Below, in pieces: positions 1 through 64,000 of a DNA stretch of 64,000 bases; the first letter of the stretch is position 1; every line of letters starts with the position of its first letter. A model generated the notes under the pieces. That model did no database searches, was not told the DNA's origin, and saw nothing but the letters and a program-made list of their open reading frames with translations. The DNA lies in contig NC_087256.1 in the NCBI RefSeq assembly GCF_037042905.1, forward strand, positions 6,944,001 to 7,008,000. The letters are read 5' to 3'. This DNA comes from Lytechinus pictus. Its lineage: Eukaryota. Made by a program: the position numbers and the translations under genes.

Positions 1-1142
1 CTGTGTCCCCCCATAGGTCGAACATAAATTCGGCGCCCCCAGGTCGAATGTTATTTCGGCCCCCCTATGTCGAACATCGACTTGGTGCCCCTCGGTGAAA
101 CATCAATTCAGCGCCCCTAGCTTGAAAATCGATTTGGCGCCCCCCGCAAGTTGAACATTGATTCGGTGTCCCCCCCCCCCCCATGTCGAACTTAAATTCG
201 GCGCCCGAAAGGTTGAACGCCAATTCGACGCCTCTTCCCTAGATCAAACATTAATTCGGCGCCCTGTAGGTCAAACAACAATTCAGCGCCGCCAAGGTTA
301 AACACCAATTCAGCACCCCTAGGTCAAATGTCAATTCGACGCCCCCTAGATCGAACGTAACTTCGGCGCCCCCTACGTCGATCATAAATTCGGTGCGCCC
401 CTATGTCGAACATCAGTTCAGTGACCACCTAGGTTGAGCATCATTTCGGCCCCCCCCCCCCATGTCGAACATCAATTCGACGCGCCCCTATGTCGAACAT
501 CGATTCAGCGCCCCCAGGTTGAACACCAATTCAGCGCCCCTAGGTCGAATGTCAATTCGACGCCCCCTAGGTCGAACATTAATTCGGCGACCCCATATGT
601 CGGACATCAATTCGGCGCCCCCTTATGTCGAACATCAGTTCGGCGCCCCCCCCCAGGTTGAACATTGATTCCATGTCCCCACCCCCAGGTCAAACATAAA
701 TTTGGCACCCCCAGGTCGAATGTCATTTCGGCCCCCCTATGTCGAACATCGATTTGGTGCCCCTAGGTGGAACATCAATTCAGCGCCCCTAGCTTGAAAA
801 TCGATTTGGCGCCCCCCCTCGCAGGTTGAACATTGATTCGGTGCCCCCCCCCCCCCCGCGGTCGAACTTAAATTCGGCGCCCCAAAGGTTGAACACCAAT
901 TCGACGCCTCTCCCCTAGATCAAACATTGATTCAGCCCCCCTAGGTCGAACATCAATTCAGCGACCCTCTAGGTTGAACATCATTTCGTAACTTGCTATG
1001 TCGAACATCAATTCAGCGCCCCCAAGGTTAAACACCAATCCAGCACCCCTAGGTCGAATGTCAATTCGACGTCCCCTAGATCGAACGTAAATTCGGCGCC
1101 CTCTACGTCGATCATAAATTCGGTGCACCCCTATGTCGAACA
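1..1142. repeat. C-rich satellite, ~27-30 bp unit (consensus ~TAKGTCGAACATCAATTCGGCGCCCCC), block 1
   Basis: Tandem degenerate copies are directly visible. A higher-order repeat is also visible: the variant series starting at ~1 recurs starting at ~672. The ORFs here are repeat artefacts. Confidence 0.95.
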
Positions 1143-4100
1143 CATAGAGATGTATACTAATTACGCTAGAGTGCGGAGTCGCAATAGGCGCGCGTACTTA
1201 ACGTCTGTGATTGCGCGGAGCGTGGTCGGCCATTGCTCGATAGGTCTTGATTTGCAGAAGTACCCGGATGTACACATAGCTCGTGCGTTGTAACGCTGTG
1301 AAAAAGGGATGCCGTCTCCAGCCTTTTTTTTTTTAAGAAAAGAATCTAACTTCATTACAATCGAAAATATTAATGACAAATTGCATCTCAATTAACTATT
1401 AGTGTGATTACATGGGGATTATGCTGTGAATTTGGCATTTATACCTGACTTCTCGGGATGAAATTCTCTTATATAATTTTTGCATTTACCTCAGAGTCTC
1501 TGTTTATAGGCCTATTTTAGATAATAATAGATAACAATATTTATCATATCAGATAAAAATAAAAATATACAACGTACATTAATGGAAAGATGGACAATTA
1601 ATTGAAAAGACAGTGAATTAGCCCACCTTCTCCGCTGGATATCCCTAAAACTGCATCGTCCTTTTCCAGTTTCCTTCATTCACGTCACTTGATGTTCTCA
1701 TGACCAATTTGTTTATGTTGGATATAATATTTCAATTTCTATATAGGCCTACTATATGTAACTTGCTTTAATTTGTAAGAAATATATCATTAACAATAAT
1801 TTGTATAAGTTAGTGTTTTGATCTTTGATTATGCGCTATTATAATAGCAAGTAGTATAAAGGGTAGGCCTATCTCATTACTGTTCTTGGCGTTACACCAG
1901 TGTACATTCTAAATTCCGAGGTTTTACAATAAATCCAGATCGTCTGTGAATAGTGACCAGCTGAATATTAGATTAAGATTTAAACCATATAGGATTTAAA
2001 CATATAAAGTTAACAGATTTGAATTTAAATCATTTGAGATTTAAAAGTTAATCCTACAGATTAAAAATAACAAAAAATTTGGCTGGTTACCATTCACAGC
2101 CGATCTGGATTTATTTTAAATCCATGGAATTCAGAGTGTACGTGTTGATTTTTTTTTCTCATAGGAACATAACAAATTCCCAAAATCTGCAGGCCTATAT
2201 GGCACCAAAAATGAAATATTGATTAAAAAATGTATATAGAGAATGACGTTTTCTAATAACTAGTGTAATTAAAGTGTCATACGCACCTTTGACACACTGA
2301 TCAAAATAAAATACAAGGGGCGCGACTGCATGGATCCCTCCCTAAAGTGAAAATGAACATGACATAATAAATTATTGTGATTTTATGCACCCCCTGTTTC
2401 AAAATCATTCTGCGGCCCCGTATGTAAATGATATTATAATTTTGTTCATCCGTGAAAACCTTATTATAAAACAAACCTGAATAATCAAACTCAGGTCCAT
2501 AGGCTAGCCAATGAAATTAAAAGAAGAAAATTAGAAGATCAAATTAGTTATACTTTTAAAATGACAAACGGCAAAACTGAATATGCAAAACGCGTGTTTA
2601 CCAGTTTATGACAAAGGCCGGTGCCAGCTAGTGTTTTGAAATCTTTGCCATAAAGTAAACACAGACACAGTTAATTAACACAATTTCAAGACAGGTAATT
2701 ATGATGATCACTCAACAGCTGACAATTTGTATAACATCTTATTCCAAGTATTTTCAGTTTTGCAATATTCAAATAATATTATGTTTGGTTTTAGTACTCA
2801 CAATTTTGCAACCGTTTTTTATATGATAAGTTTATTGAGTTTGCATTTATGAATCTCTTTCATGATATTGTTATCAACTGGTTTTATACACTCAGTTTTA
2901 GTAATAATAATCTTTGTAGTATAATACAAATATCCTCAGTCTTCCCGCCCTTTTTTCTTCTCTTCTCCTCCTCCTCCTTATTCCTCTCCTTCTTATTATT
3001 CTATCCTTGATTTGTTCACATAATATTGGTCCAATCATTATAGGATCACAAACGCCGGCCATAATTATATCAACATAATATTTCAGCTGGTTTGCCGATC
3101 TGCATTGTATTTCAGCCGGAGTGAATCAAGTTTAGATTTTCCAGAAAATCAAAGTGAAATTGTTGCGTTAAACACGCATTGTAATTTGTTTACTCTCCGA
3201 AATATTGAAATTTTTGGAAGTCAATTATACACTGTAAACATCCTACACTTTACCCCCATGGCCTCCTGTAGGCCTACATTGCAAAATTGTACTACTGCAT
3301 GCGCGCATTTGATATGCAAATTTTGCTGTCAACAAACATTTCTAAATTGCTCGCACGTATATAATCAATATGTTGACAGCATTGGAAATTTAAATCATAA
3401 ACTAATCAATTAACTGGACCAATGCATAAATCATTTTCAAATATTATCAATAAAAGTCATTTTATGACTCACGAGTTATTGTGATGTTGGTTACATCGAC
3501 GTTTAAAACCATGGGGAAAAGAATTAGGCCTTATTCTATGATTTCTATGTGTAGCTCTATATGGAAAATAAATTATAAGAATATTCAAAAGTAAAGAAAT
3601 AAATTATCAGCATCATAGTAATTAGGAAGCTATACTTGAAAAAAAGGCAATCGTGTTTTTTTCGATACCTTATGTCTCGGATGCAAGTAACTGTGACAGG
3701 GCCTATGGAATTTATAAGGTCAACTTGAACAACAGATCATGTTAAATTTGCAGGACCTAGAACGATATGCCTAGGCCTAGCTGCATGTTATTTTTAATAT
3801 TCATCCCTTCCAAATCATCAGAAAATAGAAGTCATATATATGATACATCTAAATGTTATAACCAAAGCAAAAACGATTGGGGATGTATATCGTTGGACTG
3901 TATAGATATATTATGCCCTATAGATAGGTCTATATAGGCAGTTTTGTCCTCAGTTTTGATAGATTCTTTGTTAATTTGAACTTTAATCCAGTACGATTTA
4001 CAATTTTGCTTTTCCATTTGCTTTCGAGCTCATATGTCATCATTTTGTTCCGTTTCTGTGCTATCACTGTACATGCCCTAGGTACTGTACGCGCATGGCA

Positions 4101-4198
4101 GGCTGCGAAGACCTATCGAGTAATGGCGGCCGGTCTCCGCGTAATCACAGAGATTTGACGAAGTACGCCCTCTAGCGTTATTAGTATATATCTCTATG
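1143..4198. mobile_element. Non-autonomous DNA transposon, P-element-like (CATAG termini, 8-bp TSD), 3056 bp
   Basis: Left end CATAGAGATGTATACTAATTACGCTAGAG matches the right-end reverse complement CATAGAGATATATACTAATAACGCTAGAG, with imperfect subterminal homology over ~100 bp. TSD GTCGAACA at 1135-1142 and 4199-4206. The empty site is visible in the satellite copy at ~401-440. CANRG termini with an 8-bp TSD fit the P superfamily; hAT is less likely. No transposase ORF. Confidence 0.9.
1905..2138. mobile_element. Palindromic MITE with CAC/GTG-type termini flanked by TA, nested in the P-like element
   Basis: Imperfect ~55-bp TIRs: CATTCTAAATTCCGAGGTTTTACAATAAATCCAGATCG... and ...CGATCTGGATTTATTTTAAATCCATGGAATTCAGAGTG. 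TA at 1903-1904 and 2139-2140. Confidence 0.8.
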
Positions 4199-5010
4199 GT
4201 CGAACATCAGTTCAGTGACCCCCTAGGTTGAGCGTCATTTCGGCCCTCCTACATGTATGTCGAACATCAATTCGGCGGCCCCTTATGTCGAACATCGATT
4301 CAGCGCCCCAAGGTTGAACATCAATTCAGTGCCCCTATATCGATTATAAATTTGGCGCCCCCTATGTCGAACATCAATTCGGTGCCCCATTTATGTTAAA
4401 CATCTATTCAGCGCCCCCAAGGTTGAACACCAATAATCCTAATGTCAATTCGACGCCACCTAGGTCGAATATCCATTTAGTGCCCCCCTATGTCGAACAT
4501 CAATTCGGCGCCCCTACGTAAAACATCAATTCGCCGCTTCCCACCTAGATCGAACATTACTTTGGCAACCCCCCGTAAGGTCGAACATCAATTCAGTGCT
4601 CCTACGTCGAACATCAATTTGGCGCCCCCCGGTCGACAATTGATTTGGTCCTCCCTCCCCCGGTCAAACAAACGTTTGGCGCCCCCTATATCGATCATAA
4701 ATTTGGCATCCCCTATGTCGAACATCAATTCGGTGACCCCCCCCCCCCCCAGTTCGAACATGAATTCGGCGCCCCAAAAGGTTGAACACCAATCTGGCGA
4801 CCACGAGGTCGAACATCAATTCAGTACCCCTAGGTCGAACACCAATTCGACGCCTCCCCGTAGATCGAACATGGATTCGGCGCCCTCTATGTCGAACATC
4901 GATTTGGCCCCTTAAGTCGAACATCAATTCAGCGCCCCTAGGTCGAACATCCCCCAGATCGAATATGAATTCGGCGCCCTCTATGTCGAACATCGATTTG
5001 GCGCCCCTAA
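4199..5010. repeat. C-rich satellite, block 2
   Basis: Same unit as 1-1142. It resumes in register after the P-like element. Confidence 0.95.
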
Positions 5011-5472
5011 GGGCACACATGAGTATTACAGACCCCCATTCACTCACGTGTTATATCATAGCTCATCAAAAAATCATTAAAAATCAATCCCTTAATAGAT
5101 TTTGCTTTAATTCACTGACATTAGTCACAATTAACAGTACATTAAGACTTGATATGTTAATCAGGTACTTGCCCAGCTCAATCAAAAGTTAAATGGCCTG
5201 AAATAAGACTAACCATAATTTCGGCCAGTTCATTGCCAGAAAAAACAAAACTGCATTGTGGGTAATAATAATTAAAATGAAAGCCAAAAATGCAGTCTAG
5301 CCTCCCCAAACGCCTTAATCATGAAAGAGTATGAACATCTCTATTGTTCTTCTTTTGATATACAAACATTTGCTCTATTTTTAATGAATTATTTTAATCA
5401 ATAAAGTCATGTGATCTTTACTTACGCCTGTCCGACATGCTTTGCGCGCAGATGAATTACTCTCATGTGCCC
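5011..5472. mobile_element. PIF/Harbinger-type MITE, 462 bp, TAA TSD, inserted in the satellite
   Basis: Termini GGGCACA... and ...TGTGCCC. TAA at 5008-5010 and 5473-5475. The empty site GCGCCCCTAAGTCGAAC is present in another satellite copy at ~6547-6563. Confidence 0.88.
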
Positions 5473-8400
5473 TAAGTCGAACATCAATTCAGCGCCCCTA
5501 GGTCGAATATCAATTCGGCGCCCCCCCGGTCAAACGTTGATTCGGTGCCCCCCCCCCCCCCGATCGAACTTAAATTCAACTCCCCCTATGTCCATCATTA
5601 ATTCGGCGCCCCCCCCCCATGTCAATCATAAATTTGGCGCCCCCCTATGTTAAACATCAATTCGGCGCCTCCTAGTCGAACATTGATTCGGTCCCCCCCC
5701 CTCCGGTCGAACAAAAGTTTGGCGCCCCTCTATCGATCATAAATTTGGCGCCCCCTAAGGTTGAGCACCAGTTCGGCGCCCCTAGGTCAAACATCAATTC
5801 AGTGCCCCCTAGGTTGAACATCAATTCGGCGCCCCCCCCCCCCCTCTGTCAAAGATCAATTCAGCCCCCTCCTCTGTCAAACATCAATTTGCCGCTTCCC
5901 ACATAGATCGAACATTAATTCTGCAACTCCCCTTAAGCTCAAACATCAATTCAGTGCCCCTAGATCGAACATCAGTTCGGTGCCCCTCCAGTCGAACATT
6001 GATTCGGTCCCCCCGGTCGAACATTGATTCGTCCCCCCCCCCCCCCGTTCAAACAAAAGTTTGGCGCCCCTATATCGATCATAAATTTGGCGCCCCCCAT
6101 GTCGAATAGAAATTCGGCGCCCCCAAGATTGAACACCAATTCAGCACCCCTAGGTCGAATGTCAATAAATTCGGCGCCCCCATATGTCGAACATCAATTC
6201 GGCGCCCCCTTATGTCGAACATCAGTTCGGCGCCCCCCCCCCCCAGATTGAACATTGATTCCGTGTCCCCACCCCAGGTCAAACATAAATTCGGCACCCC
6301 AAGGTCGAATGTCATTTCGGCCCCCTATGTCGAACATCGATTTGGTGCCCCTAGGTGGAACATCAATTCAGCGCCCCCAGCTCGAACATCGATTTGGCGC
6401 CCCCCCCGCAGGTTGAACATTGATTCGGTGTCCCCCCCCCCCGAGGTCGAACTTAAATTCGGCGCCCCAAAGGTTGAACACCAATTCGACGCCTCCCCCC
6501 TAGATCGAACATGAATTCGGCGCCCTCTATGTCGAACATCGATTTGGCGCCCCTAAGTCGAACATCAATTCAGCGCCCCTAGGTCGAACATCAATTCGGC
6601 GCCCCCCGGTCAAACGTTGATTCGGTGCCCCCCCCCCCCCGATTGAACTTCAATTTAACGCCCCCTATGTCCATCATTAATTCGGCGCCCCCCCTATGTT
6701 AAACATAAATTCGGCGCCCCGAAGCTTGAACACAAATCTGGCGCCCCTAGGTCGAACATCAATTCGGCGCTCCCCCCCTCTGTCGAGCATCAATTCAGCC
6801 CTCCCCCCCCTCTGTCGAGCATCAATTCAGCGCCCCCCTAGGTCGAGTATCAAGTCGGCGCCCCCTATTTCGAACATCAATTCAGTACCCCCAAGGTTGA
6901 ACACCAATTCAGCCCCCTAGGTCGAATGTCAATTGGACACCCCCTACGTCGAACATTGATTCGGCCCCCCCTTCCGGTCGAACAAAAGTTTGGCGCCCCT
7001 CTATCGATCATAAATTTGGCGCCCCCTAAGGCACCAGTTCGGTGCCCCTAGGTCAAACATCAATTCAGTGCCCCCCCCCCCTAGGTCGAACATCAATTCG
7101 GCGTTCCCCCCTCTGTCGAACATCAATTCAGCACCCCCTAGGTTGAACACCAATTCAGCCCCCCTAGGTCGAATGTCAATTGGACGCCCCCTAGGTCGAA
7201 CACCAATCCAGTGCCCCTAGGTCGAACACCAATTCGGCGCCCCCCCCCCCACCTGGAACGAACATCCATTCAGCGCCCCCAACGTTGAACACTAATTCAG
7301 CGTCCCTAGGTCGAATGTCAATTCGACGCTCCCTAGGTCGAGCATTAGTTCGATGCCCCTACTTAAAACATAAATTCGACGCCCCCCTAGATTGAACACC
7401 AATTTGGCACCCCCCTAGGTCACACATTAATTTGGGCCCCCCTATGTCGATCATAAATTCGGCACCACCTATGTCAAACATTGATTTTGCGACCCTAGGT
7501 CTAACATCAATCTGGGCCTCCCCTATTTCGAACCGAACATCAATTTGGCGCACCCCCATGTCGAACATCAATTCGGCGACCCTAGGTCGAATATCAATTC
7601 GGCGCCTCCTGGTCGAACATTGATTCGGTCCCCCCCCCCCGGTCGAACAAAAGTTTTGCGCCCCTATACCGATCATAAATTTTGCGCTCCCTGTGTCGAA
7701 GATCAATTCGGCGCCCTTAGGTTGAACACCATTTCAGCGCCCCTCCCACCTGGAACAAACATCAATTCAGCGCCCCCAAGGTCGAACACCAATTCGGCGC
7801 CCCTCCCGTTGTCGAACATCAATTCAGCGCCCCCAAGGTTGAACACCAATACAGCACCCCTAGGTCGAATGTCAAATCGACGCCCCCTAAGTCGAACATT
7901 AGTTCGGCGCCCCTACTTAAAACATCAATTCGACGCCCCCTAGATTGAACACCAATCTGGCGCCCCCCCCCCCTATGTCAAACATCAATTCAGCACCCCC
8001 AAGGTTGAACACCAATTCAGCACCCCTAGGTAGAACATTAGTAAGGCGCCCTTACTTAAAACATCAATCCGACGCCCCCCTAGATTGAACACCAATTTGG
8101 CACCCCCCTAGGTCAAACATTAATTTCGGCCCCCCTAGGTCGATCATAAATTCGGCGCCACCTATGTCAAACATTGATTTTATGCCCCTAGATTTAACAT
8201 CAATCTGGCACTCCCCCCTATGTCGAACATCGATTCGGCGCACCCCTATGTCGAACATCAATTCGGCGCCCCCAAGGTTGAACACCAATCTGGCGCCCAC
8301 TAGGTTGAACATCAGTGTGACGCTCCCTCCTATGTCGAAGATCAATTCGGCGCCTCCAAGATTGAATACCAATCTGGCGCCCCCCCCCCCTAGGTCGAAC

Positions 8401-8551
8401 ATCAATTAGGCGCCACCTAGGTCGAACATCAATTCGTCGCCCACCTATGTCGAACATCAATTCCCCCCCCCCCCCATGTCGAACATCAATTGGTGCCCAT
8501 TGGTAAAACATCAATTTGGAGCCCTATGTCGAACATCTATTCGGCGCCCCC
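5473..8551. repeat. C-rich satellite, block 3
   Basis: Continuous tandem copies of the same unit. The sub-block at ~6261-6500 repeats the higher-order pattern seen at 1-240 and 672-920. Confidence 0.95.
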
Positions 8552-8606
8552 TTTTCGTCTGTCCGGGAGTGGGGGCCTCGAGGACCAACCCCGGAATACG
8601 CGCATG

Positions 8607-8770
8607 TTCATGAAGACATGCCTAGAACTGTTTCATCGGAATAATGCAAGTCTTTGAAATGCCATAACTTTGTTATTCTTTGTCCGATTTTTTATCAATT
8701 TTTCGGTGTTTTGGTTGTCTGATTTTTCTTAATCTGTTCAAATCATTTTTTTCCAGCCTGGAGTACTTCT
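8607..8770. mobile_element. Right-end fragment of a Kolobok-like (TTAA-flanked) MITE
   Basis: Ends in ...CAGCCTGGAGTACTTCT followed by TTAA (8771-8774). A related terminus CAGCCCGGAGTACCCC and a similar interior occur at ~27560-27657. Confidence 0.55.
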
Positions 8771-9332
8771 TTAAATCGCAGTTCCCAGGAATAAACGCTT
8801 CCACAAGTTTTCACATAAAATCATATATAAAAATTATAGAACTAGCATGACTAGATAAATTTTTATAAAACACTATACACGGACATAAAAGACATAATCC
8901 GTGATTCAATTCAATCAAATTCAACAATCATTTCCAAAGATTCCAAAGCATTAGTACAATTTCAAAAAAAAAAATAACGACACAGTGATTAAAAAATAAT
9001 GTAAAGAAAAATATATAAAAAAGTTCTAAGTTGATATGACGACTTCAAGTATGTTGATAAGTCGACTTCTATACAGATACATTAGGACATGACGACATAA
9101 ATAAAAAGTTAAATGTTGGCACCGCAACACTATTTTTTTTGTTCAGTCGACGTAGTAAGATTATTTATATTACCATCTTGAGATGTATTTTTATAGAAGT
9201 CGAAATTGGCAAGATATTGACTTCCTCATACCAACCAACAAATAAAGGGGACATGATAGGTAATCAAATCGACTTTGCAATATTTCGCAATATCGTCATG
9301 GCACTTTAGATTTTCCGTACAGTTCAGAGTAA

Positions 9333-9600
9333 GGGCCTTTTCACACGTGAATCTTGAATCATCATTGTAATGATGATTGCAATTCATCTTTAGAATCATC
9401 GGACATTTCACATGGAAAATTCGTACCGTAATTTGAGTGAAACTTAACTAGAATTCACATACGGAGTGGAGTGTGAATTTGTGATTGTGATTTGGTTCGT
9501 GATTCTATTTTGGTTACAGGCGTGCTAAAAATTCGCAATTAGCCTTATTTTTCACTGGAATCATTCAAATTACGATTTTTTTTACCGTGTGAAAGGGCGG
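9333..9600. mobile_element. Harbinger-type MITE (GGGCCTTTTCACAC...GTGTGAAAGGGCGG) at a TWA target
   Basis: Imperfect TIRs flanked by TAA and TTA. An internally deleted inverted copy is at 32615-32731. Confidence 0.75.
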
Positions 9601-11585
9601 TTAGATTTAAATACATTTTAAAGAATCGTGCTAACATTTTTCCTTTCATCATGTTCCTTGCGAAGGAACATACAATCATTCATCTTTGATTGAGGGTAGA
9701 ATGTGATTGATAATGCACGAGGGAGAAACCGGGGGCTATGATCGTATGATATTTCTACTCGAATGTGCATGTAATCATCACGATGTTCCAAGGTATTCAT
9801 CAATATAAATAAGTCCCGTAAATAATGAAGAGGTATTCTGGATAAAAAGAGAAAAGAAAAGTGAGCCCTATAAAATCAAGTGCAAATCCCCTGGTAAAAA
9901 TTAAAGCTATTATGTTCGCAACTCGACGTTTTAGTGATTCTTGTAAGACATGGTGTGCCTCGCAGGGCTTGCGGGGGTGGCGTCATGAAATTTTGATATA
10001 GAGGGATTGAGGCATTAAACATAACTTATATCCGGATGGGAATTTTATTTTCAGTTTAGAATAAGAAATAGGGGCACTTTACAGTTGCTTGAGAAAGTCA
10101 CCTCTTACCACAATATTATTTCTTGTTTCCTCGTTGTTATTATTACCATTGTTATGTTTTCATCAGTTCAAAATCACGGGGGAGGGGGGGGGGGGGTAGT
10201 CCATAATTATGTACCGGCTGACGCTCCTGTCGTTTCTTCTCTCATGGATTGATCGTCAAGTTGCGATTTAAATTCAATACAAACCATGAATATGAACGTA
10301 TCACAAGATTTCAAATAAACTATGACTGCATTCTGAATGATTTTATATAACATTAATAATAATGCTCACAACGTATATAAACGGTAACATTATAACGTTT
10401 TCCTCTATACCTCCATTCTGTATCCTGTGTTTTTTTAATATTTGGTCCTCATACAAAACACTGTACTTTAAAACGCGAATCTTGGAGAATGATCCGACCG
10501 GCAAGAAGGATCCTCCAGAATCGTAAGTATGTAAATCTCGTTGCTGAATTGGACCCTTGCTTCACGATTCGCAGTAAAATGTGAGTGTTCCATCGAATAT
10601 TCGGCTTGCAACGTATCATTCTTGCTGCTGCGCCAGGTTAATCGATAATTAGAATCCCGTTACCGAGAGTGCAACTTTCCGAGGTCGCGCGATAGTTCAA
10701 CTATCGTGCAATAAGAGAAAAAACGCGCTCTTCAGTCCGTGAGTTTTTCAGAACAGCTGAATATAGATAAACCAGTGCCCCAGTCACAATTGCAAAATCA
10801 ATTCCAGACCGACCAAATCTATTATGTGATTTCAAATTACACACCATCGATCGGTTTGGATTCAGTAATAATAATAATAATAATAATAATTAACATCATT
10901 TATATAGCGCTTATCACAAAGAATGTCTCTAAGCGCTTAATATCATGGGTGTGACTGTAGCATAACACACGTGAAAAATACTAGTGTTAATGCTAATGGC
11001 AATAGATAAACATCTATTTGGAATTGCATGTTTGGTATGTGTGCTTAATTAGGAATTTTCATGGCGCTGTTCAAAAAAGGATTGTTACATGCAAAGGGTC
11101 TGTATATTCAAATTTCAAACGATTTCCACCCCGATGGCCAACAAAGAAAAAAAAAACATTTTGTAGAATTTGGTGCCAGAGTCCATAACCAAGTTCACAT
11201 AATATAAAGTTTGTCGTAAAGTGGAAAAAATGGTTGATAAAACTCACTTATCACATCAAGTCAAATTAAAGTACAGTTTGTGGTACACTTATTTGAACCG
11301 GAAAAGCGTCACACACTTTTAAGGGCAATACTGTTAGTTGGCGGTTTTACTTCAATTGAATGCATGCGATATGTATGCAAATCACAGGGTTAGATGTGTT
11401 GTCACAAGATCGGCGTCGCCTGCTTGGGTTTCTGAAATTCAATTCCGTCTTTAGAGTGTGAGCTTGAAAGAAATGAAAAGGTCCCTGTGAAAAACCAACA
11501 AGGCATTTCCGTGCCCCATGCCCACAAGAATAAACACAAGCCGATTTTTATGAGTGCCCTTAAAAGGTTCACGTGTGGACAAGGC

Positions 11586-11762
11586 CTGGTGGGTGTTTCA
11601 TAAAGCTGTTCGTAAGTTAAGAGCGACTTTAAGAACGACTGGTGAACCTTTCTTACGCGCGTAACCATCGCCAATGAATATACCATTTACCACAATAAAG
11701 GATCACCAGTCGTTCTTAAAGTCGCTCTTAACTTACGAACAGCTTTATGAAACGGCCCCCAG
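11586..11762. mobile_element. Palindromic Harbinger-type MITE (CWG flanks included)
   Basis: Perfect ~51-bp inverted arms GTTTCATAAAGCTGTTCGTAAGTTAAGAGCGACTTTAAGAACGACTGGTGA. Flanked by CTG and CAG. Confidence 0.85.
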
Positions 11763-11834
11763 GACCGTGGCTTGTCCTATTTCAGAGTTTGGTTCAAAAA
11801 GTATATTGTTCTCCTTTTCAAACGTGAAATTAAA

Positions 11835-12000
11835 AGAGCGATGAGAAGGAAGGAGGGAGGGGAGGAGAGGGGGTGGAAGGGAGGAAGGGAGGGGAGAGAA
11901 AGGGACAAAGGAGAAAGGAGAGAGAGAGAGAGTGGGGGAAGAGAGCGGGGGAGAGAGAAGAGGAAGAAGAAGATGAAGGAGAAGAAGACAGAGATAGAGG
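11835..12000. repeat. Purine-rich (GA) low-complexity tract
   Basis: Almost entirely G/A on the + strand. Confidence 0.8.
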
Positions 12001-12821
12001 GTGTAGTAAACTCCATTGTATGCTTACATTATGATTAATTACCATTGATATCAATACCCTATATGAAAAAAAGAACAATATCAATTTATCATCAGGCTTT
12101 TGAGGCCTAGATTCTGCCATGCATTGCTGTACCTCTTTATCATCAATTTCGATCATGACGAACGTTACTACAACATAGAAAAAGACTTTAATTATATTAT
12201 CAATAACCACGATATCGATTAGGTTGAAGCATTTCGACTTGTGTACGCATAATTGACTTATCTGGCTGTATCTAGATAAAATGTCATTTTGATACTTTTC
12301 GTAGAACAAAATGTTCTGGTTTAAAAGTTCCGATTTGTTATGAACATCTTGTCTTATGAAATCAAAATATTCGTCACTGTGGTTTACACTCGTGCTTCCG
12401 TATTCTTTACAAATCAATAGGGATCTTCCCGAAGAGCTTTGACGTTCAAGGATGCAGGAGGAAAATAAAGAGAGAGAGGGGGGAGGAAGAGAGATGTGAC
12501 CTTTAATTCTTATAATGCCAGAAGAACTGCCGTGAATTGAATGCTTTCATTAGATTGAAGTAACATTTTAAGAAAATATCAAGTCTTGTTTTGCCGGGAA
12601 ATTTCCTTAAATGTCATCGCCATCACTCAGAATACCCTTAAAACCAACCCTTTTTCGATTCTTCTCACTCTGCCGTGGGCGAAATGTAATTTCTACACGT
12701 GTCCTTTGCCGCCTTATGTGCTGTTTTTAAGGGGTATTACGTTCAAATCAAAGAGGGTGAAATAACTATAACTTTTCGATTCCACCTATTCCCGACTTTG
12801 CTGAAGAAGGTCGTGTATGCA

Positions 12822-13402
12822 CCATGCTTCATGGCGTCAGGCATTGCGAGTTCCGTGCTTCGTTGCGTGAAACATTGTGAGTGCCATACTTTGTGGCGTC
12901 AAACATTGTGAGCGCCGCGTTTCGTGGCGTCAAACATTGTGAGCGTCATGCTTCGTGTCGTCAAACATTGTGAGCGCCATGCTTCCTGGCACCAAACACT
13001 GTGAGTGCCGTGTTTCGTGGCATCAAACATTGTGAGCGCCATGCTTCCTGGCACCAAACATTGTGAGCGCCGTGGTTCGTGGCGCCAAACACTGTGAGTG
13101 CCATGTTTTGTGGCATCAAACATTGTGAGCGCCATGCTTCCTGGCACCAAATATTGTGAGCGCCATGTTTCGTGATGTCAAACCACATTGTGAGCGGCGT
13201 ACTCCGTATGGTCAAACATTGTGAGCCCCATACTTCCTGGCACCAAACATTGTGAGCGCCGTGATTCGTGGCGCCAAACATTGTGAGCGCCATGTTTCGT
13301 GATGTCAGACATTGTGAGCGGCGTACTTCGTGGCGTCAAAAATTGTGAGCGTCGTGCTACGTGGCGTCAAACATTGTGAGCGCCGTGCATCGTGACGTCA
13401 AA
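12822..13402. repeat. 31-bp minisatellite, ~19 copies (AAACATTGTGAGCGCCATGCTTCGTGGCGTC)
   Basis: AAACATTGTG recurs at 12901, 12932, 12963 and onward with period 31. Confidence 0.92.
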
Positions 13403-13760
13403 CGCGATCGCTGTTCGTTGCATCGACGTCATAATTTTTACTGAAAATTGAATCATTTTTGAAGACCAAATTCACTCCAATCGGTTAAATAGTGAAAAAT
13501 AACTCTTTCTAAAGGAATATCACTGAAAATGTCTTCTAAGTTCGGATGTTAGATGATAGCCTCCTCTTAATTGGGGAATGAGCAAAAATGTCCAGACTAC
13601 TCCTCGAAAATGTCTTTAAATCTACATTATCAGATATGATTTGTAGAGCCCAATATTGAAGTTCCAGTATCCAGTTTCCATTTTCGTTTTCCAGATGATA
13701 TCAATTTTTACCGCAATGGACAGAATGGTATTGAAAAAGTCCGGAACATGATGCCACCGG

Positions 13761-13906
13761 GGGAGCGTTTCATGAAAGGACTTGATCCGACAAGTCCTGA
13801 TTTATGCGATAGTTATCATAGTAACAGTGCATCTAAGCCAATCAGAATGAAGGAAAGTTGTCAGATCTGACAACTTGTCGGATGAAAATGTTGATGAAAC
13901 GCTCCC
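13761..13906. mobile_element. Short Harbinger-type MITE, 3-bp TSD CGG
   Basis: TIRs GGGAGCGTTTCAT and ATGAAACGCTCCC. CGG at 13758-13760 and 13907-13909. Confidence 0.75.
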
Positions 13907-14024
13907 CGGCTATTTTTAAATCAATGCAAATGATTATTTCTAAACGATAAGATGAGAAAAATGTTTTAATTGATTACTGACGCCCGAATCGCAGAATCAA
14001 ATCGAGTACTCATTTTTGTCTTTT

Positions 14025-14250
14025 TGACTATAGGCGCCGCTTTTCCGTTGGCCGCGGCGGCGTCGTCAACATTGAAATCTTAACCAAGGTTAAGTTTTTT
14101 AAATGTCATCATAACTTAGAAAATGTATAGACCTAGTTCTTGAAACTTGGACATAAAGGTAATAAAGTTTTACTATAAATCCTGTCTGAGTTTCAGGTCA
14201 CATGATCAAGGTCAAAGGTAATTTAGGGTCAATGAACTTAGACCATGTTT
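14025..14250 (+). mobile_element. Truncated dispersed repeat resembling Helentron-associated (HINE/DINE-like) elements
   Basis: T-rich start, GC-rich head GACTATAGGCGCCGC..., and a core with AGGTCACATGATCAAGGTCAAAGGT. Classified by pattern recognition only. Confidence 0.4.
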
Positions 14251-17200
14251 TGTTTATTTTGAAAATTTAGGTTAATTGCCCGTTCCGCACCTCATTGTTC
14301 ACATGACTGTCTTGCCCTTATGACGTGGTTTCTAATATCACTAAAACGAAAAGAAAAATGCATGACTTAATGTTAGAAAATATTAAATACGGAAACCGAA
14401 AAGGTGAATAAAAATGAGTCGGTGGTGAAGCCTTAATAAAATATATATCAAAAAGAAAATCATTCCGTCAGAGACACGTGACCAAATCGTCACGTGAGTC
14501 TATACTTGATCGCTTTCTTCGTTGCACATGGCAGCACATTTAAATACTATCCTCATAACTCTGATTTCCCTGCGGGTCGATTAAAAACTTGCCCTAATGG
14601 GGAGATATGTAAATACAACGATGACATTTAAAGGCTCAAAACGGTCAGAATTGTTTTTTTTTAAAGGAAAAGGGAACAAAGGCGTATGACATCGAAAAGG
14701 TCCGCTCGGATAGTGGCGGAATCACGTTCTTGGCTCTGAGCAGGGTGTTTTGTCTTTCGTTGGGAAAGGGTAAAATGCAATGCTGATACTCATGAATCGC
14801 ACATTCTGCCCCTCCCCCATATCTATTCATATTAATACCGCCGTGTACATGTACACCCATAACACACACACACACACACACACTCACCCCTATGTTTATA
14901 TGCATGTATACACACCCTTATCCCCTGTCTCTCCGTGGTACACTCCCTCCCACAAACACCCATACCCTCCCACAAAACTCACCCCTGCTTCTCTGACTGC
15001 AACACAACATGCACACGCACGCACGCCCACCCACACCTCACCCCCACGCCCATTCACACGCCGTTCCTCTTGTATTCCATATCGTATGCGCAAAAAGAAA
15101 GAGCCTAATGTGCGTATAGGGATATAAAGATTTTGCATGTTGGGACACAGCCGCATGTGAATAATTATATCTTCCTCGTGTCCCATCTGTGGTGTATTCC
15201 CACTAGTAATTCTCCAGAAATAGTTTGACTCCACAAAGGTTTTGATTGGACTTTTGCACGCTATTCCCCACCCACATATCCACTTACAATTCTAGTTTCT
15301 AAAACATCCGATCCATCTTTGTTTTGTCTCTTGCACTCGAATGCCCGCGTGCACTTGAATTTCCTGATAATCTGCACCTCGAAATTACCAGACTTGGTGG
15401 CATTAGACTGATACTGAGAAGATATGAAGGAAGAATCAACAATAGATCTAAATATACATCAAGATATATAGAAATACAGCCTTAGGCTGGTTACCAAAAT
15501 TGGCGTTTGTAAACATCGACATCGGGGGATGAAAGAAACGGTGCCTTTTTATACAGGTTCAATTGTCATATGGCTTGAGGCGTAGATGAGAAGCAACAGG
15601 CCTTCTCATCCACCCACTTACGCCACCTCAGGAGAAGGGATACATCGGGGTTTTTTTTTCTCTCTCTCTCTTGGGTGTTCCACTCACGCACTTTTAACTA
15701 TTGTTTTCATGGCGATAACGATATCAATTGCCAAATTGATGTTGTAACATGGTCAATAAGTTTAATAAATCTGGTAAAAATTGGCATGGACTCTCACTTT
15801 GTACCATGTGGACGACGCGCGACAGAGCGTGAAAATAAAGCCGCGCGAAATTAAGTTAAGAAATTGTTAATGAGTGGTCAGGTAAACTGACACCACGAGC
15901 GGCGATTTTATAATGTTCTGTGTTCTGCAAGTGAGCGAACCGATTGAGCTGAAATCTTTCGTGAAATAATCATCGAAAAACAGGGGTAATTTTGTCATAC
16001 ACATGGACACTTGGTCTATGAAATAATTATGTACTTCATTCGTCTAACTGTGGCTTTTTGGCTTGAATTTAAAAATATGTACATAATATTATAAAAGTAG
16101 TTAAAAATCAAGAGGGGATGGTAATCCCGTTAAATATCGAGGGGGGGGGGCTTTCACCCCTCATCACCCCTTTTGTGTGAAACATTTTTTTTGGGGGGTT
16201 GGCTTGGTTTTATTTACCGTATGAAAATTACAACAAAATACATTGTACAAAATATTAAGATTAAATATATAAAACTTAAAGTATCACTCTATTCATAGCC
16301 ATCGATAATGATTCTGTTCTTCCTAGACATGCTAGAGGTCCACGGTGTCATGAGACCACTGTACCACTGTACCACTCGCGTTAATTGACGCACCAGTGAC
16401 GTGTCAAATTTCAATAAATGTGATTTTCTTCAAAGTTTTTTGTAGACAAATATATTTCTTTTTCTTAGGGGGCAACTTTTAAACGTTTAATTCGTCTTTT
16501 CTGTGCCATGCATATGTGAAAGAGCCTTAATGGAAGGTGGGAAATAGACAAAGACATATTTTTGGCTACGGTTTGGTCAAATACGGCGACGTAGATTAAA
16601 ACAATGCAAGAAAGACATTGTATCATGGCTTCCAAAAGTGATAGAATTATATAATTAAATCTGGCGCAAAAAAAAAAAATATTTCTCTTGCTTTTTGTTT
16701 TTGTGAATTATTTCCTTTCTATCAATCGCCGGCGTTTGCTGTTGTTTCTTGTGAATCATTAATATGACTGGAATAACAAAGTTCACAGTTATTCAGCAAG
16801 TTTGAATAATTCATCATATGCTTATTTGAAATAAAAAAGAGCCCAGTCACGCAACATAGTGATATGAGTGGGATCTGAGATATTTATGATGTGGGTTGCT
16901 TGCCGTGGGCGTGCGTTCTTGCGTGGACTTGGTTGTGCGTTTTTGAATGAACGTGGGTGTGTGTGTGTTCGCTTGTGCATTCACAGTTGATTTGACAAAG
17001 AATCTCAATTTGGGACTCTCTCTACGATTGTTCTAGAAGTGACATCATGTTTTCTCTTTATAAAGAATCAACCAAATCCATGTGCATCATAACTGCGTGG
17101 GATGTACATCTCTTGAATTATAATGAAATAAAGCAAAGTCCATCGGGAATGTCAAATTTTTATAGCGCAAGCAATTCCAAAATTGTCCTGAAACACCTCA

Positions 17201-18469
17201 GTAAAATGTCATGTTACATTTTTAATGGTGATTATTCCGTAAAGTTACAGTTGAAAACACATTACGCCATTTTGCGTTCATACATTTTATATGCGGGTAC
17301 TAGAAATGTCATCGCAAGTCACACAAATTATTCAGCGTTCTTTTTATAAATCACATTTTGCACATCCGTGGTAGACCTTGAAAATCCCAATTGTCGATGC
17401 ACAATGCTTTTCAGCCTCCGGTTATCCCTATATTTCCATAAAAGATTGAATTAAAAGCTGTATGTATAAATTCCTTTCATAAGGCGAAACATTAAGCCAT
17501 TAAAGCATCTCATAAGTGACTGCGGTTTCCACCAAGATTGTAGGGTATCGTGTGTTGCAAACAGATTTTTCTCCGCCTCGTCTCCCTCCCCTAAGTCTGT
17601 TTTTAATAGGTAAAACAAATGCTGTTATGGTTGTCTCGTCAGGATGAGGCATTGCTCATTGTTAGTATAGGCGTATGGCTCCTCATGGTTTTAGAATTAA
17701 AATGATTAACATGATACCGAGACCACTGTAAGTGATACATGTGCATAATATAACCAGATAACTTAAAAATTGCGAATGAAAGTGAAATTGTTTGTCTTTT
17801 AAAAACGAAGAAACCAACACTAAATGCCTACTCATAATAACAAAAATAATCCATGAACTATCAATATATTTTTAATGTTTCATATCTACTTTGAAAATAT
17901 AATCTTTCATTATGGCTTGCAAAAATATACACATATATCAGTTGCACTGACGACTTATTAACAAACAATGACCAGTTTTATAAGACAATTTGATAAATAC
18001 TTAAAATATCTATCCTATTTGATATTCCATGCAGACCTCATGTTTTTTATTACGGCAATCATGGAAGCGTATTTTCCCCTGATGGCTAAGGTGTTCATAC
18101 ACATATTGCAATGAATGTTAATTTTGCCGTGGATCCTTTACTGATGATTCTGAGGATTGGAAAAAAAAATGATTTAAAATGAAAAAAAAAGTGACGTAAA
18201 AGATTCAATATAAACGTAATTATGGATCATTTGAATTTTGCCGGGGTAAAGAATGAAGTGAAATATACGTATAAAATGACGCCAACAAGATGTACTCAAA
18301 TACTGTAGATCGAGATTCCCCGAAGGTTTCCACAAAAATTAGTTTAAAATGTCCTTGGGCTGCATCGTTTGCCATGCTGGAACCTACTTTTCGTTGAATA
18401 ATGTATAATGGGAAATAATCATTGTCGTTCTCTATTCTATGGTAGTTTCAAATTTCTGACAGTCGGGAT

Positions 18470-18890
18470 GCTTCTTCTCCTCCTCCTCTTTTCTTCGTCT
18501 CCTCCTGCTTGTTCGTCTTCGTCTTCTTTTTCTTTTTGTCTTCTTCCTCCGTACTTCCTTTATACTTTGTAAGAATATATCTTCTCTTTCTTCTTGTCCT
18601 TCTTCCCCTTCCTCTTCATCTTTATCTTCCCCTTGTTTTCCCTTTTCTTCTTTCACTCCTTTTCACCATCTCGCCATTTCCAATTCTTCTTTTTCTCCTA
18701 CTATACCATGTAACATTTTTCCTGTCTTTTCATCATCTTATCTCTCGATATTACTCCGATGAGTGCATGTCGAAAAGCTTCAGTATGTCCGTTTTTATTA
18801 ACGGCTATTTCATGATTTTGCGGTACCACGCACTTATTTATCTTCATCTCTTTCTCCTACTTCTTCTACTTCCCCTTGCTTTCTTTTTTT
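18470..18890. repeat. Pyrimidine-rich (CT) low-complexity tract
   Basis: Rich in CTT/CCT. The overlapping ORFs are low-complexity artefacts. Confidence 0.75.
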
Positions 18891-19555
18891 CGCATCTTAC
18901 GATCTTTTGACGATGTTCCCGAACCTTCACGTATACATTGTCGCCTAAATTGCAAGAGGGATTTTGTAAATCTCTGGACAAGTGGATCTTTCGCTCGGGT
19001 TCCTCTTGAAAATCCCACCTTACGGATGAGTTTCCACTCGAGAACACCGTACAGGATAACACATGAACTAACATCATCCGTCAGGTTGAAAAAGGCCAAC
19101 GGATTGTGCATGTGAGGGTGACGGTCCACTTGTTAATCGTTGATGTGACGTCAGAGAAGGGGGGGGGGGGGCTATCTGCCCTTTGAGTCGACACACTTCT
19201 ACGTTGTTGGGTTACGTCCAGATACACGGTCAGCCGATCACCCATTCGAGTATTGTCAGGGTCCCCAATCTCAGATATTAAGAGAACTTATGAAAGAAAA
19301 GAAGAAAACGGAGGGGGTAGTCGCACTTCGTTTTTTATCCAGCATGCCGACGTATTTTACGTATTACCAGACTTTTTTTTCTCTTTTTCATCAATCCCAT
19401 TGATATCACTCATTCTATTCTTGAAATGAAAAATTGCATTTTGTTAACAATACATATCAGTAATTTTTATATGAAGACTCATTTATGTTGTTAAAGGACA
19501 AGTCCACCCCAACAAAAGTGGGAAGTTGTGCCATATATTATTCAACTTTATACTA

Positions 19556-19751
19556 CACTCTTAAAAACGTTGGGCAACATACGGTCCACACAACAATTGG
19601 TTAAAACTTTATCAAATTCTGAGTAGCTTTAAACCAATAATGTGTGCTTTTGGTGAAAACTACACAGTATTGGTTGAAAACTACCCAGAGTTGGATAATG
19701 TTTTAAACCAATTGCTGCGTGGACAGCATGTTGCCCAACATTTTAAGAGTG
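19556..19751. mobile_element. Palindromic MITE with CAC...GTG termini flanked by TA (EnSpm/CMC-like)
   Basis: CACTCTTAAAAACGTTGGGCAACAT ... ATGTTGCCCAACATTTTAAGAGTG. TA at 19554-19555 and 19752-19753. The imperfect arms cover most of the element. Confidence 0.85.
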
Positions 19752-21884
19752 TATAGGCGCACAAAATCTGCAGGTACTATTGTTAATTAATTTAAAAGGC
19801 AATTAAAATAATTCAAAGAAGGCATGCTGCTGTTTTTTTTATTCCTTCATACCATTTGTGTGATTATCATTATGACCATTGGCTGCTAAGATCCTACATT
19901 AACGTTGGCTTTTCTATGATTGGAATGAAATCGCAAACGAACTAAATGCTATCAGGAAAACTTCAATCCAATTAGCATTCACCCCACCTCCCCATAATCT
20001 ACTTCTCAATTAAAGTTCACATCGAGACCACTTTGAAATTTGTTTGACGTCGCGGTAAATCATTGGGGTGGCGTATTTATAGTTTCCTGCTTTGTTTGCC
20101 ACGTGACCTAGTGCCGAAGTGTCACCTCTCCCCGCCCAGCGGATTCTTATCGATTGCCAAGGCATGTCGTCTGCCGATGTGCGGTGTGTGTTGCCATGGT
20201 GAAGTAAAGCCCGTGGAACCCACGTCATCCCAAATCGGAATAAAGACGCAAATTTATATCATTTCAAGATCAGACTATGTCCCTAGATCATGAATGCCCC
20301 CGAGGTGCTGGGAAATCCAAGAGAACTTGGGTAATATATTTAAACAGGTTCGACTCCGCGGGGCTTGAAGCTTGAAGACTCTGTTAAGCCTCAGATCGGT
20401 GGCATTCGACCATGTAGTAACATAATCATGATTGTTTCAACATAAAAATATTTCGTTTTGTTGTATAATGCTTGTTCAAACAGCGTGATCAGAGGACATT
20501 GTCCTTTGACAAGAAGAATAACCGTTATTGTTTTTTTTTTTCATTCTATCCGTGTTCTTAATACGAATAGAGGTAATAAAAGTCTTCTGACTTGACTGGT
20601 CTGCATACTCATTACCGTATGACCTGAGGCAAAACCTATGATAATTTTAAGAACAAATAGTCTAGGTGATTGGTGAAAAAAATGTTCAAAAAATGGTACA
20701 AGCATGAAAATCGGTACAAAGGTAGAGTAAGTTATTCTAATTATTTTTAGCAGGGGGTGCCAACGTGAGTTCACTAAACATAGCAACGGTTGCTAGGTAA
20801 CATATTTACCCTATTAACTGAGCTTAATTGGGCTTGAGTAACAATTTCACAAGCGATATGTCATACAAATTTAAATCTAAAGCATGTTCCTTTGTATCAC
20901 AACAGTTTTTATCCATTATTCATAGCAACGGTTGCTCAGTGACCCTCTTCCGTAGCAACAAATTCTTTATCTTAGTTCAGATCATTATAATTTACTCGGA
21001 ATAGCTCAGAAATCAAATCTGGCCCATAGATTCCTCATGTGATGAATGTTTCAATAGGTAGACACAAATGAACACCATAGCAACTGCTGCTAAGTAACAT
21101 TTTCCACGGTAACCAATTATTATAGGGTATCTTTTTCATGATTATAATTTCTATGAATCGCATCTTTTCTATTAAAGCATTAATACATTAATCACAACAA
21201 CCCAAGAACAATTATACCATGTATTCAAGCCCATGCGAAATAACAGTTGCTAAGTAATATGTTTTCTGTAGCAACCAATGGTTAAAGGTCGTATGGTAAG
21301 ATCATTGATGTGTGTAAATCATATAGGTACTAATAGATACTTAAAAAGTAGAAACTTGCACAAATTAAACTACCTCGTGATATGGTTCATATTTCCAAAG
21401 ACGATGTCTATGTGTTCCATATTATTGGTATAATAATATTTATTGCATGTTAAAAGAACCTCAACACCAATCTTTATCTATTTTGAACCATATTTTGAAT
21501 TAACCTAAACATATGTAAAAGATCGACCATTGGAAAGAATCCCACAATATCAACATTTAGCAAGAGGTCAGTCACTCTTGTAGAAGAACGGTTACTATAT
21601 AGAGCTCACTAGGAGGTCATAGGTACTTACAACCTAAATATATCTGATCTTAGAGAGATAACCACCAAGAATTGATTGAGTCAACTAAGTTTAGAATTAT
21701 TTCAAACATCAAAATCTTGCCAGAATGAGTGCTTGGATACTACGTTATCCCTTGCTAACAGTAGTCGTTCGTTTTAAAGCCAACACTCTTTGCCTTGGTT
21801 TACCCACTCCCTTCCGCTGTTCCGTAGCCTGTAATGAAGATCATATTAGTTCTCCATGCCGTTCCCAAACCGAATGCCACGGGC

Positions 21885-22752
21885 AGGAGTTGATTTTGAC
21901 CAGGCGTTTTAACTTACATCAATCCTGCGCAGCTGAGGGATCTATCGTGACGTGACAGATGTGTTAGTATTGATTGGGACCATTCAATTCTGTTTCCTGG
22001 CCTGTCGGCCTGGATCCTGCAGCTACGTGATCTATCATGACTTCTGCAGAAGTTGATTGGCACCTGTTAGTTCCGATTCCAGGTGTTCTGACCAGGAACA
22101 ATCCTGCAGTTCCAGGATTTGTCATCACGTGAAAGATTTCGCAACAGTTGATTTTGACCAGCCAGTTCTGTTTTCAGGCGTGCTGGCCTGGATCCTGCAG
22201 CTCAGGTATCTATCATGACTTGAAAGCTTGTGCAGAAGTTGATTTGCAACTGTCCGTTATTTTTCTAGGTGTTTTGACCTGGATCAATCCTGCAGCTCCA
22301 GGACTTAGCATCACTTCAAAGATCTGTTAGATTTGATTTGGACCACTCAGTTCCGTTTTCAGGCGTGTTGGTCTGGATCCTGCAGCTACATGATCTATTG
22401 TGACTTCTGCAGAGGTTGATTTGGACATATCAGTTCCTATTCCCAGTGTTTTGACCTGGATTAATAATGTAGCTCTGGGATCTATCATGATGTGAAAGAT
22501 CTTGCTAGAGTTGATTTGGACCTCAGTGTCAGTTCCGTTTCTAGGCATGTTGGCCTGGATCCTGCAGCTATATGATTGATCTATCATGACTCGATCCTGC
22601 AGAAGTTGATTTGGACCTGTCCTTTCTGTTTCCTGGTGTTTTGACCTGGATCAATCCTGCACCTCCATGATCCATGACTTGAAAGCTTGTGTAGAAGTTG
22701 ATTTCACCTGTAAGTTCCAATTGCAGGTATTTTGGCCGGGATCCTGCAGCTT
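21885..22752. repeat. Degenerate ~87-95 bp tandem repeat with alternating subtypes (GATCCTGCAGCT core) inside the Academ-like element
   Basis: CTGCAG-type cores at 22017, 22104, 22195, 22290, 22380, 22467, 22562, 22657 and 22744. Confidence 0.85.
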
Positions 22753-24094
22753 GTATGTATGTATGTATGTATTTATTTCCATATAAAACAAATAATATAC
22801 ATAATCAAATTACAAGAAGAAAAAGAAAAATCGTCAAATGAAATATGGAGGATTGCCCATTTCAGCGGCATTAACATAATGCCGCTGTTCTTCCATGGGG
22901 TCCTTTGCAACGTAAACATGGTAAATACGTATTATAACAAAAAAATACACAATACTTAATCAGTAACATAACAAGGAAAAAAATGCAAAGACTAAAACTA
23001 ACTTACGGTTAAAAAATATCCCATTGTGGAAATGCCCCCCTCCCCTTTAACCCACCCTACTATTGATTACTTAAACGCCCAATTTAGTCTGTTATTACAC
23101 CGGTTACTATCGTATGGCAGTGAATAAGGGATTGCGGATTTCAAATATCAAAATAGTCAAAAAAAATCTGAACGTGTTTATTAAATATATTAAGTGTGTC
23201 CAGCTGGCGTAGCTTGAGTGGTAGTTTATTGTACAAGACAGATCCACGATATAAGAATGTACGTTTACATTGATTTGTTCTTGGTTTGGGAAGCATTAGG
23301 TCTGAATTTGATCTTAGTCCATAGTGCTTTTCGTTAAAAACAAATTTATCAGTCATATAATCGGGCGTTAACTTATGGAATGTTTTAAATAATAATGCGT
23401 ACATGTGTCTCCTACGACGAGACTTTAGAGTTTCCCACTTCAACACATGGTGAATATGATGAACTGATTTATGTTCATAGGGGTTGACTCGAAGAATAAT
23501 TCTTCCCGCTCTATTCTGGAGCTTCTGGATTTGGTCAAGATAATTTTTATTGGTACTTTGCCAAACAGTGTCCGCATAATCGAAATGGGGTAAAATCACA
23601 GAAGAATAAATCAATTTGAGATTTGACTCGTTAATAAAATATCTCAGTCTCCTTAGAAAACCAATAATTTTCCCAATCTTTTTGTTCAGTTGCTCTATAT
23701 GAATATTCCATTTAAGTTCAGGGTCCAAATTTAATCCAAGATATTTGAAATTCGTCACTTGATTTAGTCTATCTGAATTTAACTTGATATTGAGAGTATG
23801 ACGTTTAGAAAGCATACTCTTTGTTCCAATTAACATACACACTGTTTTACTAGAGTTTATCATGAGTCTATTTATATTCATCCAAGACTGGAGGTTACCT
23901 AACTCTTCATTTAATACAGATTGAATCTCATCAACATCATTATGGGAATAATACAGAACCGTATCATCGGCATAGAAATGCAACTTACACTTTGTAAAGA
24001 ACAATGGTAAATCGTTAATGAAAATCAAGAACAACAGCGGGCCTATTATTGACCCCTGAGGCACTCCATAATCAAGGGTTAATACATTAGATAA
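22753..24094 (-). mobile_element. 5'-truncated L2/CR1-group LINE, copy 1 (RT C-terminal half, 3' UTR and (TACA)n tail)
   Basis: ORF 23141-24139 has the RT motifs GVPQGSIIGPLLFLIFINDL, YADD and FKYLG, and a C-terminal LPKPRTN...RTFLYRG..LYN.LP. The minus-strand 3' end reads AAATAAATACATACATAC at 22753-22778. Confidence 0.93.
23141..24094 (-). pseudogene. Reverse transcriptase (LINE ORF2) C-terminal fragment, ~317 uninterrupted codons
   Basis: RT motifs as above. The first ~15 residues of the listed ORF (MMLSPGAAGLIQVKT) come from the flanking repeat, not from the LINE. Confidence 0.9.
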
Positions 24095-24577
24095 TGTTTT
24101 GACCTGGATCAATCCTGCAGCTCCAGGACTTAGCATCACTTCAAAGATCTGTTAGATTTGATTTGGACCACTCAGTTCCGTTTTCAGGCGTGTTGGTCTG
24201 GATCCTGCAGCTACATGATATATTGTGACTTCTGCAGAGGTTGATTTGGACATATCAGTTCCTATTCCCAGTGTTTTGACCTGGATTAATAATGTAGCTC
24301 TGGGATCTATCATGATGTGAAAGATCTTGCTAGAGTTGATTTGGACCTCAGTGTCAGTTCCGTTTCTAGGCATGTTGGCCTGGATCCTGCAGCTATATGA
24401 TTGATCTACCATGACTCGATCCTGCAGAAGTTGATTTGGACCTGTCCTTTCTGTTTCCTGGTGTTTTGACCTGGATCAATCCTGCACCTCCATGATCCAT
24501 GACTTGAAAGCTTGTGTAGAAGTTGATTTCACCTGTAAGTTCCAATTGCAGGTATTTTGGCCGGGATCCTGCAGCTT
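24095..24577 (+). repeat. 483-bp direct duplication of 22270-22752
   Basis: Near-identical at offset 1825. I noticed only two substitutions. Confidence 0.93.
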
Positions 24578-25346
24578 GTATGTATGTATGTATGTATTTA
24601 TTTCCATATAAAACAAATAATATACATAATCAAATTACAAGAAGAAAAAGAAAAATCGTCAAATGAAATATGGAGGATTGCCCATTTCAGCGGCATTAAC
24701 ATAATGCCGCTGTTCTTCCATGGGGTCCTTTGCAACGTAAACATGGTAAATACGTATTATAACAAAAAAATACACAATACTTAATCAGTAACATAACAAG
24801 GAAAAAAATGCAAAGACTAAAACTAACTTACGGTTAAAATATATCCCATTGTGGAAATGCCCCCCTCCCCTTTAACCCACCCTACTATTGATTACTTAAA
24901 CGCCCAATTTAGTCTGTTATTACACCGGTTACTATCGTATGGCAGTGAATAAGGGATTGCGGATTTCAAATATCAAAATAGTCAAAAAAAATCTGAACGT
25001 GTTTATTAAATATATTAAGTGTGTCCAGCTGGCGTAGCTTGAGTGGTAGTTTATTGTACAAGACAGATCCACGATATAAGAATGTACGTTTACATTGATT
25101 TGTTCTTGGTTTGGGAAGCATTAGGTCTGAATTTGATCTTAGTCCATAGTGCTTTTCGTTAAAAACAAATTTATCAGTCATATAATCGGGCGTTAACTTA
25201 TGGAATGTTTTAAATAATAATGCGTACATGTGTCTCCTACGACGAGACTTTAGAGTTTCCCACTTCAACATCTGGTGAATATGATGAACTGATTTATGTT
25301 CATAGGGGTTGACTCGAATAATAATTCTTCCCGCTCTATTCTGGAG
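24578..25346 (-). mobile_element. 5'-truncated L2/CR1-group LINE, copy 2 (shorter)
   Basis: Near-identical to 22753-23521 with the same 3' junction. ORF 24966-25271 equals the C-terminus of copy 1. It is followed by a 91-bp duplication (25347-25437 matches 24487-24577). Confidence 0.93.
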
Positions 25347-25571
25347 CCTCCATGATCCATGACTTGAAAGCTTGTGTAGAAGTTGATTTCACCTGTAAGT
25401 TCCAATTGCAGGTATTTTGGCCGGGATCCTGCAGCTTCAAGATCGATCATGACTTGATAGATCTTGCTGGACTATGCGCATCTGACTCTGTCACCTACGT
25501 ATGTGAAGCACTTGTGATATAGGTTGGCTCGATGCGATCCATACTCGGTCACAGAACAGTAGCATGAAGTT

Positions 25572-25848
25572 CTGGGCCCCGTTGTACAAAGAGTTACAAT
25601 TGATCCGATCAATCGTTACTCTATGGAAATCCATCAGTGACATAATTTTTTCTAAAGGAAATTTGCAAAATGACCTTTGTAATCAAAGGAGAACACTCCA
25701 GATTGTCAAGAAATCAATGAATTTATGGATATGCATTCATATCTAGATTTTTTTTGGAACAAACATGCATTTCGTATGTTGACTTTGCTGGCTTTCCATA
25801 GTTGCGATTGATCGGATCAATCGTAACTCTTTGTACAACGGGGCCCAG
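25572..25848. mobile_element. Harbinger-type MITE (CWG flanks included)
   Basis: TIR GGCCCCGTTGTACAAAGAGTTAC and its complement, flanked by CTG and CAG. A second family member is at 39991-40242. Confidence 0.88.
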
Positions 25849-26309
25849 ATATGCTTCTTCCTTCCATATACCTCCAATACTTCTTGGAATGTCCAACTCA
25901 GATAGAAATGATTCTGCTGATGGCACTACCACTTTATTTCGCAATATAATTTTCTTATCATATGGAGAGAAATGTTTCTTACACTTTGATTGATTAACAA
26001 TTAATTGTCCCACCGAAGAGGATGATGACTGTAACTTTCTTGATATATTCCTCTGTTGCATCTGATATTCTTTGTAAAGTGTACTGCATGTTTCACAGTG
26101 GTGTTGTTTTCCCGTACTCAGGGACCTGGGAACGATTTTTTCAGTGGGGGTGCTGAAATCTCTCCTCAGAGGTGGGGGGGGGGGACAGACACAATTGAGT
26201 TTAACATAATTACACATACCACACACACACACATATATATAAATATACATATATATGACAGTCACTTCTTGGCTTTCTTCTTATAAAAGAACATAAATAT
26301 ATAATTAGA

Positions 26310-27150
26310 TAATTCGAGCGCGAAGCGCGAGCTATTTTTTGTGGAAATTTCATGTATTTTGTCCTGAAAATTGAACATTTTGAGCAATGTTTGTGGTCCA
26401 AGATGCGTATGTAACAAATAATAATTGTGAGCGCGAGCAGATATTTTTTTATATACGCTCTGGCCTGATCGAAAGGGACGTGTTATAAGGACTGTTTTGC
26501 AGTTACCCATGAAGACGATACATATATCAACAATCAAATAATGCGAGCGCGAAGTGCGAGCTGAAAAATTTGACATTCCGACCTAAATACTGGACATTCT
26601 AAGCACGTTTTTTAATTATGAGCAGGATAGGTATATTTACAATTGATGCGAGCGCGAAGCGCGAGCGGAAACAAAATTGAGATTTCAGACCAAAAAAACC
26701 GAGAGATTCTAAGTACTTTTCTAATCATGATGAGTATAGGTATAAAACTATACAATTGATGCAAGCGCGTAGCGCGAGCGGAAATAAAAATGAGATTTCA
26801 AACCTAAAAACGAGACATCTTATGCACTTTTCTAATCATGAACAGGATAGGTATATAACTATACAATTGATGCGAGCGCAAAGCGCGAGCGGAAACAAAA
26901 TTGAGATTTCAGACCTGAAAACGGGACATCTTATGCACTTTTCTAATCATGAACAGGATAGGTATATAACTATACAATTGATGCGAGCGCAAAGCGCGAG
27001 CGGAAACAAAATTGAGATTTCAGACCTGAAAACGGGACATTCCATTCATGTTTTGTAAATCAAGAAAATGATGGGTAATTGGATATATTCTTAAATTAAT
27101 AATGTGAGCGCGAAGCGCGAGCAGAAATTTTTTGATATTCTGATCTGAAA
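26310..27150. repeat. ~111-bp internal tandem repeat carrying GCGAGCGCGAAGCGCGAGC
   Basis: Motif at ~26315, 26543, 26648, 26761, 26872, 26983 and 27105, and again at 27783. The period is 111-113 bp in the central copies. Confidence 0.88.
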
Positions 27151-27660
27151 CTCCACACTGAATGTAAAATGGTTTGAACAGATAAAGAAAACTCAGACGA
27201 ACATAAGAATAAAGATTTGATTAAAATCAGACAAGGAATCACAGTTATTGCATTTTAAAGATTAGCATTATTCCCCACTTTTGTATTTTATTATATAAAA
27301 TTAGGTTTATTCAATATTTTCCTTTCAAGAACCAAAACAGTTGAATTGACAACTGATTTAGTCCATTAGATATTCTTTGCTGCAACTTATTTCATTATAA
27401 GGGAGACATATCATTCATTCTGGTATGAAAAAAATGAAACAATTTTGATTCCACAAGGAACAGCTAGGATAGTGGGGATGTGACAGCATCAGCCCACCTA
27501 TTAAATATTCATGACGACATGCATATCACCATTTTCATAAAAATATTGCTAAACTTTAGAATTAAATAACTTAACTAATCGTTATCAGATTTTGATAAAA
27601 TTTATTTATTTTGATAAAATGTATTTGATATAAATATTTTCAGCCCGGAGTACCCCCCCC
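27151..27660. mobile_element. Decayed Kolobok-like MITE nested in the hAT element
   Basis: Interrupts the 111-bp array. It begins CTCCACACTGAA and ends TTTTCAGCCCGGAGTACCCC, and is related to 8607-8770. Confidence 0.55.
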
Positions 27661-29084
27661 CAAAAAAAAATCAAGCTGGTGAAGCTGCGTATCTGAATAA
27701 AACATGCGTGCGCGTGTTTAGAGTTAGACCTATATAGTATCTGGGCATTCTAAATACAATTTTTATGATAAAAATCAATAATGCGAGCGCGAAGCGCGAG
27801 CAGAAAACATTTGATATTCCGATCTGAAAGAGGGTGAATTTAAACACTATTTCAAGTAATGTGTCAGAAAATTCTGAAGTGGGGGGGGGGGGGTTCTACA
27901 AAACGTCGTTCATTTTCATTACATTTCTGTCATTTATCATACCTACCACTAGATTTCCAGGAGGTGCGCTGCCTATATATATGGAAAATAACACACGCAG
28001 CACCCCCAAATTTTGAGGTTGCTTCACCCCGAACACCCCCGCTTCCCAGCCCGTAGGGCCATGGGGCAGGGCGAAAAAAAGACTGTGAAATTTGATTTCT
28101 ATTACTTGTAATTTTTGTATACAATACACGGGCGGTCGGGCGCGCGCTCACTTGATTCGACATAAAACCTGGAAGTTTCAACCACCCCAGTGTGTATCAC
28201 GTATTGCGCGCGACTACGTCTGTATCGGAGTGGAGTGGCTGCCCCGCTGGAGCTTGATTGAGTCGCGTTATATAGGAGGGATGTTATTGGAATATGTGAA
28301 AGACTATATAAATGATTTGCGATTGCCTGATGTGATAATTATGTACATTATAACATATTAAAAAAAATACAGGGGGAACCTAATTTCGTGGGGGTGCTGC
28401 CTATGGAAAATAATACACGCAGCACCCCCAGGATAATTTTTGGGGGTGCTTCAGCACCCCCAGCACCCCCGCTTCTCAGGTCCCTGCCCGTACTTATGAT
28501 TAACCCAGACAGTCTTAACTTAAATTTTGGACTAAATATAATTATGCCCTACTTTGATTAGGCATGTGCAACACATAAAATGTACGTTCGATTAATTCGC
28601 TAGAATTGTACCCGAAGTCCCAAGGTATTGGAAGCTTACAGTGTAAATATAAATAATTTATTTTCCCTCATTATCTGAAAACTTTTGCAAAATATCATGT
28701 AAATTATGTAAATGACTCAAGTGCCCGGCATTATGACCAAATAAAAGCGATACATAAAGTGGCAATTGCTTCAAGTAAACTTGGGATTAGAATCATTAGT
28801 GTTTTTTTAAAGATGCTTAAATATAATGGGCAAGAATGATGAAGAAAGTCTTTCAAGCAGGTCGGAAAGCTCTGTACCAACACCTTTACATTGCTTTCTT
28901 CCAACCATACTTTTTGATGACCTGGTACAACATACAACAGCTTGCATATTACCGCTTCATCTCATGATTTGTAGGATGCGGCGTTAATGATTAGTGTCAA
29001 TTACAGAGATAACCATTTCTCTTAAAATAATTTGTTGTATAATCGACAAATGTACTGCTTCCTGACATATTCACAAGTGGTGCA

Positions 29085-29245
29085 TGTACAGTCGATGCTT
29101 AAAGTTGTTTCAGGTCTACTGTCCATGCTATACAGTGAACATACAGTCAATGATGCTTGAGGCTGTTTCAGGTCTACTGTGCATGCTTAACAGTGCACAT
29201 ACAGTCAATGATGCTTGAGTCTGTTTCAGGTCTACTGTACATGCT
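29085..29245. repeat. 58-bp tandem repeat, ~3 copies
   Basis: GTTTCAGGTCTACTGT at 29107, 29165 and 29223. Confidence 0.85.
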
Positions 29246-31281
29246 CTTCAAGTCAGTCAATAATATCAAAACTTTACTGACAAGTAAGTGTGTGGGCATT
29301 GATCGCCATTGCTTTCCAATGAAGTTTTGTCATTTGGGAGCGATTTCAGCTTCCCTTTGCCCTAAAAGTCCAGTGTCTTTACCTGTGTTCCATGTACATT
29401 CACTACAATACCCTGTTTCATTTTCTCATTTTCATAACAGGCGAGATCCTATATAATAATTAAATAGTAAGCACATTCAATGACCCAGTGAAGATTTTTG
29501 TCGGTGTGTTAGCTGTGTCATGTATGAATAAAAAGTATGAAGAAAAATAATTAAATCATGTATATCAAAATTAGGTTTGTTACCTAGATACAACTATTAT
29601 GCAGATATTATAATTATTTGGACTGCTCTGAATTTGTCAGGCTTATGAGATATTTTTTTACTCCCAGGTTTCATACTTTGACCAATTTACTAACCATTTT
29701 CATTCAAATATTATGAACAGATGTTGTATCAGGGTTACCTATAGTTGCTATGGAAAATGTGTTGCTTAGCAACTGTTGCTGTACATGGTTGGAACGTTGC
29801 TTGATATGTGATTGTTAAATTGGCACTTAGAAGTCAAAATATAGTTTTTAAAATGTAGATAACACCCCAAAATGGCGGTTGTTAAGGTAAATATGTTACT
29901 TAGCAACTATTGCTATACAAGGAGAGATCAGGTTGGCACCCCCTGCTAAAATTGTTCAGCACTGTTTACTCTACCTGTCAGCCAAATTTCATGCTTGTAC
30001 CATAATTTGAACAATTCTTGCTATTTTTTGCACCGATCATCCAGACTAAAATGCTTAAAGTTGGATAAAGATTTGTTTTAATTCCTGATTAAAGTAACTC
30101 TTGTGAATTATCAGTCAAATTTAAGTTTGAAAACATACAAAATAACAAACATACACCCCCACACACACACACACAAATCGATGCAAACTGTATATAGGTC
30201 CATGCTCTAATCAGCTGGGGAATATATGCTTCTCTGCCTGCCATACTTTAAAAGCATATGGGATCTTCATGGGACCGATAATTTCTTGTGTTGCGAAATT
30301 CCATCTATAAGATGGGGGCTGCGTTTAACGATGAACAGCTGGTTTGCCTGCTGATTTTGTGTTTATATAAAGCTCATAACAATTATTTAGGAAGCATTAT
30401 TTTTTACAGTTGGAGGAGTTCGGTTGAAGTTCAGGAAGCATTCATGGAAGGTTTTTCGCGCCTTTAGGTATTCAAGGTATCATTTGGTGTCGTAATATAG
30501 TCAAATCATGGAGCTATCTGTGTTTTATAGCTCCATGGTCAAATAGGGTGCTATGAATTTTTAGGTTTGGCGCCCGTTCGGTTCACGAAATATGCCGTTT
30601 TTACTGAAAATGTTATATGTTTAGCTGATTATCTTTCTTTTCAGTTCATTATAAATTCCTGACAAAGACTTATGACTTCGATAATTAGAGTATTTATCTA
30701 CGATAAATGGACTTGATTGTCAGAAGACACATTAACTTTCAGAATTACTTTGTTATATATCTTACTTTCCCCATTTTTCTAGGTTTCCTTTGTGCATTGA
30801 TGGATTTCTTTATAAATTACGCAGGCCTATTAAGTCTGGTCATATGCAACAAATGAAAATAGATTTCCCTGTAAACACGTATTTGAATCCGAAACTGTTG
30901 CTCGTCAGAATTTTAAGCGATATTATTGATATTCTCGTTGAAGATGCTTCAACACTTTTATTCTTTTCAATTTCATTTCCGGATAATTGATTTGATATTC
31001 TAATCACATCACCGATTTATATACTCAACATCATGTTTAAACGCAAATCAGTCATCCTAGGTCTATCAGCAACCTTGTCAGATGCACTCTAAGAATTAGA
31101 ACGTGGATCATTCCAGAAAAAAAAAATGATGAATGGAGATATCGGCTACAAAAAAAAAACTATGATCATCACGTGTTGCACACCTCTTGTTTCCTACGTT
31201 TGAATAGAAAATGAAACATTAGTCTTGGCAGGTGAACTCCAAACATAAAACGTCGATGATTACAGACAAAATGAAAAATAT

Positions 31282-32540
31282 TTAAACTGAAACTGAAACT
31301 GAAACTTTATTCTGTCGACCCCTTTCGGAGTATGAGAATATACACAGTTATACATACATCATACATTCATACATAGTATGCATACGTACATAAATACATA
31401 CATAACAAAACATGAATAAATATAAAAAGCTATAACAAGATGGCAAAAAAAAGGTGAAGAAAGCCTTGAATGCAAAAGATAATACTGTTGAACACATGAA
31501 TAACAAAAAGAGATAGAAAAAGGATGTAATAACAGATTAATATACAGGTATATACATTTGGTACTTATCTACACAAATTTTTAATAATGATATTAACAAA
31601 CTTGGCTAGTTTTGACAGTGTTTTGGGAATTTTAGTATTAAATAGACTATGCATTTTTAAAGTGTTTGGACGTTTGGCAAACTGAGAGGGAATATATTTG
31701 CTTCTGTCTAATTTGAAGTAAGAACACTCAAATAAATAATGAAATTCATCACCAATCTTACCCAGGTTACAAAGATTACATAATCTATTCTGTCTAGGAA
31801 TACCTTCATATCGACCCTTGACGCAAGGCAAATAATGACTGCCACATCTAAATTTACAGAGATAATGTTCGATCTTTTTCATTAAGTTGTATGAGATAAG
31901 GCTCTAAGTTATGGGTGTCCTTGAAAATCCTGTAAATTACACATTGGTTATTTTTTAAAATGTCGTTGTGCCAGTCTTGAAAAGCCATGTCATTTTGGCG
32001 TAACTCTAGAGCAGGGATTAGCCATGTAGGATTTACGTCTTCCTGTTGTGCCCAAACGTTTCCCAACCCACAGGTGTCTAAAATATTTCTAATTTTGGTG
32101 ATCCATTTCGAATGAAAGGGTTTATTTATATCATTATGTAAAATGTTAACTAATTTATACAACATATAAGATAATTTTGTTTGTTTCCCAGTTAAAATTC
32201 TACACCAGAAGCTTATCATTCTGCTTTCTACCAGTTTTGACAGCTTATAGCGACTAGTTTCACCATAAACAATACAACTCGCTGTAGATTTATGAACTCT
32301 CAAAATATTCCGTAAAATTTTTCCATAAAATACCTCTATATGCACCAAGTTCTCAAATCCCCATACCTCGCTGCCATACAAAGCGATCAGGACTACCAAT
32401 TTATCAAATAAATCACAAGCAATATCAACTGGAAAACTTAGTCTCTTGACCTTATTTGGTACACTAAACATCGCTCTTCTTGCCTGGCTTACCTGTTTTG
32501 AGATTGCTTTTTTTAAAGTTGCCATTGTAATTGAAATTAC
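31282..32540 (-). mobile_element. 5'-truncated RTEX-like LINE (ORF2 C-terminus with CCHC zinc knuckle, frameshifted)
   Basis: ORFs 31854-32525 and 31565-31882 carry LYGSEVWG, YGETSRY and FRCGSHYL...GRY...RLCNLC...DEFHYLFEC. The minus-strand 3' tail is AATAAAG(TTTCAG)n at 31284-31311. Candidate TSD AAAAATAT at 31274-31281 and 32541-32548. Confidence 0.88.
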
Positions 32541-32614
32541 AAAAATATGATCGTGTTGTGTCGCACACCGCTTCTTTCCTACGTTAAAAAAGAAAGTGAA
32601 ATACTAGTAAGTCA

Positions 32615-32731
32615 CCGCCCTTTCACAGGGTAAAAAATAATGTTTTTTCCGTGTGAAAGGTCCGATGATTCTAAAGACGAATTGCAATCATTATTATAAT
32701 GATGATTCAAGATTCACGTGTGAAAAGGCCC
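32615..32731. mobile_element. Internally deleted, inverted copy of the 9333-9600 MITE
   Basis: GATGATTCAAGATTCACGTGTGAAAAGGCCC is the reverse complement of the 9333 left end, and CCGCCCTTTCACA matches the other end. Confidence 0.78.
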
Positions 32732-33022
32732 TGAGTTATTCAGTTGTTTGATATTGAGAGTGTAATGATAATAAGAGAAAGATTTCTATAGAAATTTTTC
32801 TCCAGTGGCTCTAGAAAGTATAACTATTATTACAACGGCTTTACCTCGAGCTGCATGTCGTTCGTTGTGTCACAAGGAAAAATGAATTTCCACAAGAAAT
32901 CACGTTGCGGGAGGACTATACTTTCTGTAAACATAGTGTTAACTGGACTATTGCTTGGTGACCCTAACCTCTCTTTAGTTTGACTTTATTGCCAATAGAG
33001 GTTTGGCGGAAGTCCTTCGAAC

Positions 33023-33053
<31 letters not shown>

Positions 33054-33242
33054 ATATCAAATTGTCTCCCTTTGAATTATAAGATCCATACTTTTTCTTT
33101 TTTTATTCGTATGCCTTCTGAATGAATGTGTGTCCCGACAATATTGTAGAAAGTGTAGTCACTCTGAAAACTCTTGTGTAATTGAATCATTGAAGGGCAA
33201 TAAATTTGCATGGGAATTATACTGCAGAATCACAAGTTCATT

Positions 33243-33552
33243 GGCCCGTATTCTGAAGTCGGGTTTAACTTAAACTCAGGTTTAAAGTTGTGGTTTAAGT
33301 ATGGGAAGCCAAAAGTATCAAAATTTTTATTAAGTTGTATGTTTCTTATGTTTACTGTGCTCTTTCCTGATTCATCGATGGTGAAGACAATCATCTATTT
33401 ATACTTCCTACACAATTATGAATGATTTGAGAGCCGAATGAGCTGAAGTATGATATATCTACTGTTAGTGATTATGTAACAATTGGCGGTCCATACTTAA
33501 ACCACAACTTTAAAACTGAGTTTAAGTTAAACCCGACTTCAGAATACGGGCC
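33243..33552. mobile_element. Harbinger-type MITE, 310 bp, ~60-bp TIRs, 3-bp TSD ATT
   Basis: GGCCCGTATTCTGAAGTCGGGTTTAACTTAAACTCAG and its complement. ATT at 33240-33242 and 33553-33555. Confidence 0.9.
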
Positions 33553-35734
33553 ATTGTCTCTTTCAATTACATTTCACCTGAAAAAAATCTTCTGTACCGC
33601 AACAACTAGGGTGATATAACAAACACCAGTATGCACCCGGCAAGCATGCATGGACCCGGTATGTGTCTCTGTATACAATGTTGGACCTTCTTCATTTATG
33701 ATTAGTGATCTGAAACTAAATATTCACCTGGACTCAAGTCCGGATAAATTGCTGTCAGATCGATGAACTGAAATTCCAGCTATCATAATGAAATTCAGTC
33801 CCTCAAAACAGACCCTTGCGTTTTTTATGAAAATTGTTGTTTGTTTTCATGGTTTAAACAATCAAATATAGAGATATATCAAACGAAAGTGACTTCAAAA
33901 TAATAACGATGGCTGAAAATTAAAAAAATCCTATTACAGAATCGCCGATGGGATTCTTCATATTTTCGTTTATGCGTTATTTCTGGAGTATTTGCATGTA
34001 AATAGAAATAATCAATCTTATACAATACCTTTTCTTTTCTTTATATTTGTTTCTTGTTTGACCGTTGCTTCTTTTATTCGATGTGAGATTTTGTCTGCCG
34101 TTGTACCCGGCATCGCTTTTCTTGTAATTGTTTTGTTTATCGTCCTTGGTTTGCTATTGATTTAGGTAATAAAAGGCCATAGCCCAAAGTCAAAGATTCG
34201 ATGCAACCATCGGAATCTGATTGCCAGAACGCCGTAGGGTCCTCAGTGGAATTTGTTTCGGTATGAAGGTAACATGCAAATGAACACACTGGCTATACAG
34301 GTTGAAGGCTGTTTTTCCTTGCCTTGTCATTTACGATTATATGTCTTATAATTTGAAGTAAATCACAGAGATGAGAGCGACATGGACGGCACAGCGAAGT
34401 TGAAAGGTGGTGGGGGGGGGGGGTAGGGCGGCACAGGGGGAAAAGGGCACCTCCTCTTTTGAAAATGACAGGACGACTGCGTGGGATCGGCCTATTTCAG
34501 TGTGGGCAAAGAGCTTTCTGTGGATATGAAATACGTATTGTGTGGGCGTATGTTTGCGTAAAATAAAATTTAGAATAATTGGCATCCACACGTAATACCA
34601 AGGTGTGATTATATTTTCATTGCTTCTGCCCGTTTGCGTTTCCGCCTGATTGTCCTTGCGCGAAACGCACATTTCTAACTAAATAACTTTATTTATATAT
34701 GAAATGCCATTTTGCTTCCTAACGACATAAATAATGGCCCTGTGTAGGCCTGATAATCGATCGCCCAAGGTCCTCAACGTATCAAACTGAAGTTTTATTT
34801 TTGAATACCTAAGATCGCATGCATGAGTTGATTTTTCATACAACAGAAATCATGGTTATTGGGGACTCAAACGTACCCCGTCGAATTCGTAAACAGGGCG
34901 GGTTTGAAAATAATCTTGAATAAATCGATTGGAATCAAACTAGGTAGGTCTGGCACAATACAATCTTCTTCACTGAAACATATCGAATGCTTAAATCCGG
35001 ATCAGGGCGATTCCATACATGTCGTACGGGACATTTTGCCAACAATTTCTAATCTCTTAGCTGATTGCTAGAGCAATGAAAAATCATTTTTGGTCAATAA
35101 TAAAGTTGTAGTGGGTAGTCATGTGAAAAACTGATTACCAACAAAAAATATTTGATTATGGTTGAATTAAGGGCGAAAATGTTGTGTGTCGTACGGGACT
35201 CAGAAATGTCCCGTACGACAAGCAACATTTTCACCTCTAACTCACCCATGGACAGCATATTTTTGTTGGTTGTCATTTTTTCATGTGTCTACCCAGTAGT
35301 ACTTTATTATTACCACAAAACAAATTGAAGTTCTTCGTTTGTTTGGACAATAGGTTGAAAATTGCGAAAATAGCCGATTCTTGCATGGAATCGCCCATCA
35401 CAGGATAAAACATGCCCGCAAGGGATGTATATTTTTAGAAACATTACGCCATCCCATAGGACGTTTGTGTACGTTTTCCTGCTTGTTTAAACATACCGCG
35501 ACTTCTCCGAATCGGCGGGATTATTTAACTGTCATGACTTTTCAAAGCGTCACACCCCTGCAATGAATCTAGTCTGGTCTTGACATATTGAGGACACTGA
35601 CTGAATGTTAATCCCTTTATAAACCCATGAAAGATATTAATTTCATAATCTACCAAGATTGAGCAACAGTCCTGACTTTGATACTGTTTTCTCTGAACCG
35701 GTTGGGAATTTTGAGATGATCTTTTAAACGTTAA

Positions 35735-36128
35735 ACTAAATGACAGTAGTTGCAGTAAAACACTAACTTCGTGAGAAAGTCTGTAAAACCAAGGTTAAGT
35801 ATGACTATATCATCGTGGATCTAGATCTGGTACAGTTACATAGACTGAACTTTGTGAAATCATACAATCTAAGCTGAAATACGATCACACTGAAGATCGC
35901 CAACACAGATAGGCACACGTGGGACAGTGTATTATTGTTGCTGGAATAAAGACCCGACGGAAGTGACCGAATCCGCGCTTATTTTGCTTATTTCTCAGCA
36001 ATTACACAATTTCTTCCAGAATCCTTTGGCAAATATTTTTTATTCATTCAAACAGACACTTGGGTGGTCATTATATTAGATTCTGTAAAAAGTCATTTTG
36101 AGAACGTTACCAGAACTGGAATTTACCT
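35735..36128. mobile_element. Kolobok-like MITE flanked by TTAA
   Basis: Left TTAA-ACTAAATGACAGT and right ACTGGAATTTACCT-TTAA, a degenerate AGGTAAATNCCAGT TIR. Confidence 0.6.
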
Positions 36129-37359
36129 TTAAACGACACGATATATCTGTTCTTTGTTTCTTTCAGGATTAGTTTTTTTTCGTGTATGCATTTCTGATTG
36201 TTTATGTGATCATGATCAGATGGTGTTTATTTAATCCAAAGTTCTGTAGTTATTTGCTGGGTAGCAGTTTTGATGTACGATTTATTTAACCGGATGATTG
36301 ATTGCCATGTGGTTTTTTTCTTAGTTGATGTAGTGTTTTTAGCTGCGTGGTAACAAAACTAAAGAGATATTAATAGATAGGAATAACGAATTAAGAGCTA
36401 ATTTTTTTTCAAATAAACCCAACTGATATATTTCCTCCTTCAAACTAGAAGAAATGTTATAGCTTACCTCGTTTAAGAAAATACCACTACCTTCGTTTTA
36501 TTATGTTCCCGCATCTTTTGATTTCTTTTTGGACTCCAAATGAAATACTGTTAATCGCAGGATCTTTTGATGACTTTCAATTTAGACAAACGTGATAGAG
36601 AAAGACGTTTTCCCCTAGGCCCTAAGGGACATTTTGTCAGGCGATGGAATTGGTCGTTGAAATGAAATGAAATAAAGGATATACGTGGAGTGGAAAGCAG
36701 ATTATAGGATAATATTTCAGCTGGAAAGTGACAAGATTGACCTGATAGAAACTAAATCTTTAGGCCTGAATATTCAGATTTCATTCTGATAGATGTGCAC
36801 TGACCGAAAGGAAGACAAGATCTATCTCTTTATATTGTCTCAATTAAAGAGACAGTTCACTTTGAAAAAAAATGCGTGGTATATCCATTTCAATTCACTT
36901 TGTACCGGATTAAGATTTTTTATTTAGTAAATTACGCATTTAACGATTCTTTCAGTTTTAAACACTATTTTGCCACATTGATTTGGATAGTACATAAAAA
37001 TTGTTTAAGTATAACCCATTCTAAACATAACATATCATGCAATTAATTTCATTCAGGGAGGGGGTCTTGAAATATCCGAACAATTACACAAAGCAGAAGT
37101 CGATTTAAGCCTATACCCCTTGCGTCTCTCAGACAAAATATAAAATGAAGAATAAACAGGAATTCTGGAATGGGTTACACAAGTTTACTGCTCCCGTTGT
37201 TTGTATAACCTTTAAAAGAAATTGATTTATTCCAGGATTTGCTAACTGTAAATATCGTATTGCTGCGATAATCGCCATTTCTGCATTTTTATGACTATTT
37301 ATCTTTCTGATGAATATTCTGAGTGGGTTATGCTAGACTAATATGATATAGATCCGGGG

Positions 37360-37520
37360 CACTAGCGTACCTACGGGGGGGGGGGGCACTCTGCCCCCCC
37401 TGACGAGCCACAACCCATACAAAATACATATCACTGCCCCCCCTGACGAGCTTGAAAGACCTTTTATGCCCCCCCCCTGACGAGCTTGAAGACCTTTATT
37501 GCCCCCCCCCCCCCCTGACG

Positions 37521-37556
<36 letters not shown>

Positions 37557-37603
37557 TGTCAATTTTTTTTTCTGGTACTATAACCTTAATTTTTGATTGA
37601 AGA

Positions 37604-37640
<37 letters not shown>

Positions 37641-37777
37641 TGTCAATTTTTTTTCTGGTACAAAAACCTAAATTTTTGATTAAAGACCTTTTTTTTTTTT
37701 TTTTTTTTTTGCTTGTCAATTTTTTTGGCGGCCAATTTTGCCCCCCCCCCCTGTGGAAAATCCTAGGTACGCCACTG
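37360..37777. mobile_element. hAT-type MITE, 418 bp, 8-bp TSD, with internal poly-T/poly-C repeats
   Basis: TIRs CACTAGCGTACCTA and TAGGTACGCCACTG. TSD ATCCGGGG at 37352-37359 and 37778-37785. Confidence 0.92.
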
Positions 37778-39990
37778 ATCCGGGGATTATGGTAATGCAA
37801 AAGATGGGATATGGTTGACGGTAAAAAAACATTATGCAAATTATCGAAAAGTTGTCGATAATTCCAACAATTCCTTTATGATCACTTTACAATTTTGTTT
37901 AAAAAGTGTAGATTTAAACAAAATTTAAAATCATCAAGTTCGGTGACTTATGAATGGCTCTTTTCGGGTGTATATTGTTACCATACGCGTCAGGAATAAT
38001 GAACAATTCCTTTCATGAATTCAGCAATGGTGATTGATCAAGATAGAAATTCAGTGGATGTTGTGGTTCTTGCATCATAAACTATTTGTTTGTAAGCCGA
38101 GTATGACAAGCCAACCCGGGTTTCAATCATTCGTTACCATGTTATCTAAATCTAAAAATATGTTGATGTTCATTAAGAAGGCTTTCGATCTATTTCAATT
38201 GATAGGGTAAAGTCAATTAGTTGCCACATGTTATATATGATCTGTAAACGCTCCCTGTTCCTATTTCAGTTTTGTCATACCAAACGTATGACTCAAGAAA
38301 TCCCATGCCATCTTCGGTAGATGTGAAACTACTCAATTCACAAAAATAACGCATGATTCTATAAAATAGCTGGTTCACTATATTACAGACAGTGATCATT
38401 AAGACGTCTTAATAACGTACTGTCTGTTAAATAATATAGTCTGTCTTTACAGAAAGACGATAGTTCATGCAAACAGGGTTTCCTGTGTCATGTATTTATT
38501 TGACTCCCATCACTGTTGCCTAAGGCTTCCATTGATCAAGAGAATGCTTACTTGTGTTAAACGTGACTTTTATTTCCGTCTGCACGATTTTACCTAGGCA
38601 GGTGATTGTAACGTATATAAAATGAATCGCCCCTTTGCTCACTGGAACAGCAGGCAAAATTATTATTGTAGATATTGCTTTGACATCTCCGTTTTACAGG
38701 GTCGTGATGTAAGTAAGCATTTAAATACCACGGCCGTAAACTTGTTTCTACGTTTACGAACTGATTTTACCCCCCCCCCCCTTTGGATCGTTACTGAGCC
38801 AAAATAAAACGAATTTGAGGTTTACAAAAACGATGAATGGAAATATTAGCTGAATAAAAACATGAAATGAATAAAGATTATGAGATGGATGAAAACATGA
38901 GGTGACATTATACGAGGTTGACAAAAGATAAAGCTGAATAAGATAAAGGGATATTCCTTAAAATGAACATGTAATATTAATTGCTCACAATACCTCCATT
39001 TCTTTTTAGAAGTCAATAAAATGTTATCTAATCCACATGTCGTCTGATTCTAGAAATGGTTCAAGTTAGTAATTTGACAATAATAGATACTGCAATTTGG
39101 TTTTAATGGGTAAAATGCAAATCAAGACTAAAACAGAAAGGAGGGGTTGGAGAAGTTATGAGTTTTCGAACTCGTTGAATCTAGGTTATCGCTTTGGATG
39201 TCCTAAGAGCCTCTACTACACAGCAAAAATTGTGTTGTCTGGTGAACATAAGGACAACTCCAGTAATTTTACTCCGGTGTTAAGTACTTGGTGTTAGATC
39301 AACACCTGCAAGTGTTATGTTCAGTCTCTGGGGTGTGATTTTAGCACCCGAGGGTGTGGTAGTCGATAGGTTTAAAAACTCCAGATTACATTGTTCGCTT
39401 CTGCGACGCAGACGCCCATTCTTATTTTAACATTTCAACAAAGTTATAAGATTAAAAATTATTGATAAACAAAATGAAATCAACAAATATGTATATATAT
39501 ATATATATATAAATATGTAAGAATAAATGAATGAACAGAAAATATAAGAATACAGTGGTAAAAAATAAACAAATATAATGTAACCATGAAGTAATAATTA
39601 TGAGAATGGTTTGATATGCAGTTGCATGATTACATGACGAAAGTAAGTTTTACTGTAATAAAGCGAATCAATCTCTACATAATGAGTTGATAAATAATGG
39701 GCTAATCACTTAATGCATGCATTTCCTTTGTATTAGTGAAAATGATGTTATTTTCCTTATTCACGTAGGATAGCAGCTCTTCATCCCTTTTCCAATTCTT
39801 CTCGAGGACAATCGTTGTGCCTCTTAGGCTATTAGATACTTCCGAAGGAAAGAACGGTCAAGTGTTAAGAAAAGAATCAGGGCAAGGACTTCAGAATGGG
39901 CGCTATGCACTACGTGATAGTAGAAATACAATTACGGAAATATACACTTTGTATGAAAGAAAACAACCCCAACATGGTATCAGATATCTG

Positions 39991-40242
39991 GGCCCCGTCT
40001 TACAAAGAGTTACGATTAATCCAATCAATCGTAACTCTATGGAAATCTATCAGTGTCATATTTTTTTTCCAGGAAATTTGCAAAATGTTCTTTGTAAACA
40101 AAGGAGATCACACCAAATTGTCAAGAAATCAATTAATTTATGGATATACAATCATATCTGGATTTTTTAAAAAACAAACATGCATTTTATATGTTGACTT
40201 TGCTGGTGATCGGATCAATCGCAACTCTTTGTAAGACGCCCC
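39991..40242. mobile_element. Harbinger-type MITE, same family as 25572-25848, TSD CTG
   Basis: GGCCCCGTCTTACAAAGAG ... CTCTTTGTAAGACGCCCC. CTG at 39988-39990 and 40243-40245. Confidence 0.88.
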
Positions 40243-40699
40243 CTGGTGTGAAATAGCCTTTTATATTTCCTTGTTTGCCAATAAACTATATTAATGATAG
40301 ACAGAGAGATAAAAGAATTAGATGATAGAGAAATGAATGAGGGGAGCTTTTACCATGACAGCAGGAATGCTGGATTATAAAAATGTTTATTCGTGTCTTT
40401 TCTAAATCGCAAAGTCCCATCGCGTTAGACCTTTCGCCAGGTCCTGGTTGATACAAACACATCTTCATGGTCAGGTTTGCGTTACTCACCCAATAGGCCA
40501 TCATCATATCTTCGTTTTCTATCATGAAACCTCTTCCCACTAAAATGTGAAATGAAGCTCTGTAAAAGCACGTGTTCATTAAATTGATTTAATAGGCAGG
40601 TGAGCCAGTCAATGGTAGGCGGGCTGAATATTGGACAGCGAGTGTACGTGCTGGTTAGAATTCTAATAGTACGCCTGCGTTGATTTCTACACGAGCATG

Positions 40700-40980
40700 A
40701 AGAAGGGGAATGACAGAAAGAGGGAGAGAGAGAGAGAGGTAGGGAGAGAGAGGGGTGAGGGAGAGGTGAATAGGGAAGGGGGAAAAGAGATGAGAGGAGA
40801 GGGAGAATGATAAAGACCTCCCGATTAACCCTTTGATTTCGGCACGAGCCTGAAAATAAATGATTGGTGAAAAGAGGGAGATAAGAGGAGGAAGCGGGAG
40901 GGAGATAGAATCAAAGAGAGAGGGGGTAGAGATAGCGAAAGAAGATAAAAGATAGATAGAGAAAGAGAATACCGAAGACA
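40700..40980. repeat. Purine-rich (GA) low-complexity tract
   Basis: G/A-rich on the + strand. Confidence 0.75.
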
Positions 40981-42559
40981 TATACCTATCAACTCACCTT
41001 CAAACGACCTTGTTACTTTGCATCTGTATTCTTTGATATTGACCGTCAGTCGAGTTGATGGTTGAAGCCGTGCGTGGTGACCGAGGAAGGAAGATGGGCA
41101 GTCAGTCCTCATGTGGCCAAGAGTTGATTGACCATTCCACCTCTAAAGTCCTAACATTTTACAATTCCCTCCGACTCCATTTTTAGAAATAAATCCTAGT
41201 AGATGAATCATTCGAGATTCAAGTTTCGAGACTTCTATTCCATTTCCATATCAACAAAATAAGCAAATACAATATATATCTTGATAATTATAGTTAATGC
41301 ATAGCACAAAAATGTAATCTGGTAATATGCTTTAGAAAATCGTCCAAAATTTATAATAGGTGTTTGCTATTGGCCTCTAATATTTTGTTTGATATTGTCC
41401 TTATTGGTCGCTTAGAGTCCCCTCTTTCTTCCTCACCCATTATGCTCTTTCCTTCACTCTTACATCATCCCCCTTTACTTCTTAAAGAAGATTACGCTCC
41501 TTATTTCATTTGCTATCTACTATCTGAAAAAAACACATTTGATTCTCAAGGGGGGGAAATATTGGAAATCTTTCCATTTTTTTTCTTCAAATTGCGATGC
41601 TATGCATTATTTGTTTCGATGGGAAAATTTCCTCGACCATACCAGCTTCACTTGAGTATCGCCTTTTTTGAACGATTGGTACTCAAAACCGTCGATGATT
41701 TTAGAGACTATTTTGTTAGGTCATTCAGTACATATCATGTAAAATTATATGTATTGGTTTTTTTTTCGGTTGCGTCACAGTGCATTTGTTTCGTAAGGCT
41801 GCACCGACACCAACATGAACATGATGATGTTGTTTATTCAGAATGTTGCTTTTTCTTCGAATGTCATTGTTTTTTAATATATAGGGCAAGAACTTGTGTC
41901 GTAGATGACTCTCTTGACACCACTTGAAGCACGCTTTAATAGTTAATAAAATAGGAGGGGAATGATTTTTCGAAATCGAATCGGGTGTTTGTGCTCCACT
42001 TAAAACGCTGAACAAGGTCGGATCAAAACGCTGTGACGTCATTTTTTGGTTCTGTTCATTCAGAAACACCCTCCGCTCTTTGATTGGAATTGATGACATT
42101 TAAAAAGCAAATTACGTCAGTTTATTGAGATGGATTTGATACGTCATATTGAACAAGTATAAGTTGCATGCAGTAGAGTTTAAAAAGTATTAACTTAATA
42201 TCAGGGGCGGATTCAGAATTTAATGCATTGTAAAGATGAATTAAATACTCGGGTTTTTTTGTATTGTCTTAAATTATGGGAAATGATAGTGGCTGTGTAA
42301 AATACTGCTACTTATTTTAAGCGGCACCCATGACAGAGTTTTTTTTTTTTTTTCGTGTGTGTGTGTGTCTTTGATAATGCATGTCGTTCCGTACTTCTGT
42401 CACCTTATTTTCATTTTTTGCTATCATCTCTTTTTTTTTCTTTAAAATATTTTTTCCTATTTATCACATTATACTTTCCCATTTTATATTATTGTGTATT
42501 TGTACATTTTGTACAATAAACGAATTTCCACATTTCATTAACTGTTACTTAGCCTTTTC

Positions 42560-42784
42560 TCATTTGCTTAATAGACATTATTTCTTCAACTCGCTCTACA
42601 AGCAATGTTTTTTAGTGGATCCCCTCATTTCCATACACGCTTAATACTATTTTATACAAGCTTTTATTATATAATTATGCTGAGGTAAAATTGATTTTGT
42701 ACTCATACTTTGGTTTGTATCTGTATTTGATTTATATTTGTCATGGAAATGAAAATAAACTTCTTGAATCTTGAATCTTGAATC
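42560..42784 (+). mobile_element. Probable LINE 3'-end remnant with a (TTGAATC)3 tail
   Basis: AATAAA at 42754-42759 followed by three copies of TTGAATC. The 5' boundary is uncertain. Confidence 0.5.
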
Positions 42785-43779
42785 TCAAACTTCATATGAT
42801 CAACACTCGTCTTAAATGTTTTGGCCTTGAAAAGAGTAATCGGAAATCTTTTATAACCACGAAATATTACAAAATAGGAACATGAAGAAAGTGAAGGAAA
42901 ACATAACACATTTGGCTTCCTCAATTTGAACGCAAAGGATTGATTATCTTTAAGAATTGCAATCCTTCCATTACAGTTTCAGATTATCAAAGCACAATCC
43001 AAATAAAGACATTAGGATGAATTACAAATATCTGAGATTCATGAGGTTATGACCCAATATTGATATCAGAGCATGAATATACCTTATCTAAAGGGAAGTT
43101 ATTTTGTATAAATACATTGCGCTAACTTTGGAACAGAGCACGTCTAGAGAAATACATATCCCATTAAAAAAATCTCCTATTGAATTCGAGAACTAATATG
43201 TATTTTCAATATTCGGAAAAAAATCTGCCTTAAATTGGTATAAATGACCAATCGACTGGTTGTAATCATCTTCATGACTGCATTATCATTGGTTTGAGCA
43301 TTCACTTTATTTTTGTGTTTCTTATTATTTTCATTATCGTTGTTTCGCGCATTCTATTAATTTTCGTTTTGGTCATTGTTTTGCGTGTTCAATTTATTTT
43401 CTGCTTTTGTTCTTGTTTTCATCACAGAGTTGACATCGATATCTGGTTTTGAAAATTGATGAGCTTTTAACTGAGTAAGGAAGTCAACATGATTCTTTCA
43501 CCATTTTGGAAAAGATGACCTATACATGGAGATGAGCAGGACTATCGAACTAGGAGTATATACAGCGTTACTAAATGATGGCTGTCATATTTTGTCAATT
43601 CATATTTGCAACGCAGTTTATCTTCCGACTGTTTACACTATATTTTGGATGTACGTAGTCCACAAATGTGAAATCGGATGCATATATACATAATCATATC
43701 AAGGGATATTGATGTAGCCTACTGAGGAGGAATACACACTAGCTCAATGATATTGGTTGATTTGGATAACGCATAATCA

Positions 43780-44100
43780 GAATCACTATCACCATCATCA
43801 TCAATACAAACACCACAGCCATCACCACTAGTACTATTATACAGGATCATCTGCGTTATCATTATTACCATCAGCAGCATTGTTATCTCCATCAGCATCA
43901 TCATCACCACCACAACAGTTACCACCACCACCATCATCATCACCATTACCACCACCACCATCGTCATCATCATCACCATCACCACCACCATCATAATCAT
44001 CACCATCACCACTAAAGGCACCACCACCATCAAACTAATCATCACTATCGTCAATCATCATCATCATTATCATCATTATCATCATCATCATCACCACCAC
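43780..44100. repeat. Compound (CAC/CAT)n microsatellite
   Basis: Directly visible. It explains ORF 43719-44054. Confidence 0.9.
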
Positions 44101-44219
44101 TGTAATTTTCACAAAAGCAGTACTATTTTGAATCGCTCTTCTCCATTGTGACTAGCGATTATTAATTTATTCGATCCGCCATCTGAACAACCTATTTCTC
44201 AATCACGCTGTTTGCAAGG

Positions 44220-44430
44220 AATGGAAAAGCCGCGCCAACGAACGAGTGAGCGTGCTCGCACCACGCATGCGCATTATTGCTTTGCACGGAAAACACGGTA
44301 ATGGGGAAAGTGGTCGAAATAAAGAGGAGCATTTGAATGATTGGAGTTAAAGCTGGAAGGTGTGTGCCTGACTGTCTCGCGTCAAACAAACAATCAGACA
44401 AAAAAAATCTCAAGCCAATAGCCAGCAGAT
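44220..44430 (+). promoter_or_regulatory. Candidate promoter of the GPCR gene
   Basis: CpG-enriched non-repetitive segment 0.6-0.8 kb upstream of the ORF. NRF1-like CGCATGCGCA at 44264-44273 and AGCCAAT at 44413-44419. Confidence 0.35.
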
Positions 44431-45025
44431 CATTAACCTTAGGGAAACACGTTTGGGAAATTATTCGCTTGAAGTGAGTTTCAGCATTATGGATATGGCT
44501 TGGAAGTAGATCCTGTTCGTGTTTTTAGGACATGGCTTTTTGCTGACGGTATCTCACAAGGCTGTCCGATCCTTCACGATTGATAGAATACCTCGTTCGT
44601 GAAGACAAAATGGAAAGCTGGTGAGTGATGAGCACAGCAGGATTTTTTACTCGCCGGAGGTACCTTGTCAACCTGAATTGTTGAAATGATTTCGCATGTT
44701 CAAGCATGTTACCTTTATAAACAATGACTTGCATACACATCGATCTTTCACAGCGGAACGAATTCGTCAGTTACGTTCTTTGAATCAGAGCAAACCATGC
44801 TTTTAGTAAACTTTTACAAGAACAAACAATTTGAATAACTTTTGTCACATCCAAGGGAAGTTTTTTCTTTGCAATAGATAAAAAAGGAGGATATCTGATC
44901 ATTAATACTACTCAAGGAAGAGCAGAGTTAAAAAGGAGCATTTTTAATATTTTAAAAACCGCAGAGAAGTTCTACCACCCAAAAACATCTTTTACGACAC
45001 CCATCTTGTCGCAACTTCCCTGCAA

Positions 45026-46462
45026 ATGTTGCCAGGTGAGTTTATCGCGAGGCAATATGAAATGACCACCATCCATGGTTTAGTTACCATGGGGCGAGAT
45101 GCAAACCAATCATTCCGTACTTCGATCTTAACGCAATCGGCAATGTCGCTTGCAGGAGTAGAAATGACCGGGGCGAACACCAAGGAGTTTGACTTTGCAT
45201 CCGAAAACTCATCAAACAATGCATCAGAGTTTAATATGGGAGAATTCAGAGGTCCACTTGACGGCCAGAGTTTACCTAGGACTGTCATCGTGGGCTGCAT
45301 CCTATGTTTCTGCTGCAGCCTTACGATATTCGGAAATATGCTTGTGATTGCTGCTGTTTACAGAGAGCGAAACCTTCGGACGGTAACGAATTATTTCATA
45401 GTTTCTCTCGCCTTTGCTGATTTGCTAGTCGGAAGCATCGTCGTGCCATTCGCCATCATTGACACCTTGACAGCCGGATACTGGTTCTTTAATGCAATTT
45501 GGTGTGACCTATGGCATGCGTTTGATGTTCTGGGTTGTACGGCATCTATTCTGAACCTTTGTATCATTTCTTTGGACCGCTACTGGGCTGTCACACATCC
45601 GATGAGCTACCCAACCCGAGTTACCAAAAAGATGGCAGGATTCCTCATTGTCCTGGTCTGGCTCGCTTCAGCTGCAATCTCATTCCCTTGCATTCTGGTC
45701 TGGCGTGCCGTGGAGCCTCCGCAACCCCCGCAGAAGTGCATTTTCCCGCAGAACCCTTGGTATCTAGTGATATCCTCATGTGTATCTTTCTACCTCCCTA
45801 GTTTAATCATGATGTTCACTTACTACAAGATCTACAGGGCAGCTGTAACCCAAATGCGCCACATCCGGTCAGGAACTAAGCTTGTATCCGCTAAAGCAGC
45901 TGATAAAACCCATATGAACGGTGCGGTGTCCCTACGTATACATCGAGGAGGAGGCGTTAAGACAACCGGAAGCCCTCTGAGTAACCAACATTCCAATAAT
46001 AATTTACACAATGGACTACCGCCAGAAATGAGGCCCCTTAACGTGCGACGGGACACCAAAATCGCACTCACCCAAGCCGCTGGCCGTCGGCTTCTCTCTA
46101 GAATGAACAAAGAACACAAAGCTGCTAAGACTCTGGGTATAGTCGTCGGTGTCTTCATCCTCTGCTGGTTGCCTTTCTTCATCATCAATGTCATGGCGCC
46201 ATTTTGTTTTGAGACCTGCATCTTAGCCCCGGACCTTGTGATACCCCTCGCTACATGGCTTGGTTTCATTAACAGTGCATTAAACCCCGCAATCTACGCG
46301 TTCACCAGCCGGAACTTCAAGAGAGCGTTTAAGCGAATCCTATGCCAATGTTGCTTGCAGCAGAAAAAGAGGCAGTACATCGAGGGCCATTCTGTTAAAG
46401 ACAGCACCCGTTTCATGAGCATTGATTCAGTTTATTCCATGGGTGATATCGCTCTTCAGTAG
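45026..46462 (+). CDS. Dop1R2: Invertebrate-type D1-like dopamine receptor (Dop1R2/DAMB/INDR class), rhodopsin-family GPCR
   Basis: Seven TM helices with GN in TM1 and SLAFAD in TM2. TM3 carries the amine-binding Asp in WCDLWHAFDVLGCTASILNLCIISLDRYWAV. TM5 has the catechol-binding serines in SSCVSFYLP. Other motifs: TYYKIYRAAV..GTK.V and LRIHRGG in ICL3, KEHKAAKTLGIVVGVFILCWLPFF, and NSALNPAIY. These match the insect Dop1R2 class as I recall it; no search was run. The N-terminus may be spliced (see findings). Confidence 0.9.
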   Translation: MLPGEFIARQYEMTTIHGLVTMGRDANQSFRTSILTQSAMSLAGVEMTGANTKEFDFASENSSNNASEFNMGEFRGPLDGQSLPRTVIVGCILCFCCSLTIFGNMLVIAAVYRERNLRTVTNYFIVSLAFADLLVGSIVVPFAIIDTLTAGYWFFNAIWCDLWHAFDVLGCTASILNLCIISLDRYWAVTHPMSYPTRVTKKMAGFLIVLVWLASAAISFPCILVWRAVEPPQPPQKCIFPQNPWYLVISSCVSFYLPSLIMMFTYYKIYRAAVTQMRHIRSGTKLVSAKAADKTHMNGAVSLRIHRGGGVKTTGSPLSNQHSNNNLHNGLPPEMRPLNVRRDTKIALTQAAGRRLLSRMNKEHKAAKTLGIVVGVFILCWLPFFIINVMAPFCFETCILAPDLVIPLATWLGFINSALNPAIYAFTSRNFKRAFKRILCQCCLQQKKRQYIEGHSVKDSTRFMSIDSVYSMGDIALQ

Positions 46463-48850
46463 AGCCACAACTAACCGAAGACTCTGCATTCAAAACCTGA
46501 CAACAATTGTCATTCTATGAATGTTCCAAAGAAATCGTGTACTTGGTGAAAGGAGTGTTAATTTAAATCATGAAGAATATTGATTAGGTCTCATTATCTG
46601 TACTCGTTGCGTATTTACCCACCGATAATTGGCAGGGGTCTCTGTTGTGTGTCATGGCTGGCTTACAGACATTAGTGGTAAGGCTAAATAAACAACGGAA
46701 TATTCAGAGAATTTCAATCTAGTCACGAGTAGAAAATTGTAAAATCAAGCTGTTCTAACAGGAGAATCGAAAAATCAATTTAAAGCGAGGGTGAAAAACT
46801 AGAGCCCATAATTGAAATTCATCACACTTTATCAATGACATTAAGGACCAAAACGTCACACATTCCCTCACAAAAATATGCCTTATCGGAGAAGAACTTG
46901 AGATGACCTTTTTCCTAATATCCATACCTTTTCATCAACCTTTATTTATTACATTTTTCTCTTTGGACGGTGATTGTAGTAATGAATTCCAAATATCATT
47001 TTCTTTTTGCTCCGTTTTATATAAAAACGTCGCCAGATTGTTACATTTTTGTTTTCGTAAATCGCAGTTATTAATCGTATAATTAATTTTGTTCGATAAT
47101 TCATCTTTTAAAAAGAAATCAAACAGTTCATCCAAAGGTCCATTTGTATTTCTGAATATCCGAATATTGTTTGTGTAAGTTGGGAAACGAAACGACGCTT
47201 CAAGTTTAATATATCTGGCAATCCTCCATGCAGTTCCTATTATTGGTCTTTATCTGTATTTGTCATGTGCACACTTTTCCATAGCGGTAACATGTCATTT
47301 TCTTTTATAGATTGAAAAGAGTTAGTTCATTGGCTCAGACTAGAGCGTGCACCGTGTTCATATGTATCTACGTTAGATGTAAACATACTATTTCGCAAGA
47401 TTAGACAAGTAATGGAGCCCATAATTTTTTCATTGTCTTACTTGAGTTATCCTTACATGCATTATGTATTACACACTGTTTCGTTTTTTACGATTTATTT
47501 TGGATCCTCAAATACACCTAAAGTCGTACTGACGTTACACTTATCTGTATAAGATGTGAACGTACTGCTTCATATGCCTTTATTTGCAATCAATTCCATG
47601 GATTGCATGGATTGTCAAACTTAAGTTGCCCTTACTTTGTCATTATTTGGAAGTACTGTTTCAATAGTTAAGAGTCATGGAGCCTCAGGTACACTGTACT
47701 TATCTATATAAGATATGAACGTATTTGCATTTTATGCTAAAGCAGTCTCACATGAGTTTCCCTTTTTTTTTTAGATTTTTAAGTTCAGTTTTAATAGCTG
47801 TGATTTATCAAGAAGCATCAATTAGATTTACTGTCACAACTCACCATTATCTGGGTTAGATGTGGACTTACTGCTTCCCGTGCGTCTAATGGACCCATTT
47901 TATATATTTTTTAGTAAAAAAATGGTTATCATTCAAGCAAATACCACTCTCGTTGGTAACTGATTGCAGTTAATGCCAATTTAGTAAGGCAATGTTTTTT
48001 TATTGAAAAATACCTGAATACCCCCCCTCCCCCTTTAACACACATAATACTTTTAACCCTCCCAGCCCTCCTAGGAATATGTGAGTTTGATTAAATACTA
48101 CCGTAACTTCGATTTATCTTCTTCACAATTATGATGAATGTTGCATTAAAAAGCTAGGAAACATTTCAGCTTGCTCCAGAAGAACACACACACTCACTTC
48201 GCAAAACAAAAACCCTCTTTGAACTTTGTTTCGTATCAAATGCCGTTGCAAAGTGTCCTTATTATTACATTGTGAATGAGACCTAACTTCTAGACAAGTC
48301 GATTAGTACGATATTTTTTGTTATGAGAAATTCGCAATTGCCGAATTTTGAAAATCCACCGCCCCCTCTCCTAGAAGAATCTCATTAATGTATTGTACGT
48401 AAGGAGACTGTAGCACCATTTAACATATTACCTTGTTAATGATTGACTGATTGCGATCAAGACGACAGCTATGGTCAATCTACCTGAGTATCGTTTCGTT
48501 TATGCAAGTAATCAGGAAGATGAATTTATTTGATTGTGTAACTCAATTTAGAGAAACAAATTCTGCAATAAACGTCTTTGAAATCTTTATTACAATATTT
48601 AAAAACTCCTTTCCTTAATTACCTTAAAAACTACACGTTTATCAACTCATTCGTATCCATAGGCTCCTATTGTTCGTAGCCTATAATCTGTTAGTGTATG
48701 TGTTAGTAACATACACTGACTCCCCATCTGCAAGTTTATGTTTGAATATTAAAACACCGTTTGAAGTTAATAGTTGCTTTGGCCGTTTGGTTATGCAATA
48801 TTTAATTGTACCCACATAATAGCACACAATTCATTAAATATGCAAGCTTA

Positions 48851-49071
48851 AGGCCCCTTGACACAATGCATTACGATTGGTCGCATGGCTCAAGCTTACG
48901 CTTGACTGCATTGGTAATTATGTGCAATCGATCGTAGAAATGAAATGTGCGATCAAATACTCAGCACTGTGCTACAGGGTACTGGATGTATTGCAAACAT
49001 AACGGTGTCTTAGACGTGGTTTCAATTACTTAACGTACATAATATAGCACGGGTATGCTGTATAAGGGCCT
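48851..49071. mobile_element. Decayed Harbinger-like MITE
   Basis: Degenerate short TIRs AGGCCCCTTGACAC ... GTATAAGGGCCT. Confidence 0.4.
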
Positions 49072-50432
49072 ATGCTTTATTAAATTATCTTCACTAATCA
49101 GTTGCTAATTAATGGCAAAGGGTATTCTCATTACTTTACCGGTTATCTTGGGTAATTAACATCACAAGTGCTTTCTTTAATAGGGATATGGGTCTCTCTC
49201 TCTCTCACACAATGATCACATGTAAATCTGCTTTTTCTTGATCTCTCCCTCTATCTCTCTGTCACTCTCTCTTCCTTCCTCTTTCTTTCTATCTTTTCTA
49301 TCTACTTATTTATATCTGGCTCTCTCACACCATTCTCGCTCTCTCGATGATCATGATGATATCTGTCTTTTGATCACTTCAATTTCGTGTCAGTGTTAGG
49401 TCCCAAAATCGATCGTAAATTATGAAATTGAAATCTGAAAACGATTGTAAATAGGATTATTATGTCTATGTCTATCTTTCCCTAGTTTTTTTTTCTCTCT
49501 CCCCTCTTTCGCTCTGATATTATAAAGCAATTCCCGAATTTGAGTTATAGATACAGTGTGAAGTTATCAAGACTCTTGCAAGAGTAACCCTTATGATTTT
49601 AAAGATGTATGTCACAATCCTGGCTCTTGAGGTAGAACTGGCGAATTTTTCATGTTTTCCCCCTTTTCGGCCAGAAATGTTGTTATTCATCAGGGAAACA
49701 ATAAATTACGCACTTTGGGTTATCATTATGAAATAAGCCTGTATACTAAACGCTTACTCTGAATAGTAGAGTACATGGAAGGTGGGATGAGAACTGAAAT
49801 AATTGCCATTAAATGAAAAATCGTTGAAAATCATACCGCTTGAGTAGAAAGACGTCACCCTGTACGCGAGATTTCCTGTCTATAAGAACATCGTTTTCAG
49901 TCATCGATATCTTATGAAAAATTCATGCCATAATGAAGAATTGATACCTTAAAACGGGGATTTAAAGGTAGATTGTAGTGGCTGGGGACTGGGAAGTCGT
50001 GAATGACGTGTGGTTGGGATAAAACTCAACTTGAAGGGGGAAAACAGAAACTCAATTCACAAATGAGAACTGGACGCTTGCCAAAGTTTTATAACAGGAT
50101 TTCCACGCAGATGATTGTGAGGATGCTGAGAAGGGAAGATCTAGTTTTCTGTCTAAATCCCTGCCGCAGGGTTTTGGAGGCAATCGTAGGTTATTCTATT
50201 TTTACTGTTTTATAAGAATATGTAATTTGTACTTGAAAGTAGCTACCGGAAACACCAAGGGCGCCGATTTAGGTAATACCCATTTACGCCACCTACTTTG
50301 TCCCCCTCCCACACTCCTTTCGCATGTTCTTTTTTGAGAAACTACGGATGTGATTCTTCCCCATTCTACGTATTCTGAACACTACACATTACATAAAAAA
50401 CTTGGAATTTAATATTCCATCCTTCCACATAT

Positions 50433-50890
50433 GTGACCAGCCACCTCAAATCCAACAATAAATCGCCGAAAGTGAATTTTGAGATTTTTATTGAATTTGA
50501 ACAAGCATACCCTAAGCTTTAATACAATATATGATTTGTCAAACTTAATCAATTATAACTCACTCAAATGCTTGATTGAATGCAGAGAAAACAACACGAG
50601 AGCTTCAGAAAATGAAGTTCAGGTCCACTCAAGCATGAGATGTTGCACACTTTGCAATTTCAATAAAACTTCCAAGCAGTCCACAAAAACTTGTGTCAAA
50701 CAAACTCTTGTATCTTGTTTTCTATTCAACTTTACAACTCGACAGTTTAACAGTATAACAATTGCAGAAGTACTTCCTCCTCCCTCAGACAAGCTTGAAT
50801 TTTGGCTTTTTGAAGACCAATTTACTATTTTGGCTATTAGCAGAGAACTTTCCATGGCGACTTATTGGTGGTTTTGGGGTGGTTGGTCAC
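50433..50890. mobile_element. Non-autonomous TIR element flanked by ATAT (superfamily not assigned)
   Basis: GTGACCAGCCACCTCAAATCCAACAATAAATCGCC and GGCGACTTATTGGTGGTTTTGGGGTGGTTGGTCAC. ATAT at 50429-50432 and 50891-50894. Confidence 0.78.
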
Positions 50891-51639
50891 ATATGTTCCA
50901 TGAGTTCAGTATACATGTAGGTCTCTATTGCTCATGCACTGAATATGGTTTACACTGGTGACAGTTATTGGTTCTAGGAATATATTGATTTGGCAAAATG
51001 AACATGCGACGAGAGTGTCTGTCTCCTAAAATTGATTTTGTTTTACATTGATTTTACTTCAATCATATCGGTCAAAAAGCTAACCCACTTTCTTGCGAAC
51101 TGTGTCCTAGAACTATCGGATGAGATAGAGTCCATCTTTCATCGCGTCCTCTTGTTCGAGTTTCGATTCATGGCAAAGTGGCGTGACAACCAGTTTTTTA
51201 AATTACATGTATCTCCATTTTGATGTTTGAATCTGGCTTTTTAGTTAATTGATCACGTGTTATTTTAGCATGCATGAATGATGATGTACTATATATGTCT
51301 GCAATCTGGTATTGTGCTATTTTTACATATCATGTATGTATGTTTCTTAGATTTTGACAGCTTTGTATCTATTTCTTTAAATGGATTTAATGAGGTGTAA
51401 AGATTGAAATTGTATAAAGGCTAGAATTATCTTATTTTTGCATTGTTGAATGTACATAAAAATATACAGCACAATTGTTGCTAAGAATTGTTATGAACAT
51501 TGCTATCATCTATGAATAAATCTATTCACTACGATAAAAAGTATTGATCATCTGATTCGTACTTTCATCAGTTCGTAATATCATGTAGGTCATACCGGTA
51601 TGAGGATGACGATTAAAGTATATGAGCTGGTGCGAGTAA

Positions 51640-51820
51640 AGGATGATGATGATCATGATGATGCTCACGACGAAGACGATGAAGATGATGATATTGATGA
51701 AGATGATTGTTGATGGTGGTGATGATGAGTATGATGATGATGATGATGGTTGTGATTAGGATGTTGGTGATAATAATAATGATGTTGAGGACGATGATGA
51801 TCATCATCACCGATATCATC
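51640..51820. repeat. Degenerate (GAT)n microsatellite
   Basis: Directly visible. Confidence 0.85.
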
Positions 51821-52638
51821 GCGGATTAAGATAAGGACTTTTATATGGGGTGTAAAATTTCACAATTATATACACACATACACACACCCTCATCACGCAC
51901 CCCCCCCCCCGCACACACACACACACATATAGAGTGCGTATCAAAAAAAAGTTTACATTTTGAAAAAAACTCTGGGAATTGATGTTTTATACTTATTGTT
52001 ATGTATCTGTTAGGTGCTCTCTACATGCTCTAGGTAACACAAGCTTGAGAAGTGAGGCTTTTGGTCATTATCAACAATTTATCTATAATCTTTACTTTAT
52101 TTGATTTCAAAATTTATATCGTTTCATAGAGATTTAATTACTATGCTTGTAAGAACCAATGTTTTCTTCATCATCCTCCAGCTTACGTTATCTGTTTCAT
52201 GAATATTCATATTCATTGTGACATAAATTATGCGCATTACCATTGCGCTTTGCGCTTTCACCACATAGCAACCAATGTTTTCATTTTGTAATTTGTGACA
52301 CTTCCTTTAAGAACAAGATAGAATACGGTAGGCATCCTGACCATAATAGTCTGTAATTACAGGTATGTCATCTTCATTTATATAATTATTATTTCAATCG
52401 AACTAATTATTTGTTATTTATCAATTAATTTATTTATTCATTCATTCATCTTTCTAATGAGATTATGGAATATATTTAACTTAATGATAATTCAATGATA
52501 ATTCATTGATGTGCAAGACAAACTTGGATGTTGTATCTCCTTATATTTTTTCAGACGCTTCTGACGAAGTCTTATCAAAGACGAAAGCTAAAGCTAAAAT
52601 GGTGTCCTGCGTCATCTTTTGAGTTGGCCTCATCACAA

Positions 52639-52657
52639 TATATATATATATATATAC

Positions 52658-52712
<55 letters not shown>
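52639..52712. repeat. (TA)n(TG)n microsatellite
   Basis: Directly visible. Confidence 0.9.
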
Positions 52713-52713
<1 letters not shown>

Positions 52714-52954
52714 AAAGTTATACATGTACAACAGCTTTGGCAACTCTTTTTATTTAAATATTGTAAAGAAATGGATGAAGAGAACAATGGTAGGCGTAGC
52801 TTAAATCAAGGTTCCCCCGAGCTATCTACCCTTTGGCGGCTTGTCATTGTTCGAAACCCACCTTCACCCGACAAAGGAAATTATAATTGGTATAGTGTCG
52901 AAAATTTGTCTATCTGACGGTCAGTCGGATCGGGGTCGCCCTAGCCACTAACCC

Positions 52955-53026
52955 GTCTCTGTGGTCTAGTGGTTAAGGCACCGGCGTTCAAAGCTGGGGG
53001 CCCGGGTTCGATTCCCGGCAGAGACA
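52955..53026 (+). tRNA. tRNA-like gene with UCA anticodon (opal-suppressor type, tRNA-Glu-like body, not tRNA-Sec)
   Basis: 72 nt. Acceptor stem GTCTCTG/CAGAGAC, D stem GTCT/AGGC, anticodon stem CCGGC/GCTGG with loop GT-TCA-AA (anticodon 52988-52990), 4-nt variable loop, T stem CCGGG/CCCGG with loop TTCGATT, and A73. A box TGGTCTAGTGG, B box GGTTCGATTCC. G32 is atypical. Function is unproven. Confidence 0.75.
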
Positions 53027-53032
53027 TTTTTT
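53027..53032 (+). terminator. Pol III oligo-T terminator (T6)
   Basis: TTTTTT immediately after the discriminator base. Confidence 0.7.
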
Positions 53033-53105
53033 CGGCGTCACCAATTTTTCCAAAAGGGTAGATAGCTCTGGGGAACCTTGATTTAAGCTACGCCTACCAT
53101 TGTTC

Positions 53106-53312
53106 NNNNNNNNNNNNNNNNNNNNNNNNNNNNNNNNNNNNNNNNNNNNNNNNNNNNNNNNNNNNNNNNNNNNNNNNNNNNNNNNNNNNNNNNNNNNNNN
53201 NNNNNNNNNNNNNNNNNNNNNNNNNNNNNNNNNNNNNNNNNNNNNNNNNNNNNNNNNNNNNNNNNNNNNNNNNNNNNNNNNNNNNNNNNNNNNNNNNNNN
53301 NNNNNNNNNNNN
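53106..53312. other. Assembly gap (207 N)
   Basis: Run of N. Confidence 1.
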
Positions 53313-54493
53313 CATAATGATTAATTACAACCATTCATCATTCTCATGATAGATGCCAGTTCACATTATCATTCAGTAATTTGGCTTTCAAACAAGCGAA
53401 TATGAGTTGCATTCTCTCGGTTCATTTTCCACTTTAGGTTACAAGAAATTTTAAGAGCGACGCGTATAAGAGAGTCTTCTATATTTGGACTACGTTGCCT
53501 CCTGACATTTATTTCTATACGTACGTAAATAATTCCTTGCAAATCTATTTTGTTTGGATTTCCCACTAACTCGAGTAATGAACAATACAAATCTTGTGTT
53601 TCTACCTGCGAAAGAAATTGTCTATTTTTATACGTATGTATACACGGAGGCCGTCAGTACGTTTGCTCCTATTTCGTTAAGGAGCAAAAAAATGTATATA
53701 TATATATTTTATCAAGTAATTTTTAATTCATACTCTACTCAAAATTTAAAACAATAGGCATACTAAATACAAACCATTGCCCAGTCTGATTTCATTTTTT
53801 TCTTATTTGTTCATGGCAAATTCGATATTTTCGAATTTTTAGTAATTGCCCAGATGCCACATTATTCATTGAGTTTAATTCAGAAATTTTGCCTTTCTAC
53901 TGAATCTGAAATCTATTTCATTGCAATTTAGAAATTGATTGACAATTTGCATCTATCATTTACTCTGATGAGCACCTCTTTGTGGGACCTGATAGGGCAC
54001 TGGATAGCACACCATGTTAGTTTAGCGCCCGTGTCGCTGGATCGCGAGACTCCCATTCTACCCGCTGATCAATCGCGCCTATTGAATCCATCGTAAATTC
54101 GTAAATTATATCTAAAAAGTTTGTTGCATCACTACCAGACAAACGCTCCGGCGCGTCGCGGCGTCACGACATTCAATTAGACAATTTGAGTAGCCTATTT
54201 ACATTTGACTGAAAATCAATGGCATTCTACTAAAAAATTTCAAAACGATTTCTGGGGAGAGGTGCAAGTCAAAGGAAAACATTGGATTTCACTATCGTAT
54301 ATGATATCAGTTCCTAAAAGAGTGACAAGGATTCGAATAAATCTGAATAAATTTTTAATTTCGCGTGTGGTTTTTCAATACCCCTCGCAATAAAAACTGC
54401 GCTGTTGTTCCCACGGTGGTCATTTTCCTGAGATTATGAGCTCGATTTTTAGCACCACCAAACAGAACACAGTACATGTATTGAAAATGCAAG

Positions 54494-55020
54494 TGGAGAG
54501 CTGAGAGGACTTTGTCGAAAACTGGTGAACCGGGACAAGCAGATCGTCCTAATAATAAATAAAGATGCTTTAATAGGAGGAAATTATAATGTGTAAACAA
54601 ATTTTCGGCATTACTCCCATGTGTTTAAGATATGTGATCTGCAATATAAGTCAGATAAAATTGGAACCAGTGGGATTCGAAGAGGATCGAGGGTATTTGA
54701 ATTCCAGTCCATCGTGATTTAGCCGTGAACCAGAATAGCCTGGTGGTTAAGTCGCTGCCCGGAAAGCAGTAGATGGCATGTTCGAATCCCACTGGTTACA
54801 ATTTTTCTGACTTATGATTTTCATTACAGATCGAGCATGCGATCTTAAACACATAGGAGCAATGCCGAAAATTTGTTTACAGATCGTCCTAAGTTTCGGA
54901 GCTGACGACAAATTGCAAATATGTCGTTTGTCCAGATTCCGGGATAAAACTGCTGTTTTCATTCACCAATTTTCGACAAAGACTTCTTGACATAGCGAGG
55001 ATGAAGACTGCTCAGCTCTG
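54494..55020. repeat. Long imperfect inverted repeat (arms ~54494-54681 and ~54781-55020) around a tRNA-like core
   Basis: Three paired segments: AACCAGTGGGATTCGAA with TTCGAATCCCACTGGTT; GTAAACAAATTTTCGGCATTACTCCCATGTGTTTAAGAT with ATCTTAAACACATAGGAGCAATGCCGAAAATTTGTTTAC; and CTTTGTCGAAAACTGGTGAA with TTCACCAATTTTCGACAAAG. Confidence 0.8.
54725..54800 (+). pseudogene. Degenerate tRNA-like module (pseudo-tRNA or SINE-like head), loop CCGGAAA
   Basis: A-box-like TAGCCTGGTGG, anticodon stem GCTGC/GCAGT, B-box-like GTTCGAATCC and a T5 tract at 54802-54806. The T stem and acceptor stem are damaged. Confidence 0.6.
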
Positions 55021-56072
55021 CACTGTTGATAAATTACTTTATTAAATATACATGTATCGCCACAGTAATCATGAGAAGAAATTTGTAATCTCATTAATAT
55101 TTTCCCATCATGCAACGTAACGGAAGCTCGCGCTCTGTCGTCAACGATGAATACTACCACCGGAAAGGGTTAATGAGAAACGACACGTCGGGAATATATT
55201 GCTCATTTTTTAAATCCAGTTTTAGAATGGGGGGGGGGGGTAAGTTGTTCTTTGGGTGAAAGGCCAAACGAAAGTGATCCGATCGATGAGTTGGATGATG
55301 AAGCAGATGTTTTCCTACTCGATCTCTTCTGTTCTATACGTGTTGTTATTCCTTGCGGCGTAACCAAAGTCTACCTCAAACCCACAGGGCATGGGGTTAA
55401 AATGCGCCGAGGATTTCGCCTCCGTAGGGACTCGCGGCTGTGCGGTTGGTGCATGGTGTGCAAAAATCGTTTGTATTTTTGTCATATGAAACCTCAATTG
55501 TATCATTTAAAGTGAGCTCTGCTCTGCTTTGGCGATGCAGCCTTATATCTCAAAATGTTAATGTGTATAGGAAAGTGCAAAACACTGCTACTGTTTTGCA
55601 ACTGGATTATGTTCACCCTTGAGAGCCCTTTCATGCTTGGGTTATATTGACTACACCTACAACATCGTAATTTGTCGCTTCTCTGGTATAGGTATAACTA
55701 AAGAAGTTCAAGTAGACTACTATACTATCTGATATATAGTCTATTAATGTTACATGTCCAACAGGCTAATTTGATCTAGCTTCCACATTTAGAGTACACC
55801 CCCTTAATAATCGTACTGGGACAGGGCTTCATGTCTTGTTGTTGCTGTACATAGCTTTTATAATGAATAAATCACCGGAAATTATACTGTTCACAATGGA
55901 ACTGTTATTGTTACGTTGGTTTTTCAGTAAAACAATATGTTCATGTCGAGTGCATGATGTTTATCCATAAATTCAATTCAATACCAGCGCACTTTATTTA
56001 ACACAACTACAAATTTTTCAAACCTTACAAACATTTTACATGTACCATGTGGCCTTATTTTGTTTAATTAAA

Positions 56073-56185
56073 CGATTTGCAATCATTAACATTTGAGGGT
56101 GAGAAAACTATGAATAAATAGAGCATCTCATTACCAGTTTGACGCAATGTTTTCCCCGTGTTGATATTTAAAAAAAGCACTATCG
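56073..56185 (+). repeat. ~115-bp dispersed direct repeat, copy 1
   Basis: CGATTTGCAATCATT..CATTTGAGGGTGAGAAAACTATGAATAAATAG...AGCATCTCATTACCAGTTTGACGCAA, also present at 60922-61037. Confidence 0.85.
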
Positions 56186-57718
56186 TGAAAAAAAAAAGAG
56201 TTAGCATATCCTTACAACGCAGAAAGAACACGGAGTGAGATCAAATTATGCACCAGCTGTTGAATTAGGAAATATCTGTATGACTTAGCGCCAGAATTCA
56301 TTAATTGATCGACATTCTCGGAACCTCCCTGTAGGCCCGTATACTTCGTGATCGTTATATGTATATGTTTCTATAATGATCTTTTCTTCTTCTTCATATT
56401 CTTCTTCTTTGTTCTCTCTTTTTTCTTTGTTTTTTCTCTCCCTTTATTTTTCATCTTTATCTTCTTGATAGGATAAGGTACAGTTTACTTCCTATGCGTG
56501 TGTGGGGTTATCAGTGACGCTAGAGAGGACGTGAGTGTGTGTGTGAGCAGATGTGTGTGCTTGTAAGCTTGTTTTGCGTTTTGTTCTTTTTTTGATAATT
56601 AGCAATTCACAGTTTTTACAGAATATAATGTAGATCTTCTTTAAAGGATAGATGTCTCATCTATTACCAGGACAAGGCATGTTAACCGGCTTTAATACTG
56701 CAGTATACGAATTGTGAAGAAAATCTGTAACTTGGGTTACACTAGTTATTACAAGAAATCGTCAGGTTTCCTTGCATGCTGTACACCAATTTCCGAGGAA
56801 AAAAGGCATGAAGAATGCATTTCAAAGGAGTAAACAGCGAAATGACAGTTTTCAATTTCCAGTGTTTACAAGCCGTCATCATAGTGATGCCTGAGAAACG
56901 AGTGAAACTAGAGAAAGGGAGAAATGGAGAAATGGGTATGAAAAGAAATCGGTTGAAAGGAAGACCGATTAGAGAAATAGCACTTCAATTTGGGGGATTC
57001 TTTGGAGATATGAGAGGTAAATAGAAACGGTGGTAATGGTAAGAGAGCGATACAAGGCGATGTCCCCTGGTGGCTTGGGTCGGAAGCAGTACTGGGAAAT
57101 TAGAATAATTGCTATAGGTTGTCATTCGGTGAGACGGAAGCAGTAAGGTCTCCACGACCAATGTCAAGGAGAAGACAGGATAACTTGAAAGACTCTTAAA
57201 CTCGAATCCACTGAAAGCGTTAAAAACTCAATCGAATAGACATTAATATTCAACGCATAACAAGAAAATCGTACTCCACAAGTTTTCCCCTATTTAATGT
57301 CTACTTGTCATTTGTTTAAAAAAATCGGTATCTATCTGTCCCCCTTTCTTCCCTTCCCTCTATCTTTTTATCACGTAATTAGCTTATCTTTATTTCCCCC
57401 TCTCTCTATCTATCTCTCCCTGTCTTTCTTCTCGTTTTCTTTATATATCAGCTGATGGTATCTCTCTCTCGCCCTTTCTCTCTCTCTCTTGTCATATAAA
57501 TATGGTCTGTTTATCAAATCACTGAATTGGGCTGTTTTTTTTTTCATTATATCCAGTCTTTCTATTTCCTCTCTGACCTTATATTTCCTTGAGATCTCTG
57601 TTAGAGCAACAATTTGTACATTGACTTCGGAATTCTGTGATTCCCATATGTTTGTATATAGAGAGCATGTACGGTTCCGGATTCAAAGTTTCAGGTTTCA
57701 GTATAAGCAACAGTAAAC

Positions 57719-57810
57719 TATGACTGGCCGTTCATGTCATAAGCCGTCATTCATTCAGTCAGTCGAGTAAGTGAATGGATGACGGCTTATGGCACGAACG
57801 GCCCATCATA
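57719..57810. repeat. 92-bp imperfect palindrome centred on TCGA
   Basis: TATGACTGGCCGTTCATGTCATAAGCCGTCATTCATTCA ... TGAATGGATGACGGCTTATGGCACGAACGGCCCATCATA. Confidence 0.85.
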
Positions 57811-59998
57811 ATATATAAAGTGTTTCATTATCATGACGATCATTATATTTCATTATGATTGTTCCCATGCACAGCTGCGGAAGCGTACAAAGTATAAACG
57901 CCATTTAACAAATTATACAACCCTGTTTACCTTACAGTTTGAACAAGTGTATATAATCTTAAACAACCAATTTTATTTTCAATGCTTAGTTCTCAATAAA
58001 TTAAGCATGGTTGCGTTGCTTAAAATATTGAACAACTACTGTAAGGCTTATAATTATAGCAAACAGCGTTTCACGAAATTTTAAGCAGCATTTTTACTGT
58101 GTATAAGTCAGTACAATAACCAGAAGGCAATAATTATCAATTATTTACTTAAAAAATGCATACCCATTACCAGCGGTTATAATATAGCATTCATAATCAA
58201 GGGCCTTTTAAAAGATTACAGTTGTGATCGTTCACTTTGGACGGATTGAAAACAATATTTGTCCTCATTTCTGGGGTGTATTTTAGTATTTGAAATGTCA
58301 AATTATTCTTTGAACAGGTTCATGACGTAAGTTTTTACGATAGATAGGTCTGAATAATGTATTTTCCTTTGCTTGATATTAATTCAAAAGATTATGTTGT
58401 CTGTTTGTTAAATCATTTAAACCTTTTCATAATCTGTGTTATTGAGATTTTTCTTTGCTTAACATTCCGGTGGATTTTAGTGGATTTTTATTTATTCCTA
58501 TTCTTGTCAGGAAGAAAATGATGAACCTTCCAAAAACGTAAACAATTCATATTATATCATTTTCACTGATCCAAATTGACAACCTTATTATAAAGAAAAT
58601 ATGTGGATGCTTTTATGACAATGACAAAAAATTCTTTCACGTAACCTGTGTTATTTATTTTAAAGTATGGAACAGTGATAATTTCATCTTTAATTAATGA
58701 AAGATAAAAGGAAAGTTAATGAAAGAAAGAATGATGATGAAGGAAAGATAAAAAGGCGGATGATTGAAAGATAAAGCACACATCATTCAGATGAGATATT
58801 AAAGGAGAATAAATGGCGTCTTTTAATCTGTACAAATAAGGCGTACAGCGTTTCAATGTCGCCTAATTTATCTGAAAAGATTGAGTAGGCAAGAGATGTC
58901 GGTGACACATCTCGCACTTATCTTACCTAAACCGTGAAGCAAGGCGACCTATTAAACTGTTGAACCTCCTGGGTTTTTTTATAAAACAATCCAACGTCAC
59001 CATTTGCTTTTCTACCATGACGCCAAAATCGCCAGTTAGAAAGAAGAACGAGGACAAACTAGCAAAATAGAGAATGTATTTTGTTGAAAAAACAAACATA
59101 AGAAATCCCAAATATACAGTTTAGGGTTCGATTCTTCATCTTCCAAAAGCCATCACGTATTCCGCCCAATCAAGTTTTCTAGAAAAAAGTGGAATTATAA
59201 TTTTTTCAAAAGTCTGCTAACATTATAATAAAGTTGCACTTAAATTTTTGTAAATATTTTCTGCTGCCTTTAATAAAGACGGAATTCCCGCCTAAAGGCT
59301 GTCAAAATTTCAGTGACACAACATTTGCTCCATTCTTAATATCTTAGATGGTTAGAGCTAAGATTGTAAAGAGTTTTTGGTAGAACAATGTAAAGATAAA
59401 GATGAGGGTTTTAGTTTTGGAGGTTAGGTTTTATGTTGGGCTTAACATGTATATTTTCCATCGGAAGAATTGTCGCTGGAGCCGACAAATTGTCATGAAA
59501 CCGAAATTTCATCGTCGTCATCAATTGCGGCCTTTAATTATTACAACAGGTGACTGACTTTCACATTAAGGTAATGATTGCCTTTTTCAATTTCTTCCGA
59601 TTTCTCAATCATTCTTTTCCATTTTTTTTCTTCTCTCGACGAACATTTTCCATGAATAACTGTTCTCCTTTAGCCTACCTTTTCCGATATTCTCATCCAG
59701 AGCATGTCGTTTGCTTTTAACCCACCAGCTCGTCCTGAGTCCCTTTTACTTCACCTCATCTTCTACAAAAACCAAGGTTTTCCAGGAGCTGTGTTTTGTC
59801 TCGTGCCTTTTGAATTCATCTGCTTCCCGTTACCACCACATTTTCTCAGAATCTTTTTAGAAACTTTCGTCTCCCCCCTCTCTCTCTTTACACAGCAAGC
59901 AACGTGACTTTCGCAATACAAAAGCATGGATTTTTCTATTCCTAATAAATTCATTTTATCGAATGAAATCTAAATATCGATGGTCTCTATTATTTCTA

Positions 59999-59999
<1 letters not shown>

Positions 60000-60040
<41 letters not shown>
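60000..60040. repeat. (TA)n microsatellite
   Basis: Directly visible. Confidence 0.95.
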
Positions 60041-60043
<3 letters not shown>

Positions 60044-60921
60044 AATGCCCAGTATGTTTTAATTGCTTACTAGGTGTACCATCTTTTAAGACTTTAAACA
60101 TAAAGCTAACGAGCCCATCTTGACAATGAACATACTATTTTAGTTGATAAGGTATTTAAGAGGACAGCGATGCAATATCTGTTTATTGTACGGATTTCTA
60201 ATGCATTAAAATCGTTGTGTCGTGGGTCATTATTGGGATAGGTTTTTTTTCTAATTCTGTTGTGCAAGTCTGAACAATAAGTGATGATTTGATAGTATTC
60301 CTTTGTCAAATACGTAAACCTTAAAGTGTTTTATTATTCTGTGATGCTCGTTCATGTTTATGACATCAAAGACCAGGAATTCAAAAAGATAAAGAGTGGG
60401 TTGTTGAAGGTGATTTTTTGGTTGTAACAAAGGCAGATCACGAGTAATCTACAATTCCATATGCCTTAAATAATCAAAGAGTGTAAATCATTACATTTGC
60501 AATGAAGATTTTAAAGGATGATACCACTGATTTGATTAATAACTTGAGTGATTTGCGCTGGTGACGCACCCTCTTATTTACGCTCAGTATTAATGGACCA
60601 CACGATAAATCTATACCTGATAATCCCACCTTGAAGCAAATATTTGTTTGCTCTGGATTGCCAAGTGGTGTCCTGGACACGGTATGTACCATGGCCACTG
60701 GTAATAATTGTTTAATAAATTAGTAGATACCTGCCAAGGTCGAGAAGCAGCTGCTGCAAAGCTTCATAACAGTGATTGAGATCGTATTTAGATGTTATGG
60801 ATGATTTCACACGGATCGGAACAAACAGTTTAAAAATAATAAAATTTACAATTTCTTTAAATATCCATTCTTGTTGTGTATAAGAAATGAAATTGAAGTA
60901 AGAAATACTGCATCTATCCAG

Positions 60922-61037
60922 CGATTTGCAATCATTGGCATTTGAGGGTGAGAAAACTATGAATAAATAGAAGAGCATCTCATTACCAGTTTGACGCAAC
61001 GTTTTGCCCGTGATGATGTAAAAAAAAACACCACCAT
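60922..61037 (+). repeat. ~115-bp dispersed direct repeat, copy 2
   Basis: Matches 56073-56185. Confidence 0.85.
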
Positions 61038-62194
61038 TGCAATGTCTGGGTGATGCTTTCATAGTTTACTCGAACAAAGGTGCATTTGAACTTTGACGTA
61101 ACTTTGCCACGTGACAATAACCCTTGTCGTCATGGTAACTTTGCATGTTAACTACCATGGTGACATGGGTCATTAAATCAGAGCCAAGGATTTTTTTTGT
61201 ATGACCAGTTAAATGAAAGAATTCCATAATTATCTCATGCATTCATAAATCAGTTTAATTATTAAAAAACAAAATTACATAAACAACATTTTTTCCCAAA
61301 ATGTTATTTTTTATTTGAAAGAAAAGTTTCATATATTAAAACGTATTTATGCATATCTAATGTTTTTTAAAACAATAGTGTATTATTTGGTATCACGTTG
61401 TTGAAAGCAGAAAAATATTTAACCAATCAATAATATTAAAGTAACCGAATTAGCAAGTTATTTAGGCCTGTTTGTATTTTGTTGAGTATGTTGTCACGCG
61501 CGGTCAAGGAATGACGTAATACTCATGTCACATACCTGTTCCCTGATTATATCTTTTTCATTTACCATTAATTGCCTTGATCACGTTAATTATCAATATA
61601 AGGGACGAGGGACCTACTATATAATTTCATAGGTCAAGACTGGTTTATTGAATTTATGATATTCTCAGCTACCATTTATCCCTTCAGCAAGCCAGCATCT
61701 GCACTTTTTATGATCTATAACTAGCTGATGTATACGGGCTGGTGAGTGACACAAATTAAATGCTAAAATTGGGGCAACAAATTGACTTACGCTACCTTTA
61801 TCCCATCCTTTGCATGTGCCCCGCGGTGAAATATGCGTACAGATGAGGAAATACCAAAATGGCATGGCCTCGAACAATGCAATAACTGGGGCGTGAGCTT
61901 TTACTGGTTTTAAAGGATGTTTTACGGTAGTATTCTTCGTTAAGTTTACTGTTGTTGGTCTTCTTATATTTTTTTTGGGGGGATGGGGGGTTAAAAATGC
62001 AATTAAAGAAAAAATAATGAGTTACAACAATTTGGCTCTCTGTCTTTCTTACGTATGGATCTGTTCTCCTCCGGGGTGGTTGTTTAAGAACAACAAATAC
62101 ATTAGAATAATCAGTTAGTTTAAGAGAGAAGACGTATTGTCCAGTTTGTTGGGTGTGGTCTTGAAATAATTTGTCTTACTATTAGTCATTACAT

Positions 62195-62502
62195 GGAGAG
62201 CTGTTCTCCCTTGGAGTTGTCCACCGGAAATTATCCTCCCAAGGAGTTGTCCTCCGGGGAATTATCCTCCCGATGATTTGTCCTCCGGGGACTTGTCCCC
62301 AAGGGCAGCTGTCTTGCAAGGTGTACTCGGGTGAGTTGTCCTTCGGGGAACATGCCCTCTGGGGGGAGTTTTCACCGGGGTAGCTGTCCTCCGGGGAACT
62401 CGTCCAAGGAGGGGAGGGGTGGTCCTCCGGGTGAGATGTCCTGCGGGTGGGTTGTCAGGTTGGAGCTTTCCACGGGGGAGTTGTCCTCCGGGGGAGATGT
62501 CT
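62195..62502. repeat. Degenerate ~17-18 bp GC-rich minisatellite (GAGTTGTCCTCCGGGG)
   Basis: Repeated TGTCCTCCGGGG-like units. Confidence 0.8.
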
Positions 62503-64000
62503 TGATACGTCTGATCGACAGTGAAATCGAAAATAGATTTTATAGAAAGAAAAGAGATAAGGGAAATAAGAGAAACTATGATACTTTTCAGCTTTCATTC
62601 CGTTCTTATGTTTTGCTTATTATGTAACAAAATTGTGCATAAAATTCAGAAATGTATTTCTTTCGAAAGATGTCCTTTGATCGATAATAATGATATCACA
62701 GCTAACTATACATAAAACCTCGCGTAGTTTCGGTACTCTCAAAATTGCATTCATCTTTGTCATTGAAATGAAATTTTATTTAAATTACCAATTCTGACAA
62801 CATGAACAAGGTATATTTACATGAAAATACAAAAATACATTATATATCATGCATTAACATCAAGATGTATATCATACATCAATATATATTTATGTATACG
62901 TGAACGCAAAGACGCAAACACGGAATTTGTTTACATAAACACTTGGGAAATGATGAGCATGATTGAAGCCAAAAATAAGGCTTGTAGAATTTTGTCGACA
63001 CCTCAGTAATCAAGTAGTGATTAATCTTGCTTTAATTGCAAATTCATCTATACATGAAGAATCAAACAAACTAAAAAAAAATAAACAAACGGGGATATAG
63101 TTTATAGGAGTTAAGAAGAAGGGAGAATAAGATGGGTAAACGAAAATGCAGCAATTCTTCCGGTATCGCCTATATAAATGACATTTAACAAAGCCAATTT
63201 CCTAATTTCTCACCATTACACGTAAGCACGAAACTTTTAACTGATGTAGTTTTAATTCACTGTTTCTCTTAACGTTTACCCTTCTAGCAGTATGGCGCCC
63301 CGTAACGTAATGGGGTTATGCATTTCACGTCCCGCTGGCTGCGTTATTCCATCCCTGCTAGAATGTTTTTACAGTGAATTAGACCTGACATAGCCCCCGG
63401 GGTACGCAATGAAACCCTCTTGCCCTTCAGCGCCAAAATAAAACATTCTCATTAATCTTGCATTCGATTTCATGTCCCTTTAATGAGATTCGATTGCTCT
63501 ATTTATGCTAAATAGTCAGCTAGATGTCTTGAAATTCCTCTTTTCCTTCATTATTATGCCACCTTGAGAGGTTAAGATGAATGGAATTGAATTAAGTTTC
63601 AATCGCAGTTACATTTACCTTCTAATTTGATAAAATTGTTGAATGAATAACTGCGCGAATTCATAAAAATATGTTTCTTTCTCTCTCTTTACTTGTGTCC
63701 CTCAATCATTTTAATATTGGGAACAATATAAACAGACAATACAAATAAGGAGGTAATTCAAACTTGTAACTAACACGTTAAACATATTCACGAAATAATT
63801 ATTTAATATCAGGGACATTGAACGATATATCGTGGTTTTCGGTCAATAGTATAACAAAATGTATTCCCTGGAATTACCATAAAAATAACCGTAAATGTTT
63901 TCTCCGCAAAAAAAAATAAAAAAATTACATCAAACGAAGGAATGAAAGAACATGAAGAATAAATGAACAAAGGTAGACATGATGGAAAAAAGTCACAAAG

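What the first reader, a model, noticed from the sequence alone, without database searches (positions are those of the whole stretch)
22270..25437. Twin LINE copies sharing one 3' junction, with 483-bp and 91-bp target-site-like duplications
Seen: the order is A483 (22270-22752), long LINE (22753-24094), A483 again (24095-24577), short LINE (24578-25346), the last 91 bp of A (25347-25437), then LINE-free host repeat. Both LINE 3' ends join after ...GGATCCTGCAGCTT but are 5'-truncated at different points. The copies differ by only a few bases. Known: TPRT duplications are normally about 20 bp or less, and L2/CR1 elements often leave none. Inference: a plain tandem duplication cannot give two different 5' truncations and then return to LINE-free sequence. 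This points to two rounds of priming at the same nick with very long staggered repair, or to template switching during integration. The short-copy junction has imperfect microhomology (LINE CTGGAGCTTC versus host CTGCACCTCC).
Basis: partly seen in the sequence, partly recalled or inferred. Interest (0 to 1): 0.7.

Follow-up and report, generated by a model that had tools for sequence, protein, structure and literature searches.

The report
One LINE insertion, copied twice locally
A single jumping-gene (LINE) insertion into another repeat duplicated 483 bases of its target, and then part of the LINE plus target was copied once more; this is a rare but known kind of messy retrotransposon integration, and no sequencing reads were available to confirm it.

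Summary
The layout is in the assembly exactly as described: A483, LINE 1342, A483, LINE 769, A91, then host. The two A+LINE units differ at 6 of 1252 bases. LINE-free copies of the host repeat show that A483 runs straight into the downstream host sequence, so 2,685 bp were added at one site.

Both LINE copies carry the same tail, four extra ATAC units. No other of the 97 family 3' ends in the 811-Mb genome has it, and tails differ between other insertions. All six differences are private changes from a shared ancestor. The family shows no target preference and no long TSDs in 14 other insertions.

I read this as one priming event and one cDNA, not two. The seamless A91-to-host joint means at least one long target duplication arose at integration. 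The second, shorter LINE+target copy was DNA-templated. It arose either in the same episode by template switching or later by unequal exchange plus deletion; I cannot tell which.

LINE-mediated tandem duplications are known for human L1. Public runs gave only ~100-bp contigs, so an assembly error is not excluded.

Two unchecked first-reader notes report similar long LINE duplications elsewhere in this genome.

The parts
21078..22269 (+). Upstream part of the host dispersed repeat, including the start of its internal 91-bp tandem array (array 22101-22751)
   Evidence: Collinear with LINE-free family copies such as L052 positions 1-1500. TRF finds period 91, 7.1 copies, 64% matches.
22270..22752 (+). 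A copy 1: 483 bp of host repeat ending at the LINE 3' joint. It keeps the ancestral base at both A1/A2 difference sites.
22753..22772 (-). Tail of the long LINE copy. On the + strand it reads GTAT x5, which is the element's terminal ATAC plus four extra ATAC units.
   Evidence: This variant is absent from the other 95 family 3' ends.
22753..24094 (-). Long LINE copy, 1342 bp. It is the 5'-truncated 3' part of a ~5.07-kb APE-type LINE, with an open RT C-terminal reading frame at 23141-24094.
   Evidence: RVT_1 E=9.8e-15. The family continues at least 1.5 kb further 5' in other copies. Full length is ~5.07 kb with Exo_endo_phos and RVT_1 domains.
24095..24099 (.). Joint J1: 5-bp microhomology TGTTT shared by the LINE continuation and the first bases of A
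   Evidence: Other copies match 5 bases past 24094. In the LINE sense they read ...AAACA before the truncation point.
24095..24577 (+). A copy 2: 483 bp with two private substitutions (24220, 24409)
24578..25346 (-). Short LINE copy, 769 bp. It has the same tail and the same 3' joint as the long copy, and three private substitutions (24840, 25272, 25319).
25346..25347 (.). Joint J2: short LINE joined to A position 393, with 1 bp of overlap (C)
   Evidence: This joint is unique in the genome.
25347..25437 (+). A copy 3: the last 91 bp of A, identical to both other copies. Its length equals one period of the host array.
25438..25574 (+). Host repeat downstream of the empty site. It follows A483 directly in LINE-free family copies.

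Best explanation
One target-primed reverse transcription event produced everything here.

Integration (inferred from the layout). A ~5-kb APE-type LINE nicked the + strand of a host dispersed repeat after ...CTGCAGCTT, at the last unit of the host's 91-bp array. One cDNA was made, with an unusual tail of four extra ATAC units. The cDNA's 5'-truncated end was not joined next to the nick. It was joined 483 bp upstream through a 5-bp microhomology (TGTTT). That gave A - LINE1342 - A - host: a LINE-mediated tandem duplication, or giant TSD.

Second copy. The unit A + first 769 bp of LINE was then copied again as DNA. It ends in a nearly blunt joint to A position 393.

The second step has two possible routes, which the sequence cannot separate. 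I rate them about equally likely.
(a) Same repair episode. Second-strand synthesis primes inside the cDNA from a 91-nt overhang, and the leftover cDNA flap re-anneals upstream and copies the new strand.
(b) Later events. Unequal exchange or slip-back occurs between the two 483-bp repeats, followed by a 965-bp deletion.

Shown: the layout, the empty site, the shared unique tail, the private-only differences and the microhomologies. Inferred: the order and nature of the copying steps.
For: - Empty site: A483 is directly followed by the downstream host sequence in at least 8 LINE-free family copies. A maps as one contiguous block in L052. The added DNA is therefore L1342+A483+L769+A91, and the A91-to-host joint is original target DNA. 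That can only be explained if a LINE 5' end was joined upstream of the nick at integration.
- One cDNA, tail evidence: both copies have the same tail and the same joint base. Of 97 exact family 3' ends, 82 continue with AAAC and only these two continue with ATACATAC. Tails differ among other insertions, including the closest relatives at 98.5-99.2%.
- One cDNA, substitution evidence: at all 4 LINE and 2 A difference sites, one copy keeps the family state and the other is private. The two copies also share 11 derived sites. A-A divergence (0.41%) is about equal to LINE-LINE divergence (0.52%).
- No target specificity: 3' flanks of about 20 other copies share no motif.
- Precedent: J1 has 5-bp microhomology, as in microhomology-mediated LINE 5' joining (PMC2881922). 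L1-mediated tandem duplications from small to Mb scale are described in PMC7058536 and PMC11702581.
Against: - No read-level confirmation.
- A 483-bp flanking duplication is not a habit of this family. None of 12 truncated and 2 full-length copies examined has a clear TSD, long or short; one copy inside a satellite (L015) cannot be scored.
- Route (b) needs three rare events at one 3-kb locus. Route (a) needs an unproven flap re-annealing step.
- The 91-bp piece matching the host array period is unexplained by either route.
- Private changes are uneven, 1 in unit 1 against 5 in unit 2. With six events this is not significant.
Confidence: 0.62

Rival explanations
1. Two rounds of reverse transcription were primed on LINE RNA at the same nick, or at the regenerated identical 3' end ...CTGCAGCTT, within one integration episode. 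Very long staggered repair then left 483-bp and 91-bp duplications.
For: Both copies have perfect TSD geometry and the same joint base. If the RNA itself ended in the ATAC repeats, two initiations at its terminus would give identical tails.
Against: No genomic source with that tail exists among 97 family 3' ends. Tails vary from insertion to insertion, even in the young subfamily, so a fresh initiation would be expected to differ. A nick already extended by cDNA is no longer available as a primer without extra steps.
Confidence: 0.12
2. Two independent retrotranspositions, separated in time, hit the same nucleotide. The second hit landed in the duplicated copy of the site.
For: The family was recently active: an unrelated copy on C21 is 99.2% identical to the long copy. 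The target sequence is present twice after a first event.
Against: The family shows no target motif. Both events would need the same otherwise unseen tail at the same length. Both would also need abnormal long duplications that 14 other insertions lack.
Confidence: 0.03
3. Assembly artefact. Alleles or paralogous repeat copies were stitched together, and the real locus holds one LINE.
For: No read support could be obtained. The best public runs hold only about a quarter of the locus words, and as ~100-bp contigs. Another copy of the same host family (C11) also shows kb-scale 99.8-100% local duplications, so either such duplications are common or this assembly makes them.
Against: There is no gap nearby; the only N run is at 53106-53312. 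The two novel joints have 5-bp and 1-bp overlaps, which overlap or k-mer assemblers do not create. The two units differ at six sites, so distinct reads must underlie them. A concatenation of haplotypes would not create the LINE769-to-A393 joint.
Confidence: 0.12
4. Purely DNA-level history. An ordinary insertion without a TSD was followed by tandem duplication and a complex replication template-switching event (three switches, or use of an empty homologue as template).
For: Young kb-scale local duplications without LINEs occur in this genome. J1 microhomology fits replication-based switching.
Against: It must place exactly the last 91 bp of A between a LINE breakpoint and the original downstream host with a seamless joint. 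That needs an empty allele as template, or three precise switches, which is less parsimonious than a joint made at integration.
Confidence: 0.08

Closest known systems
L1-mediated tandem duplications at insertion sites (human tumours and L1-expressing cell models; PMC7058536, PMC11702581)
   Same: A 5'-truncated LINE cDNA with its tail at an endonuclease-type nick sits between two direct copies of the target. The cDNA end is joined upstream or elsewhere rather than beside the nick.
   Different: Here it is a germline, fixed-in-assembly event in an invertebrate genome. The LINE has a microsatellite tail, not poly(A). The duplication is 483 bp. There is an extra nested partial copy (LINE769 + 91 bp), which those papers do not describe in the passages I read.
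Ordinary TPRT target-site duplication (review PMC2881922)
   Same: Direct repeats lie immediately on both sides of the element. The distal copy is continuous with the unoccupied site. There is microhomology at the 5' joint.
   Different: The lengths, 483 and 91 bp, contrast with the 12-18 bp reported for L1 (PMC11702581). Other insertions of this same family show no TSD at all.
Unequal exchange and deletion within a young tandem duplication (NAHR or replication slippage)
   Same: It explains a second LINE copy with an identical tail and joint, equal A-A and LINE-LINE divergence, and a near-blunt deletion joint.
   Different: It cannot create the first A-LINE-A arrangement, and it needs two further events.
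Twin priming / 5' inversion of LINEs
   Same: One integration episode yields two LINE segments truncated at different points.
   Different: Twin priming gives inverted segments without intervening target. Here both copies are direct and are separated by 483 bp of target.

Membership tests
APE-type non-LTR retrotransposon (LINE) | Reverse transcriptase domain | tested here: met
   RVT_1 E=9.8e-15 on window 23141-24094 minus strand. RVT_1 E=8.6e-31 in a full-length family member.
APE-type non-LTR retrotransposon (LINE) | Apurinic-type endonuclease upstream of the RT | tested here: met
   Exo_endo_phos E=5.2e-6, above the curated cut-off, in L074:3405-3905. This part is absent from the two truncated copies in the window.
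APE-type non-LTR retrotransposon (LINE) | Common 3' end with variable 5' truncation and a simple-repeat tail | tested here: met
   Copies share the 3' end and start at many different 5' points. Tails are (ACAA)n-type and vary in length.
   No reference LINE library was available. The word search returned 5,655 unnamed RT proteins.
TPRT target-site duplication | Identical direct repeats abutting both ends of the element, with the distal copy continuous with the empty site | tested here: met
TPRT target-site duplication | Short length, set by a small stagger between the two nicks | tested here: not met
   483 and 91 bp.
TPRT target-site duplication | A comparable duplication at other insertions of the same family | tested here: not met
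   None of 12 truncated and 2 full-length copies shows a clear TSD; one copy inside a satellite (L015) cannot be scored.
LINE-mediated tandem duplication | A single LINE cDNA bridges the two copies of a duplicated target segment, with tail at the nick and microhomology at the far joint | tested here: met
   The tail abuts 22752. 5-bp TGTTT microhomology at 24095-24099.
Simple tandem duplication | Head-to-tail copies with one novel joint, the second copy running on into what followed the first | tested here: not met
   There are two different novel joints, and the second LINE stops at 769 bp and returns to host.
   No Pfam hit in the three longest ORFs around the host copy. The host is a dispersed repeat with at least 40 copies but remains unclassified.

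The most novel reading that the evidence does not exclude
The nested layout (target, long LINE, target, shorter LINE, target suffix) is the signature of a single, reproducible way of resolving LINE integration. The second strand primes inside the cDNA, and the unused cDNA flap re-invades upstream and copies the new strand. This pathway would recur across LINE clades in this genome. Two unchecked scan notes hint at that: an L2 with a ~404-bp TSD, and an RTE 'inserted twice' with 352-bp and 137-bp duplications.
Probability: 0.25. Interest if true: 0.7.

Novelty: new variant of a known kind. Interest (0 to 1): 0.42.

Why it matters
Fixed germline insertions that keep a record of how the 5' end of a LINE was attached are scarce. 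That attachment is the least understood step of target-primed reverse transcription.

This locus keeps the empty site (through paralogues), both joints and a tail that marks a single cDNA. It therefore shows that one integration can duplicate hundreds of bases of target and even re-copy part of the element.

If the same nested pattern recurs in this genome, it would define a resolution pathway that creates local segmental duplications in animal germlines, not only in tumours. If it does not recur, this is a single curious by-product of ordinary processes.

Tried and rejected
- Read support: the only runs offered were Logan contigs with 0.10-0.28 of the words. Laid contigs are ~100 bp and mostly come from other family copies, so nothing could be said about either joint.
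The survey rests on 14 copies.
- Host classification: no Pfam hits.
- The third genomic hit to the ATAC-tail pattern (C11:19159742): only a 76%-identical relative, not a source.
- L015, whose flanks look like a 130-bp TSD: the LINE sits in a ~46-bp satellite and the flanks are simply in phase, so it is uninformative.
- The C11 X-Y-X arrangement in another host copy: it looked at first like a second retroposon with a 1.5-kb TSD. Y is unique DNA repeated again 3.9 kb away, so it is a LINE-free segmental duplication.
- LINE-LINE identity as evidence of common origin: rejected as decisive, because an unrelated copy is 99.2% identical.

Full report
**What is there**

- A copies: A (483 bp) lies at 22270-22752 and again at 24095-24577, with two mismatches.
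- Third A piece: the last 91 bp of A recur at 25347-25437 without any mismatch.
- Long LINE: 22753-24094 (1342 bp), on the minus strand.
- Short LINE: 24578-25346 (769 bp), on the minus strand. It aligns to the long copy without gaps, with four mismatches.
- 3' joints: both LINE 3' ends abut the same host base (after ...CTGCAGCTT).
- Whole units: over 1252 bp the two A+LINE units differ at six sites (0.48%). A-A divergence is 0.41% and LINE-LINE divergence is 0.52%.
- Uniqueness: nothing else like this repeat exists in the window. Probes across both novel joints match only this place in the 811-Mb genome.

**The element**

- The 317-aa open frame at 23141-24094 (minus strand) is the C-terminal part of a reverse transcriptase (RVT_1).
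- Other genomic copies continue at least 1.5 kb further 5'.
- Two long copies align over ~5.07 kb. They carry an Exo_endo_phos endonuclease piece and RVT_1.
- The family is therefore an APE-type LINE, and both window copies are 5'-truncated.
- I could not assign a clade, because the protein word search returned only unnamed RT fragments.

**The host and the empty site**

- The LINE sits in a dispersed repeat with at least 40 copies. That repeat contains an internal tandem array of 91-bp units.
- In LINE-free copies, the last bases of A run directly into the sequence that in the window follows 25437.
- A maps as one contiguous, single-copy block, for example L052 1015-1500.
- So relative to the unoccupied site, 2,685 bp were added: LINE1342 + A483 + LINE769 + A91.
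- The same comparison shows two later insertions in this host copy: a TIR element at 25575-25847, and 2.4 kb at 26112-28491.

**The joints**

- Other family members match five bases beyond 24094. In the LINE sense they read ...AAACA just before the truncation point.
- The long copy's 5' joint therefore carries a perfect 5-bp microhomology (TGTTT) with the first bases of A.
- The short copy's joint has 1 bp of overlap.

**One cDNA or two?**

This is the key test, and the tail decides it.
- In about 20 other copies, the element's terminal ...AAATAC is followed by (ACAA)n-type repeats of varying length, and once by (ACA)n.
- In both window copies it is followed by four ATAC units, to the same length.
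- Genome-wide, the 19-nt family 3' end occurs 97 times. Of these, 82 continue with AAAC.
- Only the two window copies continue with ATACATAC. The one other hit to the shorter ATAC-tail pattern is a 76%-identical relative.
- The closest relatives of the window copies (98.5-99.2% identical) all have different tails. Tail form is therefore set anew at each insertion.
- At each of the four LINE difference sites, one window copy keeps the family state and the other carries a private change. The same holds for the two A differences.
- The two copies share 11 derived sites.
- The family has no visible target motif.

Two independent insertions would need three coincidences: the same nucleotide, the same otherwise unseen tail, and two abnormal duplications. 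I reject that reading. Two fresh primings on RNA in one episode are also disfavoured, because a new initiation should give a new tail. The second LINE copy is best read as a DNA-templated copy of the first cDNA together with its upstream target.

**What must have happened at integration**

- The A91-to-host joint is seamless and identical to the unoccupied site.
- A later DNA event could only put the last 91 bp of A exactly between a LINE breakpoint and the untouched host in two ways. It could use an empty allele as template, or make several precise switches.
- The simple reading is that a LINE 5' end was joined upstream of the nick when the element integrated. That is a TSD-like duplication far longer than usual.
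- The long copy cannot derive from the short one. The minimal histories are therefore H1 and H3.
- H1: integration gave A-LINE1342-A-host, through the 5-bp microhomology 483 bp upstream. Slip-back or unequal exchange between the 483-bp repeats then added a unit, and a 965-bp deletion trimmed it.
- H3: a single episode. The second strand primed inside the cDNA from a 91-nt overhang. The remaining cDNA flap re-annealed upstream and copied the new strand. Worked through on paper, this reproduces the observed order exactly.
- The sequence does not separate H1 from H3.

**Is it a family habit?**

No. Twelve truncated and two full-length copies show no clear TSD, long or short. One copy inside a satellite (L015) cannot be scored. 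A larger survey was blocked.

**Base rate of local duplication**

Another copy of the same host family on C11 carries kb-scale 99.8-100% local duplications without any LINE. Young local duplications therefore do occur in this genome, or in this assembly.

**Known parallels**

- The general TPRT scheme allows the second nick to fall at variable positions and uses microhomology at the 5' joint (PMC2881922).
- L1 insertions that bridge tandem duplications are described in human tumours (PMC7058536).
- Small tandem duplications at insertion sites, and template-switching RT at the primary end, are described in an L1-expression model (PMC11702581).
- The A-LINE-A core is thus a known kind of event. 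The nested re-copy is a variant I did not find described in the passages read.

**Artefact?**

I could not test this with reads. The available runs are short Logan contigs holding about a quarter of the words, and the pieces shown come from other family copies. Four points argue against an artefact:
- There is no nearby gap.
- The joints have 5-bp and 1-bp overlaps.
- The units differ at six sites.
- Concatenated haplotypes would not make the LINE769-to-A393 joint.

I leave about 12% for it.

**Earlier notes of this scan**

Two unchecked first-reader notes elsewhere in the same genome describe an L2 LINE with a ~404-bp TSD (s1-317639), and an RTE LINE 'inserted twice at the same nucleotide' with 352-bp and 137-bp duplications (s1-294639). 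No coordinates are given, so I could not test them. If they are real, they would favour a reproducible single-episode pathway.

**Verdict**

Long TSD-like duplication and possible template switching hold; two primings do not.
- This is a new variant of a known kind, of moderate interest.
- Long-read confirmation is outstanding.

Noticed in passing
window 25575-25847: A 273-bp element with 50-bp terminal inverted repeats (94% complementary). It is inserted in this host copy and absent from paralogous copies. The contig depth laid on it in public runs is enormous, so it is a very abundant MITE.
   Followed up: partly
window 26112-28491: A 2.4-kb insertion into the host repeat, relative to paralogues. 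It contains a 111-bp tandem array (26508-27040, 4.8 copies, 84% matches) with a GCGAGCGCGAAGCGCGAGC core.
   Followed up: no
L060+L059 (G000:C11:27181693-27187662): Another copy of the same host family carries young local duplications without any LINE. A 1,547-bp block is repeated at 99.8% with a 2,079-bp offset, and a 532-bp unique block is repeated at 100% 3.9 kb away. This is either real recent tandem duplication or an assembly artefact.
   Followed up: partly
L025 and L026 (G000:C8:27585284-27585906 and C8:39158285-39158898): Two LINE segments of this family abut in opposite orientation (query 169-424 inverted next to 525-894), as in twin priming. The same composite occurs at two places on C8.
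   Followed up: no
L074:1598-1630 (G000:C16): A full-length family copy starts with an 11-base direct repeat of its own first bases (CACCGACTATA twice). This may be a trace of how full-length 5' ends are attached.
   Followed up: no
L028:2123-3372 (G000:C17): A tandem repeat with a 405-bp period at 97-98% identity lies next to a LINE copy. It may be the 405-bp tRNA-bearing repeat described in another note on this window.
   Followed up: no
window 25347-25437 versus 22101-22751: The 91-bp duplicated piece has the same length as the period of the host's internal tandem array. Its left edge lies within 4 nt of the phase of the insertion nick. Neither proposed history explains this, and it could be chance (about 5%).
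   Followed up: partly

Follow-up and report, generated by a model that had tools for sequence, protein, structure and literature searches.

Insertions of Penelope-like elements (PLEs) are highly 5′-truncated, occur as partial tandems, and carry an inverted 5′-truncated copy that adjoins the 5′ end (Craig et al., 2021, PMC8557442). A preference for (TA)n targets has been described for PLEs of the Naiad, Hydra, Neptune and Nematis types (Craig et al., 2021, PMC8557442), and this preference is ascribed to a CX2-5CxxC linker located upstream of the GIY-YIG nuclease (PMC8557442). The non-LTR retrozymes of animals are tandem derivatives of PLEs (Cervera & de la Pena, 2020, PMC7229834; Li, Clavereau & Pollet, 2026, preprint, 10.64898/2026.07.22.740005), and what sets retrozymes apart by definition is that each of their units contains a type I hammerhead (PMC7229834; 10.64898/2026.07.22.740005). 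In this study, we describe a repeat from Lytechinus pictus that lies in a stretch of 64,000 nucleotides, referred to here as the window. The best reading of this repeat is that of a non-autonomous, PLE-type, retrozyme-like passenger that lacks a ribozyme and carries a module derived from tRNA-Glu. We consider it probable that the window contains a single insertion from a non-autonomous family with 405-bp units, which would spread into (TA)n by way of an RNA copy and the insertion machinery of PLEs; the RNA step of this spread is what we infer from the architecture of the insertions.

The repeat resembles the (TA)n-preferring PLEs in its insertion into (TA)n, its partial tandems and its inverted 5′-truncated copy, and it shares the same microsatellites with them. 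However, the 405-bp family lacks both an ORF and a hammerhead, it has no detectable sequence in common with the PLE families compared, and it carries a tRNA-like gene. Similarly, its non-coding tandem units of a few hundred bp, its predicted structured RNA and its presumed dependence on PLEs recall the animal non-LTR retrozymes, whereas the 405-bp unit contains a tRNA cloverleaf and no hammerhead. A hammerhead is present in most PLE terminal repeats.

The original prediction, which was made from the window sequence, was that of a transposon with terminal inverted repeats (TIRs) of ~54 bp that enclose a tRNA. The inverted repeat itself is real, and its two arms (52782-52834 and 53053-53105) are 53 nt long, 98% complementary and spaced by 218 nt. 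However, these arms do not mark the termini of an element, because the homology to the repeat unit on the left side reaches position 52709 and forms an arm of 128 nt. The TIRs represent the place at which two copies of the 405-bp repeat in opposite orientations meet (Table 1), with an overlap of 3 nt. The inverted copy includes the left arm, and the copy on the plus strand, which is cut off by a run of N, includes the right arm. Because the right arm is cut by this run, the arm length of 54 bp is an artefact of masking, and the left arm is the stretch of the inverted second copy whose counterpart can still be seen ahead of the masked sequence. The N run, which is also covered by locus L001, a locus left out of the analysis, must contain the right end of the insertion; the window sequence from position 53313 onward is unique and unrelated to the repeat family. 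No target-site duplication was found outside the left arm of the window copy, where the unit sequence gives way to the microsatellite. The microsatellite into which the tRNA-bearing repeat was inserted also adjoins or contains the 3′ end of a PLE fragment. Two other features of the window were noted. An uninterrupted ORF of 478 aa at 45026-46462, 6 kb upstream of the repeat, belongs to a rhodopsin-family 7TM receptor (Pfam 7tm_1, E 7.6e-73), and an ORF fragment on the minus strand at 23141-24139 contains a reverse-transcriptase domain (RVT_1, E 8.6e-15) of a separate retroelement.

Table 1. Features of the repeat insertion and its surroundings in the window. Unit positions refer to the 405-bp reference unit, the position 1 of which is window position 52834.
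Feature	Window position	Unit position	Strand	Basis or remark
PLE 3′ fragment, 5′-truncated, C-terminal GIY-YIG type	51977-52678		+	83% identity over 700 bp to the L073 3′ region; feature without the microsatellite, 51977-52637
(AT)n(GT)n microsatellite, insertion target	52638-52708		.	Read from sequence
405-bp unit, inverted 5′-truncated copy	52709-52836	344 down to 217	-	99.2% identity over 128 nt
405-bp unit, copy from regular 5′ end	52834-53105	1-271	+	99.3% identity
tRNA-like gene, 72 nt	52955-53026	122-193	+	ARAGORN, Rfam tRNA
A box	52962-52972		+	
Anticodon TCA	52988-52990		+	
B box	53005-53015		+	
T6 run, Pol III terminator-like	53027-53032	194-199	+	Directly after the discriminator base
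Second T run, T5	53045-53049	212-216	+	12 nt after T6
N run (masked or gap)	53106-53312		.	

The tRNA-like gene is the only tRNA that ARAGORN found in the whole 64-kb window, and the anticodon was reported as tca. The Rfam tRNA model (RF00005) matched the gene over its full length with 60.9 bits (E 1.8e-12, cut-off 29), a score inside the range of 51-75 bits reached by genuine tRNA genes of the same genome. All four stems are paired, with 7 pairs in the acceptor stem, all of them Watson-Crick, 4 pairs in the D stem and 5 pairs in the anticodon stem, each of the latter two including one G-U, and 5 pairs in the T stem. The conserved tertiary nucleotides are present, and the energy of the cloverleaf is -29.6 kcal/mol compared with a minimum free energy of -30.4. 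These results bear out the 72-nt cloverleaf with a TCA anticodon, the good A and B boxes and the T6 run directly behind it, all of which had been read from the sequence at the outset. The anticodon loop is GTTCAAA, with UCA at positions 34-36 and with U33 and A37 present; position 32, a pyrimidine in a canonical loop, is occupied by G, as had been cautioned. The gene is not a tRNA-Sec, because it has a 7/5 fold and a 4-nt variable loop in its 72 nt, with no long arm and no 9/4 (or 8/5) fold.

The proposed origin from tRNA-Glu, with acceptor and anticodon stems that have been paired anew, also agrees with a comparison with the tRNA-Glu genes of the genome. The D arm and the T arm are letter-identical to those of the genome's own tRNA-Glu(UUC) and tRNA-Glu(CUC) genes, and the acceptor and anticodon stems are unlike those of the tRNA-Glu genes. 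Four of the seven acceptor pairs are changed on both sides relative to tRNA-Glu(UUC), and the pairing register of the anticodon stem is shifted by one base, downstream of an extra A in the D loop. The unit thereby resembles the tRNA-derived SINEs, with which it has in common a tRNA-derived part (tRNA-Glu), A and B boxes, a high copy number and, probably, RNA-mediated spread. Unlike in these SINEs, the tRNA occupies a central position (122-193 of the 405-bp unit) with T6 and T5 directly behind it, the cloverleaf is fully intact, and there is neither a LINE-type tail nor poly(A). The 5′ tRNA head and the Pol III read-through of the body, by which a SINE is recognized, are not features of the 405-bp unit; because of the T6 and T5 runs that follow the tRNA, Pol III starting from the tRNA promoter would be unable to transcribe the whole unit. 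Elsewhere in the genome, a large cluster at C4:9.70-9.74 Mb contains dozens of high-scoring tRNA genes in direct orientation, and the genome as a whole contains ~73,000 loose tRNA-like candidates, which suggests that additional families of tRNA-derived repeats exist.

When the 324-bp query was searched against the whole assembly, more than 170 strong matches were obtained, most of which comprised query positions 53-324 and were spaced by exactly 405 bp, and no match was longer than the unit. At one locus, Tandem Repeats Finder reported a period of 405 bp and 100% identity over 8 units. A 32-nt pattern of the anticodon arm in which the loop was left free matched 2,259 times genome-wide, a 16-mer of the D arm matched 2,599 times, and we take the copy number of the family to be at least 2,259 genome-wide. 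The spacing of units within the family is 405-412 bp, the arrays include at least 17 units (C4) and at least 36 units (C2), and single and double copies are found on every large contig. The 53-nt sequence of the supposed TIR occurs once per tandem unit, and an AATAAA motif is present on the sense strand at unit position 299. With at least 2,259 matches and the arrays, the tRNA-shaped gene belongs to a family that is mobile and has a high copy number, as had been anticipated, and not a lone SINE within one MITE copy.

The per-site statistics of the family refer to about 17 loci together with the read tables. At every independent locus mapped, tracts of (TA)n or (CA)n(TA)n surround the outer ends, with (TA)n at the outer ends in all 14 of the 14 loci displayed; target-site duplications are unreadable inside such microsatellites. 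Within the unit, a small set of AT-rich positions (about 294-302, 334-336, 344 and 352) accounts for the outward ends, which show TA microhomology, and unit positions 353-405 are present only between tandem units. A second copy, inverted and head to head with the first, occurs in 12 of the 17 loci, including the window. At the centres of these pairs, one partner begins at unit position 1 (6-8 in older copies), and the other is cut variably at positions 119-253. One locus (L027) consists of (TA)n, unit 1-302 and (TA)n, that is, 0.75 of a unit with no inverted arm.

These observations bear directly on the cut-and-paste MITE with 54-bp terminal inverted repeats that was originally proposed. At first glance, the 53-nt inverted repeat with its 98% complementarity and the TA-rich target, which is that of Tc1/mariner-type MITEs, speak for such an element, and the Stowaway and Tc1-mariner MITEs are likewise short and non-coding. 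However, the left arm of the window copy runs on as unit sequence, other loci have inverted arms of other lengths, starting at unit positions 119 to 253, or none, as in L027, and the tandem units hold one arm each. In contrast to the repeats of a MITE, the inverted arm varies, may be missing and lies within the tandem unit, and the copies are not delimited by terminal repeats or TA duplications. Since the inverted arm is a variably 5′-truncated second copy, it is not the terminal inverted repeat of a transposon, and we regard a cut-and-paste origin as extremely improbable.

A spread at the level of DNA was also considered. According to this explanation, the family is a satellite that moves from one fragile (TA)n tract to another, either in the form of extrachromosomal circles or through recombination or microhomology repair, in which case reverse transcription is not involved and the inverted joints are products of repair. 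Arrays with 100% identity, TA microhomology at every outer end, and the fact that neither a partner element nor a ribozyme was found are all compatible with such a satellite, and the depth of RNA-seq reads, which is described below, mirrors the DNA copy number. However, independent loci have a common inner end at unit positions 1-8, which the opening of circles or random breakage would not yield. Moreover, the combination of one full copy and one 5′-truncated inverted copy recurs at 12 of 17 loci, as it does in PLE insertions, and insertions are as small as 0.75 of a unit (L027). A DNA-level satellite therefore appears to us an unlikely, if serious, alternative.

We prefer a PLE-type passenger with twin priming because the layout of the insertions, when the tRNA strand is taken as the sense strand, equals the layout of PLEs. 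Partial and multiple tandems, an inverted 5′-truncated copy at the 5′ end and a bias for (TA)n were all found; none of the 24 loci compared revealed a resident autonomous PLE whose terminal region has sequence in common with the unit. The T6/T5 block to transcription and the fact that neither a partner PLE nor a hammerhead was found count against the PLE-passenger reading, as does the fact that the RNA-seq data revealed no RNA with the predicted ends.

The genome contains potential donors of the machinery in the sense that 468 matches were obtained for GIY-YIG candidates, the translated PLE copies carry the CX2-5CxxC linker (KCCICPF...), and near-identical intact copies (L073 type) have an ORF of 954 aa with a C-terminal nuclease. 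At least 7 PLE families end in (TA)n. At L027, the 3′ end of an element from another PLE family lies before the microsatellite, and a copy of the 405-bp family lies within 1.5 kb of 3 of the 30 PLE loci fetched. A scan of 30 PLE loci for a tRNA-like gene revealed none apart from inserted copies of the 405-bp family, and a comparison of the unit sequence with the 3′ tails of 24 PLE loci (~7 families) and with three full 3′ UTRs revealed no similarity (z at most 1.6). No ribozyme was detected by Rfam on either strand of three tandem units at E values up to 1, and no CUGANGA box occurs on either strand of the unit. The sharp 5′ end would be accounted for by an HDV-like ribozyme starting at unit position 1, a candidate that was considered by eye and that had no Rfam support. 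The intact 954-aa PLE copies lie elsewhere in the genome, for example, L073 at C19:10.76 Mb; some of them are arranged head to head, and the 3′ region of the L073-type PLE holds a hammerhead-like motif, CUGAnGA...GAAA.

Under the PLE-type reading, insertion of the family could proceed as follows. At a break in (TA)n, each of the two strands would serve as a primer for reverse transcription on AU-rich stretches close to the 3′ end of the sense RNA (twin priming); one cDNA would reach the 5′ end of the RNA, and the other would stop early. Arrays could arise from RNAs that comprise several units or through later unequal exchange. The tRNA-Glu-derived module would be kept intact in the lineages that continue to amplify, and it most likely serves the element itself, either as a unit bound by Pol III/TFIIIC or as a module for structure or processing.

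Two RNA-seq runs from 2026 for the same species (X35 and X36), in each of which ~1.9 Gb was read, gave 1,100-1,660 reads on the unit. The depth is equal on both strands and follows the profile of genomic copy number, with a peak at unit positions 211-281, which are common to the full and the inverted copies. Most of these reads are 90-99% like the young consensus, and 35-59% of them continue into unrelated flanks. In neither run were piles of read starts or ends seen on the unit, nor a dip at the tRNA, nor an RNA with the predicted ends. Reads span the tandem joint (back 405 or 402) and the inverted joints; those across the 405-to-1 joint are the same as the reads that genomic tandems yield. 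Both libraries are standard RNA-seq and as such are uninformative on a mature product of 72 nt. This pattern could be read-through of scattered copies or carry-over of DNA. A subfamily represented by L028:690-1094, which has a 6-nt deletion near unit position 45, a period of 402 bp and TGA at the joint, accounts for about half of the X35 reads and almost none of the X36 reads. The contrast between the two runs indicates either sample-specific transcription or copy-number polymorphism of one array, and it suggests at least some genuine locus-specific transcription.

It is conceivable that the tRNA module stands in for the hammerhead in a cycle like that of retrozymes, in which RNase P and RNase Z would cut the transcripts of arrays to unit-length RNAs for reverse transcription. 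The tandem arrays, the PLE-like architecture without a hammerhead and the intact, conserved cloverleaf would suit such a cycle, and the retrozymes of animals are themselves tandem PLE derivatives that are processed to monomers (PMC7229834; bioRxiv 10.64898/2026.07.22.740005). However, the boundaries of insertion are at unit position 1 and at ~294-352, not at the ends of the tRNA (122 and 193), and the RNA-seq data contain neither piles of read ends nor a drop in depth at the tRNA. We give this cycle a slim chance. A broader version, namely, a Penelope-dependent retrozyme-like repeat in which the hammerhead was swapped for a tRNA processed by the host, with RNase P and RNase Z punctuating the array transcripts or with a UGA-matching tRNA mimic made by Pol III acting in trans for the element, also has a small chance of being correct.

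The UCA anticodon raises the question of whether the family consists of working opal (UGA) suppressor tRNA genes on a mobile element. The full cloverleaf with its 60.9 bits, the good A and B boxes and the terminator are what such genes would have; UCA is present in 92 of the 100 copies listed, and the module is conserved among subfamilies. With the opal suppressor tRNAs and tRNA-Sec, the module has the UCA anticodon and the loop sequence UUCAAA in common. It differs from them in its 7/5 fold, its 4-nt variable loop and G32, and, as judged from the sequence, it appears to have no known identity set. G32 is almost never present in decoding tRNAs, which counts against a suppressor. The identity of tRNA-Glu lies largely in the anticodon, which is read by GluRS, and the UCA derivative should therefore be without Glu identity; for other synthetases, neither a G3:U70 pair nor a long variable arm is available. 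In addition, carrying more than 2,000 active suppressor genes would be expected to harm the organism. The loop is mutated in about 5 of about 46 loci, at ~1.6% per site, which is the neutral level, and the intact ORFs of the resident PLEs have no in-frame stop and hence no need for UGA decoding. Given the atypical G32, the loop mutations in the copies and the lack of a discrete product in the RNA-seq data, the mobile stop suppressor that was originally envisaged is not upheld; a working opal suppressor is unlikely, and we put its probability very low.

A related candidate, in which the element would act as the UGA reader for recoded PLE ORFs, was rejected. Selenocysteine recoding has been reported for the Naiads of clams and spiders. 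In L. pictus, the in-frame stops inside GIY-YIG matches (L043, L058, L060 and L063) are TGA in 6 of 8 cases, and the intact ORFs are free of stops. In the three that are alignable (L043, L060 and L063), TGA occupies sites that are Arg, not Cys, in intact relatives, and these stops therefore look like ordinary decay rather than selenocysteine recoding.

The proposal that selection acts on the RNA fold must be divided. Across subfamilies and in the sister species, the module is less variable than its flanks, which lends modest support to the proposal, whereas the anticodon loop of single copies decays at about the neutral rate. Among the copies compared, differences from the reference amount to 0.63% in the tRNA, for which the bins begin one base early (121-192), versus 0.9-3.1% in the other segments. 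Four of the five copies tabulated with 92-96% identity (both L004 copies, L003 and L005) have 0 changes in the 72 tRNA positions, and about 5% of their flanks is changed; the fifth copy, L064, has 4 changes in the tRNA. In the sister species (organism B), 3 changes are fixed in the 121-nt 5′ flank and 0 in the tRNA. In a diverged subfamily in the RNA run X35, the 5′ flank differs by a deletion of 6 nt and five substitutions, the 3′ part shows several changes, and the only change in the tRNA is A69 to G, by which the pair is retained as U-G. For the three conserved comparisons, ~7-8 tRNA changes are expected from the flank rates and one was observed. A rough Poisson estimate for this low variability is about 0.004, a figure that comes from few, partly related and non-independent lineages; because the lineages are not independent, the support for a constraint on the module is modest. 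One contig of organism C has 5 changes in the tRNA (9 across its 133 bases), including G32 to A and two that break stems, and decayed lineages therefore exist as well. We consider that the module may be under constraint in the lineages that amplify, and the support for this from the sequences compared is modest.

For single copies, the anticodon loop offers a direct view. Among the first 100 anticodon arms listed, UCA is present in 92 (about 41 of about 46 loci), and the loop is mutated in the other 8 (5 of about 46 loci) to GTTCATA, GTTCTTA, GTTCTAA, GTTCAAT or GATCAAA. The rate of anticodon-loop mutation corresponds to the neutral level of the family, and by this measure the loop of single copies appears to be without constraint and to decay at about the neutral rate.

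A false lead has thus been removed, in that the insertion is not a TIR transposon and nothing indicates a mobile stop suppressor. The family is instead an abundant non-coding repeat with the insertion signature of PLEs, which lacks their ribozyme and carries a tRNA module that is conserved and intact. Should the link to the reverse transcriptase of PLEs be true, the known PLE-dependent passengers would extend beyond the hammerhead retrozymes, and the family would be a convenient substrate for studies of target choice by PLEs at (TA)n and of the way in which tandem and inverted copies are built. It would also account for the thousands of "suppressor tRNA" calls that tRNA finders are expected to make in this genome and in its relatives.

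The RNA of the 405-nt unit is predicted to fold into a long rod (-142 kcal/mol, z = -6.8 compared with shuffles). Unit positions 1-108 correspond, in diverged form, to the reverse complement of positions 159-260, that is, of the sequence from the T arm of the tRNA onward (alignment score of the arms 46, compared with 20 ± 4 in shuffles), and because of this inverted duplication the RNA would form a rod with the tRNA at its tip. When the cloverleaf is enforced in the model, the outer stem is still formed. The G-U pairs in the rod number 5 on one strand versus 2 on the other, so that neither strand is favoured and no evidence of selection on the RNA rod is obtained. The present unit may itself be an older insertion, composed of an inverted truncated copy and a full copy, of an ancestor that started at the tRNA; the composite left by this older foldback insertion would have become the new unit. 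A second long foldback (54492-55024) was observed 1.5 kb away, with a degenerate tRNA-like core, CTGGTGGTTAAG ... GTTCGAATCC, followed by T5. Its left arm holds the reverse complement of a T arm, and its plan is that of unit positions 1-270 of the family. The likeness of its sequence to the family is weak (z 2.2), it lies outside (TA)n, and it is not a tRNA according to Rfam.
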